Assembly (NCBI GenBank): GCA_001931535.1
Contig: CP016211.1
Location: 4,631,573 to 4,695,572, forward strand
From: Minicystis rosea
Lineage (GTDB): Bacteria > Myxococcota_A > Polyangia > Polyangiales > Polyangiaceae
Length of the DNA: 64,000 nt
Reading direction: 5' to 3'
Position numbers and translations under genes: made by a program. Below are positions 1 through 64,000 of the stretch, piece by piece. The notes under the pieces are model-generated. The model did not search any database and was not told where the DNA came from. It saw nothing but the letters and a program-made list of their open reading frames with translations. The first letter of the stretch is position 1. Each line of letters begins with the position of its first letter.

Positions 1-609
1 CGACCACGTGGCGGGCCCGAAGTGCCGGGGGTGCTCCCTTGCCGGAGACCGCGCCAGAGGAGGCGTGCGGAACTGACCTGCTCGGGAAGACCGGAGCTGT
101 TGCGCGGCCCGCAGATCGCCGAAGCGCAGGAGCAACCCGAGCGCGAGGATGAACGCCGTCACCGCGAAGAGCTGCAGGGCCGGCAGCTCGGAGGGCCCCT
201 GGATCAGGACGTGGCGTAGCGTCCCCACGATGGTGACCTCCACCATCACGTCCACCGAGACGTGGTGATCGCGCAGATAGATGAGGAGGAGCCGGAACAG
301 CTCGACGAGCACGAGCACGAAGAGCGTCTCGCCGAGCACGAGGTTCACCGGCACCGAGGGGGCGATGGCGTGCTCCACGAGCAGCACGAGCGACCGCACC
401 ATGGCGAGGAGGAGGGCGAGGGCGAGTGCCACGATGAGCACGTCCAGCACGGGCTCGAGGAAGCGGCGTACGAGCCGGTGCACAGCCGTGTAGGGCGTGT
501 CGTGATCCGTACGGGCATCGCGGTCGACGGCAATCGACGGTGCGGCGACCATCGCAGCGCCGGACTCCTCCTCGGATCGCGAAGGCGCTCCCTCGCCTCG
601 CTCGGTCAT
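1..609 (-). CDS. PsiE-family-like inner-membrane protein, partial; its 3' end lies beyond the window start
   Basis: Hand translation of the minus strand from ATG 609..607 gives MTERGEG...LVLGETLFVLVLVELFRLLLIYLRDHHVSVDVMVEVTIVGTLRHVLI. It has TM segments and the PsiE-like ELFRxLIxYLRD motif. There is no stop before position 1. It is absent from the ORF track because it runs off the window. Its start overlaps the hsp20 stop (ATGA). Confidence 0.5.
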   Translation of the reverse strand, partial: MTERGEGAPSRSEEESGAAMVAAPSIAVDRDARTDHDTPYTAVHRLVRRFLEPVLDVLIVALALALLLAMVRSLVLLVEHAIAPSVPVNLVLGETLFVLVLVELFRLLLIYLRDHHVSVDVMVEVTIVGTLRHVLIQGPSELPALQLFAVTAFILALGLLLRFGDLRAAQQLRSSRAGQFRTPPLARSPAREHPRHFGPATWS

Positions 610-1079
610 GCCGCCTTCTTCTGGGTCGGCTGGGTGGTCGTGCCTTCCTTCCCGGCCTCCTCCTTCTTGGTGTCTTGACCCGCGGACAGCTCCTTTCCGC
701 CCGCCTCCTTGCCGCCGATCTCGATGCGACGCGACTGCATCTCCGCCTTCTTGGGGATGGTGAGGTGGAGCACGCCGTCCCGGAGCTCGGCCTTGACCTT
801 GCCGAGGTCGGCCCCCTCGGGGATCACGAACGAGCGGCTGAACGAACCGTAGGCACGCTCGTAGGCGAAGAACCGATCGTCCTCGCGCCGGTCCTCCTGA
901 ACGCGCTTCCCGCTCACCGTGAGGCGGTTGCCGGTGATGTCGACTTCGACGTCCTGCTCGCGCACGCCGGGCAGATCCAGGGTGAGCTCGTAGCTGTCCT
1001 TGGTCTCCTTGATCTCGAGGTCGGGCGCGAACATCTCCGCCGTCGCCGGGACCGAGCCAGCGAACGGATCGCCGCCCAT
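606..1079 (-). CDS. Hsp20/alpha-crystallin family small heat-shock protein
   Basis: Internal ATG of ORF 606..1301. MGGDPFAGS...SYELTLDLPGVREQDVEVDITGNRLTVSGKR...LHLTIPK is a typical alpha-crystallin domain, with a Lys/Glu-rich C-terminal tail. Confidence 0.8.
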   Translation of the reverse strand: MGGDPFAGSVPATAEMFAPDLEIKETKDSYELTLDLPGVREQDVEVDITGNRLTVSGKRVQEDRREDDRFFAYERAYGSFSRSFVIPEGADLGKVKAELRDGVLHLTIPKKAEMQSRRIEIGGKEAGGKELSAGQDTKKEEAGKEGTTTQPTQKKAA

Positions 1080-1341
1080 GAGATCACGGATCAAACGGAA
1101 CGGGTCCAGCGCGCGGGCCGGATCGAGGATGCTAGCGAGCGCCTCGCGGGGCTCGCTCCTTCGAGTGGTGATGTTGGCTACCGCAGCCTCCTTCTCGTCC
1201 TCGCCGGAGCACGAACCGTGCGCGGAGCGCCGTCGGAGCTGCGCCGCGTACGACCGGGCGTCATCCGGGCTGACCTCGCGTCGCCGCCGGAGGTGGCGCA
1301 CGGGATGCAGAATCTTCGGCGCTCACGGAGGAGGAGCACCC

Positions 1342-1985
1342 ATGAACGACCATGAGCTGCGGCTCGCCGTCCTCGATGAGCTGGCCTGGGAGCCGAGCGT
1401 CGACGCAACCAACATCGGTGTCTCGGTCAAGGACGGCATCGTCACCCTCACCGGACGCGTGCCCTCCTACGCGCAGAAGCCGAGGCGGCCGCCAAGCGCG
1501 TCTACGGCGTGAGGGCCATCGCCAACGAGATCGAGGTCGAGCTGCCGGGCGAGAGCCGGCGCCGCGACGAGGACATCGCCGCAGAGGCCCTCGCCAGCCT
1601 ACGGTCCAACGTCTTGGTACCGGCCGACAAGATCAAGCTCACGGTGAGCAAGGGGTGGGTGACGCTGGAAGGCGAGGTGGACTGGCAGTTCGAGAAGGAG
1701 GAGGCGGAAAAGACCGTTCGCAGCCTGCGCGGTGTGCGGGGCGTGAACAATTCGATCACGGTCAAGCCGCATGTGGCGCCGACCGAGATCAAGGCGAAGA
1801 TCGAGGACGCGCTCAAGCGCAGCGCCGAGACGGACGCTCGCCGCATCAACGTCGAGGTCGAGGGCGGCAAGGTGATCCTGCGCGGCTACGTGCGTTCGTG
1901 GGCCGAGCGGGAGGATGCCGAGCGTGCCGCGTGGTCGGCCCCGGGGGTCTACCAGGTCGAGAACTACATCACCGTCGTCCCGTGA
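1342..1985 (+). CDS. BON-domain (OsmY-like) protein, interrupted by an apparent 1-nt deletion near 1478-1481
   Basis: ATG 1342 preceded by GGAGGA. Frame 1 reads [46 protein letters not shown]. Frame 0 continues [20 protein letters not shown]...second BON domain, to stop 1985. A missing G in cagaaGGcc restores a ~214-aa two-BON protein. Confidence 0.7.
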
Positions 1986-2062
1986 CGACGCGCCACGAGC
2001 TGTCGCGATCACGAGCCGGCGGGCCGGAGCCGTTGACGCGCCACGGGCGCGAGGGGGTTACC

Positions 2063-2653
2063 ATGGTTCGTTCCGTTGGAGAGTCCGAAACGACGATTAT
2101 CGAAGTGGTCGACGTCGACACCGTGCGCGAGAGCCGAAGTTGGTTTCTGGGGCTCGGCCTCGCCTTCGCGGTCCTCGGCGTCCTCGCGATCATCCTGCCC
2201 TTCATCGCCTCGCTGGTCACCACCATCGTGATCGGGTGGCTGATGCTGCTCGGCGGTCTCTTCCAGGGCTACCACGCGATCAGAAACCGGCGCTGGGCCG
2301 GCTCCGGCTGGGCCATCGCGAGCGCCGCGATCCAGGTGATCGCCGGTGTGCTCGTCATCCTGTTCCCGCTCGCCGGCACGCTGTCGCTCACGTTGATCCT
2401 GGCGGCGTACCTCGCGGCCGAGGGCGCGTTCAAGATCATCCGCGCCATCCAGCACCGCCGGATGCCTGCGCGCGGTTGGCTCGTGTTCGATGGCATCCTG
2501 TCGCTGGCGCTCGCGATCCTGATTCTCGCGATCTGGCCGGGCGCCGCCGTGTGGGTGCTCGGCCTGATCGTGGGCGTCAACCTGCTCTTCGGCGGCATCT
2601 CGATGCTGCTGATCGGGCTCGGCGCGGGCCCCGTCCTCCCGGCGCGCCCGTGA
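2063..2653 (+). CDS. HdeD-like (DUF308) acid-resistance membrane protein
   Basis: ATG 2063 with a GAGGGGG RBS. Several TM helices with the conserved GxxxG / YHAIRNRRW..GW pattern of the HdeD family. Confidence 0.7.
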   Translation: MVRSVGESETTIIEVVDVDTVRESRSWFLGLGLAFAVLGVLAIILPFIASLVTTIVIGWLMLLGGLFQGYHAIRNRRWAGSGWAIASAAIQVIAGVLVILFPLAGTLSLTLILAAYLAAEGAFKIIRAIQHRRMPARGWLVFDGILSLALAILILAIWPGAAVWVLGLIVGVNLLFGGISMLLIGLGAGPVLPARP

Positions 2654-2738
2654 CCTGCGCGCGGGCGGCGCGCACCGGCGGTGTCTTGTCGTGCCTAGGC
2701 GGGAGCCGCATGCTCGACCGACGAGAGGGGAAAACATC

Positions 2739-3278
2739 ATGAGCAAGCTCAACCCGCCCGTGGGCCCGAACGATCATGTCCGCGGAAGTCCGGACGCGCT
2801 CGTCACGCTGGTCGAATATGGTGATTTCGAGTGCCCGTACTGCGGCCGCGCGCACCTCGCCCTTCAGGAGGTGGAGAGACGAATGGGACGCGACATGCGC
2901 CTCGTCTTCCGCCACTTCCCGCTCGCCGAGCTGCACCCGCACGCGGTCGCGGCGGCCGAGGCGGCCGAGGCCGCCGGCGCGCAGAGGAAGTTCTGGCCGA
3001 TGCACGACATGCTCTACGAGAACCAGAACGCGCTCGAGATCGAGGACCTCGTCGGCTACGCGAACGCCCTCGGGCTCGACACCGAGCAATTCACCGGCGA
3101 CCTCGTGTCCCATGCCCACCTCGGCCGGGTGCAGCGCGACTTCCAGTCCGGCGTGCAGAGCGGCGTCAGAGGCACACCGACGTTCTTCATCAACGACGTG
3201 CTCTACGAGGACAGCTGGGATCCCGACACGCTCACCATCGCGCTGAGGGCGGCAACCATCCGCGCGAAGGCGGCGTAG
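2739..3278 (+). CDS. DsbA-family thioredoxin-fold thiol:disulfide oxidoreductase
   Basis: ATG 2739 with a GAGAGGGG RBS. CPYC active-site motif in YGDFECPYCGRAH. The DsbA-like C-terminus has TPTFFINDV. Confidence 0.8.
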   Translation: MSKLNPPVGPNDHVRGSPDALVTLVEYGDFECPYCGRAHLALQEVERRMGRDMRLVFRHFPLAELHPHAVAAAEAAEAAGAQRKFWPMHDMLYENQNALEIEDLVGYANALGLDTEQFTGDLVSHAHLGRVQRDFQSGVQSGVRGTPTFFINDVLYEDSWDPDTLTIALRAATIRAKAA

Positions 3279-3838
3279 TCACGCCGCCTTCGCCGAGCGG
3301 AGGATCGCGGCGCGCCGCTGGTCGAGGACACTCCGCAGATCGTCGGCCGAGGCCGCGAACCTGGCCAGCCCGTCCACGAGCAGCTCGCCGGCGATCGCGT
3401 CGATGGAGATCCCACGGCGCGCCAGGGCCTCGAGGACGCGCCGGGCGCCCTCCATGTCTTCTTCCAGGCTGGGGCGCACGCGGCCGTGATCGAGGAACGC
3501 CTTCAGCGTAGCCGGCAGCAGCGTGCTCACGGTGCCTTTACCGATCAGCTCTTCCACGTAAACCACCTCGCGGCGCCGCGGATCCTTGGTGCCGGTGCTC
3601 GCCCACAGCGGGCGCTGCGGCCGCGCGCCCCACGCGGCGAGCGCCGCCATCCGCGGGGCTCGACACGATCTCCTGATGGGCCTGATGAATGACCTTGGCA
3701 TTGGCGATCGCGACCCGTCCGACGAGCGACGCGATCTCCGCGCGCTCCGGCTCGGGGGCGGTGCGCGCCCGCTCCTCGAGCCGGGGATCGACGAGCACGT
3801 CGATGCGGCACGCCGAGACCTTGAACTTCCGCGAGGTC
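3279..3838 (-). pseudogene. tal: Long-type transaldolase, C-terminal ~185-aa remnant; 5'-truncated with an internal frameshift
   Basis: Minus-strand frames contain FKVSACRIDVLVDPRLEE, GRVAIANAKVIHQAHQEIV and, after a frame change at about 3610-3640, GARPQRPLWASTGTKDP...VYVEELIGKGTVSTLLPATLKAFLDHGRV...IDAIAGELLVDGLARF, all hallmark type-2 Tal motifs. The N-terminal half is absent. Confidence 0.6.
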
Positions 3839-4063
3839 GACAAGCTCCCCATGGGCGCGGTGATGAACAAGGCGCTCGTGATCCGCACGGGCCAGCAGCA
3901 CGGGCAGCGCTACATCCCGCGGCTGATCGAACACATCGTCCGCGGCGAGATCGATCCCACGGACCTCGCCACCCACCGCCTGCCCATCGAGGAGGCGCTA
4001 CGCGGGTACGACCTGTTCGCGAGCCGCAAGGACGGCTGCCTGCGCGTCGTCTTCTCCCCGTGA
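3806..4063 (+). pseudogene. Zn-dependent alcohol/formaldehyde dehydrogenase, C-terminal ~80-aa remnant
   Basis: The 3' end of ORF 3689..4063 reads KALVIRTGQQHGQRYIPRLIEHIVRGEIDPTDLATHRLPIEEALRGYDLFASRKDGCLRVVFSP followed by a stop. It aligns with the C-terminus of the intact paralogue at 4652..5851. No upstream Rossmann or GroES part is present. Confidence 0.55.
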
Positions 4064-4119
4064 CCGGCCGCAGGCACCACCGCCCACGCGGACCGCGCGT
4101 CGAGGCGAGGTGCAGGACC

Positions 4120-4270
4120 ATCGGCTTCGTCCCGGCGGGGACGGTGACCTTCGTGCAGCGGTTCAGCGCGACGTTGCAGAGCTTCGTGCATCTGCACGTC
4201 GCCGCCATCGACGGTGTCTTCACCTGCGAGACGAGGGGCGGCGCCGTCTTCCACGAGGGCCGCGCCCCAC
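4120..4270 (+). pseudogene. IS91-family (Y2/HUH rolling-circle) transposase, internal fragment
   Basis: ORF 3586..4647 (frame 1) contains IGFVPAGTVTFVQRFSATLQSFVHLHVAAIDGVFTCETRGG, which matches the conserved TFxQRFGSxLNLxxHxHxLxxDGV core of IS91-type transposases. The flanking sequence is non-coding-like. Confidence 0.4.
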
Positions 4271-4651
4271 GCCGAGCGCGACGCCCGCCTGCTCGGTCGG
4301 CCCGTGGTGCCCATGGTACACGAGTGGTTCGCACACCGCCCCGGGCCCGTGACCACCGTCGCCGCGCGCACACGACGGTGACGGGCGCGCGTGAGCGCGC
4401 CCCACCGGGCTCATTCAGGGCCTCGGTGCGCCGTGCCTCATCGTGGTGGCGCCGACGTTGCATCGATGGCTCGCCTCGCGATCCCACGAGGATCGCTGCC
4501 CGAACGCTGGATGCGCCGAGCGGGCACGAGGAAGGACGGAAGGCGGAGGGCCGTCTTCGCTCGACACTCCACGTCTCGCTGCGGGCCGAGGGCGCCGCCC
4601 GGGCGCCTCGCGGTCTCGCGTGCGCGCTCGACGGGAAAGGGGAATGAGGTC

Positions 4652-5851
4652 ATGGCAGCCAATCGTGCGGTTGTGTATCAGGCACCTCGGAAGGTCGAGG
4701 TTCAAAGCAGGGACTATCCCAAGATGGCCGATCCGCGCGGCCGGAAGCTGGAGCACGCGGTCATCCTCAAGGTCCTGGCGACCAACATCTGCGGCAGCGA
4801 CATGCATATCTACCGGGGCCGGTTCCCGTTCCCGAAGGGGGACCAGCTCGGCCACGAGATCACCGGCGAGGTAATCGAGCTGGGGAGCGACGTGGAGTAC
4901 ATCAAGAAGGGCGATCTCGTCTCGGTGCCCTTCAACGTCGCCTGCGGACGCTGCCGCAACTGCCGGGAGCGGCACACCGACGTGTGCATGAACACGAACC
5001 CGGCAGTCGCGTGCGGGGCATACGGCTTCAACCTCGGCGGCTGGCAGGGCGGGCAGGCCGAGTACCACATGGTGCCCTACGCCGACTTCCAGCTCCTGAA
5101 GTTCCCCGACAAGGACCGGGCGATGGCGAAGATCAAGGATCTTGCCCTCCTCTCGGACATCCTCCCGACCGGGTACCACGGGTGCGTGGAGGCGGGGGTG
5201 AAGACGGGATCCACGGTGTACATCGGCGGAGCCGGCCCTGTCGGCCGCGCCGCAGCCGCCTCCGCGCGCCTCCTGGGCGCGTCCTGCATCATCGTCGGCG
5301 ACCCGAACCCCGCCCGGCGGGCGCTCGTGAAGAGGGCAGGATACGAGGTCGTGGACACGACCTCGCAGACGCCGCTGCCCGACCAGATCGAGGCGATCCT
5401 CGGCGAGCGAGAGGTCGACTGCGGCGTGGACTGCGTGGGCTTCGAGGCGCACGGCTACGGCAAGATGGCCGGCGAGGAGGAGCCCGAGGCGGTGATCAAC
5501 GCGCTCTTCGGGGTCGTCCGCGCCGGCGGCGCGATGGGCGTCCCCGGCATCTATGAGGAGGGCGATCCCCACGCCAGGGACGAGGAGCACAAGAGGGGGA
5601 AGCTGAGCCTCGATTTCGGCAAGGCGTGGATCAAGTCGCCCTCGATGACCGCGGGCCAGGCGCCCATCATGCGGTACAACCGGGACCTGATGATGGCCAT
5701 TCTGTGGGGCCGGATGGAGTACCTGAGCGAGGTCATCAACCCCGAGGTCATCAAGCTCGAACAGGCGGTCGAGGCCTATCAGCTGTTCGACCGCGGTGAG
5801 CCGAAGAAGTACATCATCGACCCCCACGGCAGCCTGGCGAAGGCGGCGTAG
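4652..5851 (+). CDS. fdhA: Glutathione-independent formaldehyde dehydrogenase (Zn-dependent MDR family, FdhA-like)
   Basis: ATG 4652 with 399 aa. MAANRAVVYQ...ATNICGSDMHIYRGRF (GroES-like, Zn ligands), GGAGPVGRAAAASARLLGA (NAD fold) and a C-terminus typical of FdhA-type enzymes. Confidence 0.85.
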   Translation: MAANRAVVYQAPRKVEVQSRDYPKMADPRGRKLEHAVILKVLATNICGSDMHIYRGRFPFPKGDQLGHEITGEVIELGSDVEYIKKGDLVSVPFNVACGRCRNCRERHTDVCMNTNPAVACGAYGFNLGGWQGGQAEYHMVPYADFQLLKFPDKDRAMAKIKDLALLSDILPTGYHGCVEAGVKTGSTVYIGGAGPVGRAAAASARLLGASCIIVGDPNPARRALVKRAGYEVVDTTSQTPLPDQIEAILGEREVDCGVDCVGFEAHGYGKMAGEEEPEAVINALFGVVRAGGAMGVPGIYEEGDPHARDEEHKRGKLSLDFGKAWIKSPSMTAGQAPIMRYNRDLMMAILWGRMEYLSEVINPEVIKLEQAVEAYQLFDRGEPKKYIIDPHGSLAKAA

Positions 5852-6005
5852 AACGGACGCCGAGCTCGTCAAGGGAACCTCCTTGGACGCGGGCAACGTA
5901 GCGCCGGGGCGCCGGGGAGGAACCGGGGCGCAACGAACGACTCCCAGGCAGGGCCGGCGCCGACGGACCGCGGCGTGCAGGGGCGCCTCCGCGGCGGCGC
6001 GATCG

Positions 6006-6690
6006 TCACGCGCCCCCGACGCTGGGGCTAAACACATCGGGGCTCGCCGCGTTGCGCGCCATGAACGCAAAGAGCCGCTCTCGCATGGCCTTCATCTCGC
6101 CCTTGCTCGTCGCGAGGAGCCGCTCCCGCCGATGAAATAGGTGACCATGCCGAAATCGATCGGCTGGTGATCCAGCGCGACCCGCTCGAGCGGGCACCGG
6201 AGGTCGGGCGTCTGCATGAACCCGGTGTGGACGAGCACCGGTGCATGCCGCGCCCGAGATCGCGCACTTCGACGCTCTCCTCCAAGGGAACGCGGGGGAC
6301 GTGCTCGGTCAGCACCGTCACGAGGAGCACGGTGTCGTGGAGCGCGCGCGTGCTCCGCGTGGTGCAGCAGGATCGAGGGATGCCGATCGGGGTCGCGGTA
6401 AGGAATACCGCGGTCCCCGGTACGCGCCGCGCGCCGTCGGCAAGGAGCCGCTCGAACCAGGCACGCGAGCGCATCGCCGCTTCGCGCAGCCGTCGACCGA
6501 GCAGCACGCGGCGGCGCTTCCACGTGGACATCAGCGAGAACACGACGACGGCGGCGACGAGGGGGACGTAGCCGCCCTGTACGAGCTTGGTCAGGTTGGC
6601 GCCGAAGAAGGGCAGGTTGAACGAGAGCAAGAGCAGGAGCACGGAGAGTGCTTTTGCCAGGGGCCAGCCCCAGCTCTGCCGGGTGACGAG
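6006..6690 (-). pseudogene. kup: Kup/HAK/KT potassium transporter, C-terminal third only, with at least 2 frameshifts
   Basis: Three minus-strand frames give consecutive Kup C-terminal motifs: RQSWGWPLAKALSVLLLLLSFNLPFFGANLTKLVQGGYVPL...TWKRRR...VPGTAVFLT; then PSILLHHAEHARA / LHDTVLLVTVLTEHVPRVP; then HTGFMQTPD...FGMVTYFIG / WRERLFAFMARNAA. No N-terminal 12-TM core lies upstream. Confidence 0.65.
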
Positions 6691-6719
6691 AAAGCGCGGC
6701 GGGGGCGCGGATCGGTCAT

Positions 6720-7062
6720 CAGCGCGCTCGACCGAGAAGTCGTGCGTCGCGCTCGAACGCCTCCGGAATGGGCTCGGGCGCGCCGCGCGGCAACCCTCTC
6801 GAGATCTCGTCGTAAGGGCTGGGATCGGGCGGATCGACGACGATCTCGACCAGCACCTGATCGAACAAGCGCAGGAGCTCGGCGTCGGCGTGGAGCTCCG
6901 CGCTCCATTGCTCGACGGTCAGCCCGTGCTCGGCGCAGGCGCGCCGGACGATCTCGCAGCCCCCGGCTCCGTCTCGCGGACGATCCCGCACGCCCGGTCG
7001 GCGACGATCGCCTCCTCGATGTCGAGGATGACAGCCCCAATGTCTGCTCGATCGACGTCCAC
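6720..7062 (-). CDS. Hypothetical protein fragment (possibly frameshifted)
   Basis: Minus-strand GTG 7062 gives VDVDRADIGAVILDIEEAIVADRACGIVRETEPGAA, then a +1 frame gives EIVRRACAEHGLTVEQWSAELHADAELLRLFDQVLVEIVVDPPDP. Codon usage is gene-like but there is no recognisable family. Confidence 0.2.
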
Positions 7063-7311
7063 GCCCTCTGTTCAGCAAACGGCGGACCGCGCGCTCGCAG
7101 CGCTCGTGGTCATGGCCGCTGGCCAGCCTGGGCACCGACGGGCTCCCCCATTGCCATCGGGGGATTCGACACCACAGCCACGACCGGGAGAGGAGCCAGG
7201 CACTGGCGAGCTGACGAACAGCGCACCCGTTTCCGTGCCGCCGGACACCGACGTGCAGAATGCGGCGGCGACGAGAGCAGCCAGAGCGCTTCGGCCGCGA
7301 GGGAAAGCGCC

Positions 7312-9318
7312 ATGAGAACCGTCGAGTCGATCCACATCGATCCCGTCCACGATCGCGACCCCAAGAACCTCGCAGCCGACGCCTCTGCCTTGCGCGCCCT
7401 CGCGCAGGCCGCCGTCAGCGTGGAGCTGTTCACGATCCCGCTCTACATGGTGCCCTTGTACTCGATTCAGGGCATGCACCAGATCAACGCCTCCGAACAG
7501 ACGTTCTACAAGGGACGCTGGTGGCCCGGGGCAGCAACGACGCACTCGCCGACGAGCGCCAACGAGCGCGCCTTCAACATCCTCTTCAGCGTCTTCATCC
7601 AGGAGATGCTGCACCTCCAGCTCGCCGGCAACCTCGCCACGAGCATGGGCGTCACGCCGACCTTCACCAGCTCGATCCTCCAGACCGAGAGCGATGGCTG
7701 GAAGTGCTTCGGCCCCGACAACACCGTCATTCCCCACATCATCGATCTGCGCGACACGACCACCGTCACCGATGTCAAAGTCGCGCTCGGACCGCTGAAC
7801 GCCGCTCGGATCGAGCTCTTCCTCGCAGTCGAGGCGCCGGAGGGCCAGGCCAGGCAGCGCATCAATCCCGACAAGCTCGACGAGTACTTCCCCGCCGTGC
7901 CGTTCGCCGGCTGGAGCTCTGACATGACCGAGGCCGATCTGCCGATGTTTGGGACCATCGGATACATGTACGAGTGCATGGTTCATTACATGACCATGCG
8001 ATATAGCGACGGGACCACGCTCTGGCAGCACGTCTATGCGCCGAGCTCGGTCCAGCGCGAGCTGTTCAACACGCCGACCGGCGGGCACCCCATGCCCGAG
8101 TACCCCGGCATCTCGGCCGTGCTCCCGACGATCGGCGCGGAGGAGGCGCTCGGCGCCGCGGTCGACATCATCAGCGCGATCACGGACCAGGGCGAGGGCC
8201 GAACGATCACCCCGCCGCTGCGCGCGGTGCTGCTCGGCCACGGGGAGGCGCTCGCGTCCCTGGCAAACGAGGTCGCGACCGACTACCGCTCGTCCCGCAA
8301 GGGCCTGACCATCGATTACCCGAGCTACGACGACGACGGCCACCTCGCGCCCTCTGCAGACGCAGAAGCTCGCTTCGAGAACGACCGCAAGGATCACTAC
8401 GCGCGCATCCTCGAGATCAAGGAAGAGCTGCTCCCCGAGCTCGTGACCTGGGACGCGTGGCACGCCTCGCGCGGCGCGGCCCCATGGACGGCCAGGGACC
8501 TCACGATCGGCGACACCGACGAGGCCAGTGGCAACATCCCCAGGGCGGCCGAGGTCGCCGCGGCGCTGAGCCGGCTCAAGGCCAAGAACGCCGACGGCAG
8601 CGTGCTGCGGCAGCTCAGCCAGGTCGCCGCCGGCGCCATCGCCGGGGTCACCCGCGCGCTCGATGACTATTGGAAGGACCCGAACGTCGGTTTTCCCTAT
8701 CCCTCGATGGCCGGCTCCGGAGATCGCGTGTCGATTTGCTGGGCCGTGCTCGGCCAGGCCCCGGACCTCGCGCTGGGCATCGAGCAGCCCAGAAAGCACG
8801 CGCTCTATCACGCCTGCCAAGGCCTCGACCTCGAGCACCCCGGCGCCGGCGAGATGCCCGCGGTCACGACCTACCACACGTGCAAGGGCTCGAACGCCTG
8901 CAAAGCCCAGGGCGGTTGCGGCTACGTGCAATCGGTGGAGGGCGGCGGGAGCTGCCGCGGGGGCGGGGGCGGGGGCGCGACCAGTTGCGGCACGACCATC
9001 ACGTCCCAGGCGAGCTGCGGCCATCGAGGGATGCTCTACAGCGCGCCGACCGACAACAAGTGCGGTGCTTTGGGCGGCTGCGCCGTCCCCGTCTCGGCCT
9101 CGCAGCTTTACCCGTCGAGCGGCGAGATGGCGCTGTTCGACATCAAGGCCGACGGCCCGCCCAAACCCATCGGCACGATACCATTCACCTACGGCGAGCC
9201 CGTCTACGACGTCGCCTGGAGGGCCTATTGCGAGGTCCTCAGGGCGCGCGGCGAGAGCCCGCCGAGCGCGCCGCCTCCCGCCGACGATCTGCGTCTGGCC
9301 TTCCCACCCTCGACATGA
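7312..9318 (+). CDS. Ferritin-like (PF12902-type, ExxH di-iron motif) domain protein with a C-terminal 11-Cys module; candidate substrate/partner of the DUF692-DUF2063 enzymes
   Basis: ATG 7312 with a GAGGGA RBS, 668 aa. N-terminus: [25 protein letters not shown]...[17 protein letters not shown] (ferritin-like helices, ExxH). C-terminus: [96 protein letters not shown]. No signal peptide. The stop TGA overlaps the start of the next gene (ATGA). Confidence 0.75.
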
Positions 9319-10235
9319 CGATGGATGCTGCCCGCCTCGGTATGCCCCACCTCGGCTTCGGTCTCGGGCTCCGGTCATGCCACTTCCACCATCTGCTCCG
9401 GCACCCGGCCCGGGTCGATTGGTTCGAGATCATCAGCGAGAACTTCATGGATGATCACGGCTTCGCGCGTCACGTGCTCTCGACGCTGGCGCGCTCCCAT
9501 CCGATCGTCATGCACGGCGTCTCGCTTTCGATTGGCTCGTCCGATCCGCTCGACATGGACTACCTCGCTGGGCTCCGCGCGCTCGCCGCGTGGATCGAGC
9601 CCTCCTGGATCTCGGATCACCTCTCCTGGACCGGCGTGGCCGGGTACAACACCCACGATCTGATGCCCATGCCGCTCACCGAGGAGGCCCTGGATCACGT
9701 CGCCGAGCGCGTGCTCCGCGTGGAGGACTTCATGGGGAGGCCGCTCGTGCTCGAGAACCCGAGCACCTATGTCGAATACGTCGCTTCCACCATCCCGGAG
9801 TGGGAGTTTCTGTCCGCGCTCTGCGAGCGGACCGGCTGCGGCCTGCTCCTCGACGTGAACAACGTCTTCGTGTCGTCGTTCAATCACGGTTTCGACCCCG
9901 AGCGGTACATCCAGGGCCTGCCGCACGATCGGATCGTGCAGATCCACATCGCCGGCCCGACGTCTTTCGACCGCTACCTCGTGGACACCCACGATCACCC
10001 CGTGCCCACGCCCGTCTGGCGCCTCTATCGCTTGGCGCAGGAGCGGACGGGCGGCGTCTCGACGCTGCTCGAGTGGGACGCGGCGATCCCCGCATATCCG
10101 GATCTCGTCGCCGAGCTCGACAAGGCGCGCGCCGTGCTTGCAAATCCGCGCGAGCTGCCCGACGTGCCGCTCTCGGGCCCCGTGCGCGACGACACCCCCA
10201 TGACTCACGGAGTGATTCATGACCTCGTCCCGTGA
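9315..10235 (+). CDS. DUF692 (UPF0276) TIM-barrel protein, MbnB/HvfB/BufB/TglH-like multi-iron peptide-modifying enzyme
   Basis: [28 protein letters not shown]...[14 protein letters not shown]...[18 protein letters not shown]...[11 protein letters not shown]...[12 protein letters not shown]...[19 protein letters not shown]...QIHIAGP is the canonical DUF692 motif series. It is translationally coupled to the upstream gene. Confidence 0.85.
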
Positions 10236-11172
10236 CGGCGCGCTGTCGCTCTCCGCGCTCCAGGACTGGCTGCGGCTCGCGGTGACCACGCCAGGCGGCC
10301 TCACCGCTGGGCTACGCCGCGCGCGCGAGCGCTACGGCGAGGCGCGGACGATCTGCGTCCCGGAGGGCGCCGACGCGGGTGAGCGGCTCTCGATCTACGC
10401 ACGCGGTTACGTCGATCGCCTGCTCGCCTGTCTCCGGGCCGACTATCCGGCCGTGCGCGCGCTGGTGGGCGACGCGCTCTTCGATAGCTTCGCGACCGGC
10501 TACTTCGGGACACGGCCGCCGCAGCACCATAGCCTCTTCATGCTCGGCGCCGGCTTCGCCGACCATCTCGAGCGGACGCGCCCTCCCGACGATGTCCTGC
10601 CCGAAGAACAGCGCTCGCTCGTGCGGCTACCGATCGATCTCGCCCGCGCCGAGCGGGCCCGGATCGAGGCGCTCCGTGCGCCGGGGCTCCCGAACGACGA
10701 GGGCGCGTGCGTCGATGAGCTCCGCGTCGTGGCCGCGCCGTGCCTGCGGGTGGTCGCGCTTGGGCACGACGTGCGCGGCTTCCTGTCGGCCGTCGATCGC
10801 GGCGAGGCGCCCGCCGTTCCCGAGGCGCGGCCTTCGCTGCTCGCCGTCAGCCGCGTCGCGTATCGGCTCGTGCTGGCCGATCTCGCGCCCTGGCAGCAAC
10901 GGGCGCTGGCGAGCTGCGGCAGCCCGCGTTCGGTGGTCGCGCTGGCGGAGGAGGTCGCTGCTGCGTCGGGCGAGGACAGGGGCGCGGCGCTGGCGGATCT
11001 CCTGCTCTGGCTGCCCACGGCAGAGGGGCTCGGGATGGTGTCGTTGACGCGCAACGGTCCGGCCAGCGCGCCCTCCGACGGTCACTCCCATGCCGGACCT
11101 GCACGAGCACACCGCCTCCTTTTCGATCTGGTCCCAGTCTTCGCCCCAGCCCCGCTCCCTGGCGCGCGGTGA
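10219..11172 (+). CDS. DUF2063-family protein (HvfC/BufC/MbnC-like partner of DUF692 enzymes)
   Basis: ATG 10219 overlaps the DUF692 3' end by 17 nt. [61 protein letters not shown] matches the conserved N-terminal DUF2063 core. The C-terminal half is divergent. Confidence 0.8.
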
Positions 11173-11181
11173 ACGACTCCT

Positions 11182-11300
11182 TTAGAGCCCGAGGCTGACG
11201 GTGTTCACCGTGACTCCGCTGCTCGACAGCTCCGCCGCCAGGCTCACGGTCATGTTGATGATGGCCGCCGGTAGCTCTGCGCCGAACATCGAGCGCGCCA
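11182..11300 (-). pseudogene. Short-chain dehydrogenase/reductase internal fragment (about 40 aa)
   Basis: The ORF 11182..11676 C-terminus reads AELPAAIINMTVSLAAELSSSGVTVNTVSLGL then a stop. It resembles the SDR YxxxK / NAVSPG region but lacks the N-terminal and C-terminal parts. Confidence 0.25.
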
Positions 11301-11548
11301 TCGATCTCGAGATGGCGAAGCGCGGCCCACGAGGTGGCCAATAGACGATGTGCGGAACTCTGCGATTGCTGACCTGCGCCTTGGCGCGGCGGAATTGACG
11401 CCAGGGGTCACGCTCGCCCCGGCGGGTGCTGACGATCGAGCCGCTCGGAGGCCTTGCGCACGGTCTCAAGAGCGCGACGCACGCCGGGCGTCCACGCCGC
11501 CAGATCGACCCCGAGCGTGAGGCCGGCACGAGCTCGCAGCTCGTTGAG

Positions 11549-11640
11549 CCTCGGTACCAGGTATCTGCCGCTCGGTACCAGGTGGCGATACCCGGTGCGG
11601 AGCGGTATCCGATACCCGGTACCGAGCGGGTATCCGTTCG
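11549..11640. repeat. Palindromic GGTACC/GGTATC-type tandem repeat locus A
   Basis: ctcggtaccaggt occurs twice with a 21-bp period, followed by gcggtatccgatacccggtaccgagcgggtatccg, which holds a GATACCCG / CGGGTATC inverted repeat. Related to loci B and C. Confidence 0.6.
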
Positions 11641-11721
11641 GGAAGCCTTATGCCGGGGCTCGTCGGGATGGGACATGGGTGGACGCTGCTATCCAGCGTC
11701 CAGCGCGATGGCAAGGCGGCG

Positions 11722-12948
11722 CTACGGCCGGAGCGTCACCGGGGTCGCGTCGACCTTGATCCGAAACAGCGCGTACGGCCCCTCGCGGAGATCGCGCCCC
11801 TCGTGGTACTCGGGCTGGCGATCTAGCTGGTTGACGGTCACGTAGAGATACCCGTCGGTCGCCAGGGCGAGCGTGTCGGGCCAGATGAGGCGCGGATCGG
11901 AGACGAGGATCTCGTCCGTGCCGTCGGCCAGCCGGCGGTGGATGGCGTGGTGCTCGTAGTCGGTGAGGTAGAGGCGCCCCTGCCGGTCGGACTCGAGCCC
12001 ATCCGACGCATAGCCGATGTCGCCGTGATCGATCACGGTGTAGCCGACGTCGTCCTCGCTCACCGACTCGTTCGCGAGTGCATCCGTGGAGACGCTGTAA
12101 AGGTGGTGGCTCATCAGCGGGCGGTAATACAGTGTCTTCCCGTCCGCGGAGATCGCGATCCCGTCCGCGCCCACCTTGGGCGCGGTCGTGATGCCGCGCG
12201 GCGATCGGCGGAGCAGGGGCGCTCCTTCCACCCTGGCGACGAAGCCCGGATCGGCCTTCGTGGACGGGTGATCGTGGAGCCGCCGGAAGGCGTGGCCGGT
12301 GGCGATGTCGACGACGATGATCGCGTTGGGCCCGCGCGCCGCCGAGTCGGTGACGTACGCCGTCCCCTCCTCGCCGCGCGTGAGATCGAAGCGGATGTCG
12401 TTGAGGTACGAGGTGGGGAGCGCCACGTCCGGCCAGAGATGGATGATCTGCGCGGCCCGGTTTTCGCGGAGATCGACCACCACCAGCTTGGGCGTGTCTT
12501 GCAGGTTCTCGCGCCAGTTGATGTTGCCGGAGTCGACGAGCCAGAGCCGATTGATGGGGTCGACGACGGCGCTCTGCACGGAGACCAGCCGGAAAGGCGC
12601 CTTTTCCTCGTCGAGCTGGTTCATGCGGAGATCGGGGATGGGCCGGAGCCATCCACCGGTGAGCTCGGCGGCGGTGAGCGCCACGGGATCGTTCCAGCGG
12701 GGGAACGAGAGGAAGATCCGCTGTTCCTGAGACACCGTGATCCCCGTGGGCATGGCCCCGGTGAAGAAGGCCACGGGCTCGAGCGCGTCCGAGAGCGGGC
12801 CGCGTGCGCCCGCGGCGCGGGCCAGCTTGGTGGCGTCATAGGGAATCGTGGATGGCTTGGCCGTCGTCTGCTCGCCGCTCTGGCACGCCGCGAGGGCCAG
12901 GACTGCCACCGGGAGAACACGTGACATCGGATGTCTGGAGGGGCTCAT
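11722..12948 (-). CDS. Major royal jelly protein / yellow family (PF03022-like) lipoprotein
   Basis: ATG 12948 (AGGAAAA 8 nt upstream), 408 aa. MSPSRHPMSRVLPVAVLALAACQSGE carries a lipobox. Beta-propeller-like repeats (WLVDSGNINW..., AYVTDSAARGPNAIIVVD, LYLTDYEHHAIHR) are typical of MRJP/yellow proteins. Confidence 0.7.
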   Translation of the reverse strand: MSPSRHPMSRVLPVAVLALAACQSGEQTTAKPSTIPYDATKLARAAGARGPLSDALEPVAFFTGAMPTGITVSQEQRIFLSFPRWNDPVALTAAELTGGWLRPIPDLRMNQLDEEKAPFRLVSVQSAVVDPINRLWLVDSGNINWRENLQDTPKLVVVDLRENRAAQIIHLWPDVALPTSYLNDIRFDLTRGEEGTAYVTDSAARGPNAIIVVDIATGHAFRRLHDHPSTKADPGFVARVEGAPLLRRSPRGITTAPKVGADGIAISADGKTLYYRPLMSHHLYSVSTDALANESVSEDDVGYTVIDHGDIGYASDGLESDRQGRLYLTDYEHHAIHRRLADGTDEILVSDPRLIWPDTLALATDGYLYVTVNQLDRQPEYHEGRDLREGPYALFRIKVDATPVTLRP

Positions 12949-13507
12949 GGGCTTTTCCTGCTCATGGCAGGACCATGCAACGCCCAGGCCGAGCGAGCGG
13001 CCCCGGCGATCGGTGCGACGGAAAGCCGAGCGCGTCAGCGATAACGCTCGTACGGCGCGTCGATGCCTCTGTCGCGGACCTCTTCGAGGAAGCGCCACAT
13101 GTCCGGCTGCGAGCCGTCGACGTCCGTGACGCCGTACTCCCCCGCGAGCTGGCTGGAGGTGAGCGAATGCTGGTTCCACCGCGCGGTGGGCGTCGGAAGC
13201 CAGCGCGACGACCGCGCGCCCCGCGTAGCGCGGCGACTCGGAGAGCGCGAAATCGGGGGGCGCGTGGCCCTTCAGGGCGTCGCGCCAGTTGTCCTCCTTC
13301 ACGCCGAAGGCCTGGGTCGATTATTGCGGCGCTGACGCCACCGGCCGCTTTCTGCTGCAAGAAAACTCCGGATCGAGGGCGCGATCGCCAACCTGCTGTT
13401 CGGCGAGCTCAAGGCCCCAATTCGCACGCTCCAGAGAAACATTGCGATTCGTCGCTGCACCCGTCTCTGGTCATGCCGAGCCACCGGGCGAGAGCATCGA
13501 TCCCCCA

Positions 13508-13597
13508 GCGGTACCGGCCTGATACCGGATACCAGCTCGGTATCGGGTATCGGCCCCGGTCTGATACCGGACACCGGCTCGGTATCGGGTATCGGGA
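13508..13597. repeat. Palindromic tandem repeat locus B (2 x ~42 bp: ctgataccgga[t/c]acc-N5-ggtatcgggtatcgg)
   Basis: Each unit is a near-perfect dyad (GATACCGGATACC...GGTATCGGGTATC), directly repeated with a 42-bp period. Confidence 0.65.
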
Positions 13598-13661
13598 ACA
13601 GGCTCGGTCACGCTCGCTTCCGCGTCTGCCGAGACCCGGCTCGTGGTAACCTGGTCGCACC

Positions 13662-13730
13662 CGATCGATTGATGATTCACGAGGAAGATCGAGCATTCGC
13701 CCCAATGTTCGGTCTGGTACTTCCCTCGGA
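13662..13730. repeat. Copy of an interspersed ~60-bp element (cgaggaagatcga...gttcggtctggtacttccctcgg), also at 17543-17610
   Basis: A 23-bp identical core plus about 15-bp flanking matches shared with 17543..17610. It lies 70-150 bp downstream of a palindromic tandem-repeat locus in both cases. Confidence 0.55.
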
Positions 13731-14006
13731 TAGGACGCACGAGCTGAAGCGCGGAATGAACTGAGGCGCGCTCGGCCTGCACGCTCGCGTGAACGAGTCG
13801 ATCCAGCGACGTCTGCCGGGGGCGCTCGCCTAGCAGAACTAGGCGCGCAGTCTGCCAGGGGGCCTTTCGCGCGGTGTAGCCCTGGCGGAGGCACCAGCGC
13901 GGCCAACCTGGCAGCTGAAGGGGACGAGGGGATCGCGGCGGCAGTCGTCGCAATCGAGACGCAGCTTCGCCGCTCGCGCGCGAAGAGGCTGCACGTGAGG
14001 TAGTGG

Positions 14007-14470
14007 TCATCGTGTGGTCAAGCCGCGCGCGCCCGCGTCACGCGGCGATCCCCTCCGCTGGTCGCCGCGGGCGCCGGGCGTGCCCCACGCCGCATCCCAC
14101 GCAAGCCACGGGCGCGCGCGCGTCTCGGACGCGGCGATGAGCGCGCGCAGCCGTGGCACGACCGTGAAGATCGATTCGGGCGTGGTGCCCGCGGGACGCG
14201 GCGGCGTCGGGAGCTCGCAGAGCTCCGAGCGCACCACTTCGGCGCCCGAGAGGAGCACCTCGGCGTACGTCTTGTCGATGGGCGTCTGCACGGCGCCATC
14301 CGCGCTCAGCATGAACTCGTCGCGCATGGCGCCCGTGCGCAGGACCTTCCGGCGCCCGTAGCTCCACCATGCGGCCTCGTGCTGGTGGCCGACGAGGTAG
14401 AGATCGTAGCGGTCGTCCTCCGTTGCGCGGCGCTGGAAGTGGTCGCCCATCCACGCCGCGGAGGCGGGCG
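14007..14470 (-). pseudogene. Calcineurin-like metallophosphoesterase, C-terminal remnant
   Basis: The ORF 14007..15338 C-terminus reads WMGDHFQRRATEDDRYDLYLVGHQHEAAWWSYGRRKVL...DGAVQTPIDKTYAEVLLSGAEVV; GHxH is the MPP motif. Upstream, the frame runs antisense to the plus-strand genes and is not MPP-like. Confidence 0.4.
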
Positions 14471-15222
14471 CGACCACGGCGCGCTTCGTCACCCTCGACG
14501 CCGGCCGGGAGCCGCTGGCCTTCGCCGGGGGCGACCTGGCCGTGGGCCTGCACGCCTGCGGCGCGCTCGGCGATCGGCTGGTGACCGCGGCCATCGCCGC
14601 CGGCTGCGACGTGGCGCTCGTCTCCTGCTGCCCGCAGAAGATCGACGCCCCGGTCCGCGCCCCGCTCTCGCGCGCCGGCGCCTCGCTCCACCTCCGGCGG
14701 GAGACGCTGGGCCTGGCCAACCTCACCGCACGGCCCGTCGGCGTGGAGACCAGCCTGGAGGCCACCCTCGCGGCGCGGGAAGCGCGCCACGCGCTCCACC
14801 TCCTGCTCCGCGGGCGAGGCGTGACCCTCACGCCGGGCGAGGAGATGCGCGGCATCAACCGCCGTCGCGCCCACGCCGGCCTCGCCGCCCCGGCCCTCTC
14901 GATGCGCGGCCTCCCCCCCGCCGGCGACGCCGAGCTCCGCGCCTTCGAGGCCGAGGCCCGCCGCCGGTACGCCCGCGTCCGCCGCCTCTCCCTCCCCCGC
15001 AACATGCTGGCCCGCCTGGTGGAGCTCGCCGTGGTGCTGGACCGCGCCGCAGCGCTGGAGGAGCACGGAGCCGCCGTGCCCGTCCTCACCATCTTCGACC
15101 GCGCCGTCACCCCCCGCAACGTGGCCCTCTTCGCCAGCCACGCCCCGACCGCCTCCCCTGACGCCCGCGACGCTGCGGTGGTGGAGGTGATCGGTGGGGC
15201 GCGCGCTACACTTCGCCTCGAC
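14410..15222 (+). pseudogene. Class I SAM-methyltransferase (Methyltransf_32-like), C-terminal remnant
   Basis: Frame 1 from just after the stop at 14407-14409 reads ...AFAGGDLAVGLHACGALGDRLVTAAIAAGCDVALVSCCPQKI... (a GLHACG motif). The N-terminal SAM-binding part is missing. Confidence 0.4.
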
Positions 15223-16137
15223 ATGGGCGATCCGCTGACCGACATCTTGCAGCTCACGCGGGCGCAGTCCGTGATCACCGGCGGCTTCGCGGTCGGTGGG
15301 GACTTCGCGTTCCGGTTTCGCTCGCACGCGAAGATCAAGTTCTACAGCGTCGACGGCACGTGCTGGCTGCGCCGCGGGACCGGGACCGACGCGGTCGAGC
15401 TGGAGCGCGGCGACGTGCTCCTGCTCACGAGTGACGACAGCTTCGTGCTCGCGAGCGGCCTGGGCGTCCCTCCGGTGGAGGTCTGTCCCGTGTTCGAGAG
15501 CCATCCCGGGGGCGTCACCGCCGGCGCCGGCGCGACGTGCTCGCTGCTGGTCGGCGTGATCTCGTTCGACCCCGCGTTCGCCGACCTGCTGGGCGACGCG
15601 CTGCCTCCGTTCGTCCACGTCCGCGCCGCAGCGCCGGAGTCCGCCGCGCTCCGCTGGATGCTCGAGCGGATCGAGCGCGAGCAACGCGCGCGGCTGCCCG
15701 CGGCGGGCGCCGCGTCCGCCGAGCTCGCGCAGCTGGTGCTCATCGAGGCGCTGCGCGCGAGCGCCGCCGAGGGCGAGGCCCTGCGGCCGGGCTGGTTCCG
15801 GGCCATGCGCGACGAGCGGGTCGGCCGCGCGCTGCGCCTGATGCACGGCCGACCCGACCACGAGTGGACCCTGGCCGAGCTCGCGCGCGCGGCGGCGATG
15901 TCGCGCGCATCGTTCGCGGCCCGGTTCAAGGCGGTCGCGGGCGCGGCGCCGCTCGCGTACCTGACGCAGTGGAGGATGCGGCTCGCGCGGCGGGCGCTCC
16001 GCGACGGCGACGCCTCGGTGCTCGAGATCGCGCGCTCGCTCGGCTACGCGTCGGAGAGCGCGTTCAGCCACGCGTTCAAGCGCGAGACCGGGCTCGCGCC
16101 GCGCCACTATCGCGCCGCAGCCGCCGGCGCGAGCTAG
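15223..16137 (+). CDS. AraC-family transcriptional regulator with an N-terminal cupin_6 domain
   Basis: ATG 15223. MGDPLTDILQLTRAQSVITGGFAVGGDFAFRFRSHAKIKFYSVDG...(cupin_6 signature)...ESAALRWMLERIEREQ...MSRASFAARFKAVAGAAPLAYLTQWRMRLARRALRDGD...SESAFSHAFKRETGLAPRHYR (AraC HTH). Confidence 0.8.
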   Translation: MGDPLTDILQLTRAQSVITGGFAVGGDFAFRFRSHAKIKFYSVDGTCWLRRGTGTDAVELERGDVLLLTSDDSFVLASGLGVPPVEVCPVFESHPGGVTAGAGATCSLLVGVISFDPAFADLLGDALPPFVHVRAAAPESAALRWMLERIEREQRARLPAAGAASAELAQLVLIEALRASAAEGEALRPGWFRAMRDERVGRALRLMHGRPDHEWTLAELARAAAMSRASFAARFKAVAGAAPLAYLTQWRMRLARRALRDGDASVLEIARSLGYASESAFSHAFKRETGLAPRHYRAAAAGAS

Positions 16138-16204
16138 ACGGACGCGCAAGTCTTCGAGACGCAGGCGCATTCCGTGGCGCGGGGGCGGTCGCTACACCAG
16201 GGGC

Positions 16205-16939
16205 ATGAGCAATCACCTCGGGCAAGCGAACGGCAAACGCGTGGTCATCATCGGCGGAACGAGCGGCATCGGCCTCGCGACGGCGGAGCTGCTGCTGGCG
16301 CGGGGGGCGCGGGTCCTGGTCACGGGGCGCACGGCGGCCAAGCAGGCGGCGGCGCGCGCCGCGCTGAGCGACGCCGCGATCGTCGTCGAGAGCGACGCCA
16401 CGTCGCTTCCGGCGATCGACGCGCTGGTCGAGCGCGTGCGGGCGGAGCTCGGCGCGATCGACGTGCTCTTCGTCAACGCGGGCGTCTCGCGGTGGTCGCC
16501 GTTCGAGGCGACGCCCGAGGCGGTGTACGACGAGCTGCTGGCGGTCAACGTCAAGGGCCCGTACTTCACGATCCAGAAGCTCGCGCCGCTGCTCGCCCCG
16601 GGGAGCGCGATCGTGCTCACCACGTCGGTGGTGAACGTGGTCGGGCTACCGATGCTCAGCGCCTACGCGGCGAGCAAGGCGGCGCTGCGCTCGCTCACGC
16701 GCACCCTCGCGCGCGAGCTCCTGCCGCGCGGGATCCGGGTCAACGCCGTCAGCCCCGGGCCGATCGACACGAGCCCGCTCGAGGATTCGCCGACCAAGAG
16801 GCAGCTGCGCGAGGCGATCCCGATGCAGCGGCTCGGGCGCCCCGAGGAGGTCGCGGCGGCCGTCGCGTTCCTCGCCTTCGACGCGACGTTCACGACCGGC
16901 GCCGAGCTCGCCATCGACGGCGGCGGCACGCAGATCTGA
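16205..16939 (+). CDS. SDR-family NAD(P)-dependent oxidoreductase
   Basis: VVIIGGTSGIGLATAELL (TGxxxGxG), NAG, YAASKAALRSLTRTLA (YxxxK), RVNAVSPGPIDT. 244 aa. Confidence 0.85.
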   Translation: MSNHLGQANGKRVVIIGGTSGIGLATAELLLARGARVLVTGRTAAKQAAARAALSDAAIVVESDATSLPAIDALVERVRAELGAIDVLFVNAGVSRWSPFEATPEAVYDELLAVNVKGPYFTIQKLAPLLAPGSAIVLTTSVVNVVGLPMLSAYAASKAALRSLTRTLARELLPRGIRVNAVSPGPIDTSPLEDSPTKRQLREAIPMQRLGRPEEVAAAVAFLAFDATFTTGAELAIDGGGTQI

Positions 16940-17345
16940 GCCCGCCACCTCCGCCGCCGTGCGCGCGGCGCGCGCCCCCGCGTCGAGCGCCACGGTCGCC
17001 GTGCCCATCCCGCCGGGGATCCGCACCGACATCGTGGCGCGGCCCGGGGTGGAGCCGGTGCTCGCCGACACCAACTTCTTCGCGGCTTCCCCCTCCTCCC
17101 GAGGCCTCGAACGTAGCGAATCCCTGCCCACCGCGCGTCCACGTCGAACCGGCCGTGCAGCAGCGGCTACACGCGCTTCGCGTTGTCGCCCGTGAGGCCG
17201 GCGTCGGCGCCGACCGGAGACGATCGACGCTTCTCCGGCACGGTGTTGGCGTAACGGTTCGCCGCCGTCCTCTTCTTCGCTTGTTCGGGCATGGTGGGTG
17301 CAGCCGGCGCGGCGCCAGCGGCTTCATCCCATCTGTACCCGGTCA

Positions 17346-17414
17346 GCTTCGGATATCGGATATCCGCGGTATCGGATATCCACGGGCTTCGGATATCGGA
17401 TATCCGCGGTATCG
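17346..17414. repeat. Palindromic tandem repeat locus C (2 x 29-bp gcttcggatatcggatatccgcggtatcg, 40-bp period)
   Basis: Perfect 29-bp direct repeat containing GGATATCC / GATATC palindromes. Same family as loci A and B. Confidence 0.65.
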
Positions 17415-17542
17415 AATGCACACCCACGGATTCCGTCGCGCAGGGCCAAGGCATTCGGGGTGGGGCGTCGTCTGCCTCCTCGAGCGCGGCGCACAGGCTG
17501 CATCGTTGGCGCGCCCGCGGTGGGCGCGTTGTGGTAGAACGG

Positions 17543-17705
17543 CGTCGACGATGGATCGCGAGGAAGATCGAATAGTTACATTCTTGTTCGGTCTGGTACT
17601 TCCCTCGGGGGAATGCCACGCCCGAAAACACGAACGGCTACGACCCCTGCGAAAACGCGCGCCATGCGTAAAATTTGGGTTCGTAGCGGTTGGGCTGGGA
17701 TCCAT
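17543..17705. repeat. Composite interspersed element copy 1
   Basis: 17543-17610 matches 13662-13730. 17620-17700 matches 20028-20103 (19-nt identical gcccgaaaacacgaacggc, then about 75% identity including gcgcgccatg...gttggg). Confidence 0.55.
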
Positions 17706-17822
17706 CACGGATGGCAGATAATCGGCAAGAGCAGTTGCCGAGTACCGAGCGGGCGACAGAATCGCGCCCCTCAGGCGTGTCACATCCTGACAGGCTTCGA
17801 TGATCGTCCCCCCATTGGGCGC

Positions 17823-18503
17823 TTACGGCCGAACGGCGATGATCGTGCGCGACCCTGAAACCCTGGTGAGGACGAAGCCACGGTGATCGCCGTCATCGGC
17901 GAGGAACGAGCGGAACTCGGGGTCGTCGCGGAAGCGGGCGTCGTCGAGGAGCCTCGGCGACGCGATGACGACGTCGACGTCGTGCTGGCGGAGGAAGTCG
18001 GAGAACGGGCGGTCCTTTCCGTCCTTCGGGATCCAGCGGAAAGGGATGCCCGCGTAGACCGCGCGGGAGAGCTCAGGGTCGAGGATGACGCGCTCGCCGC
18101 GGAGCCCGAGCGCGCGGAGCGCCTCGACCGTCTTGCGCCCGTCCCACTCCTTGGGCGGCGGTCTGCCGCGCGCCTCGGCGAGCGACGGCAGCGCGCCTCG
18201 ACGGTACGTCGGGAGCAGCGCCAAGAGCGCGATCGCGGCGACGAGGCCCGCTGTGCTCACGAACGACGCGCGGCGGCTCGGCCGTCGCGAGAGCGCCCCG
18301 CACGCCGAGGCGAGCGTCGCGTTCGCGAGAAGCACAACGGCACGAGGTAGTGGTCGCGCGGACGAATGAGCAGCACCGCCGCGGCGAAGCTCGCGCCGAC
18401 GGGGATCCAGATCGGCAGCCACGCAAGGAGGCGCGGCGAGACCCGACGCCGCCGTCGCACGAGCGCGAACGCGCCGACGACGAGCACCGCGTTCGCGCCC
18501 CAC
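17823..18503 (-). CDS. Hypothetical protein, probably the periplasmic C-terminal part of the upstream GT-C membrane protein
   Basis: One TM (GLVAAIALLALL) then a soluble domain. It begins 14 nt after the stop of ORF 18517..19443 in a different frame, so a frameshift or a separate gene is possible. Confidence 0.4.
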   Translation of the reverse strand: MGRERGARRRRVRARATAASGLAAPPCVAADLDPRRRELRRGGAAHSSARPLPRAVVLLANATLASACGALSRRPSRRASFVSTAGLVAAIALLALLPTYRRGALPSLAEARGRPPPKEWDGRKTVEALRALGLRGERVILDPELSRAVYAGIPFRWIPKDGKDRPFSDFLRQHDVDVVIASPRLLDDARFRDDPEFRSFLADDGDHRGFVLTRVSGSRTIIAVRP

Positions 18504-18516
18504 GCGAGCGGTACCT

Positions 18517-19443
18517 TCAGGGCGGGCGGCACGTAGCCGTCGCCCCCCAGAACCAGGCGAGCCGATCGGGCAGGAGCCGCGCGTTGCGCTCGACGTGCCA
18601 CGCGAACGCCGACGGGTTCTCTCGCGCGGCCCCGCCGATCGATCGGGCGTGTGGAAAGGTCGCGGTGATGATCGGCTCGTGCGCGCTCCACGGATCGACG
18701 TCGAGCCCGTCCGCCTGGACGCGGTTCAGCGCATAGTGCTGCTCGAACGCGAAGTAGCTCCGACCACCGCCGAGGGGCGAGCCGAAGATGCGGACGAGGA
18801 CGGCGATGGTCGCCGCAACCGCGATCGCCGCCCCGAGCGCGCGTGGGCGGCGCGACCGGAGCGCGAGAGAGAGGCTCCAGACGATCACAATCGCCGCGAG
18901 CGGCATCCCCGGGACTGCGAGTTCCGGCCGCACGAACGACGCGGCCACCGTGGCGATCGCGAGCATCGTTGCCGCGATGAGCCCATCCTTTGTGAACGTC
19001 GTCGCGACGGCCGCGAGCGCGAGGATCGCCGTCGAGAAGTACACGGCGAACGGCCACACCGTCACGGCGCGCGAGAGCGACCACGCGATCGTTACGAGGC
19101 CAGCCGTGAGTCGCGGCGCGCCCGAGCGGCGCGAGAGGGCGTAGAGGAGCGCTGCCAGCCCGAGCTGGAGGACGACCCAGTTGAACGTGTAGAGGCGTGC
19201 CGGGTCCGGCTCGAGCGCGGCGAGCACCCGGTACCAGACCATGTAGAGCACGCTGTAGTCCGCCGCCGGGAGCGATCGCATCGGGAGCCCGCTCCCGATC
19301 CAGAGCATGTAGCACTCGTCGTCGAAGCCGAGGTCGAAGGTCCCGACGCGCCCGAGGATCGCCTTTGCTGCGATCGCGAGGACGACGAGCGACGCGGCGG
19401 AGCCGGCGTGCTCGCGCGTCAGAGCTTGGAGCCGTGACGTCAC
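18517..19443 (-). CDS. Polytopic membrane protein, GT-C (ArnT/PMT-like) glycosyltransferase fold candidate
   Basis: Eight to nine predicted TM helices. A first-loop FDDECYM (DE/DD motif typical of GT-C enzymes). Confidence 0.5.
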   Translation of the reverse strand: MTSRLQALTREHAGSAASLVVLAIAAKAILGRVGTFDLGFDDECYMLWIGSGLPMRSLPAADYSVLYMVWYRVLAALEPDPARLYTFNWVVLQLGLAALLYALSRRSGAPRLTAGLVTIAWSLSRAVTVWPFAVYFSTAILALAAVATTFTKDGLIAATMLAIATVAASFVRPELAVPGMPLAAIVIVWSLSLALRSRRPRALGAAIAVAATIAVLVRIFGSPLGGGRSYFAFEQHYALNRVQADGLDVDPWSAHEPIITATFPHARSIGGAARENPSAFAWHVERNARLLPDRLAWFWGATATCRPP

Positions 19444-20027
19444 GAGATGAGCCGGTAGCCGGCGGGTCGGGGTGGGTCAACCGCGGGACAAACGTCGAGG
19501 CAAGCTGGCGAAGACTGCGACGTGGGCACCACCAACATCGTGACGCGCTCGCCGCCGAGCGAGACGATCACCGGGATGTCGAGCCCGTTGACGAGGCGCA
19601 CCTTGCCCCTCCTGCTCTCGGTGTCGGTCGAGCGGCGCGGTACGTAGCCCGGAGCGGTGGCTCCGGTTCGCGGTCGGCGAGCGCTCGTCGATGTGGCAGC
19701 GGAGCTCGCGAACATGCGGCGGCCCGCTTCGCGATCTCCGTGCCCAATGCGGGTCCAACGATTTCAGGGACTTGGCCCGCTACGGGTGTGGCGGTCGCCA
19801 CCTTCCGCCATGGCGCCGCCAGCTCCCTGGCAGATGCCGCTGGATCGATCCCGCCCGAACAGTTCGTGCCTCCCCTCCGACGGGAGGTCATGAACAGTCC
19901 ACCCCAGCAGGACCTCGCCCCGAGGGGCAGGCGCGCACTCAGCCGGGCGGGCCTCACGGTTCCGCGTTGCCTCCTGGTTACCGGCGCAGACGATCTTTGA
20001 GTGCCACCAAGTGCCGTCGAGTACCCT

Positions 20028-20103
20028 GCCCGAAAACACGAACGGCGAGGAACCCAGCGAAGACGCGCGCCATGTGCGAGATTCAGGTTCCCCGCCGTTG
20101 GGA
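20028..20103. repeat. Composite interspersed element copy 2 (interrupted by the IS insertion; continues after 21677)
   Basis: See 17543..17705. The IS target ccgttggga lies inside this copy. Confidence 0.5.
20095..20103. repeat. Target-site duplication (left) CCGTTGGGA
   Basis: Identical 9-mer at 21669..21677 immediately outside the right IR. Confidence 0.8.
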
Positions 20104-21668
20104 CTGCGCATTGGTCTCATCTCCGGGCGAACAAGCGGGGCGCCGTCGACGGTGAAAATGACGGCAAGCGCAGTCCCCCTAAGAGCGGGCGCACTGGTGG
20201 CCATGTTGTCGTACTTGACAACGGTCGCGCTGATGGGCGCGCCGCGGGATGGGCGACAGCAGTGAGGTTCAGCGGTGGGCGGAGGAGCAGGTGGCGTCGG
20301 CGAAGCTCGGCGACGCGCGTCGCGTTCGGCGGGCCGCGTCGATGTTGCGACAAGCCGCCGACCAGCCGGCAGGTCGACTGACGGAGGTCTTCTGCACGCG
20401 CGCGGAGCTGCAAGCGGCGTACGACTTCCTTGAGACCGAAATGGCGCCGAGGGCGCTCACGACGGCGTTCGCAGAGGCGTCGCTCCGCGCGGTGAGCGAC
20501 GCTTCGTTCGTCTATGTGGTCGTCGATGGGACCAGCCTCTCGCTCACGGACGTCTCGAAGACGAAGGACTTCGGCTCGCTCGGCATGCGCTCGCTTCCGA
20601 CGCGAGGGTTGAAGGTCATCGACGCTCTCGCGGTGACTGCCGACGGAGCTCCCGTGGGGCTGCTCGACCTCGAGTTCTGGGCGCGCGGGCCGAAGAGCAA
20701 GAAGGGGCGGTACGCGCGTCGACGCGACCTTGAGACCGAGACGGCGCAGTGGGTCGACGTCGTGGCGCGTACGGGCAAGCTGGTGCACCAGAAGGCGCCC
20801 TCGTGCATGCCGTGGTTCCTGATCGACCGCGAGGGCGACAACGCCGAGATTCTGCGCGCCGTTGCGAAACAAGGGCGGTTCACTATCCGCGCGAACCAGG
20901 ACCGCCTCGTGGTGCTCGTGGATGGCCGACGGCGCCTGCTGCGCCGGCACATGCGCAAGCAACGCATCGTGGGCAGCTACGACGTCGACATCCCCGCCGG
21001 GCCGACACGAGCCGCCCGGCGCGCCCGGCTCGACGTACGCTACGCGGATGTCGTGCTCGATCTACCCGAGCGTGCAACGCACCACCGCACGACGATGAAC
21101 GTGCGCGTGGTCTGGGCTCACGAGCGTCGCACGCCGCGCGGCGAAGAGCGCCTCGACTGGATGCTCCTGACCAACGCCGAGGTGAACGGCTTCGAGGACG
21201 CCAAGGGCATCATCCATGGGTACTGCTTCCGGTGGCGGGGGGAAGACTTTCACCGGGCCTGGAAGCGCGGTCATTGCAATGTCGAGGACACGCAGCTGCA
21301 CACCAAAGATCGCGTCATCCGCTGGGCTACGATGCTCGCCGCGGTGGCAGCTCGCGCCGAACGCCTCAAGCACCTCGCCCGCACCCAGCCCGACGCTGCG
21401 GCGAGCGTCGCGCTGTCCCCGATGGAGATCGAGGCGCTTCGCGCCGCGAAAACCAAGTACAAGGCGCGCACGGAGACCATCCCGGAGGGCGTGCCGACCA
21501 TCGCCCAGGCCGTCCTCTGGATCGCCGAGCTCGGCGGCTACACTGGCAAGTCCTCCGGCGGGCCGCCGGGCTCCACCACGATCGGACGTGGGTTGAAGCG
21601 GCTGATGATCTGGACCGAGGCGTTCGAACACTCCGAGAAGCTGCGGCGAAAATGAGACCAATGCGCAG
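20104..21668 (+). mobile_element. Complete IS4-family (IS50/Tn5-like) insertion sequence, 1565 bp
   Basis: Perfect 17-bp terminal inverted repeats CTGCGCATTGGTCTCAT (20104..20120; reverse complement at 21652..21668). Single transposase ORF. 9-bp direct target duplication. Confidence 0.85.
20249..21655 (+). CDS. IS4-family DDE transposase (Tn5 Tnp-like)
   Basis: 468 aa. The N-terminal WAEEQVASAKLGDARRVRRAA aligns with the Tn5 Tnp N-terminal domain. Catalytic residues: VVDGTSLSL (D), LIDREGDN (D), YCFRWRGEDFHRAWKRG (E of YREK). The stop lies inside IR-R. Confidence 0.9.
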   Translation: MGDSSEVQRWAEEQVASAKLGDARRVRRAASMLRQAADQPAGRLTEVFCTRAELQAAYDFLETEMAPRALTTAFAEASLRAVSDASFVYVVVDGTSLSLTDVSKTKDFGSLGMRSLPTRGLKVIDALAVTADGAPVGLLDLEFWARGPKSKKGRYARRRDLETETAQWVDVVARTGKLVHQKAPSCMPWFLIDREGDNAEILRAVAKQGRFTIRANQDRLVVLVDGRRRLLRRHMRKQRIVGSYDVDIPAGPTRAARRARLDVRYADVVLDLPERATHHRTTMNVRVVWAHERRTPRGEERLDWMLLTNAEVNGFEDAKGIIHGYCFRWRGEDFHRAWKRGHCNVEDTQLHTKDRVIRWATMLAAVAARAERLKHLARTQPDAAASVALSPMEIEALRAAKTKYKARTETIPEGVPTIAQAVLWIAELGGYTGKSSGGPPGSTTIGRGLKRLMIWTEAFEHSEKLRRK

Positions 21669-21677
21669 CCGTTGGGA
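21669..21677. repeat. Target-site duplication (right) CCGTTGGGA
   Basis: Matches 20095..20103. Confidence 0.8.
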
Positions 21678-21735
21678 TGGGGGGCCCCGACGGCTTCGCC
21701 GGCGGGGGGAAAGGACGCGAGTCCTTTCCTGCGAC

Positions 21736-23112
21736 TCAATCGTCGTCGTGCTTGTGCTTCTTGTGATGACGCTTCTTGGATGGCGGCCCGCGCCGCACGT
21801 CGTCGTCGGCGGCGTTGCCGAGGGCGCGGCCGTCGCTCGGGCGATCGGCCGTTGCGCTCGGCGCATCCCGCGTGTCCGCGGCGGCGCGGCTCGGCCAAGC
21901 GCGCACCAACAAGATGCCGGCCCCGAGGAGAACCAGGAGGCACGCGGAAGCCACGGCGATCACCGGGAGCCACGAATGCTCGCGCGAGCGGCGCGTGCGC
22001 ACCTGCGTCGTGGAGGCGACCGGCGCGACGGGCCACGCGGTGCTCGCCGGAGGGGCGGCCTCCGCAGCGGGAGCAGGCGCGCCCGGCGGCGCTGCGCGAA
22101 CGGTCCGCGCCATGGGCATCGCCACGGGTCGCACCGGCGCGGGGAGATCGCCCTGCGCCACGCGCGCCGACGCATGGGGAGGCGCGCGCCCTTCACGCAA
22201 GGCGCGGATGTCCTCGCGCATGGTGGCCGCGTCGGGATAGCGGCGCTCGCGGTCGAAGGCGAGCGCGTAGTCGACCACCATGCAGAGCTCGAGCGAAGCG
22301 TCCGCGCTGACCGTGGCGAGGGGCGGCGCGGGCTCGGTCGCCATCTTCACCATCAACGCGACGTCGCTGTGATCTTGGTGCGGCGTGCGGCCGGCCACGA
22401 GCTCGAACAACGTGCACCCGACGGAGAACAGGTCGGCGCGCGCGTCGGTCCGCTGCCCCACGGCCTGCTCCGGAGGCATGTACGGCAGCGTCCCCATGAT
22501 GGTGCCGGTCACGGTGTGGAGCGTCTTCGGCGCGCCCTCGCGCATCCGCGCGATGCCGAAGTCGAGCACCTTGAGGCGGCCGTCACGCAGGAGGAAGAGA
22601 TTGTCCGGCTTGATGTCGCGGTGAATGATGCCGTGCGCGTGCGCCGCGCCGAGGACGTCGAGCAAGCCGTCCACGAGGCGCAGCGCATCGTCGAGGGACA
22701 TGGGGCCGCGCTCCATGCGCTGGGCCAAGGGCTCGCCGTCGAGCAGCTCCATCACCAGAAACGGCGCGCCGTCCTCGGTGACGTCGACGTCCACGACCTG
22801 CACGGCGCCGGGGTGCTTGAAGCGGTTGACGGCGTGCGCCTCCTGCTCGAAGCGCGCGGCCACCTCGCGGTTCGCGGCGACCTCGGGGTGGAGGATCTTG
22901 ATGGCGTCGCGCCGGCCGATCTTGTGCACGCCGACGTACACCGCGGCCATGCCGCCCACGCCGAGAAGGCGCTCGAGCGTCCACTTCCCCCGCAGCGTCG
23001 TCCCGATTCGCCGCTCGAAGATGGCGCGGTCGCTCTGAGGCGCGAGCCCCTGCTGCTCTGCCGACACCACCAAGAGACCTCCTCCGGATCCGCGCGCAGC
23101 TTTTGATATCAC
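21736..23112 (-). CDS. Hanks-type Ser/Thr protein kinase with a C-terminal TM segment
   Basis: LGVGGMAAVYVG...AIKIL (ATP site), HRDIKPDN, DFG, PYMPPE. Pro/Ala-rich linker, the TM WLPVIAVASACLLVLLGAGILLV, and a basic tail. Confidence 0.85.
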   Translation of the reverse strand: MISKAARGSGGGLLVVSAEQQGLAPQSDRAIFERRIGTTLRGKWTLERLLGVGGMAAVYVGVHKIGRRDAIKILHPEVAANREVAARFEQEAHAVNRFKHPGAVQVVDVDVTEDGAPFLVMELLDGEPLAQRMERGPMSLDDALRLVDGLLDVLGAAHAHGIIHRDIKPDNLFLLRDGRLKVLDFGIARMREGAPKTLHTVTGTIMGTLPYMPPEQAVGQRTDARADLFSVGCTLFELVAGRTPHQDHSDVALMVKMATEPAPPLATVSADASLELCMVVDYALAFDRERRYPDAATMREDIRALREGRAPPHASARVAQGDLPAPVRPVAMPMARTVRAAPPGAPAPAAEAAPPASTAWPVAPVASTTQVRTRRSREHSWLPVIAVASACLLVLLGAGILLVRAWPSRAAADTRDAPSATADRPSDGRALGNAADDDVRRGPPSKKRHHKKHKHDDD

Positions 23113-23228
23113 GAGAGCACGGCGCTCGGTCCGCCGCGCAGTGTTCCGTCGCGCTCAGCCTGCGGTGGTGACTCGCGTGACCGGGCGTCGCAGCGTCACA
23201 CTCGCCGAGGCCGGCACGATGAAGGCCC

Positions 23229-24065
23229 GTGCCTACCCTGCGCTCGCTCGTCGCCGCGCTCACGCTCGCCGCGATGATGGTTGCTGCTCCAACGGTTCGC
23301 GCGGCCGAAGGCGCGCCGCTCGACGCCGTCGCCGCAGACGTCCGGGCCGGGCGACCGCTCGTGGTCTACGTGGTCGTGCCGCTCTGCTCCAACGCGCAGA
23401 TCGACTGCGGCTCCGACATCGCCGGACGGCCCGCGGGGCTCGAGCACAACGTCTATTGGGGCGCGGTGTTCGGCGCGCGGCGCTTCTTCGAGCGCAAGAA
23501 CAGCGGATGGGAGCGGGTCGAGCGGCGGCGTGGTCAGGGTGTGTTCCTGGAGCGGGGCATCTACCGTCGCTTCGTCTCCGGCGCGCCGTGGGGCCGCGCG
23601 GAGGACGTCGAGGAGATCGTGGTCCTCGAGGCCGTTCACGGCGACGCCATCGATCAAGCCGTCGATCACTTGTGGAGGACGGCGACGGGCGGCGGGCGCA
23701 TCTCGTTCCAAGACGGCGAGCGGCGGCGCGACGAGCGCATCCTCGTGACCGGCTATGCGGGGCACAATCGCTTGATGGACGGCAAGACGCTGCCCGAAGC
23801 GCGCGGGGGTGCGCCGGTGCCGTCGTTCGTGCTGGCCTGCAAGTCGGAGCCTTACTTCGGGCCTTCGCTGCGCGCCGCCGGCTCTTCGCCGCTCGTCATG
23901 ACGAGCACGCTGATGGCGCCGGAGGGGTACCTCATCGACGCGATCGCCCGCGGCATCGGCGAGAGGCTCGACCCGGCCGAGCTGCGGCGGCGCGCGGTCG
24001 CGGCCTATGCGAAGTGGCAGAAGCTCACACCGAGGCAGGCGGGGAGCGTCTTCGCCAAACGGTGA
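23229..24065 (+). CDS. Secreted hypothetical protein
   Basis: GTG 23229 immediately after an in-frame stop. Signal peptide LVAALTLAAMMVAAPTVRAAEG. High GC3 throughout. Confidence 0.5.
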   Translation: MPTLRSLVAALTLAAMMVAAPTVRAAEGAPLDAVAADVRAGRPLVVYVVVPLCSNAQIDCGSDIAGRPAGLEHNVYWGAVFGARRFFERKNSGWERVERRRGQGVFLERGIYRRFVSGAPWGRAEDVEEIVVLEAVHGDAIDQAVDHLWRTATGGGRISFQDGERRRDERILVTGYAGHNRLMDGKTLPEARGGAPVPSFVLACKSEPYFGPSLRAAGSSPLVMTSTLMAPEGYLIDAIARGIGERLDPAELRRRAVAAYAKWQKLTPRQAGSVFAKR

Positions 24066-24124
24066 ACGCCTGACACGAAGCAGTCCTTGACCGGACGTCG
24101 GACCATCCGCTCTCCTGATGCGCG

Positions 24125-25192
24125 GTGCGTACATCACGTCGTGCCTCGATCGCCGTCGCGGGGATCGCCGTCGCTCTCGCGACGTCGGCGGTGGTGCTGC
24201 GTGGTCCGCGCCCGGCCGCGCGGCTCGCGGCCAATGCCCTCGTGCCGCTCGTCCCGCTGGCGCGCGCCGAAGAGCCTTTGCCCGCGCCCTCGCCGCTTCC
24301 GCCGAAGCCGGCGAGCGCCGCCTTGCCCGCGCCGCGCGAGCGCGCCGACGCGCACCTCGTGCGCTCGTGGCGCGCGCCGCTCGCGGGCGGGCTGCTCACC
24401 TTCCCGCCCTCGTTCGCGTCGGAGGATGGTCGTTACGACCTGATCATCCACCTCAACGGCAACACCGATCTCGTCGAGGAGAGCTACGGCTACGCGGGCG
24501 TGAACGCCGTGGTGATGATCCTGAACCTCGGCGTCGGGTCCGGCGTGTACGAGGATCGCTTCGCCGATCCCGCAGCGTTCTCGCTCATCCTCGATCGCGT
24601 GCAGAGCACGCTCGTGGAGCGCGGGCTCCGCACACCGAAGCTCGGTCGCGTCGCGGTCTCGGGGTGGAGCTCGGGATACGGCGGCGTCATCAAGCTCCTC
24701 CAACACGACGCGATCTTCGATCGCATCGACGCCGTGGTCCTCTTCGACTCCATCCATTGCGGCATCGAGCCCTGGAGCGGGAAGCTCAAGGCCGATCAAA
24801 TCGAGCCGATTCGGCGCTTCGCGCAGAAGGCGGTGGAAGGGCGGGCGCTGCTCTCCATCACCCACTCGGAGATCGAGACCTACGGTTACACGAACGCGCA
24901 CAAGACGACCGACGCGGTGCTCGCGACGGTCGGCATGACGCGCCGGGCGACGGCCCGCGAGCAGCCGATGCCGCTCCTGCGATCGATGGTGGGCGTGCTG
25001 CCGAAGCGGCAGATGCGACCGCTCGCGCCGCTCACCGAGGCGCATCGCGGCGGCCTGCACGTGCGCGGCTACGACGGCAACGGGCCCATCACGCACATGC
25101 TGCACCTGGTGCAGATGTCGACGACGGCGCTGCCCGATCTGGTGGCGTATTGGGGCGCGTCGCGCCCGGACGATCAGGCCACGAGCAAGTGA
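24125..25192 (+). CDS. Exported/anchored hypothetical protein
   Basis: GTG 24125. N-terminal TM/signal IAVAGIAVALATSAVVL. Possible hydrolase-like core (HLNGNTD...VSGWSSGYGG). Product uncertain. Confidence 0.45.
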   Translation: MRTSRRASIAVAGIAVALATSAVVLRGPRPAARLAANALVPLVPLARAEEPLPAPSPLPPKPASAALPAPRERADAHLVRSWRAPLAGGLLTFPPSFASEDGRYDLIIHLNGNTDLVEESYGYAGVNAVVMILNLGVGSGVYEDRFADPAAFSLILDRVQSTLVERGLRTPKLGRVAVSGWSSGYGGVIKLLQHDAIFDRIDAVVLFDSIHCGIEPWSGKLKADQIEPIRRFAQKAVEGRALLSITHSEIETYGYTNAHKTTDAVLATVGMTRRATAREQPMPLLRSMVGVLPKRQMRPLAPLTEAHRGGLHVRGYDGNGPITHMLHLVQMSTTALPDLVAYWGASRPDDQATSK

Positions 25193-25809
25193 TACGCCGC
25201 CGAGAGCTCGGCGAAGCGGAGCGCGCGCTTCTGCTGCTCGACGGGTGAAGCGTCGCTGAAGCGATCGGGGTGGAGCGTGGCGGCCAGGCGACGGAACGCG
25301 CGCCGCACGTCGTTCATGTCGGCGCCGAGGGCGATGCCGAGCGCGCGACGGGCGCGATCCTTGGCGTCCTCCTGCACGACCCGCACGCCCGAGCGCGGCG
25401 GCGGCGTCTCGTCGTGTGCTTCGCGGCGCGACGCCTGCGGTGGCTCCCGGCGCGGGGACGCGGCGGCCCGACCTCGGTCGCGCGCGCGCGGGCGGCCATG
25501 AAGGAAATCACGCGGGAGCAGCGGCGACGGGGGCGCATGCGCGATGGGGCGCGCCGTGCGGAACGTGATGGCCGCATCTTCGACGGCGAAGATCGCTTCG
25601 AGCGCCTCGCGCACCGGCACGGCCAGCGGCGTCTCGACGGCCGCGACGAGCCCCATGCGCAGGTGGATGCGATGCACGCGCCCCGGGACCGTGCACCCGC
25701 GCGGGCCGCGGATCTCGGTCAGCTCGAGGAGGCCGGTCACGCGCTCGCGGTGCAAGGCTCCGAGCAGATCTCCCAGCGTGGTGGCTGCGAGCCGTCCAGG
25801 CATTTGCAT
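25174..25809 (-). CDS. J-domain (DnaJ-like) protein
   Basis: C-terminal ALGIALGADMNDVRRAFRRLAATLHPDRF...LRFAELSAAYHLL (J domain with HPD). N-terminal region of unknown function. Confidence 0.65.
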   Translation of the reverse strand: MQMPGRLAATTLGDLLGALHRERVTGLLELTEIRGPRGCTVPGRVHRIHLRMGLVAAVETPLAVPVREALEAIFAVEDAAITFRTARPIAHAPPSPLLPRDFLHGRPRARDRGRAAASPRREPPQASRREAHDETPPPRSGVRVVQEDAKDRARRALGIALGADMNDVRRAFRRLAATLHPDRFSDASPVEQQKRALRFAELSAAYHLLVA

Positions 25810-25926
25810 GCCATGGCCGGTATCACGAGCACGGAGGAAGGGGCAAAAACCACGCAGGCGCCATCAGGCGCGCGCGGTGATCGAAGCGGGATGGAGGCGC
25901 GACCAGCAGCCGCGCCTCTCACGCGA

Positions 25927-27312
25927 TCACTGATCGAGGATCGCGAGGCCGGTCTCGGCCTCGTCGAGCAGGCTGCCGATGTTGTTCACCTCGACGTCGC
26001 GCGCGCCGAGCTGGCCGGTCTTGCCGTCGAGGTAATTGAATTCGAGGAACTTCACGATCGACGAGTGCTCCATCGTCACGTGGCTGACCGCGCCCTTCTT
26101 GGCGTAGCGGCCGATGGCGAGGAGCGGCACGCGCGTGCCGTAGGGCTGGTTGTCGACCGTGCTCGTCGGCGGAGGCGGCACGTGATCGAAGTAGCCGCCG
26201 CCCTCGTCCCACGTGACGAGGATGAGCGTCGAGTCCTTGTAACAGCTGTTGTCGACGGCCTCGACGAGGTCGGTCACGACCTTCATGCCGGCGGAGATCG
26301 TCGTGCCGTAGCCGGGGTGCTCGGTCTTGTAGCCGATGGGCTTCACGAACGAGACGTCGGGCAGCGTGCCGCCCGCGAGGTCCTCGGTGAGCTTCGCGTA
26401 GTCGCGCATGAAGCTCGAATCCTGGGCGAACTGTTCGTAATAGAGGAACGGGATGTCCGAGGGCGCGTAGACGCACGGATACGTGGGCAGGTGGAAGCCG
26501 CACTCGGGAGGTGCGTTGGGGCAACCGCCTTTGGCGTCCACCATCTTCTGATAGCCCTCGGCGTACCAATTGACGGTCTTGCCCGCGGTCTTCAAGAGAT
26601 CGGCGATGGTCGTGCCCGTGTACGAGGCGACGCTGGTCGTGACCTCGCACTCCTTGCCCACCGCGTCGGGCTTGGCGGCGTTGTCGATGAAGACCTCTTT
26701 GGCCACGGCGAAGTACATGTCGTTGGCGGACGACTGGCCGGCGATCGATTGGAAGTAGCGATCGGCGAGCGCGTACTTGGTGGCGAGGTCGTGATAGCCG
26801 GCCACGGTCGCGTCGGGCGCGACGGCGAAGTTGCGCGCGTCGACGCAGCCCTGCGGCGGGTTGGGATCGGTGCTCGTGACGAACTGATCCATCTTCCCGT
26901 CGTTGATCTCGAAGAGCTCGCAGGGCTGCGTGTGGTTCGGATCGAAGGCCGCGTTGCCCGTGTCGTCGAGCGTGGCGGGCGAGGCGCCGGTGGGCTCCGT
27001 GTCGGGCATGGCCTCGCAGCACGAAGGGCCGCTGGTGCAGGTGGGGTTCGACCCCGCAGCGGCCTTGCACCAGCGACCGAAGTACGTGTCGAAGGTGTGG
27101 TTCTCTTGGACGACGACGATGACGTGGCCCACGCCCTTCGTGGTCGTCGGCGTCGGACACATGGGCGCGGTCCCGCCCGTTCCACCCGTGCCCTGACCGC
27201 CGTTGCCACCGCCGCCGCCCGTGCCGGAGCTGCCACCGCCGCCGCACGCGGCGAGCACCGAGACCATTGCCGCCGTCACCCACCCGTCACGCAATCTTGC
27301 CATGCGTGCCAT
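25927..27312 (-). CDS. Phosphoesterase-family (PF04185; non-haemolytic phospholipase C / AcpA-like) lipoprotein
   Basis: ATG 27312. Lipobox VSVLAAC followed by a Gly-rich linker. VIVVVQENHTFDTYFG is the family signature. C-terminal TWDEGGGYFDHV. Confidence 0.8.
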   Translation of the reverse strand: MARMARLRDGWVTAAMVSVLAACGGGGSSGTGGGGGNGGQGTGGTGGTAPMCPTPTTTKGVGHVIVVVQENHTFDTYFGRWCKAAAGSNPTCTSGPSCCEAMPDTEPTGASPATLDDTGNAAFDPNHTQPCELFEINDGKMDQFVTSTDPNPPQGCVDARNFAVAPDATVAGYHDLATKYALADRYFQSIAGQSSANDMYFAVAKEVFIDNAAKPDAVGKECEVTTSVASYTGTTIADLLKTAGKTVNWYAEGYQKMVDAKGGCPNAPPECGFHLPTYPCVYAPSDIPFLYYEQFAQDSSFMRDYAKLTEDLAGGTLPDVSFVKPIGYKTEHPGYGTTISAGMKVVTDLVEAVDNSCYKDSTLILVTWDEGGGYFDHVPPPPTSTVDNQPYGTRVPLLAIGRYAKKGAVSHVTMEHSSIVKFLEFNYLDGKTGQLGARDVEVNNIGSLLDEAETGLAILDQ

Positions 27313-27394
27313 CGTATCCGAGTAGGGCACGGCCAAGGCGCCGGATTCGCTGCGATCTCCCCTCCGAGCGCGGAACGTGCGATCCTGCCCAAGC

Positions 27395-29161
27395 ATGAGC
27401 ATCACACGCTTCGCCTTCACTGCCCTCCTCACGATCGCCGCCGGCGCCCTCGGCGCGGCCTCCTGCGCCAAGTCCGACCCGGTGAACAACAACACCGGGG
27501 GCAACGGTGGCAACGGCGGTCACGGTGCGGACTCGACCGGCACGTCCAGCGGCGGCGGCGAGCTGCCGACTTCGATCTGCTTGCTTCACAACTGCAGCGC
27601 CGACATCGAGTGCGAGGCCTGCACCGACGGGAAGAACACCTGCCTCGTCTCCGAGCACCGCTGCGTGGCGTGCGACTCCGGCTCGTCGACCGGCTGCTCC
27701 AACGGCGAGGTCTGTTCGAGCTGGGGCAACTGCACCCCGCCCGACCTCGAGTGCCCGACCGACAACGGCGTGCCGACGATCACCTGCAACACGAACGCGG
27801 ACTGCGGCGCCTGCGATCCGGCGCATCAGGTCTGTGATCCCGTGGCGCACAAGTGCGTGGCCTGCACGGGCAACGACACCACCCAGTGTCAATCGACGGA
27901 GACCTGCGGCTACGGCGACTGCGTGCCCAAGTGCCCGGCGGACTGCACCGCGGACGCGGACTGCGCGAGCTGCGGCGCGCCCGGCAACGAGGCTCATTTC
28001 TGCAACGCCCACAAGTGCAGCCAGTGCTCGCCGACGGCCGGCTGCGACGGCACGCTCTCCTGCGGCGTGCACGGCACCTGCGAGACGACGTGCGGCGTGA
28101 CGGGCGCGCCCACCGGGGATTGCCAGAGCGACGACGACTGCAAGGGCTGCGACGGCTCGGCGAACAAGTGTCACACGCCCATCGGCGGCGGGAAGGGCAC
28201 GTGCGGCCCGAGCGCGACGGGCTGCTCGGATCTCGGCAACGGCGTGGCCGTGCTCCCCTCGCCGTTCGACAAGGTGACGAACCTCTGCTCGAACGACACC
28301 GACTGCGCGAACGTCGGCGTCGACGTCAACGTCGGCAAGATCGTCCGCGATCTGACCGGCTTCGATCAGATCCACGACGCCGAGATCAAGTACCCGATGC
28401 ACGCCTGCGCGAGCGTCCAGATCACCGACGACAAGTCGTGCGGCGTGTGCGTGCCCTGCAAGGTCGACTCGGACTGCCAGGCGCTCGACATCGATCAGTT
28501 CGCCGGCGAGGCCTTCGGGCCGCTCGGCGCCATCGGCTCGGCGTTCCTGCTCGACCAGATCTTCGGGCCGAACGATCACAAGATCCACATGTACTGCGAG
28601 ACGATCGCGGCCGGTTACGGCGCCTGCGTCCCCTGCCCCGGCCTGCTCAACGAGTGCGCCGTCGGCGAGCCGCCGGCGAACAACGGCAACGCCTGCCACG
28701 ACGAGTGCACCGTCGGCGAGCCGCTCGGCGCGCAGTGCGGCGCGTGCGCCATCTCGGTGTGCGAGATCGATCCGTACTGCTGCACCGGCCAGTGGGATCG
28801 GACCTGCACGCAGGAGGTCGGCTACCAGTGCGAGAAGGCCTGCGAGGCCTGCGGCCAGAGCGACATGGGCGGCCACGACAAGTGCCAGGCCGGCGGCCCG
28901 CTGAAGGAGACCTGCTCGCCCTGCGTCGCCGCCGTCTGCGAGGCCAACGCGGCCTGCTGCACGACGAGCTGGGGCAACGACTGCATCGATCTCGTGCCGC
29001 AGTACTGCCAGAAGGCCTATCTCTGCCAGGGACAGTGCAACGACCCGACGCAGTGCAGCGGCAGCCAAGGCTGCCTCGCAGACTACACCTGCGGGCCCTG
29101 CTCGGCCGACTACGACTGCTTCCCCAAGACGTGCAACACGCAGAACGGCCAGTGCCAGTGA
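27395..29161 (+). CDS. Cysteine-rich repeat lipoprotein (myxobacterial Cys-repeat type)
   Basis: ATG 27395. Signal/lipobox LTIAAGALGAASC. About 100 Cys in repeated C-x-x-C-x-x-x-x-x-C modules. Ends NGQCQ. Confidence 0.75.
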   Translation: MSITRFAFTALLTIAAGALGAASCAKSDPVNNNTGGNGGNGGHGADSTGTSSGGGELPTSICLLHNCSADIECEACTDGKNTCLVSEHRCVACDSGSSTGCSNGEVCSSWGNCTPPDLECPTDNGVPTITCNTNADCGACDPAHQVCDPVAHKCVACTGNDTTQCQSTETCGYGDCVPKCPADCTADADCASCGAPGNEAHFCNAHKCSQCSPTAGCDGTLSCGVHGTCETTCGVTGAPTGDCQSDDDCKGCDGSANKCHTPIGGGKGTCGPSATGCSDLGNGVAVLPSPFDKVTNLCSNDTDCANVGVDVNVGKIVRDLTGFDQIHDAEIKYPMHACASVQITDDKSCGVCVPCKVDSDCQALDIDQFAGEAFGPLGAIGSAFLLDQIFGPNDHKIHMYCETIAAGYGACVPCPGLLNECAVGEPPANNGNACHDECTVGEPLGAQCGACAISVCEIDPYCCTGQWDRTCTQEVGYQCEKACEACGQSDMGGHDKCQAGGPLKETCSPCVAAVCEANAACCTTSWGNDCIDLVPQYCQKAYLCQGQCNDPTQCSGSQGCLADYTCGPCSADYDCFPKTCNTQNGQCQ

Positions 29162-29263
29162 GCGCGTAGAAACGAGCCGAGCCCATCGACGATGCGATGG
29201 GCTCGACGCGAAACGCTCACCTCGAAGCCACCGGATCACGCCGGTGGCTTCGTCGTTTCAGGC

Positions 29264-30946
29264 TCACTTCTTCGAGCAGGAGAAGGCGTCGCCGCGCTTG
29301 CAACCGAGCGCGAAGAGCTCCTTGGCGGACTCCGCGTTCTGCGCGGACGCCACGTGCGCGCAATCGTCTTCCATGTCGGCGAAGCGGTCGAGCGCGGTGC
29401 CGCCCTTCTTCAGCGCGGGCCTGAGCGCCTTGAAGGCGGCGCTGCATTCGGCCGTCGGGGAGCGCACCGCGCCGCCGAGCGCGCACGCCTCCGCGATGCC
29501 ACCGGTGCAGGCACGGAGGAGATAGGACGCGGTCCGCTTGGCGCGCTCTTCGGGGGCGAGCGCGAGGCGGTTGTTGCCCATCAGCTCCGACGACAGGAAG
29601 AGGCACGCGAGCGCGTTGCCGCGATCGCAGCCGAGGCCGACGATGTCGGTGAGCTTGCCGGCGTCGGCGGGGATCCGAACGCTGGCCTGCTCTTCCTTCG
29701 CGAAGATCGCGTCGCTGTACGTGAGCACGGCCCAGTTGCACGCGATGGTGTCGCCGCCGCGGCAGCCCTTCGTGATGAGCTCCACGAACCCCGGGACCTG
29801 CGCGTTCTCGGGCAGCAGGTCGGAGGATCCCTTGGCGACGAGGTGGGCGTACGCGGCCGCCGTGCAGGCGGCCGGCTCGTCCTTTTCGCATGCGTCGCGG
29901 AGCGGCGCTTCCAGCCCACCCAGCGCGGCCGCGATCTCGTCGCGCTTGGCCTTCTCGAGCCCATACCGGCCGTTGTCGAAACGCGCGATCAGCGCCGCCG
30001 AGAAGCGGCCGCAGCTCGCGGCGCTGCCGGCGCGGCATTGCACCTTGCAGCCCTCGGCGTCGCCCGGCGCGCAGGCCGGGGCCTTCACCTCGGCGGCGGG
30101 CAGACAAGCACCATCGGCATAGGCATATCCCTTGGCGCACGATCGAGCGTCCTTGTGCGGGCGCGCCTTCTTCGTGGGCTTGCCGTCCTTGATGGCGAAG
30201 AGCGACACGCGCACGAGCGCCTTGCAGCCTTCGGTCTTGGATCGCGCCGCGTCGGAGGCGCCGTCGCAGGCCTTGAGATCTCCGTCGCTCGTGTCGGTGG
30301 CGCGCGAGGTATCGCCGCTTGCGCCGGCCTTGCCGTACTTGAACACGTCGGCGGCGACCTTGGCCTCGCCGGCCGCGCTGGTGCCGAGCGCGAAGGCGCC
30401 GAGCGAGGCCTCGAAGACGAAGTGCGTGGCGCCGTCGCAACGGCCCTTGAGCATGTCGCGCGTGACGTCCTGCACCGTGGTGGATTCATTGCCCACGACG
30501 GCGTAGGCGAGGTCGAGCGATTTGCCCTGCTTGAGCTCGGCCTGCACGCTCACGGGCAGCATGGTGGGACCGAAGTTGGCGCTGACGGCGGCTTGGTCCT
30601 TGAGCTTGACGACCTTGGTCTTCTTCGAGACGCCGCGATAGGCATACTCGCCGGCGACGCTGCAGCCCTTGAGGATCTCGACGCCTTCGCACGAGTACTT
30701 CACCACGGCGACGCCGCGGTCCATGGCGGACTCGAGCGACGATCGATCCTTGTCGGACCAATCGACGACGAAGGGCTCGGAGTCGCCCGCGGCATGCTTG
30801 GGATCACACGCGCGCTCGCCGACGGCGGTGCGGGCGCTGTCCTCCTGCGGGCGGACGGCGCTCGCGCCGCCGGCGCAGGCGGCGAGGAAGAGAGAGGCAG
30901 TGGCGAGGACGAAGCGGCGATCCGTGTTCATCGAGGTCGTTCCCAT
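29264..30946 (-). CDS. Hypothetical lipoprotein (560 aa, Cys-containing periplasmic protein)
   Basis: ATG 30946 (or 30931). Signal/lipobox FVLATASLFLAAC. Codon-biased throughout. The long N-terminal extension of ORF 29264..31819 is a non-coding artefact. Confidence 0.6.
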   Translation of the reverse strand: MGTTSMNTDRRFVLATASLFLAACAGGASAVRPQEDSARTAVGERACDPKHAAGDSEPFVVDWSDKDRSSLESAMDRGVAVVKYSCEGVEILKGCSVAGEYAYRGVSKKTKVVKLKDQAAVSANFGPTMLPVSVQAELKQGKSLDLAYAVVGNESTTVQDVTRDMLKGRCDGATHFVFEASLGAFALGTSAAGEAKVAADVFKYGKAGASGDTSRATDTSDGDLKACDGASDAARSKTEGCKALVRVSLFAIKDGKPTKKARPHKDARSCAKGYAYADGACLPAAEVKAPACAPGDAEGCKVQCRAGSAASCGRFSAALIARFDNGRYGLEKAKRDEIAAALGGLEAPLRDACEKDEPAACTAAAYAHLVAKGSSDLLPENAQVPGFVELITKGCRGGDTIACNWAVLTYSDAIFAKEEQASVRIPADAGKLTDIVGLGCDRGNALACLFLSSELMGNNRLALAPEERAKRTASYLLRACTGGIAEACALGGAVRSPTAECSAAFKALRPALKKGGTALDRFADMEDDCAHVASAQNAESAKELFALGCKRGDAFSCSKK

Positions 30947-31081
30947 TTCTCGGCGCCGCGAATGCGACGCGGAAGATCCGGGTTTCGCCCGCCACGCGAA
31001 GATCGGCCAGAACGCCTGTCTGAAATGATCTGACACCTTCGGCGCGGCCCGCGGGGACAGCGCACCTCGCTCTCGAATAGA

Positions 31082-32314
31082 GTGGTCGATTGCATGCCAC
31101 CTTGGCTCGATCGCTATCAGCGGCCATTTCCCATTCGAGCGCGGGGGCCTTTTCATCTCATCTCGGCAGCACGCGTCGCGGACGGGCGGCCCGTGGTGGT
31201 GGTGGTGCCGGGCCCGGGCGCGAATCGAGCGCTCGTCGCCGAGGCGTTTTCCGAGGTGGAGCGGGTGCATCAGCTCGTCGAGCACCCGCGGCTCCCGCGC
31301 GTGAGCGCGCGCGGCGTCATCGAGGACACTCCCTATCTGGAGCTCGATTGCGACGCGGTGGTCGACGGCGTCGACATGGTCCGCCTCTTCGCCGACGGCG
31401 AGACGAAGATCCCGTACGCCGCGGCCGACGGCTTCATCGTGAGCTTGCGCGACGTCCTCGAGGCGGCGCACGCGGTGACGTGCCCGCGCACGGGCGGGCC
31501 CATCTGCTTGGGCCGCCTCTCGACGGCCAACGTGCTCTTCGCGCCCAGCGGGCAATGGTACCTGGTCGGGCTCGGGCGCAATTTCCCGCTGGAAAAAGAG
31601 GGCGGCGGCGTCGACGGCTGGGTCACGTCCTTCCAGGCGCCCGAGATCTCGGCCGGCGCCGAGCCTTCGCCGATGGGCGATTACCTGGCGCTGTTGCTCT
31701 TCATGCGCTCGCTCGCGTCGTACGTGGAGATGAGCGACACCATCGCGCGCATGCTCCGCGGCGACGTGCGCGCCGGTGACCTGGAGCTGCTCGAGCGCAT
31801 TCGCTGGTTCGATCAGCACGTCATCGTGGCCCCGCCGACGCTGCGTCCGTCACTGCAAGAAGCGATCGCCGTCTCCGATCGGGTGCGCGAGCTGCTCGGC
31901 GAGGCCCCCGATCCGGCGCGGTTCGCGGCCTTCGTGGCCACGCACTTGGAGCGCTGGGAAGAGCCCGTGAGCTTCGACGAGAGCGAGCCGAGCGGCCCGC
32001 TCGCGCTCGCGCTCGGCCCCGATGGCGCCTGGCTCGCGGGCCCGGACGGCGATCGACACCGCCTCGGCCGCGCGTTGCGACGCATCGTGATGGCGTTGGT
32101 GAAGCGCCACCTCGAAGCACCGGGAGCGGCGCTGACGATGTGGGAGCTGCTCGAGGTCGGCTGGCCCGGCGAGGAGCCCATCCCCGCGGCCGGCGCGAAC
32201 CGCGTGTACGCGGCCCTCGCGCGCCTGCGCCGCATGGGCCTGCGCGACGCGCTGGAGCGCTTCGAGGACGGCTATCGCCTCGCGCCTCGCACCGTGGTGC
32301 GCATGGTGGATTGA
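31082..32314 (+). CDS. Hypothetical regulatory protein with an OmpR/PhoB-type winged-helix C-terminus
   Basis: C-terminal ANRVYAALARLRRMGLRDALERFEDGYRLAP resembles the Trans_reg_C recognition wing. The N-terminal domain has no clear family. Alternative start at 31094. Confidence 0.5.
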   Translation: MVDCMPPWLDRYQRPFPIRARGPFHLISAARVADGRPVVVVVPGPGANRALVAEAFSEVERVHQLVEHPRLPRVSARGVIEDTPYLELDCDAVVDGVDMVRLFADGETKIPYAAADGFIVSLRDVLEAAHAVTCPRTGGPICLGRLSTANVLFAPSGQWYLVGLGRNFPLEKEGGGVDGWVTSFQAPEISAGAEPSPMGDYLALLLFMRSLASYVEMSDTIARMLRGDVRAGDLELLERIRWFDQHVIVAPPTLRPSLQEAIAVSDRVRELLGEAPDPARFAAFVATHLERWEEPVSFDESEPSGPLALALGPDGAWLAGPDGDRHRLGRALRRIVMALVKRHLEAPGAALTMWELLEVGWPGEEPIPAAGANRVYAALARLRRMGLRDALERFEDGYRLAPRTVVRMVD

Positions 32315-32531
32315 GCGCGCATTCGTTTGAGCACCAACGAATTCGAAGTCGACGGCGAAGCGTGCGGCCTGCGACGGATGGCGACGCAAACCTCGCTTCT
32401 CCGACGTCTCCGCGCCCTACGACGTTGCGAAGATCGCGGCTCGAAAAGAACGAAAGGCGGTGACTCTCGCCACCGCCTTCCTTGGTTTGCGACCGGCGGC
32501 GACACGAGGTCACCGCCTTCGCCGAGCGCGC

Positions 32532-34637
<2,106 letters not shown>

Positions 34638-35031
34638 ATGGTCGTCCTACGGCCGCGCAGCAAGCGGAATCGCGAACCGGGGGGTCGCCACGCGCCCCCA
34701 GGCCTTTTTTCCGGGCCTTGCTGCAGCGCGCCAGCCCCCCGGCAACCACGATCTTCTCGATCGCCGGGATGACCTGCATCGTCGCGGCGGCGAGCGAGCG
34801 GCGACGGTGCCACGAGCGGCCCGCCCTCTCGATCGCGCCCCCAAACGCGCTGCCACCACCATCGTTCGCGCGGCGCGAAAGCCTGGACGCGATGGTGAGC
34901 CCCAATCTCCTTGATGCCCTCTTCGCGGGCGATGTAACGATCCAGCGAATCCATCCTCAGGGAAGCGGCCTCGCGGACGACGCGACTGCCCAATCGGGCA
35001 CGGCATCGACAAGCGCTCCTCGGCTGGCGAC

Positions 35032-37059
35032 GTGACACGCACCATGACCGAACGCAAGAAGGAGCCTGCGGAAGGCGCGCTCGAAGAGGAAAAGCTCTCG
35101 CGACGTGACCTGGAAAAGCTCGGCGTCGCTGCCGGCATTTCGCTGCTCACCGGCTGCACCGGCACCACGGATCGCTTTCGCCCGGCGCCCATCGAGGTCA
35201 CCTGCAAGCCCGCGCGCGATACCGAGGTCGACTACGTGGTGGTCGGCTCCGGCGCCGGCGGCGGCCCCGTCGCATGCAACCTCGCGCGCGCCGGCTTCAA
35301 GGTCGTGCTGCTCGAGGCCGGCGGCGATCCCACGTCGTGGTCGCGCGAGGTCCCCGCGCTTCATCCAGCCGCGGCCGAAGATCCCGAGATGCGTTGGGAC
35401 TTCTTCGTGCGCACGTACGCCGACGAAGCGCAGCAGCGCCGCAACGGCAAGTTCGTGGCCGGAGAGAAAGGCATTCTCTATCCGCGCGCTGGCACGCTCG
35501 GCGGCTGCACCGCGCACAACGCGCTCATCACCATCTACCCGCACAACCGCGATTGGGACGAGATCGCGGAGACCTTCGGCGATCCGAGCTGGAGCGCCGA
35601 GCGGATGCGCACGTACTTCGAGCGCCTCGAGCACTGCGACTACGCGCCGAAGAGCCGCGTGCCCGGCCCTTCGCGCCACGGCTTCGACGGCTGGCTGCAT
35701 ACGAACGTCGCCAATCCGTGGCTCGCGGTGAAGGACCCGGGCCTCCGCGCCATCGTCACCGCGGCCTTCGAGGAAGCGGGCCAGATCAACCATCACCAGA
35801 TCGCCGACGCCGTGCGGATGGTCTTCCGATCGGATCAAGCCCTCTGGGATCCGAACGACTGGCGCGTGGTGAAGACCGTGCCCGAAGGCATGATGTTCGT
35901 GCCGCTCCACGTGAACAACGGCACGCGCGCCAGCACCCGCGAGTACGTGCGCGCCGTCGCGGCCTCGTGCCCGAACCATCTCCAAGTGGAGCTCCATGCG
36001 CTCGCGACGCGGGTGATCTTCGACGATCAGAACCGAGCCGTCGGCATCGAATACCTGAAAGGCCAGAAGCTCTACCGCGCCTCGTCGAGCCCCGACGCGC
36101 ATCCCGAGGCAGGCGAGCGGCGCACCCTTCGCGTCCGGCGCGAGGTCATCCTCTGCGGCGGCGTCTTCAACAGCCCGCAGCTCTTGATGCTCTCGGGCAT
36201 CGGCCCGCGCGCCGAGCTCGCGCGCCATGGAATCGAGACGCGCGTCGATCTCCCCGGCGTGGGCAAGAACCTCCAAGATCGCTACGAGATCGGCGTCGTC
36301 AGCGAGATGGCGGAAGACTTCCCCGTGCTCTCCGGCGCGCAGCTCGCCGCGCCCGATCCCGCGGCGCCCGATCCGAGCCTGCGCGAGTGGTGGTTCGATC
36401 GCACCGGCCCGTACTCGACCAACGGCGTGGTGGGCGCGCTCATCAAGAAGTCGAAGCCCACGCGGCCCGTGCCCGATCTGTTCCTCTTCGGGTTGGTGGG
36501 CAACTTCAAGGGCTATTACCCCGGCTACGCCCGCGATCTCTCGGCGGACCATCGCCACTTCACCTGGGGCGTGCTCAAGGCGCACACGAACAACACCGCC
36601 GGCGAAGTGCGCCTCCGCTCCGCCGATCCGCGCGATCGACCCGAGATCGATTTCCACTACTTCAAAGAAGGATCACCGGGTGCCGAGGAAGATCTCGAGG
36701 CCGTCGTCGAAGGCGTCGTGACGGTGCGGCGGCTGATGGCGCGGGCCAAGGGCCTCGTGAAGCGCGAGATCGTCCCTGGCCCCGAGGTGAGCACGCGCGC
36801 CGACATCGCCCGCTTCGTGCGCGATCACGCGTGGGGCCACCACGCCTCGTGCAGCAACAAGATGGGCCCGAAGAGCGATCCGATGGCCGTCGTCGATCAG
36901 CGCTTCCGCGTCCACGGGACGCGCGGGCTCAGGATCGTGGACGCGTCCATCTTCCCCCGCATCCCGGGGTTCTTCATCGTCACGTCGGTGTACATGGTGG
37001 CCGAGAAAGCGAGCGACGTGATCATCGAGGACGCGCTCGCCTCCGCGCAGGGTGCGTGA
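35032..37059 (+). CDS. GMC-family FAD oxidoreductase with a Tat signal
   Basis: [20 protein letters not shown] (twin-arginine). [19 protein letters not shown] (FAD GxGxxG). C-terminal GMC motif [17 protein letters not shown]. Confidence 0.85.
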
Positions 37060-37231
37060 CGAGGGCCCGCGGCACCGCGCGGCAGCGCGATGGGCGCCCA
37101 GGAAATCGAGGAGAGCTCGCTTCGCTCCACAGCGTCGTCGCGCCGTCGCGCCGACGTGCACCGCGACGAGATCCGCGAACGATCGACGGCGGGCATCGAC
37201 AATTCCGTGCGGTGATCTACAACGCGCTCAC

Positions 37232-37633
37232 ATGCCCGAAGCCCCGCCCAACCCGTACGACATCATCGGCGGCGAAGCCGTCGTCCGCCGCCTCGTGGAG
37301 CGCTTCTACGACGCCATGGGCCGCGACGAGCCGGCCCTCGCGCGCCTGCACCGCTGCGACGCCGACGGCAACGTCTCCCGCGAGAGTCGGGATCGCTTCG
37401 CGCTCTTCCTCATCGGCTGGCTCGGCGGCCCGCAGGACTACATCGCGGCGCATGGGCACCCGCGCCTCCGCATGCGACACGCCCACGTGCCGGTCGACAT
37501 CGCCATGCGCGACGCGTGGCTGCGCGCCATGTCCACGGCGCTCGACGAAGAGGGCGTCGACGCCGCGCTCCGCGGCTTCCTCGAAGCGCGCTTCGCCGAG
37601 GTCGCGGACTTCATGCGCAACCGACCCGAGTGA
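37232..37633 (+). CDS. glbO: Group II truncated haemoglobin (trHbO-like)
   Basis: ATG 37232, 133 aa. [21 protein letters not shown]..., [31 protein letters not shown]: the trHb 2-on-2 fold signature with a proximal His. Confidence 0.8.
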
Positions 37634-37802
37634 TCTCGTTTGGGCGGCGAGCGGCCGCGAGCAGGGTGCGCCGCCCGTCGCGTCCGCCCGGGCGGAACGT
37701 CCTCGCGCGCCCGCGCACAGTATCGTAGATTCCGCCGCCCCAGCGCCGCCGGTCAGATTTCTGGCAGAAGGCACTGAGGCCCCTTTCCCCCCGGAACGCG
37801 CC

Positions 37803-40112
<2,310 letters not shown>

Positions 40113-40134
40113 GCGAGCCGCCCGCGATGCGTCG

Positions 40135-40162
40135 CAGCGCCCGCCCGCTGCGACGCTCGTGA
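40135..40162 (+). terminator. GC-rich hairpin downstream of glnS (candidate intrinsic terminator without a U-tract)
   Basis: gcgtcgcagcg-cccgcc-cgctgcgacgc: an 11-bp perfect stem with a 6-nt loop, 23 nt after the glnS stop. Confidence 0.3.
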
Positions 40163-40277
40163 GCACGCTCCAGCCGCGGCACTCCGCCACATCGACGTCG
40201 AGCACGCATGACGCCGCTCGTGGGTTCGCGCCCGCGGGCGGTGGAGCAGCGCGCGTCGCGAAGGTACCGTTCCGATC

Positions 40278-41177
40278 ATGAACGAGCTGGAACGCTACCT
40301 CGCCGAAGAGATCGCGCTCGACCACGCCGACGGGCACATCACGCGTAGAGAGGCGCTGCATCGGCTCGGCCTCATGGGCATCGGCGCCACGAGCGCGGGC
40401 GCGTTGCTCGCGGCGTGCGAGAAGCCGCCCACGGCCGGGCCAACGAGCGCTCCTGCGAGCGCGGCGCCGGTCGCCCCGACGAGCGCGGCCGGCGGCCCGG
40501 CGCCCGAGTCCATCACCTTCCCGGGCTCCGATAAAAACACGCTGCAAGGCGCGTGGGCGGCGCCTGCGCGACCGCGGGGCGCGGTCCTGATCATTCACGA
40601 GAACAAGGGGCTCACGGCGCACCATCGCGGGCTCACGGGGCGCTTCGCGGCCGCGGGATATGCCGCGCTCGCCATCGATCTGCTCTCCGAGGAGGGCGGC
40701 ACGGCGGCGCTCGGCGAGCCTGCCAATGCGACGGCACCGCTCTCGAAGGTGCCGCCGGCGCGCTTCGTCGCCGACATGAGGAGCGGCCTCGACGAGCTCG
40801 CGCGGCGCGCGCCGAAGGTGAAGCTCGGCGCCGTGGGCTTCTGCTTCGGAGGTGGCATGACGTGGCGGCTGATCGCGTCGAAGGACGAGCGCCTCGCCGC
40901 CGCCGCGCCGTTCTACGGGCCGCTGCCCGAGGGCGCCGACTTCACCGGATCGCACGCGGCGGTGCTCGGGATCTATGCGGAGCTCGACAATCGCGTGAAC
41001 GCCACCCGCGACGCCGCGGAGGCGGCGCTCACCAAGGCCGGGCTCACCCACGAGATCGTCACCTTCCCCGGGGTCGATCACGCGTTCTTCAACGACGCGG
41101 GGCCACGCTACAACAAGGATGCGGCCGAGAAGGCTTGGGCCAAGCTCCTCGACTGGTACGGCAAGTATCTCGGCTGA
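40278..41177 (+). CDS. Dienelactone hydrolase-family protein with a Tat signal
   Basis: TRREALHRLGLMGIGATSAGALLAAC. DLH core IHENKGL...GAVGFCFGG...DHAFFN. Confidence 0.8.
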   Translation: MNELERYLAEEIALDHADGHITRREALHRLGLMGIGATSAGALLAACEKPPTAGPTSAPASAAPVAPTSAAGGPAPESITFPGSDKNTLQGAWAAPARPRGAVLIIHENKGLTAHHRGLTGRFAAAGYAALAIDLLSEEGGTAALGEPANATAPLSKVPPARFVADMRSGLDELARRAPKVKLGAVGFCFGGGMTWRLIASKDERLAAAAPFYGPLPEGADFTGSHAAVLGIYAELDNRVNATRDAAEAALTKAGLTHEIVTFPGVDHAFFNDAGPRYNKDAAEKAWAKLLDWYGKYLG

Positions 41178-41335
41178 GGATCACGCTTCACGGCGATGGG
41201 CGCGACGCGCCCGAGCGCGTGAGGATGTCGCCGCCACAGAGCTGCGGAAGAGCACACTCGCATCGCGATCATGCGCCAGGATGCGCGTTCGAGTCGTCAC
41301 GAAGGCGACCGCCACACCTCGGGCAGCGCGACGCT

Positions 41336-43357
41336 TCAGCCGACGCGAACTTCGCAGAGGCCGCTCGCGAGATCGTCGAGCGAGACGCGGATCTTTCCCT
41401 GCGCGCGACAGTGGCGCAGGGCGCCTTCGAGCACGCCGACGCCGAACGTCTCCAAGAAGACGGGGAACTCCTTGGCGCGATAGAGGTACGTGTGCGGGCC
41501 GCCCTGCTCGCAGGTCACCTTGCCGAAGTTGACGAGGTGCTTGAACATCTTCGGGCCGGTCACGAGCATCTTGTCGATGTCGGGGCCGAGGATGCCGAGC
41601 GTCGATCGGCCCATGTGCGTGCCGAGGACGTGATCGAACGTCATGTGGCCGAGGCGGCGCAGGCCTTCACCGAGGGGCACGCGCGGATACACGGCCTTGG
41701 CGACCGCGACGGTGAGGCGCAGGTTCTCGGCTGCCGGATAGTCGCGGAACGAGGTATGGCGGCGCTCGGGGACCTGCGCGGCGCGGAAGAGCTCGGCCGG
41801 CGTGGCCACGCGCGCGCCCATGCGCAGGAGATCGATGAAGAACATGCCCTTGCACGTCGCGTCCGCGGGCAGCATCGCGATGTGCGCTTCGATGTCGATC
41901 GACGTGTCGAAGCGCGGCTCGCGCAGCTTCTGGTAGCCCTCGGGGAGCGTGCGACGCACCGACGGCATCGGCATCGAGGGCGGCGACGTGACCGGCGCGG
42001 ACGAGGTCCGCGACGCCGGCGGAATGGACGAGACGGGCTCCGGCAGCGGCGTGACGTCACGCGCGGAGAGCGGCGACGGCGTGCGCACCGGACGCGCGTG
42101 CAGATCGCTCGACGCCGGCGGCGGAATGCGCGGCGGCGGCGGAGGTGAGGCCGGGCGGCTCGGCGGCGGAGACGGGAGCTGACGCGGGAGCGAGACGCTG
42201 TCGGCGCGGAACGATGCGGCGGATGGAAGCGCGCTCTGCTTCGCGGGCAAGGCCCCGGCGTGCATCGTCGAGGCGAGCGTGGGCTCGGCGGCGCGCGACA
42301 CGGGCGGATACACGCCGTTGGGCTCGTGCGACACGCGCGGCGGCGCGCGCTCCGGGATCGCAGGCAGGCCCGACCCACGCTCCGCAGGCGCTGCCGACAC
42401 GCGCTCGGGGGGCGCGGACATGCGCTCGGGCGGCAGCGAAGGCACGGCGCCCGTGAGCGTGTCCTGCGCGAAGGGCACGAGCTCCGCCGCGGCGAGCGCG
42501 ATGGTGGCGAAGCGGTTCTGCGGGTTCTTCGCGAGCGCGCGCAGGACGGCGGCTTCGACGGCGGCCGGGATCTCCGGCGTGAGCGTGCGCGGCGGCTCGG
42601 GCCGCTCGGTGAGCACGGCCGCGATGTAGCCGAGGAACTCGCGCGCCGTCTTCCACGGCAGGTGCCCCGTGAGCAGCTCGTACGCGAGCACGCCCCACGC
42701 GAACTGATCGGCGCGGCCATCGATGGGCTCACCGCGGATCTGCTCCGGCGGCATGTACGCGGGCGTGCCCACGAGACGGCCGCTCCCGTCGGGCGTGGAA
42801 TTCTGCTCCGAAGGCTGCGAGTCGTGCGTGCGGTTGCCCGCGATGGTGCGGCGCGCGACGCCGAAATCGAGCACCTTGACGAGCCCGTCCTCGCGCACCA
42901 TCACGTTCTCGGGCTTCACGTCGCGATGGATGATCCCGACCTGATGCGCGGCCCCGAGCGCGCCCGCGATGTCGAGCAACCAGCGCAGGCGCAGCGACAT
43001 CGGCACGGGCGGGCCGGAGATGATCTGCCGCAGCGAGGTGCCGGGCACGAACTCCATGACGATGTACGGGAGCCCGTCGATCTCGTCGGCGTCGTAGACG
43101 GCGGTCGCGTTCGGGTGCGCGATGGCTGCGGCCGCGCGCGCTTCACGCAGCGCGCTCGTCACCGCATCGGCGGCGTCGGCACCCTCGACGAGGTGCAGCA
43201 CCTTGAGGGCGACGCGGCGGTGCAAGCGCGTGTCGAAAGCCCGGCACACGCGCCCCATTCCACCTTCACCGATGATCGCCTCGATCGTGTAGCGATCGAT
43301 TTGACTGCCGGGCTCGAACCGCATCCCAGATGTGCCCTCGGCCGGGCAAGTTAGCAT
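41336..43357 (-). CDS. Ser/Thr protein kinase with a C-terminal myxobacterial TIGR02265/DUF2378-like domain
   Basis: IGEGGMGRVCRA...ALKVL, HRDVKPEN, DFG, PAYMPPE. Pro-rich linker. The C-terminal ~180 aa (FFIDLLRMGARV...GPKMFKHLVNFGKV...) resembles the Myxococcus paralogous family domain. Confidence 0.8.
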   Translation of the reverse strand: MLTCPAEGTSGMRFEPGSQIDRYTIEAIIGEGGMGRVCRAFDTRLHRRVALKVLHLVEGADAADAVTSALREARAAAAIAHPNATAVYDADEIDGLPYIVMEFVPGTSLRQIISGPPVPMSLRLRWLLDIAGALGAAHQVGIIHRDVKPENVMVREDGLVKVLDFGVARRTIAGNRTHDSQPSEQNSTPDGSGRLVGTPAYMPPEQIRGEPIDGRADQFAWGVLAYELLTGHLPWKTAREFLGYIAAVLTERPEPPRTLTPEIPAAVEAAVLRALAKNPQNRFATIALAAAELVPFAQDTLTGAVPSLPPERMSAPPERVSAAPAERGSGLPAIPERAPPRVSHEPNGVYPPVSRAAEPTLASTMHAGALPAKQSALPSAASFRADSVSLPRQLPSPPPSRPASPPPPPRIPPPASSDLHARPVRTPSPLSARDVTPLPEPVSSIPPASRTSSAPVTSPPSMPMPSVRRTLPEGYQKLREPRFDTSIDIEAHIAMLPADATCKGMFFIDLLRMGARVATPAELFRAAQVPERRHTSFRDYPAAENLRLTVAVAKAVYPRVPLGEGLRRLGHMTFDHVLGTHMGRSTLGILGPDIDKMLVTGPKMFKHLVNFGKVTCEQGGPHTYLYRAKEFPVFLETFGVGVLEGALRHCRAQGKIRVSLDDLASGLCEVRVG

Positions 43358-43408
43358 GGTGCGTCCGGAATCGTCGGGAAACCCATCAGCCTCATGCCGT
43401 GGGCCTCG

Positions 43409-44644
43409 TCATACCGGAGCCCCGGAAATCAGGGCTCCGTCCCGCAGGACGCCGCGGGTGCGCGAGATGCCCCACGGCTGAATGATGGCGTTTTCGTGAG
43501 CCAGCTCCCACAGGACGAGGTCGGCCCGGAGCCCCGGCCGCAGAATGCCGCACACCTCCGCGAGCCCGAGCGAGGCCGCCGCCTCCCGCGTGGCCCCGAG
43601 CAGGGCCTCCGCCGGCGAGAGCCCGTAACCGCGCACGGCGAGCGCCAGGGCCAGCGGCAAGCTCTCGGTGGGCGCGGTCCCCGGGTTGGCATCGCTGGCG
43701 ACCACCAGCGGAATGCCGGCGGCCCGCAACGCGGCCACCGGGGGCGGATCCTGCCGCAACGTCATGCTCGCGACGGGGAGGAGGACCGCCCGAACACCCG
43801 CCGCCGCCAGCGCGTCGATCCCCTGCGGACCGACCTGCTCCAGGTGATCGGCCGAGGCCGCGCCCACCTCGGCCGCGAGCTCTGCGCCGCCGACGTCGGC
43901 GAATTGGCCGACATGAAGGCGAACCCCGAGGCCCAACGCGCGGGCCCGTTCGAGCACCGGACGCGCTTGGGCCACGGAAAATGCACTGCGATCCACGTAC
44001 GCATCGACGAAGCGCACGAGATCGTCGCTCGCGAGCGCGGGCAGCCACTCGGCCGCGACACGCGACGCGTAGGCATCGCGATCGCCTTGGGCTTCGGGCG
44101 GCAACGCGTGAAGCGCGAGGTACGTGGGCACGACACGCGGGAGATCGGCGGCGGATCCAGCCTCGCGCACGGCCTCGAGCTGACGCCGCTCGGAGGCCTC
44201 GTCGAGCCCGTAGCCGCTCTTGCACTCCACCGTCGTGACCCCGAGCGATGCCATGCGCCGCAGTCGCGCGGCCAGGGTTCGCGCAATCTCGTCTCGGCTC
44301 GCCGCGCGCACCGCGCGCATGCTCGCGACGATGCCGCCGCCGGCCGCGGCGATCGCTTCGTAGTCCGCGCCCGCCATGCGCAACGCGTATTCGTGATCGC
44401 GCGATCCCATCCAAGGCGCGTGCGTGTGGGCATCGACGAGGCCAGGCGTGAGCAGCCCGTCGTGCGCGAGGATCCGCGCGCCCGCGGATCGCGCCGCTAG
44501 GGCCGCACGCGTGCCCACCTCGACGATGGAGGCGCCCTCGATCAACACGGCCCCGTCCTCGATCACGGCGAGCGGATCCACGCTCGTCGCGCGGGCGGGG
44601 TCGCAGGTGACGACGCGCGGCGCGGTGACGAGGATCATCGTCAT
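43409..44644 (-). CDS. hutI: Imidazolonepropionase
   Basis: LTPGLVDAHTHAPW (metal-binding HxH), KSGYGL, VRLHVGQF, ASDANPG. The start overlaps the nagZ stop (ATGA). Confidence 0.85.
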   Translation of the reverse strand: MTMILVTAPRVVTCDPARATSVDPLAVIEDGAVLIEGASIVEVGTRAALAARSAGARILAHDGLLTPGLVDAHTHAPWMGSRDHEYALRMAGADYEAIAAAGGGIVASMRAVRAASRDEIARTLAARLRRMASLGVTTVECKSGYGLDEASERRQLEAVREAGSAADLPRVVPTYLALHALPPEAQGDRDAYASRVAAEWLPALASDDLVRFVDAYVDRSAFSVAQARPVLERARALGLGVRLHVGQFADVGGAELAAEVGAASADHLEQVGPQGIDALAAAGVRAVLLPVASMTLRQDPPPVAALRAAGIPLVVASDANPGTAPTESLPLALALAVRGYGLSPAEALLGATREAAASLGLAEVCGILRPGLRADLVLWELAHENAIIQPWGISRTRGVLRDGALISGAPV

Positions 44645-45747
44645 CCCCTCGTCTTCGCCTGCGCCGCCGCGATCTCGTCGAGGATGGCGCGCGACGACGC
44701 CGACCCGATGATCTCGCCGAGCTTCTGCGCGTCCGTCACCGGACGAGGAGGCGCCTGCCGGCGCACCCGCAGGCAGCGCTCGACGGCCTCCACGCAACGC
44801 CGGCGGAAGGCCGCGTCCTTCTCGGCCTCCTTCACCAAAGCCTCGTGCGCGCGATCGGCGAGGTCCTCGCTCTTGCACACGAGGAGCGCATCGCAGCCCG
44901 CGCGCACCGACGCGACCGCCGACTCTTCGATCGCGTAGCGCGCCGCCACCGCCGCCATCTCCAGATCGTCGGAGAAGAGCACGCCCCAGAAGCCGATCTC
45001 ACCGCGGAGCAACGTGGTGCACACCGCGCGCGAGAGCGTCGCCGGTACGCTGGGATCGAGCCCCTCCGCGACCAAGTGCGCCGTCATCATCGACGCGATC
45101 CCCGCGCCCGCCGCCGCGCGGAACGGGACGAGCTCCACCGCGTCGAGGCGCGCGCGATCGTGGCTCACGATCGGCAGATCGAAATGGCTGTCCACCGAGG
45201 TGTCGCCGTGCCCGGGGAAGTGCTTGCCGCAAGCAAGCACCCCGCCGTCGCGGAGCCCTTGGAAGAAGGCCACGCCCGCGCGCGCGACCGCCGCGGGATC
45301 GCGCCCGAACGAGCGATCGCCGATCACCGGGTTCGCCGGGTTGGAGTCGACGTCGAGCACCGGCGTGAAATCGAGGTTGAACCCGACCGCCGCAAGCTCG
45401 ACGGCCACGGCGCGGCCTGCGCGACGGATGAGATCGAGATCACCGATCTCGCCGAGGAGCCGCATCGGCGGCAGCGTCAGGAACGGCGGAGGCAAGCGCG
45501 TCACGCGGCCACCCTCCTGATCGACGGCGATGAACGGCGGCAGATCCGCCGGCGCCGTGCCGCTGATCGCCGTGCACAGCGCCGACGCCGTGGGGATGTC
45601 GGGCAGGTTGCGCTTGAAAAGGATCGCGCCGCCGCGACGGCCCTCCGCGAGCGCGGCCGCGAACCGCGGCGTGAGCTCGCGGCCTTCGAAGCCGCCGACG
45701 ATGATCTGACCGCACAGGCGGGAGAGATCGAGATCGAGGGTCGCCAT
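44641..45747 (-). CDS. nagZ: Beta-N-acetylhexosaminidase (GH3)
   Basis: ATG 45747. IVGGFEG, AVDQEGGRV, GFNLDFTPVLDVD, KHFPGHGDTSVDSH. Confidence 0.85.
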   Translation of the reverse strand: MATLDLDLSRLCGQIIVGGFEGRELTPRFAAALAEGRRGGAILFKRNLPDIPTASALCTAISGTAPADLPPFIAVDQEGGRVTRLPPPFLTLPPMRLLGEIGDLDLIRRAGRAVAVELAAVGFNLDFTPVLDVDSNPANPVIGDRSFGRDPAAVARAGVAFFQGLRDGGVLACGKHFPGHGDTSVDSHFDLPIVSHDRARLDAVELVPFRAAAGAGIASMMTAHLVAEGLDPSVPATLSRAVCTTLLRGEIGFWGVLFSDDLEMAAVAARYAIEESAVASVRAGCDALLVCKSEDLADRAHEALVKEAEKDAAFRRRCVEAVERCLRVRRQAPPRPVTDAQKLGEIIGSASSRAILDEIAAAQAKTRG

Positions 45748-45792
45748 GCCCCGGGACCTTAGCCCAGCCGGGTCCTCTGCGTCTGTATTACG

Positions 45793-46971
45793 ATGGCGCC
45801 GATGCCGAAACCCGCCGAAGAGCTGGATGCCGTCCAAGTTCTGGATCACCTCGTTCGCAGGGCCGTCGCCGTCGGCGCGAGCGACATCCACGTCGAGCCC
45901 AAGCGTGACGCCATCCGCGTGCGGTACCGCATCGACGGCGTGATGGTGAGCCAAGGCCAGCTCCCGCCCGAGCTCGCCCCTTCGCTGAGCACGCGCGTGA
46001 AGGTCCTCGCGCGCATGGACATGACGGAGCGAAGGTTGCCGCAGGACGGACAGTTCACCCTGGAGTTCGGCACGAACGCGCTCGTCCATTTGCGCGCCTC
46101 GACCTTCCCCGGCATTCAGGGCGAAACGCTGGTGCTACGCGTGCTGCTCGGGCACCAGCTCATCCCGATGGCCAAGCTCGGCATGAGCGACGACGAGCTC
46201 GAAGCCTGCACGCGCCTCGCCAGCCGGCCGTCGGGCTTCATCATCGTCTGCGGGCCGACGGGCTCGGGCAAGACGTCGACGCTCTACTCGATGCTCCAAG
46301 TCATGAACACGGCGGAGCGGAGCGTGGTCACGCTGGAGGATCCCATCGAGGTGGAGCTCCCCGAGATCACCCAAGGCCAAGCGAACCCGCGGCAGGGCTT
46401 CACCTTCGCGGCCGGCCTCCGCGCCATCCTCCGGCAGGACCCGGACGTGATCCTGGTCGGCGAGATGCGTGACGCCGAGACGGCGCAGATCGCGCTCCAA
46501 GCGAGCCTCACGGGTCACTTGGTGCTGACCACGCTCCACACGAGCGACGCGGTGGAGACCATCACGCGCGTCGTCGATCTCGGCGCCGAGCCGTGGATCG
46601 TGGCGAACTCGCTGCTCGCCGTGGTGGCCCAGCGCCTCGTGCGCTCGCTCTGCCAGCACTGCTCCGTGCCCTACCCGCTGCCCAACGACATCACGGACGA
46701 CGACGATCGCATCATCCTCCCCAAGGGCACGACGATGCGTCGTCCGGGCGCGTGCCCCAAGTGCCACAACACCGGCTACCGCGGCCGCTCGGGCATCTTC
46801 GAGGTCCTCGAGATCGACGACGACCTGCGCGAGCTCATCAAGACGCGCTCGACCAAACGCGCCTACCACGAGGCCGTACGCAAGGCGGGCCTCGTGCCGC
46901 TGCGCGAAGCTGGTCTGCGCAAAGCGCAGGCGGGCGTCACGTCGCTCGACGAGGTCTTGCGCGTGACGTGA
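45793..46971 (+). CDS. Type II/IV secretion-system ATPase (GspE/PilB superfamily), short form lacking N-terminal domains
   Basis: Walker A GPTGSGKTST. Asp box / Walker B VILVGEMRD, His box. Tetracysteine CQHC...CPKC. 392 aa. Confidence 0.8.
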   Translation: MAPMPKPAEELDAVQVLDHLVRRAVAVGASDIHVEPKRDAIRVRYRIDGVMVSQGQLPPELAPSLSTRVKVLARMDMTERRLPQDGQFTLEFGTNALVHLRASTFPGIQGETLVLRVLLGHQLIPMAKLGMSDDELEACTRLASRPSGFIIVCGPTGSGKTSTLYSMLQVMNTAERSVVTLEDPIEVELPEITQGQANPRQGFTFAAGLRAILRQDPDVILVGEMRDAETAQIALQASLTGHLVLTTLHTSDAVETITRVVDLGAEPWIVANSLLAVVAQRLVRSLCQHCSVPYPLPNDITDDDDRIILPKGTTMRRPGACPKCHNTGYRGRSGIFEVLEIDDDLRELIKTRSTKRAYHEAVRKAGLVPLREAGLRKAQAGVTSLDEVLRVT

Positions 46972-47028
46972 TCGCGATCGCGCCGCGAGCGGCCCTCGAT
47001 CCCCCGCGCGCCGATCCACGGCGTGCGA

Positions 47029-49338
47029 TCAGCCGAGCTCTTCCGCCTCCCGCGACAGCGCGCGGACCACGCGATCCAGCTCCGCCGCGATGGCCTCGAC
47101 GGCGAAGAGCGCGTTGAACGCCGTCCCGGCGCGCACCTTGTCCTCGAAGCGCGAGCACATCGCCACGAGCGTCTTGGCGCCGAAGTGACCGGCGCTGCCC
47201 TTCAGCGTGTGCACGGTGCGCGCGGCGGTCACGAGATCGCCGCCGGCGATCGCTTCGCGGATGACGCTCATGCGTCCGGGCACGTCTTGCAAGAAGAGCG
47301 CGACCACCTCCGCGACGATGTCGCCTTCGCCGGGGCGCTGCGTGGCGCGGAGCGTGCGCAGCATGCCGAGATCGATCACGGGGGACGACGGCTGGCGCTT
47401 CGGGGGCTCGGGCGTCTCGGGCTCGGTGCCTGGGAGCGGCGCCCAGCGACGGAGGATCTCGTCGATGCGCTCCGCGGTCACCGGCTTGGCGACGTAGTCA
47501 TCCATGCCCGCGGCGAGGCAGCGCTCGCGCGCGCCGGGGCCCGCGTTGGCCGTCATGGCGACGATGGGTAAGCGCGGTTTTCCTTCGTCGCGGGCGCGAA
47601 TTTCGCGCGTCGCCGCGTAGCCGTCGAGGCGCGGCATCTGACAATCCATGAGCACCGCGGCATAGGTCGCGCGCGCCGTGGCGGCGACCGCTTCGTGCCC
47701 ATCGCTGGCGACGTCGACGCGATAACCGCGCTTCTCGATCATCACCTTCCCCACGCGCTGGTTCACGGCGTTGTCCTCGACGAGCAGGATCAACGGCCGC
47801 TCGATCGGCGCTTCGGCGATCATCGGCGCGGATGGAGCGAACGCGATGCCCGCACGCGGCCTCGACGACGCCGGCCCCGAGGTCACGATCTCCGTGCCGC
47901 GCACCTCGTCGCGTGGGGGATGCGGGCGCGAGCCCGGCCCACCGCGGCGCGACTCGGGCACGGCATCGCGATATGCAAGCGGACGCGATCCCGGAGCGCC
48001 GCGGCGCGACTCGGGCATGGCGTCGCGGTGCGAAAGCGGCCGCGATCCGGGGCCACCGCGCCGTGATTCGGGCGCGGCATCGGCGATGTCGACCGCGCCG
48101 CCCATCATCGTGCGCAGACACGCGAAGAGCTGCGCGCGCCGCACCGGCTTGCCGAGGTTGCCCACCGGCCGCAGGACGGCGCGCATCGTCCCGCGCGGCG
48201 AGCTCCGCGGATCATCGCCGCGCGGCCGCGCCCGCTCGTCCTCTGGCAGGCGCTGGCCTGGGTACGCGAGCAGCACCACCGGGAGCGCAGCGAACGCCGC
48301 GTCGGTGTCGATCGCATGAAACAGATCGAGCACGCCTGGGAGCGCCACGTCGATGAGCACCACGTCGAACGCGCGCCCCGCGCGCACGGCCTCGCGGAGC
48401 ATGGCGATCGCGCCTTCGCCGTGCGGCGCCGCGGCGTGCTCCACGCCGAGCACGTCGATCATGTCGCCCATCCCCGTGCGCACCGCCGCGTTCGGAACCG
48501 CGGCGAGCACGCGCCGGCCGGCCATGTCGACGCGCGGGATCGCGTCCTCGGTGCGCCGCGCCCGGAGCCCGTAGACGCTGCGATCGCGACGCTCGAAGCG
48601 GGCGGTGAAATAGAAACGCGCGCCCTTCCCCTCCGCGCTCTCCACGCCGATGGCTCCGCCCATCGCCTGCACGATCTGCCGCGCGAGCGCGAGACCGAGA
48701 CCGCTGCCACCGTGCTCCGATCCTTCGTGCACCTGCGAGAAGGGCTGGAACAAACGCGCCTGCTTCTCGGCGCTGATCCCGATGCCGGTGTCGTTCACCT
48801 CGAAGCGAACGGTCACGTCGTCCGCGGACGACGCCGACAGCATCGCGCGCACGACGACCTCGCCGCGCTCGGTGAACTTGAGGGCGTTGCTCACCAGGTT
48901 GACGATCACCTGCCGGAGCCGCACCGCGTCGCCGCGCAAGGCCGCGGGCACGTCGCCGGCGACGGCGACCACGAGCTCGATCCCCTTCGACTCGGCGCGC
49001 TCGGCGAGCAGATCGCCGACCTCCTCGACCACGCGACGCACGTCGAGATCGGCCGCGGAGAGCGGGAGCTTGCCGGCCTCCACGCGGCTCCAGTCGAGCA
49101 CGGTGTTGAGCAGATCGCCGAGGCTGTCGCAGAGCCCGCGCAGGCGCTTGCCGTAGTCGCGTTGCTCCGTGTTGAGATCCGTCTCGAGGAGGAGGCCGGT
49201 GATGCCCGTGATGCCCGACACGAGCGTGCGCAGCTCGTGGCTGAGGTGGGCATAGCCCTCGCCTTTGGCTCGCTCCACCGCCAGCGCGGCGCGGAGCGAC
49301 GCCAGCTCCGCATCGGGATCGAGATCGCGCTCGCTCAT
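47029..49338 (-). CDS. Hybrid sensor histidine kinase / response regulator with a C-terminal HPt domain (no membrane sensor)
   Basis: H-box LSHELRTL; N/G boxes (LVSNALKFT, GSGLGLA); a degenerate receiver; a repeated PESRRGGPGSRP linker; the receiver LLVEDN...VLMDCQMP...KP; and HPt HTLKGSAGHFG. Confidence 0.85.
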   Translation of the reverse strand: MSERDLDPDAELASLRAALAVERAKGEGYAHLSHELRTLVSGITGITGLLLETDLNTEQRDYGKRLRGLCDSLGDLLNTVLDWSRVEAGKLPLSAADLDVRRVVEEVGDLLAERAESKGIELVVAVAGDVPAALRGDAVRLRQVIVNLVSNALKFTERGEVVVRAMLSASSADDVTVRFEVNDTGIGISAEKQARLFQPFSQVHEGSEHGGSGLGLALARQIVQAMGGAIGVESAEGKGARFYFTARFERRDRSVYGLRARRTEDAIPRVDMAGRRVLAAVPNAAVRTGMGDMIDVLGVEHAAAPHGEGAIAMLREAVRAGRAFDVVLIDVALPGVLDLFHAIDTDAAFAALPVVLLAYPGQRLPEDERARPRGDDPRSSPRGTMRAVLRPVGNLGKPVRRAQLFACLRTMMGGAVDIADAAPESRRGGPGSRPLSHRDAMPESRRGAPGSRPLAYRDAVPESRRGGPGSRPHPPRDEVRGTEIVTSGPASSRPRAGIAFAPSAPMIAEAPIERPLILLVEDNAVNQRVGKVMIEKRGYRVDVASDGHEAVAATARATYAAVLMDCQMPRLDGYAATREIRARDEGKPRLPIVAMTANAGPGARERCLAAGMDDYVAKPVTAERIDEILRRWAPLPGTEPETPEPPKRQPSSPVIDLGMLRTLRATQRPGEGDIVAEVVALFLQDVPGRMSVIREAIAGGDLVTAARTVHTLKGSAGHFGAKTLVAMCSRFEDKVRAGTAFNALFAVEAIAAELDRVVRALSREAEELG
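47905..48095. repeat. In-frame 57-bp tandem repeat (about 3 copies) inside the hybrid kinase gene
   Basis: ccgcggcgcgactcgggca[c/t]ggc[a/g]tcgcg... repeated. It encodes PESRRG[G/A]PGSRPL[S/A][H/Y]RDA[M/V] three times. Confidence 0.7.
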
Positions 49339-49510
49339 CAGCCGGCCGTTCTTCCGCTTCGCGGGACGGTCAGGATACCCGACGCGGCGCGCGCAAACAA
49401 CGCACGCCGCGTCGGTACGCGGCCTCGCAGCGCGGTCATCACGACGCCCCGACGTGCGCGCCTGCCACGAGCGAGAGCGTCGAGGCGATGAGGGATGGAC
49501 CCGAGCGCGG

Positions 49511-50467
49511 CTAACCGGCGTCGATCAACACCTTGAGCGCGCCCGGCTTGGCCGCGAGCGCGAGCCCGCGCTCCGCGTCACGCAACGTCACGCGCGCTCC
49601 GATGAGCGGCGTCACATCCACGCTCCCGGCGGCGAGCGCGCGCAGCGCGGGCGCGAAGCTCCCGCAGCGCGAGCCGACGACGCGGATTTCTTGAATCACG
49701 AGGGGCGCGAGGTTCATCGGAACTTTGTCGGCCACGGTGCTCTTCAACACGAGCGTCCCTCGAGGGCGTGTGGCCGCCACCGCGGCCTCGAAGCCGGCGG
49801 ACGAGCCCGTGGCGTCCACCACCAGATCGGCCTTCTTCTTCGACCACGAATCGACGAGCGAGGTCGCGATCCCGCGCTTGCCCAAGAACGCGAGGCTCGT
49901 CGCGTGCCGCCCCACCGCGAGCACCCGCGCGCCCGTGAGATGCAAGACCTGCGCGACGAGCAGGCCCAGCTTGCCGTCGCCGAGGACGACGCACTCCATC
50001 CCTGGATGCACGTGGATCTGCTCGAGGATCTCGAAGGCTGCGGCGAGCGGCTCCGCGAACACGGCCGCCTCGTCGGAGACGCCGTCGGGCACCACGTGCA
50101 GGTTCTCCACCGGCACTTCGATCTTCTCGGCGAATGCGCCGTCGGCGTCGAGGATGCCCATCACCGTGCGGCGCGGGCAGTGCCGCTGCATGCCGCGCGC
50201 GCACTCGGGGCACGCGCCGCAGCCGAAGTTGATCTCGCCGACGACGCGCTTGCCCTTCCACTCGTCCGGGCCGTCCGTGACCGTGCCGACGAGCTCGTGA
50301 CCGAGCACGCCGCGGAAGCTCATGTACCCTTTGCAGATCTCGAGGTCGGTCTTGCAGATGCCGGCCCACTTCACGCGAATGACCGCCGTGCCCGGGCCGG
50401 CGACGGGCTCGGGCCGATCGACCACGCGAGCGGCGGAGCCATCCCAATAGAGTGCGCGCATGGCCAT
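49511..50467 (-). CDS. Zn-dependent alcohol dehydrogenase (MDR family)
   Basis: GICKTDLEICKG...GHELVG (catalytic Zn), CGACPECARG (structural Zn), GDGKLGLLVAQV (NAD). Confidence 0.75.
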   Translation of the reverse strand: MAMRALYWDGSAARVVDRPEPVAGPGTAVIRVKWAGICKTDLEICKGYMSFRGVLGHELVGTVTDGPDEWKGKRVVGEINFGCGACPECARGMQRHCPRRTVMGILDADGAFAEKIEVPVENLHVVPDGVSDEAAVFAEPLAAAFEILEQIHVHPGMECVVLGDGKLGLLVAQVLHLTGARVLAVGRHATSLAFLGKRGIATSLVDSWSKKKADLVVDATGSSAGFEAAVAATRPRGTLVLKSTVADKVPMNLAPLVIQEIRVVGSRCGSFAPALRALAAGSVDVTPLIGARVTLRDAERGLALAAKPGALKVLIDAG

Positions 50468-50571
50468 CGCATACCGCGGGCCTCGCGACCGCAGCAAGGC
50501 CGCCGAGCACGCTCGCCGTTTCCCCGCGGCGCCGCTACCGCTCGGTGGGGTGAGAACACAGGATCGCCTCC

Positions 50572-51003
50572 ATGAGAGCTCGCTATCGGAGGGCTTTGCG
50601 GGCGGCCGCGTCCGCGGCGCTGACGTATGCTTTTCTCAAGCTGGAGGACATCGGCCTCGCGTTGCTTCGCTTCGCGGGCGCGCATCGCCGCCGCCGCTAC
50701 GAGGTGCGCCTCGCGCCGCCGGAGCACGCGCCTCCGGCCGTGTTTCCCAAGGTGGCGGACGAGCGCACCATGCGCCGCATGGCGGAGGCCGAGCGCGGCG
50801 GCATCAGCTCGGCCGAAGGCACGGAGCGCTGGCTGCGCGGCGAGAACCCGGGCGGGCTCCACCAGAAGGCGCAGCGCCACCCCGAGGACGAGGCCGACAT
50901 GATGCCCGAGCGCGAGCGCCCGCAACAGGAGGAGCCGCAGGGCCGCAACGAGCGCATCCCCGGCGGCGCGCGCCATCTCCCCACGGCCCGTCGCGGCGCG
51001 TGA
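50572..51003 (+). CDS. Hypothetical protein
   Basis: 143-aa ORF with strongly biased high GC3 codons (gag/gac/cgc/ggc/aag). No family recognised. Confidence 0.35.
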   Translation: MRARYRRALRAAASAALTYAFLKLEDIGLALLRFAGAHRRRRYEVRLAPPEHAPPAVFPKVADERTMRRMAEAERGGISSAEGTERWLRGENPGGLHQKAQRHPEDEADMMPERERPQQEEPQGRNERIPGGARHLPTARRGA

Positions 51004-51057
51004 TCGAAGAACGATCGCGCCGCGAGCTCCGCGCCCTCGCAGCCGCGCGCCCGGCGC

Positions 51058-52023
51058 TCACCGCACGAGCACGTATCCGAAGGTCTTCGTGTCGCGATCG
51101 CCGTGGTCCGGCCCGAAGGCCGCGTGGTTGCCACAGGACGGCCAGGAAGGGTCTTTGATGCCGAAGCCGATGACGGAGTCGGGGCTCTTGCAATCGTTGC
51201 TCTCATCCCCGACGAGACCGATGCGAATGCGCTTGTTCGCATTCACGCCCTGCCAATTGCACTTCTCCTGAATGGATCCCGATGCGAGAAGCCCCTCCCA
51301 GAACTCCTTGGTCTCGGTGGTGGCGATCTCTTGATCGGGCGAGATGAGCGCGTAGAGCGAATCGCCTCCCAACGTGAGCTTTTTCCATCGGGTCGTGTCG
51401 CCGTCGATCATCCCGAGCAGCACTTCGGTGAACGGCAGGCTCCAGTAGCTCGCGAGCTTGGCCTCTTGCTGGTCGAGCCCCGGCTTGTCCTCCGCGTAGC
51501 CGTTCATGTTCTTCCAGATGGCCTTGTCGTACTCGAACGTGTTGTCGTTGCCGTCGATCTTGAGCGCCAGCGTCCACCCGCCGTTCGACTCCGTCATCTC
51601 GCAATAGGCCTTGTACGGAGACCCATTGATGGGCGTGAGATCGTAGATGGCGCTCGGCTTCGTCGGATCCATCTGATGGATCTGTTTGCACGAAGCGAAG
51701 GTCACCGGCCCGGCATCCATCCCGCCCGTGCCGCCGCCGCCGGTACCGCCGCTGCCGGTGGTGGCTCCACCCGACCCCGTGGTGCCGCCTCCGGAGCCCG
51801 TGGTGACGTTGCCGCTGCTGCTCGTCGCGCTGCTGGAGGTGCTCGACACCGAGCTGCTCGCGCTCGTGGACGACGAAGAGGATGACGAGCTCGCCGATGA
51901 AGAGGTCGACGAAGTCTCTTCTTCTCTTTGCCCATTGGTCTGGAAACCACAGGCGGCCATGACGGCGAACGCGACGCCGCTAGCGCCGATGAGGAGAGGT
52001 TTCGAGGCGCGCATCATCGCCAT
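51058..52023 (-). CDS. Lipoprotein with a Ser/Thr/Gly-rich linker and a fibrinogen-related (FReD-like) C-terminal domain
   Basis: MAMMRASKPLLIGASGVAFAVMAAC (lipobox). Poly-Ser/Thr/Gly linker. CKQIHQMDPTKPSAIYDLTPINGSPYKAYCEMTESNGGWTLALKIDGNDNTF resembles the FReD core (YCDM..GGGWT). Confidence 0.6.
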   Translation of the reverse strand: MAMMRASKPLLIGASGVAFAVMAACGFQTNGQREEETSSTSSSASSSSSSSSTSASSSVSSTSSSATSSSGNVTTGSGGGTTGSGGATTGSGGTGGGGTGGMDAGPVTFASCKQIHQMDPTKPSAIYDLTPINGSPYKAYCEMTESNGGWTLALKIDGNDNTFEYDKAIWKNMNGYAEDKPGLDQQEAKLASYWSLPFTEVLLGMIDGDTTRWKKLTLGGDSLYALISPDQEIATTETKEFWEGLLASGSIQEKCNWQGVNANKRIRIGLVGDESNDCKSPDSVIGFGIKDPSWPSCGNHAAFGPDHGDRDTKTFGYVLVR

Positions 52024-52046
52024 TTCGCGGCTGCGGCGGCGGCGCG

Positions 52047-54361
52047 TCAACGGCGCGACGGCGCGTCGACGTGGATTTGAACCGGCCGACTCTGCCGGCC
52101 TTGCCGCTCCGCAACCACACGGTGCGCACCGGGCGAGAGCGGCCACGAAGCGCCTTGGATGGGCGCTCCATCGACCTTCCAGGAGACGTCGGCGATCTCT
52201 GTGCCCCAAGCATCGCGCGGAGCGGGATCGACGACACCCCGCGCGCCGAATCGATGAGGAAGCGGGCGCCGTCGCGCGGCTCGCGCACCACCGGATCTTC
52301 GTCGGTCGACGCGGGCGCGAGGAACGCGCGCGCCACCCCCGGAGGATGAACGCGCTCGATCCACGCGGCATAGCGGGCCGGAAGGAGAACGTCGCCGGCC
52401 TCGTCGTGCGCCTCGCACACGTCGGAGGGAATGGTTTGAGGCGCAAAGCGCTCTTCGACGACGTGCCGGCAACGCGGTCCGGGGCGATGCCCCGTCGCGG
52501 CGCAGACGGCGACGGGCACGAGCCGAATCGCGTCTCGCTCCACCGGCATCACTCCATTGATGGACGCACGCTCGACGGCGGCGGCGAGGATGCGCACGGC
52601 CGCGGGAGCCGCCGCCTCGAAGCCGGACACCGCGCCGAGCGGACGCGCGGCCGGATCGCCGAGCCACACCACCACCGTGAGCGACTCGGTGAACACAGCC
52701 GCCCAGGCATCGCGCCACCCCGACGACGTCCCGGTCTTGAGCGCGAAGCGGGCGCCGCCGGCGAGATCGATCAAGTCGGCGCCGAACGCATCGGCCCGCG
52801 CCTGCGGATCCGCGAGGATGTCGCGCGTCACCTCGGCGGCCGCCGGGCTCAACACCGGCGTGCCAGCGGCCGGCGCGCGCGTCGTGAACGACGGAGGGAT
52901 GCGCGTCCCGCCGCGCGCGAGCGTGACGTACGCCGAAGCGAGATCGAGCGGCGCGACATCGAGGCCACCGAGCACGGCCGCAGCGCCGTAGTGATCCGCG
53001 TCCTTCGGCACGCGCAGGCCCATCGCGGCGAAGCGACCGAGGAGCGCCGTCTGTCCCACGCGGGCCGCAACGTCGAGCGCCGCCAGGTTGAGCGAGCCCG
53101 CAAGCGCGACGCGCGCACGCACAGGCCCACGCTCGCGGCCGTCGTAGTCACGCGCATCGAACCACGTGCCGTGCGCGCCGAGCCGAGGCAACGAGATGTC
53201 GTCGAGCACGGTGGCCGCCGTCCCGCCGCGCTCGAAATGGATCGCATACGCGAAGGGCTTCAGCGTCGATCCCGGCTGTCGCGGAGCCGTGAGCAGATCG
53301 AGGCTGCCGCCTTCGACGTCCGGGCCGCGTCGCGCCGCGCCCGTGTACGCGAGGATCTCGCCGGTCGCATTGGCGATCACCACGGCCGCTCCATTGCTCA
53401 CGCCCCGTGAAGAGAAGCGCGCCACGGCGGCCGCGAGCACGTCGTCGGTGCGGCGTTGCAGCTCGAGATCGAGCGAGGTGCGCACCGCGCCGTCGCGCCG
53501 CTCGATTCGTCCATCCTTCCACCGCGCGAGGACCGCATCGGCGAAGCGCGGCGCCTCGTCGGGCCGCGCGGGCACCGCGCGAATCGCGGGCAGCTCGGCC
53601 GCGACCGCGCGCTGCGTCGCTTCGTCGATGCGTCCGCGCGCCGCGAGCCGCGCGAGCACGTAGTCGCGTCGCATCCTCGCTCGAGCCAAGTGCCGGCGCG
53701 GCTCCGTCGCGCTGGGCGCCTGCGGAATGCCCGCGAGCAACGCGGCCTCCGCGATCCCGATCGCCCCCACGGGCCGGCCGAAATACTCTTCGGACGCGCG
53801 CGCCACGCCCTCGATGCGATCGCCGAACGGCACGCGATTCAAATACTGCTCGAGGATCTCGTCCTTCGTGAAGATGCGCTCCAGCGCCGCCGCCCGCGCG
53901 ATCTCGACGACCTTCGAGAGCGGCCCGAGCGGCCGCCCATACACGCGCTTGACGAGCTGCTGCGTGATGGTCGACCCGCCGCTGCGCCGCCCCCAAGGCC
54001 GCACGCTCGTGACGACGGCGCGAAGGAGCGCGCGCAGATCGACGCCGTGATGCTCGCGGAAGCGCGCGTCCTCCACGGCGAGGAACGCATCGATCACATC
54101 CGGCGAGATCTCGCGGAGCGCGACCCAGCGACGATCGACGCCGTCCACGCGGGCGTGCCGGATCACGCGGCCGCGTCGATCCAGGATCTCGAACGCGTCA
54201 CGTGGCCGCGCGAAGCGCGCTGGATCCACCCACCACGACGGCGGCGTGAGCTGGAAGCCTGCGACGCTCACGAGCACGAGGGCGGCGATCGTCCCAGCGA
54301 GCCGCAGGAGGCGCGCGGGCCGGAGCGCTGCTGCCACGCTGGAGAGCGACGGCAGGCGCAT
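52047..54361 (-). CDS. pbpC: Penicillin-binding protein 1C (transglycosylase/transpeptidase) with a frameshift near 52300 affecting the C-terminal domain
   Basis: TM anchor. GT51 motifs (EDARFREHHGVD, GGSTITQQLVK, RKxxE). TPase STLKP, SGN-like, KTGT. The PbpC-specific C-terminal domain (WKVDGAPIQGASWPLSPGAHRVVAERQGRQSRPVQIHV) lies in a different frame (ORF 52047..52718). Confidence 0.8.
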
Positions 54362-57300
54362 CACGGATCCACGGTCAGCGTGTTGACCGCGCTGCGCGCG
54401 ACGAAGCTCGGCGCATACAGCGCTTCGATCTCCGCCGGCGGCAGCACGAAGGTGCCGACGGTGGTGGCGCGCGCGCCGTACGTGATCTCGCGCAGCCCCG
54501 AGCCCGGCTGGGTCATGTAGAACGTGGCCCGCCCGGCCGAGAACGCGCGGTGGGAGATGGCGTCGAGCGATCGCGCCGCCCAGTGGCCGCGCGAATCGAC
54601 CGCGTCGTCGTCGGCCCCCATGCCGAGGAGCGCCCACAGCGAAGCGCGCGGCGTGGTCTCGTGCGCGCCGTCGATCGGCGAGAGGCCGCCTGCCATCCGA
54701 TCGCGGAGCGCGAGATACGGCGGCGTGGCGTGCTCGCTGTGCAAGAAGAGCCGCACCCGCACGAGCTCGCCGAGCCGCACGCGCGCGTGCGCGCCGAGCG
54801 GCTTGCCGCTCGCGTCCTCGAGGACCCGGTGAAGCGCCGCCGCCTCGCCGCGGGCCACCTCGTCGAGCGGGCCGAGCGGCTCTACGCAACGCGACGCGAT
54901 CGCGAACCACGCCGTACCCGGCGCCTCGATGCGCAGCGTGTGCTCCTTGCCCATCACCTGCGCCGCGGGGATCGTGTACCACGCGAGCATGCTCGTGCGC
55001 GCGCCGGCCGTGAGCGGCGCGCCGTCGAGGAGCACGCGCGGCGTGAACGGCCCTTCAGCCCGCACGGTCGCTGCATAGGCCGCCAGCGCCGCGAGCGCAT
55101 GGCTGGTCTCGTGCGTCGATCCGAAGCCGCCGCGCGCCTCGTCGCGCGCAGCGAGGAGCCGCGTCGCGAGGCGCCCCGCATCCTTGCGCCCCACGTCGAT
55201 CGCGAGCGCGGCTTCGAGCACGGCCCCCAGCGTGCGCGCCGATCCGTCGTACCAGCGAAGAATACGCGGGTTCTGGCGCTCGTCTTCGCGCGTGGCGAGG
55301 ACACGCTGGATCGCCTCGAGCACCAGCGTGTCGCGCCGCCGATCCATGTCGTCCATGGCCAGCGCGAGCTGCGCCATCCCGTAAGGCGAGAGCCTCTCCC
55401 GCTGATCGTAGACCGCTCGAATGCGATCCACGTCGGGCTCGTGTGCCTCCGTCAGCACCCGCAAGGCGAACGCCATCTCGTCGTGTCCACCCGTGTCGCG
55501 ATCACCGAAGACCGTGTCGCGCACCTCCCCGTGCACGTAGGACCGCGCGCGATCCAGCGCGTCGTCGGGCACCTTGTGCCCTGCGCGTCGCGCCGCCGAG
55601 AGCGCGTGCAGCGCATACACCGAGAGGTAAACATCCACGGGCGAGCCGGCGCTGAAAGCACCGAACCCGCCCGAGTGCTGCTGCAACGACGTGAGCCGCG
55701 CGATCGCCGACGCGGCCCGCGCGCGGATCTCCTCGGTCGAGACGCCCCCCGGCTTCCGGCCGAGATCGAACGTCGCGTAGGCCGCGAGCGCGATCACGCT
55801 CGACGCCGTCACCTCCGCGCCGGCCTCCGGCGACGCGAGCAGCGACTCGAACGACGCATCCAGCCCGACGAAAGGATGCGACGCGATCGACAGCGTCACC
55901 GTCCCTGCCTCCACCGTCGCCGGGAGCTGCACCTTGAGATCGCGGCTCCCGCTCACCGCGCCCACCGCTTCGGATCGCGCCGTTCGCCCGCGCGGCGCCA
56001 CGGCCACCCGCGCCTCGGCGAGCGTCGACGCGCCCTCGGCCCGCGCCTCGAAGCGCACCACGAGATCGTCCGCCCGCGCGACATCGACCCACTCGACGAC
56101 ACGCGACTGCGCACGAGGCTCGAGATGGAGCACCTGCGGCGATCGCGGTACTCCATCGACGATGGGCGTCACCGTCACATCCACCGGCTTGTCCTCGGTG
56201 TTGTGCACGATCGCCGCCGCCTCGAAATGATCGCCGACCGTCGCGGCATCGGGCAGCGCCGGCCGGACCACCACCGGCATGGCCGCCACCATCGTGTGGT
56301 GTGCATGCCCCGCGCGCGTCCCCGCATCCACGGCGACCGCCATGATGCGGTACTGCGTCGGCCGCGATGGCAGATGGATCGTCGCGCTCGCGCGCCCCTC
56401 GGCGTCCGTCGTCAAGCGCGGCAGCCACAGCGGCGTCGGCTCGAAACGATCTTGCTCGGGCGTTCGCCGCGCGCTCCCCGCTTCGGATCCGTCACCGCCC
56501 GCGCTCGGCACGAGCGGCTCGTCGACGCGCGACACCAGCGCGCGCCGCAGATCTTCCCACGCGAACGACGGCGGCATCCGGCGAAACAGCCCCGACAGCG
56601 CATCCGGCACCTCGTACCCCGTGATGCGCAGCGTCCCCTCGTCGACCGCGAACAACGCCACCTCTGCAGGCACGCCCTGGCCTCCCGCATCGCGAACCGC
56701 GACCGCGATCGGCACATCGGATCCCGCGGGCGCGCTCGGCCCGGCCTCGATGCTCACCGTGAGCGGCGACGCGGCAGGTCGCACCGCGATCTCGGTGAGG
56801 CCCACCCGCAGATCGGGCGCGTCGAGATCGATCTTCTTCCCGGGCGCGCCCGTGCGCGGACGCACCAGCGTCAGCGACACGAACGCGTTGGGCACCATCT
56901 CCGCGGTGACCGGGAAACGGTACACGTCACCGCCGGCCTTCACGCGCCGCTGCTCCATCACGATGACGCCGTCGCGCTCCACCGTGAGCAGCGCTTCGCC
57001 TTCGGGGAACGGCGACTCGAACGCGATCTCCGCCGTCTGACCGACCTCGTAGGCGCTCCGCTCGGGCGTGAGCGTCACCGCGGTGCCAGGCGGATCGCGA
57101 TCCGGATGCTCGTCCGGCCCCGCGACGTACACGCGCTGCGACGCCGTGCTCGTGCGCCCGCGGTCGTCGCGTGTCACGGCTTCGAGCACGTACGTGCCCG
57201 GCCGCTCGGCCTTCCAAGCGCAGCTCACCGGCGCCGCCGCCGAGGTCACGTTGCAGCGATGGACCACCTCGCGTGATCGCGTGCGTCGCGTCTCGTAGCT

Positions 57301-60099
57301 CCCGCCCTCGCCTTCCTCTTCATCCGCTGCCCCGTGCCGCGACCACTCCCAGTACGTGTGCCAGCCCTCGCGCACGATGCGCGCTTCCACTTTGCGCCCC
57401 GGCACGAGCGCGCCGTCGCCGTCGATGACGATCGTCTCCGCGTTCAGCTCGGCGCCGTGCTCGATCCACTGCGCTGCGCGGCGCACGCCCACCTCGTACG
57501 TCGCGGGCCTCATTTGGAAGTGACGGCGCGCGCTCGTCACCGAGCCCGTGATGTCACGCACCATGACCTCGAGCGTGGCCTCCTCGCGAACGGGCGCGCC
57601 CAGCGACACGGTCGTGCCGATCGCGGCGCGCCCCTCGGCATCGAGCGTCATGTCCCCCTGCGCCATCGTCCCGAAGTGCGCCGATGCGTCGACGGGCGTG
57701 AACGCGTACGTCGCCCACTTGTCGGGATAGTCGCTCGATCCACTGCGCTGCAACGTCCAGCTCAGCCGCGTCCCCGCCGCCGGCGGGCCGAACATGTAAT
57801 TGACCGCGACGTTGGCGTGCATCGGATCGCGATCGACGAGCACGGCCTCGCTCAGCGCGAGATCCACGCGGAACGCCGGCAATTGATACTGCCCGACGGC
57901 GAACGATGCCGATCCCACGGGCCGCTCCTGCCCGTCGCGCCGCACCTCGACGCGGTACGTCCCGGGATCGGCGCCGGCATCGACGGCGAAGTCCGCGTCG
58001 ACCGATCCGAAGCTCGACAGCGCGACGACGCGCTCCGCCTTCGGCGCCTCGCCGGCCGGCCCGAACAACATCACCCGCACCGCCCCGAGGGGCGCGGTCA
58101 ACGCATCACCGCTCCCTTCGCGCACCACCGCCTTGGCGTGGATGGTCTCGCCGGGCCTGCAAATCCCGCGATCCGTGAACACCGTCGCCACCCACGCATC
58201 GGCCGGCGGAGGCGCTTCACCGGGCGAGATCCTGAGGTGCCTCGGCCCCATCGCCGCGCGCGGATCCATCACCAACACGGCGCGATCCTTCCCCGCCACG
58301 GCCCGCACGGCCCCGCCTGCTTCGAGGAGATTTTGCTCGAGCGGGATCCACGCCACACCGTTCCCATCCGTGCTCGCCTCCGCGAGCGTCGTGCCGGTGG
58401 CATCGGCCACCGTGACCCGTGATCCGGCGACAGGCTCGGCGCGATGCACCGACGTCACCCACGCGAGCACACCGCGCGGCAACAGCTTGGCGTCGATCCC
58501 GAGATCCGTGCGCTGCACGAACGTCGCCGGCAACGCCTCGGGCCGGCGCTCGCTCTTGTCCGGCAGCAGCGAAATCACCGCGAGCGCGGCGTTGTCCGGA
58601 TCCTGATCCATCCACGAAAGCGATCCGCTGCCCCATCGGTTCGGTCGCGACGAAGGCACCACCTCGGTGAGCTTCATGCTTCGCCATTGCCCCGTTCGCT
58701 CCGGCCCGATCCACCGCGCCGGGAACAGCGCCGCCTCGATCTCTTGCCCCGGCGGCACTGCTCCGATCCGCGCCTCGCCCTCCTCGACGTGAATGGCCGC
58801 GATGTCGAGCGCCGCCTTCGCTTCCTGCTCGAACGCGAGCCGCCCCGACTTCGCACGCACCTCCGGCGTTCGTCCCGCGCTGCGGATCGCGAGCGGCGCA
58901 AGTCGCTCCAGATCCCTCCCCTCCGTATCGCGCAGCCCTCCGACGCGGACCTCGTAGACCTGCCCCGGATCCCAATCGCCGGAGATGACGATCTTCTTCT
59001 TGTCCTCGATCTTCACGGCGAGACCGGCGAGCGCCGGCTTCACCTGCACCGCGTCCTTCGGCAGCGCGGCGAGCTCCTCGGTGGCGAGGAGACGCAGCAC
59101 CTCCCCGATGTCGACGATCTGCCCAGGCGGCCCGCTGTGCGCGCACGCCGATCCCTCGGTCGCGCTCTCCTGACAATCGATCCCATCGATGCGCGGTCGC
59201 GTCGCGATCTGAAAGCGCACCACCCGCGGCTCCGAGCCACCCCACGTGATCGGCGGCGCCAGCGCCACCGCGAAGTGCGCCCCTGCTTCCAGGGACTTCT
59301 TCAGGCTCACCTCCACCGGCACGAGCCCCTGCTTGTCGCGCGGCCGCTCCAGCGCGGAGAACGGCAACATCCGCCGCCCGCCGTCGATCTCGTAGACCAT
59401 CATCTGCGACGGCAGCAGAGCCGCATCGATCTTGCCCGAGAACAGCAGCGTGAGCGGCTCACCGGGCACGAGCCGCGACGCGTGCCGCGCGTGATCGAAG
59501 CGCGGGCCACCATCGAACACCACCGTGCGCGCCTGAAAATCTTCGATCGTCTCCCCCGCGAGCGATCGCAGCATCGGCGCGAGATCCATCGACACCGTGC
59601 GCGTGTTGCTCCAGGTCCCGGGCTCCGCTTCGAACGAGACCGTGTTGCGCGATGTCCACCGCGTCTGCCCGCGCACGGGCGGCGTCAGCGCGATCACCGC
59701 CTCGTCGGCCGGCTTGCCGACGCGCACGCCCTCGACCATCGGGCGATTGAACCGCACCACGAGCGGCGCCCCCGGCCTCAGGTTGATCGCGTTGGCCGTC
59801 GGCTCGAGCACCGCCAAACGATCGGGCGCATCCGCCGCGAGCAACGGATCGAGCGGCGTCGCCGGCCGCAGATCCGGTATCGCCGCCGGGAACGTCGCCC
59901 CCGCCCGCAGCAGCTCGGGCGGCACCTCCATGGGCGCCACCGCCGGCCGACACGAGCGACCGGCCAATGGGATCACGATGCCCGCGGCCACCAACGATCC
60001 AGCGGCGACCACGAGACGCACCCGCGCAGCCCGATACGACGCCGCCCGATCCGTCGGCGAGAGGTCGAGCCGCGGCGTTCCTTTGCGATAGGGATTCAC
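54361..60099 (-). CDS. Bacterial alpha-2-macroglobulin family protein (1912 aa), thioester motif absent
   Basis: N-terminal signal/TM. Multiple MG domains; bait-region-like and TED/RBD-like C-terminal regions. No C-x-E-Q anywhere; the expected thioester position reads LQQHSGGFGAFS. Its stop overlaps the pbpC start. Confidence 0.85.
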   Translation of the reverse strand: MNPYRKGTPRLDLSPTDRAASYRAARVRLVVAAGSLVAAGIVIPLAGRSCRPAVAPMEVPPELLRAGATFPAAIPDLRPATPLDPLLAADAPDRLAVLEPTANAINLRPGAPLVVRFNRPMVEGVRVGKPADEAVIALTPPVRGQTRWTSRNTVSFEAEPGTWSNTRTVSMDLAPMLRSLAGETIEDFQARTVVFDGGPRFDHARHASRLVPGEPLTLLFSGKIDAALLPSQMMVYEIDGGRRMLPFSALERPRDKQGLVPVEVSLKKSLEAGAHFAVALAPPITWGGSEPRVVRFQIATRPRIDGIDCQESATEGSACAHSGPPGQIVDIGEVLRLLATEELAALPKDAVQVKPALAGLAVKIEDKKKIVISGDWDPGQVYEVRVGGLRDTEGRDLERLAPLAIRSAGRTPEVRAKSGRLAFEQEAKAALDIAAIHVEEGEARIGAVPPGQEIEAALFPARWIGPERTGQWRSMKLTEVVPSSRPNRWGSGSLSWMDQDPDNAALAVISLLPDKSERRPEALPATFVQRTDLGIDAKLLPRGVLAWVTSVHRAEPVAGSRVTVADATGTTLAEASTDGNGVAWIPLEQNLLEAGGAVRAVAGKDRAVLVMDPRAAMGPRHLRISPGEAPPPADAWVATVFTDRGICRPGETIHAKAVVREGSGDALTAPLGAVRVMLFGPAGEAPKAERVVALSSFGSVDADFAVDAGADPGTYRVEVRRDGQERPVGSASFAVGQYQLPAFRVDLALSEAVLVDRDPMHANVAVNYMFGPPAAGTRLSWTLQRSGSSDYPDKWATYAFTPVDASAHFGTMAQGDMTLDAEGRAAIGTTVSLGAPVREEATLEVMVRDITGSVTSARRHFQMRPATYEVGVRRAAQWIEHGAELNAETIVIDGDGALVPGRKVEARIVREGWHTYWEWSRHGAADEEEGEGGSYETRRTRSREVVHRCNVTSAAAPVSCAWKAERPGTYVLEAVTRDDRGRTSTASQRVYVAGPDEHPDRDPPGTAVTLTPERSAYEVGQTAEIAFESPFPEGEALLTVERDGVIVMEQRRVKAGGDVYRFPVTAEMVPNAFVSLTLVRPRTGAPGKKIDLDAPDLRVGLTEIAVRPAASPLTVSIEAGPSAPAGSDVPIAVAVRDAGGQGVPAEVALFAVDEGTLRITGYEVPDALSGLFRRMPPSFAWEDLRRALVSRVDEPLVPSAGGDGSEAGSARRTPEQDRFEPTPLWLPRLTTDAEGRASATIHLPSRPTQYRIMAVAVDAGTRAGHAHHTMVAAMPVVVRPALPDAATVGDHFEAAAIVHNTEDKPVDVTVTPIVDGVPRSPQVLHLEPRAQSRVVEWVDVARADDLVVRFEARAEGASTLAEARVAVAPRGRTARSEAVGAVSGSRDLKVQLPATVEAGTVTLSIASHPFVGLDASFESLLASPEAGAEVTASSVIALAAYATFDLGRKPGGVSTEEIRARAASAIARLTSLQQHSGGFGAFSAGSPVDVYLSVYALHALSAARRAGHKVPDDALDRARSYVHGEVRDTVFGDRDTGGHDEMAFALRVLTEAHEPDVDRIRAVYDQRERLSPYGMAQLALAMDDMDRRRDTLVLEAIQRVLATREDERQNPRILRWYDGSARTLGAVLEAALAIDVGRKDAGRLATRLLAARDEARGGFGSTHETSHALAALAAYAATVRAEGPFTPRVLLDGAPLTAGARTSMLAWYTIPAAQVMGKEHTLRIEAPGTAWFAIASRCVEPLGPLDEVARGEAAALHRVLEDASGKPLGAHARVRLGELVRVRLFLHSEHATPPYLALRDRMAGGLSPIDGAHETTPRASLWALLGMGADDDAVDSRGHWAARSLDAISHRAFSAGRATFYMTQPGSGLREITYGARATTVGTFVLPPAEIEALYAPSFVARSAVNTLTVDP

Positions 60100-60223
60100 G
60101 GGCGCGCCGCGTCAGCAAGAGGTGTTCCTCCCGACAAAGCGCACAAATCCCGCGACATGCGCGGCCTCCCCCGAACGGAGGCGTGTCTTTTCGACCGCGG
60201 CTGCGGTTAAAAAACCACAACCC

Positions 60224-63121
60224 TCACGGACACCAGTCCGCCCAGCCAAACACCGTATCCTCCTTGTCCGGGTGGGCCGCGCCCAGCTCGTAACGGTTCG
60301 TCGCCTCCACGCACCCGGGCCACTTCTCGACCGTCGGCCAACCACCCCGCGTGTACTTGTAAAACACCCAATCTCCTCGGGGCACCGGCACGAGCCCCGA
60401 GGCGCTCGTCATTCCAGGGTCCCAATCGAGCGCCTGTTGCGTCCATCCGTTGGCCGAAGTGGCGATGTGAATGGGCGCCGACGTCGGCGTGCCCGGCGGG
60501 ACCGTCACACGGAATCGCATCAACACGGGAGGCGCCGGATCTCCCAAGCTGGGATCGTAATCCATCGTCAACACGAACCCTGCCTGATCGGGAATCACCA
60601 CGAGCAGCGACAGATCCCGCGCATCGTAGAAATACCCCTTCCCCGCCGCCCGCAAGCTCTCCTCGCTCGTGAACGCCGCGAGCGGCGCCCCCGAAAGCTT
60701 CACCCCGCTCACCTCGTGATCCACACGCCGCACCCGCACCGAGAGCGCTCGCGGCGGTGAAACGTATTCCCCCTCGCGCGGCGTGGCCTCGAGCCTCGCG
60801 CCTCCGGCCAAGCGTTGCAGCGAATAAGTGACCTTGGCGCTCTGCCCCTGTGCGTAGGCGAACGAGGATCCGTCATCTTCGTAGAGCGTGAGTTGGGTCT
60901 CCGTGTCGGCCGGATAGACATCGAGATACAGATTCTGACTCGGCTTCTCATCCACCCATGCAACGGGGTCTACGCGCGGGACGATGGCCCCTTCCCTCAC
61001 GTACGTCGGCAACGCGCCCTGGGTGAGGCTCACGGCAAACGTGCCCGGTCCTTCGTGCACGGCGCCCGATCGCGCCTCGAACCAGCGCCCCGGCGGCAGA
61101 TATACCGTCTTCGTCGTCGCCCCCTGCTCGAGCACCGGAGACAGGAGCAGATACGGGCCCAACATCGCTTCGTCGTCGACGGTGGCCGAACCGGGGTCGG
61201 CCTGAAACTCGTGCACGAGCGGCCGGAGGACGGGCGCGCCCGTCTGCGTCGCCTCCCAGAACAAGCTATAGAGATAAGGCATGAGCCGATAGCGATCGAG
61301 CATCACGTTGCGGCTGATGTCCTCCACCTCGGTGCCGAATTTCCACGGCTCCTGGCCGGCCACGCCGCTCGTCACGTGCCCTCGGAAGAAGGGTGAGAAC
61401 GAGCCCACCTGCATCCACCGCGCGAACAGCTCCGCCGAGGCGCCGCCCGAATATCCACCCACGTCGCTCCCCACGAACGGGAGCCCCGAGAGCCCCATCC
61501 CGAGCAACATGGGAAGGGTGCCCCGGAGCGTCGGCCACGTGCTCGGCGCATCGCCCGTCCACACCGCCGCATAACGCTGCACCCCTGCATAACCGGCGCG
61601 CGTCAGCACGAAAGGCCGGCGTTCGGGCACCGCGGCGCGCATCCCCTCGTAGGTCGCGCGAGCCTCGTTGAGCCCATAGACGTTGTGCAGATCCGCCATC
61701 GTCCCCGGCGTCCCGTCGCCGGCGCACACGGCATCGTTCGGGACCGTTCCATCGGTCCCGCTCACGAAATTGGAGGGCTCGTTCATGTCGATCCAAAGCC
61801 CGCTCACGCCCTCGTCGAGATCGCGTTTCACGAGCTCTCCCCACCACGCACGCACGTCCGGAGAGGTGAAGTCGGGGAACGTCGCAGGCCCTGGCCAAAC
61901 CTCGCCGACATAGGGTGCCCCGGCCCGCTTCAGGAAGAAGTCTTGGGCGAGCCCTTCCGCATAGACATCGTATTGAGGATCGACCTTGATCCCCGGATCC
62001 ACGATCGCCACCGTGTGCATCCCCAACGCGCTCAGGCTCACGACGAGGCCCGAAGGATCGGGAAAGGCGGCTGGATCCCAAGTGAAGGAGCGGAATCCAT
62101 CCATGTGCTGGATGTCGAGCCACATGCCATCGGCGGGCAAGCGGCGATTCCGCAGCTCCGTCGCGACCGCCAAGACCTCGGTATCCGGCGAATACCCCCA
62201 ACGCGATTGGTGATATCCCAAAGACCATCGCGGCGGGAGCGCCATCCGCCCCGTGAGCGCGGTATAGCGCGCGATGACGTCGCGCATGGCCGGCCCGACG
62301 AAGAGGTATTGATCCACTTCGTCACCGGCGGTCTCCAGCGTGTATCGCTGGGCATCGGTGGCAGCCATGTCGAAACGGAGCCGGTGTGTGTCGTCGAGGA
62401 AGACGCCATAGGCCGTGGCGCCGCGCAACCCGATGAAGAAAGGGATGGATTGATAGAGCGGATCGGCATCGGGCGGATAACCACCGAACGCAGATTGGTA
62501 AGCATCGGTGTTCCAGAACGTCAGCGTGCGGCCGCGCTTGTCGAGCGGGCCTGTCTTCTCACCGAAGCCGTAGAAGTGCTCGCCTTCTGCAGCGGCGCGC
62601 GTCACGCCGCGGCCGAGCCCTTGGCCTTCGTGATAACCACCCCCCTCGGGATCCTCGAGCAACACGGCACCATCCCGATCGGTGGCGCGAACGCGGCAAT
62701 CGGCACGGGTGACCTCGACGAGCACGTCGTCCGTGCAGACGAGGACAGTGTCCTTGGTGCTGCCGATGGCTGGGAGGACGTCGGCATTCTGATCGATGAC
62801 GGCGTAGGACGCGCGCCCCGAAGGCGGTGTCGATCCGCGATAACGCAGTCGCACGACACCGCTCTCCACAACGGCTACGTGCAAGCCGGCGCTCCCGCAG
62901 GCAACGTCGATGGAGCGATGATCCTGTCCCACGGGGACATCGCCCACGGGCAACGGCATCCCGCGACATAGGGGCATGAAGCCGCCGGCCCCACCGCTGC
63001 CGCTGACGGCGCCGCCTGTGCCGGAGGCACCGCCGCCGCTCGTCGTCGACGTCGCCGGGGCGCCTCCACCGCAACCGACGAGCAAGGCCATGATCGAGAA
63101 TGCAAGGGGCGCGCGGCGCAT
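60224..63121 (-). CDS. Glycoside hydrolase family 31 alpha-glucosidase-like lipoprotein with a C-terminal carbohydrate-binding module
   Basis: ATG 63121. Lipobox IMALLVGC. GH31 catalytic region GLWIDMNEPSNF with a WiDMNE-type nucleophile, plus HNVYG and TRAGYAG. C-terminal beta-sandwich (WVFYKYTRGGWPTVEKW) resembles a starch-binding CBM. Confidence 0.85.
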   Translation of the reverse strand: MRRAPLAFSIMALLVGCGGGAPATSTTSGGGASGTGGAVSGSGGAGGFMPLCRGMPLPVGDVPVGQDHRSIDVACGSAGLHVAVVESGVVRLRYRGSTPPSGRASYAVIDQNADVLPAIGSTKDTVLVCTDDVLVEVTRADCRVRATDRDGAVLLEDPEGGGYHEGQGLGRGVTRAAAEGEHFYGFGEKTGPLDKRGRTLTFWNTDAYQSAFGGYPPDADPLYQSIPFFIGLRGATAYGVFLDDTHRLRFDMAATDAQRYTLETAGDEVDQYLFVGPAMRDVIARYTALTGRMALPPRWSLGYHQSRWGYSPDTEVLAVATELRNRRLPADGMWLDIQHMDGFRSFTWDPAAFPDPSGLVVSLSALGMHTVAIVDPGIKVDPQYDVYAEGLAQDFFLKRAGAPYVGEVWPGPATFPDFTSPDVRAWWGELVKRDLDEGVSGLWIDMNEPSNFVSGTDGTVPNDAVCAGDGTPGTMADLHNVYGLNEARATYEGMRAAVPERRPFVLTRAGYAGVQRYAAVWTGDAPSTWPTLRGTLPMLLGMGLSGLPFVGSDVGGYSGGASAELFARWMQVGSFSPFFRGHVTSGVAGQEPWKFGTEVEDISRNVMLDRYRLMPYLYSLFWEATQTGAPVLRPLVHEFQADPGSATVDDEAMLGPYLLLSPVLEQGATTKTVYLPPGRWFEARSGAVHEGPGTFAVSLTQGALPTYVREGAIVPRVDPVAWVDEKPSQNLYLDVYPADTETQLTLYEDDGSSFAYAQGQSAKVTYSLQRLAGGARLEATPREGEYVSPPRALSVRVRRVDHEVSGVKLSGAPLAAFTSEESLRAAGKGYFYDARDLSLLVVIPDQAGFVLTMDYDPSLGDPAPPVLMRFRVTVPPGTPTSAPIHIATSANGWTQQALDWDPGMTSASGLVPVPRGDWVFYKYTRGGWPTVEKWPGCVEATNRYELGAAHPDKEDTVFGWADWCP

Positions 63122-63248
63122 CGGCGCAATCCTAACCTGCGAGGCCCAGCGGCGTCGCCGACCGAGATGCCATGATCGCTTCATTGGCCATGGCCGCTCG
63201 AGGGCATGTGACCGAACATCGATTTTGATCTCGATTGATACTGAACCG

Positions 63249-63614
63249 ATGCGCAAGGGTGGGTATCGTGGTGATCCTTTGCCGACCGCGCGTAACCCTT
63301 CTTCTGCAGAAGCCATTCGTGATGCCTTGGGGCTCGTGCGGATTCTCTATGCCGCGCGGCGCGCGCGTGAGGCTGCGCCGGCCCCGGGCTCGGATCCGCT
63401 GGTCGCCGTGGGTCGTGAGCTCGCCGCGGCGCTCTCGCTTTCGGCACATGAAGAAGGATCGCTCGGCCATCGGGCGGCCTTGGATCGGGCGGCGCGGGCG
63501 CTGGCCCGGTTGGGTGACGAGGTGACGGCGACGGACACGGCGTGGTCTCTGGCGCGGGCCGCGCGGACACGCGTGCTCGGCGAGAAGGCCGGGGCGACGC
63601 GCGAGAAAGCGTGA
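63249..63614 (+). CDS. Hypothetical small protein
   Basis: 121-aa ORF with moderate codon bias. No family recognised. Confidence 0.3.
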   Translation: MRKGGYRGDPLPTARNPSSAEAIRDALGLVRILYAARRAREAAPAPGSDPLVAVGRELAAALSLSAHEEGSLGHRAALDRAARALARLGDEVTATDTAWSLARAARTRVLGEKAGATREKA

Positions 63615-63659
63615 TTCACGCGGCGGGCGCGCTTTCGACCGGTGACGAGGAACCCGGCG

Positions 63660-64000
63660 GTGGGCGACGCTCTCGTAACGAGCCTCGTGCGCCATCCTCG
63701 ACCTGCCCTCGCCGCCGTCGTCCTCGGGCTCTCGCTGCCGGCCGCGTGCCTCCCCGGCGCCATGCCTCCTCAGGTGCCGGCGCGCCACGCGCTCGACTTG
63801 GGCGGTGAAGCGGCGGCGACGGCGCAAGCCCACGGAGGTCCGCTCGCCGTGAGCTTCGCGAGCCCGCGCGGGGAGACGTCGCAGGGCACGGAGATATCGA
63901 TCGTCTTCAATAAGCCCATGCGGGCGCTGGGGCTCGGTCCGTCGGATCCCGCGCCGCCGGTGACGATGTGGCCCACGGCGAAGGGCGCGTTTCATTGGCT
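63660..64000 (+). CDS. Putative lipoprotein, N-terminal fragment of a large MG-domain / A2M-like protein (continues past the window end)
   Basis: GTG 63660. Signal/lipobox AAVVLGLSLPAAC. Then PLAVSFASPRGE...ISIVFNKPMRALGLGP...VTMWPTAKGAFHW, which parallels the N-terminus of the A2M at 54361..60099 (LVVRFNRPMV...). No stop before 64000. Absent from the ORF track. Confidence 0.4.
   Translation, partial: MGDALVTSLVRHPRPALAAVVLGLSLPAACLPGAMPPQVPARHALDLGGEAAATAQAHGGPLAVSFASPRGETSQGTEISIVFNKPMRALGLGPSDPAPPVTMWPTAKGAFHW

Follow-up and report, generated by a model that had tools for sequence, protein, structure and literature searches.

A candidate bufferin-type maturation cassette of Minicystis rosea with a ferritin-like protein, a multinuclear non-heme iron oxidative enzyme and a DUF2063 partner

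Genes and domains of the locus

The window is the whole stretch of Minicystis rosea DNA that was analysed (64,000 nucleotides; CP016211.1:4631573-4695572). Between positions 7312 and 11172 it carries three tightly coupled genes on the + strand, in the order gene 1, gene 2 (multinuclear non-heme iron oxidative enzyme, MNIO) and gene 3 (DUF2063 partner); their features are listed in Table 1. Genes 1 and 2 overlap by 4 nt (ATGA at 9315, which contains the gene-1 stop) and genes 2 and 3 by 17 nt (from 10219), so that the three co-directional genes with overlapping stop and start codons described in the initial annotation were recovered with the same coordinates. A promoter and terminator scan of 6000-12000 returned nothing above expectation, and an Rfam scan of the whole window returned no match. 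In the 320 nt 5' of gene 1, Fur, CueR, CsoR and PerR boxes scored no better than shuffled sequence; nothing there, therefore, specifically indicates copper.

Table 1. Features of the three-gene locus, in window coordinates
Feature	Position	Strand	Basis
Shine-Dalgarno-like GAGGGA, 7 nt 5' of the gene-1 ATG	7299-7304	+	read from sequence
Gene 1, 668 aa, non-secreted; ferritin-like body and bufferin-like Cys module	7312-9318	+	ORF and translation, homologues, AF2
PF12902 ferritin-like domain, residues 32-301 of gene 1	7405-8214	+	profile match
Helical extension of the gene-1 body, residues 302-499, family-specific	8215-8808	+	AF2 helices; without Pfam match
Cys-rich loop of gene 1, residues 500-590; proposed MNIO target Cys	8809-9081	+	conservation, low pLDDT, profile comparison
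Structured C-terminal element of gene 1, residues 595-668, beta-hairpin and helix	9094-9315	+	AF2, conservation
Gene 2, BufB-type MNIO, 306 aa	9315-10235	+	PF05114, NF050167
Gene 3, DUF2063-type partner (HvfC/BufC-like), 317 aa	10219-11172	+	PF09836

Gene 2 matched PF05114 (MNIO/DUF692) over profile positions 2-262 of 263 (E 8e-105; 350.3 bits, cut-off 25) and passed the NCBIfam equivalog model NF050167, MNIO_BufB (348.3 bits, cut-off 310). It stayed below the cut-offs, given in brackets, of HvfB at 245 (360), ApyH at 103.6 (400), MbnB at 48.4 (325) and ChrH at 36 (600). The set of nine metal-ligand positions is intact (H67, H102, E146, D179, N182, H211, D224, H226 and E254), and the motifs in which they lie, MHG (H67), SDH (H102), LEN (E146), LDVNN (D179, N182), HIAG (H211), DTHD (D224, H226) and LLEWD (E254), align with those of MbnB (7dz9, 7tcr) and of 3bww. 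Identity to BufB2-type enzymes was about 50-52%. Gene 3 matched PF09836 (DUF2063) in its N-terminal part (residues 32-117; E 6e-17; 62.1 bits, cut-off 27.2), and its last ~40 residues are not conserved. Profile searches thus placed both genes in the families to which they had initially been assigned, DUF692 and DUF2063. Against NF050145, the full-length equivalog of HvfC (a PME-type 1 partner), which takes in the RRE-type C-terminal domain, gene 3 of the window reached 11.9 bits (cut-off 142; E 0.15); among 23 members of its family, 22 matched this model at E <= 0.01 (best 3.7e-11). PDB sequences gave no match to gene 3, whether the single sequence or a profile was used as the query.

Gene 1 was matched by PF12902 at residues 32-301 (E 1.4e-20; 74.6 bits, cut-off 22.3) and was modelled with a ferritin-like helical fold, in agreement with the ferritin-like domain that had been proposed. 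The invariant residues of this region are E38, E98-x-x-H101, E174 and D292-Q-G-E295-G. The canonical di-iron pattern, spread over the four core helices, is E, ExxH, E, ExxH, and its fourth position is occupied in gene 1 by D292-Q-G-E295; of the earlier description as 'di-iron-type', one ExxH therefore stands, and the second is replaced by the invariant DQGEG. The AF2 model (pLDDT 83, pTM 0.88) comprises a confident helical body from residue 1 to about 500, a Cys loop of low confidence (523-590) and a structured tail. Helices at 329-480, with a pLDDT of about 90, belong to the extension that follows the PF12902 match; a profile search with residues 302-499 found no family. No hydrophobic leader or N-terminal Sec signal peptide was seen in any member of the gene-1 family examined, nor is there room for one, since the N-terminus is continuous with the first helix of the ferritin fold (17-49), which is modelled confidently (pLDDT 95-98). 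The product should consequently remain in the cytoplasm, as the initial annotation had it.

The C-terminal part of gene 1 contains 11 Cys (C476 to C640), the number counted at the outset. In 216 family members C502, C524, C530, C536, C584 and C590 are the only invariant or nearly invariant ones, and C548 is kept at 91%. They lie in YHAC502QG, YHTC524KGSNAC530KAQGGC536GY, GGGSC548 and, beyond a variable Gly/Cys linker, YSAPTDNKC584GALGGC590. The loop motif is near-invariant across the 216 sequences, and the linker varies from 11 to 114 aa and holds 0-9 extra Cys; Bacteroidota have a loop enlarged by up to 9 additional 'GCG' Cys, as is also seen in other MNIO substrates with several modification sites. 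Residues 476-668 contain no CxxC pair; their Cys show C-x5-C spacing. Values of pLDDT below 50 were obtained at 523-537, 544-572 and 580-590. The Cys region is the sole long stretch of low confidence in the model, yet its motifs are near-invariant across phyla, and the low pLDDT may reflect a metal-dependent fold (a Zn or Fe-S site) instead of a peptide-like substrate. On either side the loop is bounded by conserved, confidently folded sequence. The tail (595-668) is modelled with strands at 604-610 and 618-625 and a helix at 631-645 (pLDDT about 80-88), and it ends in the invariant LAFPPST, with R661, P665, P666, S667 and T668 conserved at 98-99%.

Distribution and the split form

Relatives of gene 1 were found in 349 species from at least seven phyla, and a protein search returned more than 842 homologous clusters, a Nostoc (cyanobacterial) homologue among them. 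All 78 loci for which downstream DNA was available (from Myxococcota, Alpha-, Beta- and Gammaproteobacteria, Bacteroidota, Actinomycetota and Acidobacteriota) have gene 1, the MNIO gene and the DUF2063 gene adjacent, in this order and on the same strand. Median intergenic gaps across loci were about +10 nt (gene 1/MNIO) and -8 nt (MNIO/DUF2063). Because the arrangement recurs in every informative locus across phyla, it is no chance juxtaposition. Culturable carriers of the cassette include Chromobacterium, Janthinobacterium, Ralstonia solanacearum, Myxococcus and Pseudoalteromonas.

When ORFs of at least 60 aa were clustered over 80 loci, no other neighbour (DoxX, sigma/NrsF, transporter or protease) was found to be conserved across lineages. 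Only in Pseudoalteromonas does a gene for a CadC-like regulator lie 3' of the cassette. ORFs of 20-110 aa that contain Cys were clustered out to 900 nt on both sides; they were conserved within genera only, and a separate small precursor gene was rejected on that ground. No signal-peptide precursor (DUF2282 or BufA2) is conserved between the genes or within 900 nt of them in the 78 homologous loci. The neighbourhood survey thus bears out two points of the initial annotation: the absence of a small precursor with a signal peptide beside the cassette, and the fusion itself, which stands next to MNIO and DUF2063 genes wherever the downstream DNA could be read.

In some Actinomycetota the parts of gene 1 are encoded separately. 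The four loci examined (Kitasatospora, Catenulispora, Actinomadura and Solirubrobacteraceae) all have the order stand-alone Cys module, MNIO, PF09836 (DUF2063) protein and separate PF12902 protein. The stand-alone module has 140-240 aa and 8 conserved Cys, is without a signal peptide and occupies the precursor position directly 5' of the MNIO gene; it keeps the Cys motifs and does not have the PPST end. Fused (78/78) or free (4/4), the Cys module is always encoded immediately 5' of the MNIO gene, and the DUF2063 gene invariably follows directly 3' of it. In an NJ tree with few outgroups and no support values, the MNIOs of fused and split systems were jointly monophyletic, with BufB2 as nearest sampled relative. 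Antoine et al. 2025 (PMC12452194) may already list the actinomycete module, under the name adjamnio-I; compared by description only, it fits that family (no signal peptide, 122-293 aa, 8 Cys or more, encoded 5' of an MNIO gene). No link to ferritin is made for adjamnio-I in that paper; the split form described here has a PF09836 partner, followed by a PF12902 gene.

Relationship of the cysteine module to bufferins

The motif HTC(K/R)[13 protein letters not shown] of gene 1 agrees with the bufferin pattern C-K-G-x-N-x-C-K-G-Q-G and its C-x5-C spacing. Direct HMM comparison was also used to ask whether the Cys module belongs to DUF2282 or BufA, and this assignment was rejected: neither PF10048/DUF2282 nor any NCBIfam model, BufA included, matched whole gene 1 or its isolated C-terminal 173 aa, even at E <= 10. 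A direct hhalign comparison of gene 1 with BufA2 was weak (17 columns, E 0.0012, probability 19%), and the bufferin link is for that reason a transitive one. By profile comparison with hhalign, the actinomycete stand-alone module aligned with the gene-1 C-terminus (hhalign 97.7%, E 1.4e-12) and with BufA2 bufferins (hhalign 94%, E 1.2e-7), which points to homology of the gene-1 module with BufA2 through the actinomycete module. A phmmer search of 1.84 billion representatives also matched a 12-Cys bufferin with a signal peptide (P0379) at E 2e-4. The central BufA2 Cys, which are among those matched, carry -4 Da modifications by mass spectrometry (PMC11626156).

The closest known system is Bufferin 2 of Caulobacter vibrioides and relatives (BufA2/BufB2/BufC2; BUF_6/12Cys), which has the same order of substrate, MNIO and DUF2063 partner and shares with the Cys module the motif C-x-G-x-N-x-C-K-G/A-Q-G as well as the C-x5-C spacing. 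It differs in having a Sec signal peptide; gene 1 has none, is 668 aa long and carries its Cys loop near the C-terminus of a PF12902 protein. Bufferins are small stand-alone proteins (a core of about 60-120 aa), unlike gene 1, in which the module is a loop with a tail. The cassette is moreover without the sigma/anti-sigma (SigF/NrsF) and DoxX genes of Bufferin 2, its MNIOs form a clade of their own, and its Cys module fails the PF10048 and BufA models.

Other protein-sized MNIO substrates are HvfA of Haemophilus influenzae and Buf_EGKCG/oxazolins, and bufferin chimaeras have been reported (MerC|Buf, Buf1|Cytochrom_C|FGE-sulfatase, Buf_EGKC|EF-hand); they show that folded or large proteins can serve as MNIO substrates and that a bufferin domain can be joined to metal-related ones (PMC11252979, PMC12452194). 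Unlike gene 1, the described fusions are exported, membrane-anchored or have a periplasmic bufferin domain, and none contains PF12902 (PMC11252979, PMC12452194). The PF12902 protein CC_0557 (PDB 3hl1; 317 aa) has no Cys module, unlike gene 1. PF12902 is also the domain of VioB/StaD/RebD; VioB is an enzyme with heme b and catalyses the dimerisation of IPA imine (PMC9705886). Neither 'ferritin' nor PF12902 occurs in the MNIO landscape paper (PMC12452194) and those of its supplements that were searched, and no publication was found that links MNIO, DUF692, DUF2063, bufferin or thiooxazole to ferritin, PF12902 or iminophenyl-pyruvate dimer synthase. Within the literature searched, the ferritin-fused MNIO cassette is thus without earlier description, in keeping with the new architecture suggested initially.

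Proposed maturation of a cytoplasmic protein

We consider it reasonably probable that the three genes constitute a maturation cassette of bufferin type, self-contained and translationally coupled, the substrate of which is a whole cytoplasmic protein and not an exported peptide. Gene 1 is proposed to be both the substrate and the functional product. It would be made as a ferritin-like helical protein with a flexible loop of about 70 residues near the C-terminus, attached to the folded body at either end and carrying the BufA2-like C-x5-C motifs C-K/R-G-S-N[10 protein letters not shown] and N-K-C-x-x-x-G-G-C. The DUF2063 partner would bring the BufB-type MNIO to the loop, where the enzyme, with its iron cluster and O2, would carry out 4-electron oxidations that turn several Cys into heterocycles of the 5-thiooxazole type (or of the oxazolone/thioamide type). 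By analogy with the established biochemistry of bufferins and HvfA, the most likely outcome is that loop Cys of this cytoplasmic protein become metal ligands of thiooxazole type. The heterocycles would form a high-affinity site for a soft metal, most probably copper, attached to the ferritin-like domain in the cell and working together with it. Bufferins are modified in the cytoplasm, and their signal peptide is dispensable for this step (PMC11626156), so that a fused core without one is a feasible substrate. The supposition of the initial annotation that the large ferritin-fused protein acts as substrate or partner is supported by the split form, by the BufA2 homology and by the position 5' of the MNIO gene.

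Gene 1 might instead be a giant RiPP precursor, in which the body acts as an oversized leader, as a tailoring enzyme in cis or as both, and the loop, once modified, is excised to give a small metallophore that is released or exported. The classical MNIO systems are RiPP pathways, AF2 predicts a disordered, core-peptide-like loop, the split-form module is a separate 140-240 aa protein at the precursor position, and PF12902 has oxidative enzymes such as VioB among its relatives (PMC9705886). This seems rather improbable to us, as the 78 loci show no conserved protease or transporter gene next to the cassette, gene 1 has no signal peptide, its fusion to a ferritin-like protein is kept across phyla, and the folded, conserved flanks and invariant C-terminus suit a permanent domain better than a discarded scaffold. 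The joining of a ferritin-like domain to a C-terminal Cys-rich metal domain is also the design of rubrerythrin, and the Cys module has no match to bufferin HMMs, so that gene 1 could be an accessory enzyme or partner whose loop Cys bind Zn or Fe-S unmodified, in the manner of rubrerythrin's rubredoxin domain, while MNIO and DUF2063 act on a precursor encoded elsewhere. Many bufferin precursors are indeed encoded away from MNIO genes; against such a role, which we regard as improbable, stands the invariable place of the module directly before the MNIO gene, as in the strictly conserved bufABC order (PMC12452194). Its homology to BufA2 via the actinomycete module, the co-diversification of the MNIOs with it as one clade and the C-x5-C spacing, as in BufA2 and not in the CxxC pairs of rubredoxin, likewise speak for a modified substrate. 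Other chemistry of the MNIO on gene 1, for instance at the invariant C-terminal PPST tail or at another residue, might account for the invariance of that end, and the reaction scope of MNIOs is broad (others act on C-terminal Asp or Cys, on Tyr or on homocitrulline). We think it very improbable: gene 2 passes the BufB cut-off and falls far below those of ApyH, MbnB and ChrH, its nearest sampled relatives are BufB2 enzymes, and the stand-alone module is without the PPST end yet keeps the Cys motifs.

Within the preferred reading of gene 1 as a modified cytoplasmic protein, the role of the product invites comparison with rubrerythrin, in which a ferritin-like di-iron domain is followed by a C-terminal rubredoxin Cys4 domain. 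The analogy is a functional one only, of a ferritin-fold metal domain and then a Cys-based metal site in one chain; unlike rubrerythrin, gene 1 has no CxxC pairs, a BufA2-like loop, DxxE in place of the second ExxH, and dedicated maturation genes. A more speculative and, in our judgement, doubtful extension is that MNIO and DUF2063 serve the maturation of a cofactor and not a natural-product pathway. By a rubrerythrin-like logic, a thiooxazole-metal centre on the loop of a ferritin-like di-metal protein would then serve its active site as an electron relay or as a metal or substrate site. If true, this would be the protein-derived cofactor of a new enzyme class in about 350 species, carried on separate subunits in actinomycetes.

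Bufferins are periplasmic copper buffers, and to our knowledge all MNIO substrates of bufferin type that have been characterised (bufferins, HvfA and oxazolins) are exported. The cassette would bring bufferin chemistry into the cell and apply it to a protein of full size that is permanently joined to a ferritin-fold metal domain. For genome mining it suggests that, where no small precursor ORF is visible, a domain fused or adjacent to the MNIO may be the substrate. If confirmed, the proposal would mean that MNIOs mature intracellular proteins; it would also provide a first functional handle on a PF12902 subfamily and a compact, easily tested three-gene system, for which the four-gene split form of Streptomycetaceae and other actinomycetes offers a natural control.

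The cassette in the window and its flanks

The co-directional layout and coordinates of the three genes were as placed by the initial annotation, and both overlaps (an ATGA start/stop overlap between genes 1 and 2, and 17 nt shared by genes 2 and 3) were confirmed; the assignment of genes 2 and 3 to DUF692 and DUF2063 was borne out by Pfam. A GAGGGA sequence is positioned 7 nt 5' of the gene-1 ATG. The in-frame stretch 5' of gene 1 is a long Arg-rich nonsense sequence, and a hidden N-terminal extension is therefore absent. Gene 2, the multinuclear non-heme iron oxidative enzyme (MNIO), scored 348.3 against NCBIfam MNIO_BufB (the bufferin maturase equivalog), above the curated cut-off of 310, and fell under the NCBIfam cut-offs of HvfB, ApyH, MbnB and ChrH. 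The iron-binding His, Glu, Asp and Asn positions of MbnB-type enzymes were all aligned in gene 2.

Features of the cassette and of its flanks in the window
Feature	Position	Strand	Basis
Kup K+ transporter gene remnant, truncated	6028-6642	-	K_trans positions 391-449/454, K_trans_C 1-64/151
Gene 1	7312-9318	+	668 aa; PF12902 (Ferritin-like) residues 32-301, E 1.4e-20 (Pfam)
Gene 2	9315-10235	+	306 aa; PF05114 (MbnB_TglH_ChrH), E 8e-105 (Pfam)
Gene 3	10219-11172	+	317 aa; PF09836 (DUF2063), E 6e-17 (Pfam)
Major Royal Jelly Protein family (PF03022) gene, downstream of cassette	11722-13302	-	Pfam
Putative ORF, 710 aa	14038-16170	-	No Pfam match at E <=0.001
Putative ORF, 515 aa	16174-17721	+	No Pfam match at E <=0.001

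The G+C content of the window is about 70%; it was 0.649 at 7001-8000 and 0.664 at 9001-10000, with higher values (about 0.69-0.77) in the neighbouring DNA. Comparison with the homologous locus of Sorangium sp. So ce388 (L006) gave 90.5% nucleotide identity confined to 7310-11051, that is, to the cassette, with unrelated, non-syntenic flanks; the match begins 2 nt 5' of the gene-1 ATG and stops within the 3' part of gene 3. The kup remnant, of which the remainder of the gene is missing, lies just upstream. Since similarity is limited to the cassette, the flanks are unrelated and the kup remnant adjoins it, the cassette behaves as a discrete unit; it looks to have been relocated or transferred as one. 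A 68%-identical copy of the PF03022 gene is present elsewhere in the So ce388 locus, and the putative 710- and 515-aa ORFs lie in a stretch of 74-77% G+C.

Distribution of the fused and split forms

More than 842 clusters of full-length gene-1 relatives (about 645-770 aa, with PF12902 in all) were found by protein search, from Sorangium, Myxococcus, Nostoc, Ralstonia solanacearum, Chromobacterium, Pseudoduganella, Spartinivicinus and many metagenomes. The closest match was from So ce388 (89%), and a Minicystis rosea protein fell in the same 90% cluster. When a single genome was scanned for each species, 349 species had a relative, in Myxococcota, Alpha-, Beta- and Gammaproteobacteria, Bacteroidota, Actinomycetota (Saccharothrix) and Acidobacteriota; Cyanobacteria are added by the Nostoc protein of the protein search.

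Eighty loci were kept for neighbourhood analysis, 78 of them with DNA downstream of gene 1, and in all 78 gene 1 was followed on the same strand first by the MNIO gene and then by the DUF2063 gene (57-91% and 27-83% identical to genes 2 and 3, respectively); the median gap was about +10 nt at the first junction and -8 nt at the second. Clustering of all ORFs encoding 60 aa or more at these loci revealed no further neighbour conserved beyond single genera; neither DoxX nor a sigma/anti-sigma factor, transporter or protease was conserved beside the cassette. The earlier observation that a small precursor ORF is lacking held across the compared loci, as the small Cys-containing ORFs in the 900 nt flanking the cassette on each side were conserved among close relatives at most. 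At one locus (L081, Pseudoalteromonas piscicida chromid NZ_CP074588.1), where the gene-1 homologue encodes 775 aa, the gene after the cassette (6879-8825) encodes a 648-aa protein. This protein combines a CadC/ToxR-like winged-helix region at its N-terminus with a membrane segment and a large domain at its C-terminal end, and may be a regulator specific to that lineage.

The key evidence is the split form found in actinomycetes. A Kitasatospora plasmid carries an MNIO that shares 57.5% identity with gene 2 and is preceded by a stand-alone ORF matching gene-1 residues 500-539, and a separate ORF after the DUF2063 gene matches residues 27-113. The stand-alone module family comprises at least 328 clusters of 140-240 aa proteins with eight conserved Cys, which lack both a Pfam domain and a signal peptide; those with a named source come almost exclusively from Actinomycetota. 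In the called genes of three other lineages, Catenulispora, Actinomadura and Solirubrobacteraceae, the module is followed in turn by a PF05114 MNIO, PF09836 and a ferritin-like PF12902 protein of 390-431 aa. By profile alignment, the module matched the gene-1 C-terminus (probability 97.7%, E 1.4e-12), with CATVxHVCHGANECRGQGGCGY aligned to the HTC-type motif and CRWNGSCASPINESRV to NKCxxFGGCAVPISASQL, and also BufA2 (probability 94%, E 1.2e-7). The separate ferritin-like protein matched gene-1 residues 9-296 (23% identity, E 2e-9), the ExxH and QGEG motifs included.

A neighbour-joining tree was rooted on a BufB1; it contained few outgroups and carried no support values. In it, the 74 fused-cassette MNIOs, the four split MNIOs and both groups jointly were each monophyletic, and their nearest sampled relatives were BufB2 enzymes. 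The comparison of fused and split forms thus defines a four-component system (Cys module, MNIO, DUF2063 partner and PF12902 protein), the first and last of which are fused in the window's family. In both forms the Cys module lies immediately upstream of the MNIO gene, which is where the strictly conserved bufABC order places the precursor (PMC12452194).

Gene 1 and its cysteine loop

The AlphaFold2 model of gene 1, built with a 50-sequence alignment, had a pLDDT of 83 and a pTM of 0.88. Invariant positions of the body are E38, E98-x-x-H101, E174 and D292-Q-G-E295-G, which look like a carboxylate-rich metal site differing from the canonical double ExxH. The ferritin-like ExxH di-iron domain of the initial annotation was thus upheld in part: PF12902 and an invariant E98-x-x-H101 were found, but the canonical double ExxH is not present.

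Residues 523-590 form the sole long low-confidence stretch of the model and contain the cysteines; structure returns in residues 595-668, a hairpin plus a helix with pLDDT values of about 80-88, which terminate in LAFPPST. Among 216 non-identical family members, the near-invariant loop motifs were H500-A-C-Q, H522-T-C-[KR]..., G-G-G-S-C and, last, Y-S-A-P-x-D-N-K-C-x-x-x-G-G-C-A-V-P-I-S-A-S-Q, and the C548-C584 linker spanned 11-114 residues with 0-9 additional cysteines. Signal peptides are absent throughout the family. Linkers of up to 114 residues with 5-9 extra Cys were seen in Bacteroidota homologues (proteins P0061, P0096 and P0097, loci L077 and L037), where growth is by repeated GCG units (x-G-C-G-x-x-G), recalling the repeat expansion of oxazolin-type MNIO substrates. 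At the extreme C-terminus (window 9286-9315, residues 659-668), R661, P665, P666, S667 and T668 are kept at 98-99% across phyla; the actinomycete stand-alone module has YPDDLVPxYE at the position of the PPST end, then a variable tail. Metagenomic proteins P0371, P0380 and P0381 form a divergent subfamily that is shorter, at about 576 aa, and has the same ferritin-like body, the loop HACQGLDP...HTCASSNDCKNQGGCGYP...GNGGCGAPIPVAQ and the end LRLVLPPS.

Neither gene 1 nor its isolated C-terminus (at E 10) matched PF10048 or a BufA HMM. BufA2 precursors from canonical plasmid operons of Asticcacaulis, Pseudomonas mandelii and Novosphingobium, whose MNIOs are 51-52% identical to gene 2, were aligned for a profile (consensus VHCYGVNACKGQNDCKTAxNACKGQGxCKGQGF). 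The gene-1 motif HTC(K/R)... and BufA2 have a common C-K/R-G-x-N-x-C-K and C-x5-C pattern; direct profile-profile comparison of gene 1 with BufA2 covered only 17 columns (E 0.0012, probability 19%). With the C-terminal 174 residues as query, phmmer was run exhaustively on 1.84 billion representatives and returned only 121 proteins, nearly all gene-1 relatives or fragments; one was a signal-peptide 12-Cys bufferin (THTCKGLNACKGQGGC...; E 2e-4). On Asticcacaulis excentricus plasmid pASEM-1 (L082), a buf1 operon (DUF2282, DUF692, DUF2063, DoxX) and a buf2-type operon (BufA2-like, DUF692, DUF2063, sigma factor, two NrsF genes) lie back to back.

Proposed function and relation to known systems

BufB and BufC are both required, and together suffice, for the conversion of the central BufA1 cysteines to 5-thiooxazoles, and Buf2 shows a change of -4 Da on each of its four central cysteines; modification can proceed without the signal peptide, the core peptide takes part in recognition, and modified bufferins have a very high affinity for Cu(I) and Cu(II) (PMC11626156). 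Because of this biochemistry, a similar route is proposed for gene 1: the DUF2063 protein would bring the MNIO to the tethered loop, oxidation of several loop cysteines would yield thiooxazole-type ligands, and the metal site so formed would remain cytoplasmic, on the ferritin-like protein. By analogy, we somewhat favour this scheme as a whole. We consider it quite probable that the MNIO takes gene 1 as its substrate, a more limited claim than the full scheme and a stronger one; for a thiooxazole copper site as the product the chances are about even.

Excision and export of the loop is argued against by its conserved and folded flanks and the want of a signal peptide, with neither a protease nor a transporter found beside the cassette. 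Were gene 1 instead a mere accessory metalloprotein with unmodified Cys ligands, its position before the MNIO gene, the BufA2 homology and the MNIO clade would be at variance with that role. The MNIO might also catalyse a different reaction, such as one at the invariant PPST end; the score of gene 2 on the BufB equivalog speaks against this, as does the stand-alone module, which retains the Cys motifs without PPST. The PF12902 part could function as a tailoring enzyme, as a store for metal, or as an oxidoreductase (di-metal or heme) for which the new site works; VioB, for comparison, is a heme protein. Upstream of gene 1, no metalloregulator box was found that would help to decide.

Known bufferin-domain fusions (MerC, cytochrome c/FGE-sulfatase, EF-hands) are signal-peptide, membrane-anchored or periplasm-facing proteins (PMC12452194). 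The same MNIO landscape paper lists 'adjamnio' families without a signal peptide, and adjamnio-I (122-293 aa, at least eight Cys), compared by description only, may be the actinomycete stand-alone module; 'ferritin' and PF12902 were absent from the text and supplements searched. The suggestion of a new architecture for this enzyme family agrees with our search, of incomplete coverage such that an earlier description is possible, in which no paper was found linking MNIO, DUF692, DUF2063, bufferin or thiooxazole to ferritin-like, PF12902 or VioB-type domains. Comparative genomics supports the initial reading of the cassette, which would represent a bufferin-type MNIO system whose protein substrate is intracellular and ferritin-coupled.

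Follow-up and report, generated by a model that had tools for sequence, protein, structure and literature searches.

A Cys-rich module fused to a PF12902 ferritin-like protein is a candidate protein-embedded substrate of an MNIO-DUF2063 pair

Background

What is the role of a Cys-rich module at the end of a large ferritin-like protein, encoded directly in front of a peptide-modifying enzyme? The bufferins/captophorins are among the most numerous RiPP classes, and the picture so far is that of small copper chelators exported by Sec to the periplasm. In the stretch of Minicystis rosea DNA that we analysed (64,000 nucleotides, called the window throughout), an MNIO (DUF692) gene and a DUF2063 gene lie directly downstream of a fusion gene (Table 1). 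A preliminary description of the window had named the C-terminal module of the fusion protein as the most plausible target of modification. Our own answer, held with moderate confidence and resting on sequence comparisons, is that residues ~495-668 may be a cytoplasmic, protein-embedded core of the bufferin/captophorin type, which would be modified by the MNIO and work together with the di-metal ferritin-like domain.

Table 1. Features of the fusion gene and the two downstream genes (window positions)
Feature	Positions	Strand	Remarks
SD-like GAGGGA	7299-7304	+	7 nt 5' of the fusion-gene ATG
Fusion-protein gene	7312-9318	+	668 aa; PF12902 ferritin-like domain, helical extension, Cys-rich module
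PF12902 ferritin-like four-helix-bundle domain	7405-8214	+	residues 32-301
C-terminal module	8794-9315	+	residues 495-668; homologous to stand-alone "adjamnio-I" proteins of Actinomycetota
Motif 1, H500-A-C502-Q-G ... H522-T-C524-K-G-S-N-A-C530-K-A-Q-G-G-C536-G-Y	8809-8925	+	BufA2-like C-x5-C-x5-C, "Cys-Lys" sites
Hypervariable Gly/Ser/Cys linker	8926-9036	+	residues 539-575; C548, C559 and C569, mostly x-C-G
(GGGGGC)x3	8959-8976	+	encodes Gly550-Gly555
Motif 2, Y-S-A-P-x-D-N-K-C584-G-x-x-G-G-C590-A-V-P-[IV]-S-A-S-Q-L-Y-P	9037-9114	+	Lys-Cys-Gly site; columns invariant or near-invariant
Folded tail, beta-hairpin and helix	9115-9315	+	near-invariant ...RLAFPPST end; AF2 pLDDT 78-91
MNIO (DUF692) gene, BufB class	9324-10235	+	begins 5 bp past the fusion-gene stop; PF05114 350 bits
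DUF2063 (HvfC/BufC-type) partner gene	10219-11172	+	17 bp overlap with the MNIO gene; PF09836 62.1 bits, cut-off 27.2

Results

The fusion gene and its operon

To judge from the gene layout, the fusion gene is the first gene of a tightly coupled three-gene operon. A scan of positions 6600-11900 for promoters and terminators gave nothing that exceeded the shuffles. The protein has at least 842 full-length homologues, the family alignment shows hardly any variation at M1, and the AF2 model reaches a pTM of 0.90. Its N-terminal part belongs to PF12902 by Pfam match, by its four-helix-bundle fold and by its carboxylate/His ligands. The conserved ligands (E38, E98-x-x-H101, E174 and D292-Q-x-E295) are of the di-metal type, and this part of the fusion is probably a di-metal protein. 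H362 (8393-8395), which lies behind the domain in the helical extension, is conserved too.

The MNIO passes the NCBIfam model NF050167 (MNIO_BufB; 348.4 bits, cut-off 310), while it remains below the cut-off of the HvfB equivalog (245 bits, cut-off 360) and far below that of the MbnB equivalog (48.4 bits, cut-off 325). The DUF2063 partner is likewise below the cut-off of the HvfC equivalog (11.9 bits, cut-off 142). In Ralstonia, the NCBI names of the counterparts are "MNIO family bufferin maturase" and "HvfC/BufC family peptide modification chaperone". It had been stated that several DUF692 enzymes are encoded nearby; there is a single DUF692/MNIO gene in the window. At the position that corresponds to BufB2 Asp251 and FonB Phe250 (mapped by alignment only), BufB2-type MNIOs have Asp, BufB1 has Gly, the MNIOs of the split operons described below have Asp or Glu, and those of the fused type have Ala. 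Recognition of the substrate Lys by "Cys-Lys" MNIOs has been proposed to occur at this position (PMC13097082).

The neighbours of the fusion gene were counted in a metagenome scan that used the family alignment. An MNIO gene follows the fusion gene in 78 of 78 loci, and a DUF2063 gene is present in 60 of 60; the gaps have a median length of 39 bp. No other family of flanking ORFs was present in more than 7 of ~90 loci. Neither a conserved short Cys ORF nor a conserved small precursor gene was seen near the cassette, and conserved genes for a protease or a transporter are lacking both inside it and next to it. The cassette of fusion, MNIO and DUF2063 genes is kept as a unit in at least four phyla, that is, in Myxococcota, Pseudomonadota, Bacteroidota and Cyanobacteriota.

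Export signal

The preliminary description held that the module has no export signal, and three lines of evidence agree with this. Among the matches listed, none of 120 homologues has an N-terminus that resembles a signal peptide (25 were read directly, 120 were scored by hydropathy). A hydrophobic stretch (KD >= 2.0) at the N-terminus is found in 3 of 120 fused proteins, compared with 119 of 120 BufA2 controls. Finally, the AF2 model has residues 17-49 in helix 1 of the ferritin-like bundle (pLDDT > 96). Because there is no Sec signal peptide, we expect the fusion protein to be cytoplasmic rather than periplasmic.

The Cys-rich module

The 11-Cys module is real: the peptides quoted for it match the in-frame translation of 8800-9150, and the AYCEV-type piece follows just downstream. 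Within residues 476-640 there are 11 Cys (positions 476, 502, 524, 530, 536, 548, 559, 569, 584, 590 and 640), as against 2 within residues 1-475. In 119-121 homologues (45-89% identity), C502, C524, C530, C536, C584 and C590 are invariant and C476 and C548 nearly so; C569 is present in 71%, and C559 and C640 are not conserved. Further invariant positions in the homologue alignment are H500 and H522 and, at the very end of the protein, R661, P666, S667 and T668.

In the AF2 model, the Cys loops are stretches of low pLDDT between confidently folded parts. Along motif 1 the pLDDT decreases from ~75 to ~50, and it is below 50 in residues 545-570 of the linker; the Cys motifs in the model of a stand-alone module (see below) are also below 50. 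In 109 homologues the linker measures 13-106 aa and contains 0-10 Cys, 64% of which are directly followed by Gly. A (GGG)6 run had been reported here and suspected of being a slippage site. The run is actually (GGGGGC)x3, and slippage finds no support, given that the three closest relatives (87-89% identity) carry the same Gly6 and that the whole linker is hypervariable family-wide.

When the module was compared with known metal-binding domains, there was no Pfam or NCBIfam match better than E = 0.6 and no match to PDB sequences better than E = 0.96. No curated model or solved structure of a metallothionein, a zinc ribbon or another known Cys metal domain matches the module. A match to such an unrelated domain, combined with a lack of co-variation with DUF692 genes, had been named beforehand as evidence against a modification target; we found no such match, and the co-occurrence with DUF692 is perfect.

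Split operons

In Actinomycetota there are operons in which a stand-alone Cys module, an MNIO (58% identical to that of the window), a DUF2063 protein and a PF12902 protein are encoded by four separate genes. The stand-alone module takes the place of the precursor, immediately before the MNIO gene, and the ferritin-like gene comes last. Together with the linkage to MNIO and DUF2063 genes and the lack of an alternative precursor ORF, this arrangement favours the earlier proposal that the module is the most plausible target. The fusion of PF12902 and module recurs in several lengths, and a shorter fusion of 507 aa as well as a DoxX::module fusion occur in the same operon type. DoxX is the usual fourth bufferin gene.

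Relationship to bufferins

For the relationship between the fused module, the stand-alone module and BufA2 we relied on profile comparisons of trimmed alignments with column-shuffle controls. The fused and the stand-alone module match each other with an hhalign Prob of 98.5 and a score of 80.6 (column shuffles 12 +/- 3), and with 25-38 bits in HMMER in both directions. The stand-alone module matches the BufA2 core with a Prob of 94.9 and a score of 40.7 (shuffles 10.9 +/- 2.4), and with only 12-20 bits in HMMER. The direct comparison of the fused module with BufA2 is marginal (Prob 14, ~3.5 sd over shuffles). We rejected as an artefact the untrimmed hhalign comparison of the stand-alone module with BufA2 (Prob 99.6, score 148), the column-shuffled and reversed controls of which reached 127-130. 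Taken as a chain from the fused module over the stand-alone module to BufA2, these values suggest a distant relationship at the profile level.

It had also been claimed that the module differs from known bufferin cores. This is correct as far as the curated models are concerned: the BufA2 HMM (NCBIfam NF050166, BUF_6/12Cys, cut-off 60 bits) does not match the window module at E <= 10, with one homologue scoring 9.6 bits over 14 residues, and DUF2282/BufA1 (PF10048) matches neither the whole protein at E <= 1 nor the module at E <= 10. On the other hand, the claim goes too far, as the module has a C-x5-C-x5-C whose G, N and K occupy the same places as in BufA2, as well as the profile link via the stand-alone family.

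Discussion

Alternative explanations

The module might be an ordinary, unmodified Zn or Fe-S element. The ferritin-like protein would then be an enzyme with an accessory or tailoring part in the MNIO pathway, and the MNIO would really act on a peptide from a gene elsewhere or on a small molecule. The six invariant Cys, in C-x5-C-x5-C and C-x5-C, could together with H500 and H522 equally be ligands; AF2 fails to place the loops, which is common for metal-dependent folds, and the window module has no significant match to the BufA1 and BufA2 HMMs. We nevertheless regard this explanation as unlikely. The split operons put the module as a gene of its own into the precursor slot, with the ferritin-like gene last, and the cassette has no other conserved ORF, long or short. 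Furthermore, profile comparisons connect the stand-alone module with BufA2, the module also occurs fused to DoxX, and Pfam, NCBIfam and PDB sequences offer no Zn or Fe-S domain that matches it.

If the module is indeed modified, the fusion could potentially be a classical RiPP with an oversized "leader", where the module or the x-C-G linker is modified and then cleaved from its carrier to give a free metallophore that is released or exported. The hypervariable linker, which sometimes grows into Cys-Gly repeats like those of repeat-type MNIO substrates, would suit this idea, and the stand-alone versions indicate that the module is able to exist as a small protein. However, the cassette and its surroundings lack conserved protease and transporter genes, a signal peptide is missing from the module, and the fusion to PF12902 recurs in several lengths; residues 602-668 are conserved and confidently folded up to the near-invariant RLAFPPST end, which argues that the module is an integral part of the protein. 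We give this version little credence. We find it even harder to believe that the ferritin-like domain delivers iron or an oxidant in cis to the MNIO for the modification of the tail, as had been suggested for the window. Its fold and its conserved carboxylate/His ligands are compatible with such a role, and MNIOs do need a multi-iron cofactor (PMC9060507, 10.64898/2026.07.17.739211), but more than 20,000 MNIO-DUF2063 loci work without a ferritin-like gene (PMC13097082), and BufB/BufC and FonB/FonC are active alone in E. coli or in vitro (PMC11626156, PMC13097082). The ferritin-like protein of Actinomycetota comes from a gene of its own, i.e. it is a partner in trans, and since that gene is the last one, a role downstream of the modified module, as its user or partner, is more plausible than that of an iron chaperone.

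Proposed mechanism and significance

We therefore come back to a protein-embedded core that is modified by the MNIO. A BufA2-related core would have lost its Sec signal peptide and would have been fused to the C-terminus of PF12902. The module always lies beside an MNIO-DUF2063 pair, the enzymes known to modify such peptides, and its own modification therefore probably takes place within the large protein; its flexible Cys loops would be bound by the MNIO-DUF2063 complex. BufB/BufC and FonB/FonC convert Cys to 5-thiooxazole (PMC11626156, PMC13097082), and by analogy some of the invariant Cys may be turned into 5-thiooxazoles with the use of O2. The best candidate sites would be C524, C530, C536, C584 and C590, which have K/R or G as neighbours. 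The product would be neither exported nor released but would remain in the cytoplasm, attached to the ferritin-like protein or, in Actinomycetota, next to it; there, a metal site made of thiols and heterocycles could cooperate with the ferritin-like di-metal centre. Such a site would probably serve to handle copper or a different thiophilic metal, or else to counter oxidative stress. Considerably more speculative is the idea that RiPP-type chemistry serves cofactor biogenesis here, so that a ferritin-like protein of 72 kDa would receive its thiooxazole ligands from the MNIO in the cytoplasm. There, copper or another metal bound by thiooxazoles beside a carboxylate-bridged di-metal site might form a novel hybrid centre with a catalytic or detoxifying function of its own. 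On this more speculative view, metalloenzymes that mature post-translationally in this way would form a class spread over hundreds of species, among them Ralstonia solanacearum, Sorangium, Nostoc and Streptomyces.

If the main proposal is true, the enzyme pair known from small exported peptides also acts on a large cytoplasmic protein, and has an unnoticed fourth partner in the PF12902 ferritin-like di-metal protein, which would be a functional lead for PF12902. "Orphan" MNIO-DUF2063 pairs could be explained as well. For example, Sorangium cellulosum So ce56 has 5 MNIOs and 3 DUF2063 genes and, in the accessible part of the source, no recognised bufferin precursor (PMC12452194 Table S2). The system is present in tractable organisms, namely Ralstonia solanacearum, Myxococcus, Streptomyces and Nostoc.

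Comparison with known systems

In the accessible portions of the literature searched, we did not find a description of the protein-embedded arrangement, and a full-text search gave no paper that links "ferritin-like" with MNIO, DUF2063 or bufferin. As far as the accessible parts of the sources go, the word "ferritin" is absent from PMC12452194 and from the supplement of PMC13097082; the text and supplements of PMC12452194 mention, for adjamnio-I, neither the ferritin-like gene nor the fused family nor the link to BufA2; and the accessions of the fused family and of its MNIO were not found in those supplements (a statement that does not extend to adjamnio-1 and adjamnio-2, Massilia and Hahella).

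The adjamnio-I proteins are among the closest relatives described. In the part of Antoine et al. (2025) that was accessible, they are signal-less stand-alone proteins of 122-293 aa with at least 8 Cys, encoded upstream of an MNIO (PMC12452194, Table 2), and our stand-alone proteins WP_102907425.1 and WP_051467798.1 are Cluster_I entries there (Table S1, sheet Fig1D). They are homologous to the window module and their MNIOs are 58% identical to that of the window, whereas the window protein has 668 aa and an N-terminal PF12902 domain, and adjamnio-I is stand-alone with no known domain according to the same part of the source. Bona fide DUF2063 partners, in the same portion of that paper, go with precursors that have a signal peptide, which the window fusion does not have; this speaks against the proposed modification.

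With BufA2, the window module shares the identical register C-x-G-x-N-x-C-K-x4-C (C524-x5-C530-x5-C536, the G, N and K included) and the motif C-K-[GA]-Q-G-x-C...G-F. Both have six conserved Cys, the first three of which share the pattern while the remaining three are placed differently in the module. The order precursor-MNIO-DUF2063 and the BufB class of the MNIO are also common to both (Leprevost et al. 2024, PMC11626156; PMC13097082). By contrast, BufA2 is a Sec-exported peptide of ~85 aa instead of the C-terminus of a 668-aa protein, it has neither the DNKCxxxGGCAVP half-motif nor the folded tail of the window module, and the fusion cassette has no DoxX gene. Bufferin-type domains inside larger proteins are known from a few instances in the accessible part of PMC12452194 (Buf1|Cytochrom_C|FGE-sulfatase, MerC|Buf1 and MerC|Buf2). 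As presented there, they keep recognisable Buf1/Buf2 signatures, whereas the window family has hundreds of members, another partner domain and no signal peptide.

On the side of the ferritin-like domain, the only relative with a solved structure is CC_0557 of Caulobacter vibrioides (PDB 3hl1; 282-317 aa), an orphan PF12902 entry from structural genomics with neither a Cys module nor an assigned function. The methanobactin (MbnA/MbnB/MbnC) and oxazolin/fontiphorin (HvfA, FonA) systems resemble the proposed one in that MNIOs oxidise Cys beside small or basic residues to give copper ligands, and K583-C584-G585 of the window module recalls the K-C-G of EGKCG in HvfA and FonA. The window protein differs from oxazolins in having a single N-K-C-G and no EGKCG repeats, and the cassette differs from that of methanobactin in having neither MbnC nor a conserved short, MbnA-like Cys ORF. 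Unlike in both of these systems, the candidate substrate in the window is a large cytoplasmic protein.

A self-contained cassette with one candidate substrate

The only Pfam match of the 668-aa fusion protein is PF12902 'Ferritin-like' (residues 32-301), and no NCBIfam model matched it. Its cysteines crowd towards the C-terminus (476, 502, 524, 530, 536, 548, 559, 569, 584, 590 and 640): there are eleven in 165 residues, compared with two in the first 475. Translation reproduced exactly the peptides that the preliminary description had quoted for 8800-9150; its suggestion of slippage at the Gly run found no support, and the iron delivery in cis that it pictured is a hypothetical role of the ferritin-like part.

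Features of the cassette and its surroundings (window positions)
Feature	Position	Strand	Remarks
Truncated Kup K+ transporter remnant	6028-6642	-	directly upstream of the cassette; matches Pfam K_trans 391-449 and K_trans_C 1-64 only, remaining gene missing
DNA similarity to Sorangium sp. So ce388	7310-11051		90.5%; locus L001, 7999-11764
SD-like GAGGGA			7 nt before ATG of the fusion gene; from sequence
Fusion gene (668 aa)	7312-9318	+	from translation
'G-run', (GGGGGC)x3	8959-8976		encodes Gly6
Extreme C-terminus RLAFPPST	9295-9315		residues 662-668; invariant or near-invariant in the fused family
MNIO (DUF692) gene	9324-10235	+	begins 5 bp past the fusion-gene stop; PF05114, 350 bits
DUF2063 gene	10219-11172	+	overlaps the MNIO gene by 17 bp; 62 bits, cut-off 27
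Major-royal-jelly/yellow-family protein	11722-13302	-	downstream of the cassette
Cupin-AraC regulator	14542-16137	+	downstream of the cassette

The MNIO passes the NCBIfam model MNIO_BufB (348.4 bits, cut-off 310) and stays below the other equivalog cut-offs (HvfB, 245 versus 360; MbnB, 48 versus 325). Synteny was analysed across 89 related genomic and metagenomic loci. In all 78 of them with at least 300 bp of downstream sequence, the next gene on the same strand was an MNIO gene (median gap 39 bp), and a DUF2063 gene followed in 60 of the 60 loci with at least 2 kb. The link of the module to DUF692 proposed in the preliminary description was right; the several enzymes mentioned there amount to a single MNIO gene in the window. 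No other family of flanking ORFs exceeded 7 of the roughly 90 loci, and the sequence up to 500 bp from the cassette holds no conserved short ORF that encodes Cys. The major-royal-jelly/yellow-family and cupin-AraC genes are not conserved beside the cassette elsewhere. The similarity to So ce388 starts at the ATG of the fusion protein and stops close to where the DUF2063 gene ends, with unrelated flanks; since the flanks differ, the block lies in different contexts and is either relocated or paralogous. Strict linkage, bounded similarity and the lack of any other conserved ORF together mark the cassette as a self-contained three-gene unit. Judged by its gene content, the fusion protein is the sole candidate substrate that it encodes.

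Conservation of the fused family

A protein search returned at least 842 clusters that cover 98-100% of the query (629-767 aa), from Sorangium (89% identity), Myxococcus, Polyangiales, Ralstonia solanacearum, Chromobacterium, Pseudoduganella, Xanthobacteraceae, Spartinivicinus and Nostoc; other scans added Mucilaginibacter, Oceanospirillum, Oleiphilus and Pseudoalteromonas. With so large a full-length family, the Cys module is not a product of chance. Across 119-121 aligned sequences, six cysteines never vary (C502, C524, C530, C536, C584 and C590), C476 and C548 hardly do, and C559 and C640 are unconserved. The conserved text reads, in order, LYHACQGL; [YF]H[TS]C[KRI]GSNxC[KRH]AQGGCGF; a hypervariable linker; YSAPSDN[KR]CxxxGGCAVPISASQL[YF]P; and a tail ending in RLAFPPST. 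Stand-alone proteins carry a similar D-D-L-V-P-P-Y.

The linker between the Cys motifs spans 13-106 aa with 0-10 extra cysteines, 64% of which are directly followed by Gly. In three homologues (P0061, P0096 and P0097) it has grown to about 100 aa with 7-10 extra cysteines and GCG-type repeats; many of these cysteines lie in short x-G-C-G-[HA] units, which resembles repeat-type MNIO substrates. A member of the R. solanacearum cluster P0089, the protein P0516, is only 271 aa long and occurs on 38 contigs, which suggests that in some strains the fusion gene is present in truncated form.

The N-termini of the fused family are short, hydrophilic and variable, followed by a conserved first helix. 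In a crude hydropathy test an N-terminal hydrophobic stretch appeared in 3 of 120 fused and 0 of 120 stand-alone proteins, compared with 119 of 120 BufA2 controls, and in the AF2 model residues 17-49 belong to the first helix of the bundle (pLDDT > 96). The fusion protein accordingly has no export signal, as had been noticed from the sequence.

Split operons and other fusions

A plasmid search with the MNIO led to a Kitasatospora locus where the Cys module is a separate gene of about 215 aa directly upstream of the MNIO, and a PF12902 ferritin-like gene comes after the DUF2063 gene. The four-gene order (module, MNIO, HvfC_N/DUF2063, PF12902) is repeated in three further loci. The MNIOs of split loci are 58% identical to that of the window, which is within the range inside the fused family. 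The stand-alone family comprises at least 328 clusters (141-239 aa, 8-11 Cys) from Streptomyces, Kitasatospora, Catenulispora, Actinomadura, Pseudonocardiales and Solirubrobacteraceae, without signal peptide or Pfam match.

The stand-alone profile, used in an exhaustive HMM search, gave 291 representatives, shorter PF12902 fusions among them. For example, P0388 (L098/L099, 5001-6524) is a 507-aa fusion with PF12902 at 21-264, the module at about 350-471 and the same MNIO-DUF2063 synteny, so several fusion architectures exist. The same profile found one DoxX::module fusion (P0493, 410 aa, L097 865-2097, on a metagenome contig), which joins the module to a membrane domain and reads HVCCGLNTCKGEG...HVCQGLNACKGQGGCGEY...GACEVPL. 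Its gene lies between an MNIO gene (product 59% identical to the window MNIO) and a DUF2063 gene, followed by an FA_hydroxylase gene.

When some lineages fuse parts that others encode as separate neighbouring genes, this is classic evidence that the parts act together. Moreover, the free module occupies the 'A' slot in split operons, and this placement argues that the probable substrate is the module and not the ferritin-like part.

Predicted structure and proposed mechanism

The AF2 model of the fusion protein (119 sequences, pTM 0.90) has a confident helical body (residues 1-500) and a confident beta-hairpin and helix (602-668). Fused and split ferritin-like proteins share the conserved residues E38, E98-x-x-H101, E174, [DE]292-Q-x-E295 and H362, a pattern typical of carboxylate-bridged di-metal sites, and we predict such a site here. 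For stand-alone proteins, for example P0122 at residues 16-38, AF2 predicts a confident helical hairpin N-terminal to the Cys core (pLDDT 85-93), which may be a leader-like recognition element for the DUF2063 partner.

The domain anatomy, strict gene linkage, fusion and fission pattern, conservation and lack of a signal peptide are observed. We propose that the MNIO-DUF2063 pair would oxidise some of the invariant module cysteines to 5-thiooxazoles, that the product would remain cytoplasmic, still joined to the ferritin-like di-metal protein or next to it, and that the two may cooperate in dealing with a thiophilic metal or with oxidative stress. The main competing explanation, that the module is an unmodified Zn or Fe-S domain of an accessory enzyme, could draw on the Cys region, where pLDDT falls from about 75 to below 50 at residues 545-570, and is likewise below 50 in the Cys motifs of a stand-alone protein; flexible or cofactor-dependent loops fit a substrate as well as a metal site. 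The strict MNIO linkage and the 'A'-slot position of the free module, on the other hand, bear out the earlier view of the module as the likely modification target. We consider the unmodified domain unlikely, and lean towards the module being the MNIO substrate; we are less sure of the exact 5-thiooxazole chemistry, and much less of the physiological role.

Relation to bufferins and other MNIO systems

BufB and BufC convert cysteines of the Sec-exported BufA1 and BufA2 to copper-binding 5-thiooxazoles (PMC11626156). FonB and FonC perform the same conversion, and more than 24,000 MNIO-DUF2063 loci have been grouped as 'captophorins' (PMC13097082); in the vocabulary of that paper, the module has the sites 'Cys-Lys' (C524, C530) and 'Lys-Cys-Gly' (K583-C584-G585). 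Antoine et al. named 'adjamnio-I' as plausible new precursors (PMC12452194). WP_102907425.1 and WP_051467798.1, both stand-alone proteins from our searches, appear in the Cluster_I column of that paper (Table S1), so the stand-alone module has already been flagged. In its Table S2, Sorangium cellulosum So ce56 appears with 5 MNIOs and 3 DUF2063 genes but without a bufferin precursor. The word 'ferritin' is absent from the text and readable supplements of PMC12452194 and PMC13097082, and among the papers examined from a full-text literature search that paired ferritin-like with MNIO, DUF692, DUF2063 or bufferin, none ties such a protein to these systems. As far as could be searched, with supplements partly readable and adjamnio-1/-2 outside the comparison, the fusion family, its ferritin-like partner and the BufA2 link appear undescribed.

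The window module matched neither the DUF2282 and BufA2 models nor PDB sequences. Genuine BufA2 from plasmids reads HCYGINACKGKNDC...NACKGQGTCKGKGF; its C-x-G-x-N-x-C-K-x4-C spacing is identical to that of the window module, and both have C-K-[GA]-Q-G-x-C...G-[FY]. Trimmed profile-profile comparisons with column-shuffle controls linked the fused to the stand-alone family (Prob 98.5, score 80.6, shuffles 12 +/- 3) and the stand-alone family to the BufA2 core (Prob 94.9, score 40.7, shuffles 10.9 +/- 2.4, maximum 20); fused versus BufA2 gave Prob 14 and a score of 20.4 (shuffles 10.8 +/- 2.7). An untrimmed comparison was an artefact and was discarded. HMMER confirmed the fused-stand-alone link and gave only 12-20 bits between stand-alone and BufA2. 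The claim that the module differs from bufferin cores was therefore overstated: it holds for the missing DUF2282 and BufA2 matches, but not for the spacing and the profile link. Taken together, these sequence comparisons indicate that the module is best described as a distant BufA2 relative that lacks a signal peptide and stands outside the BufA2 family.
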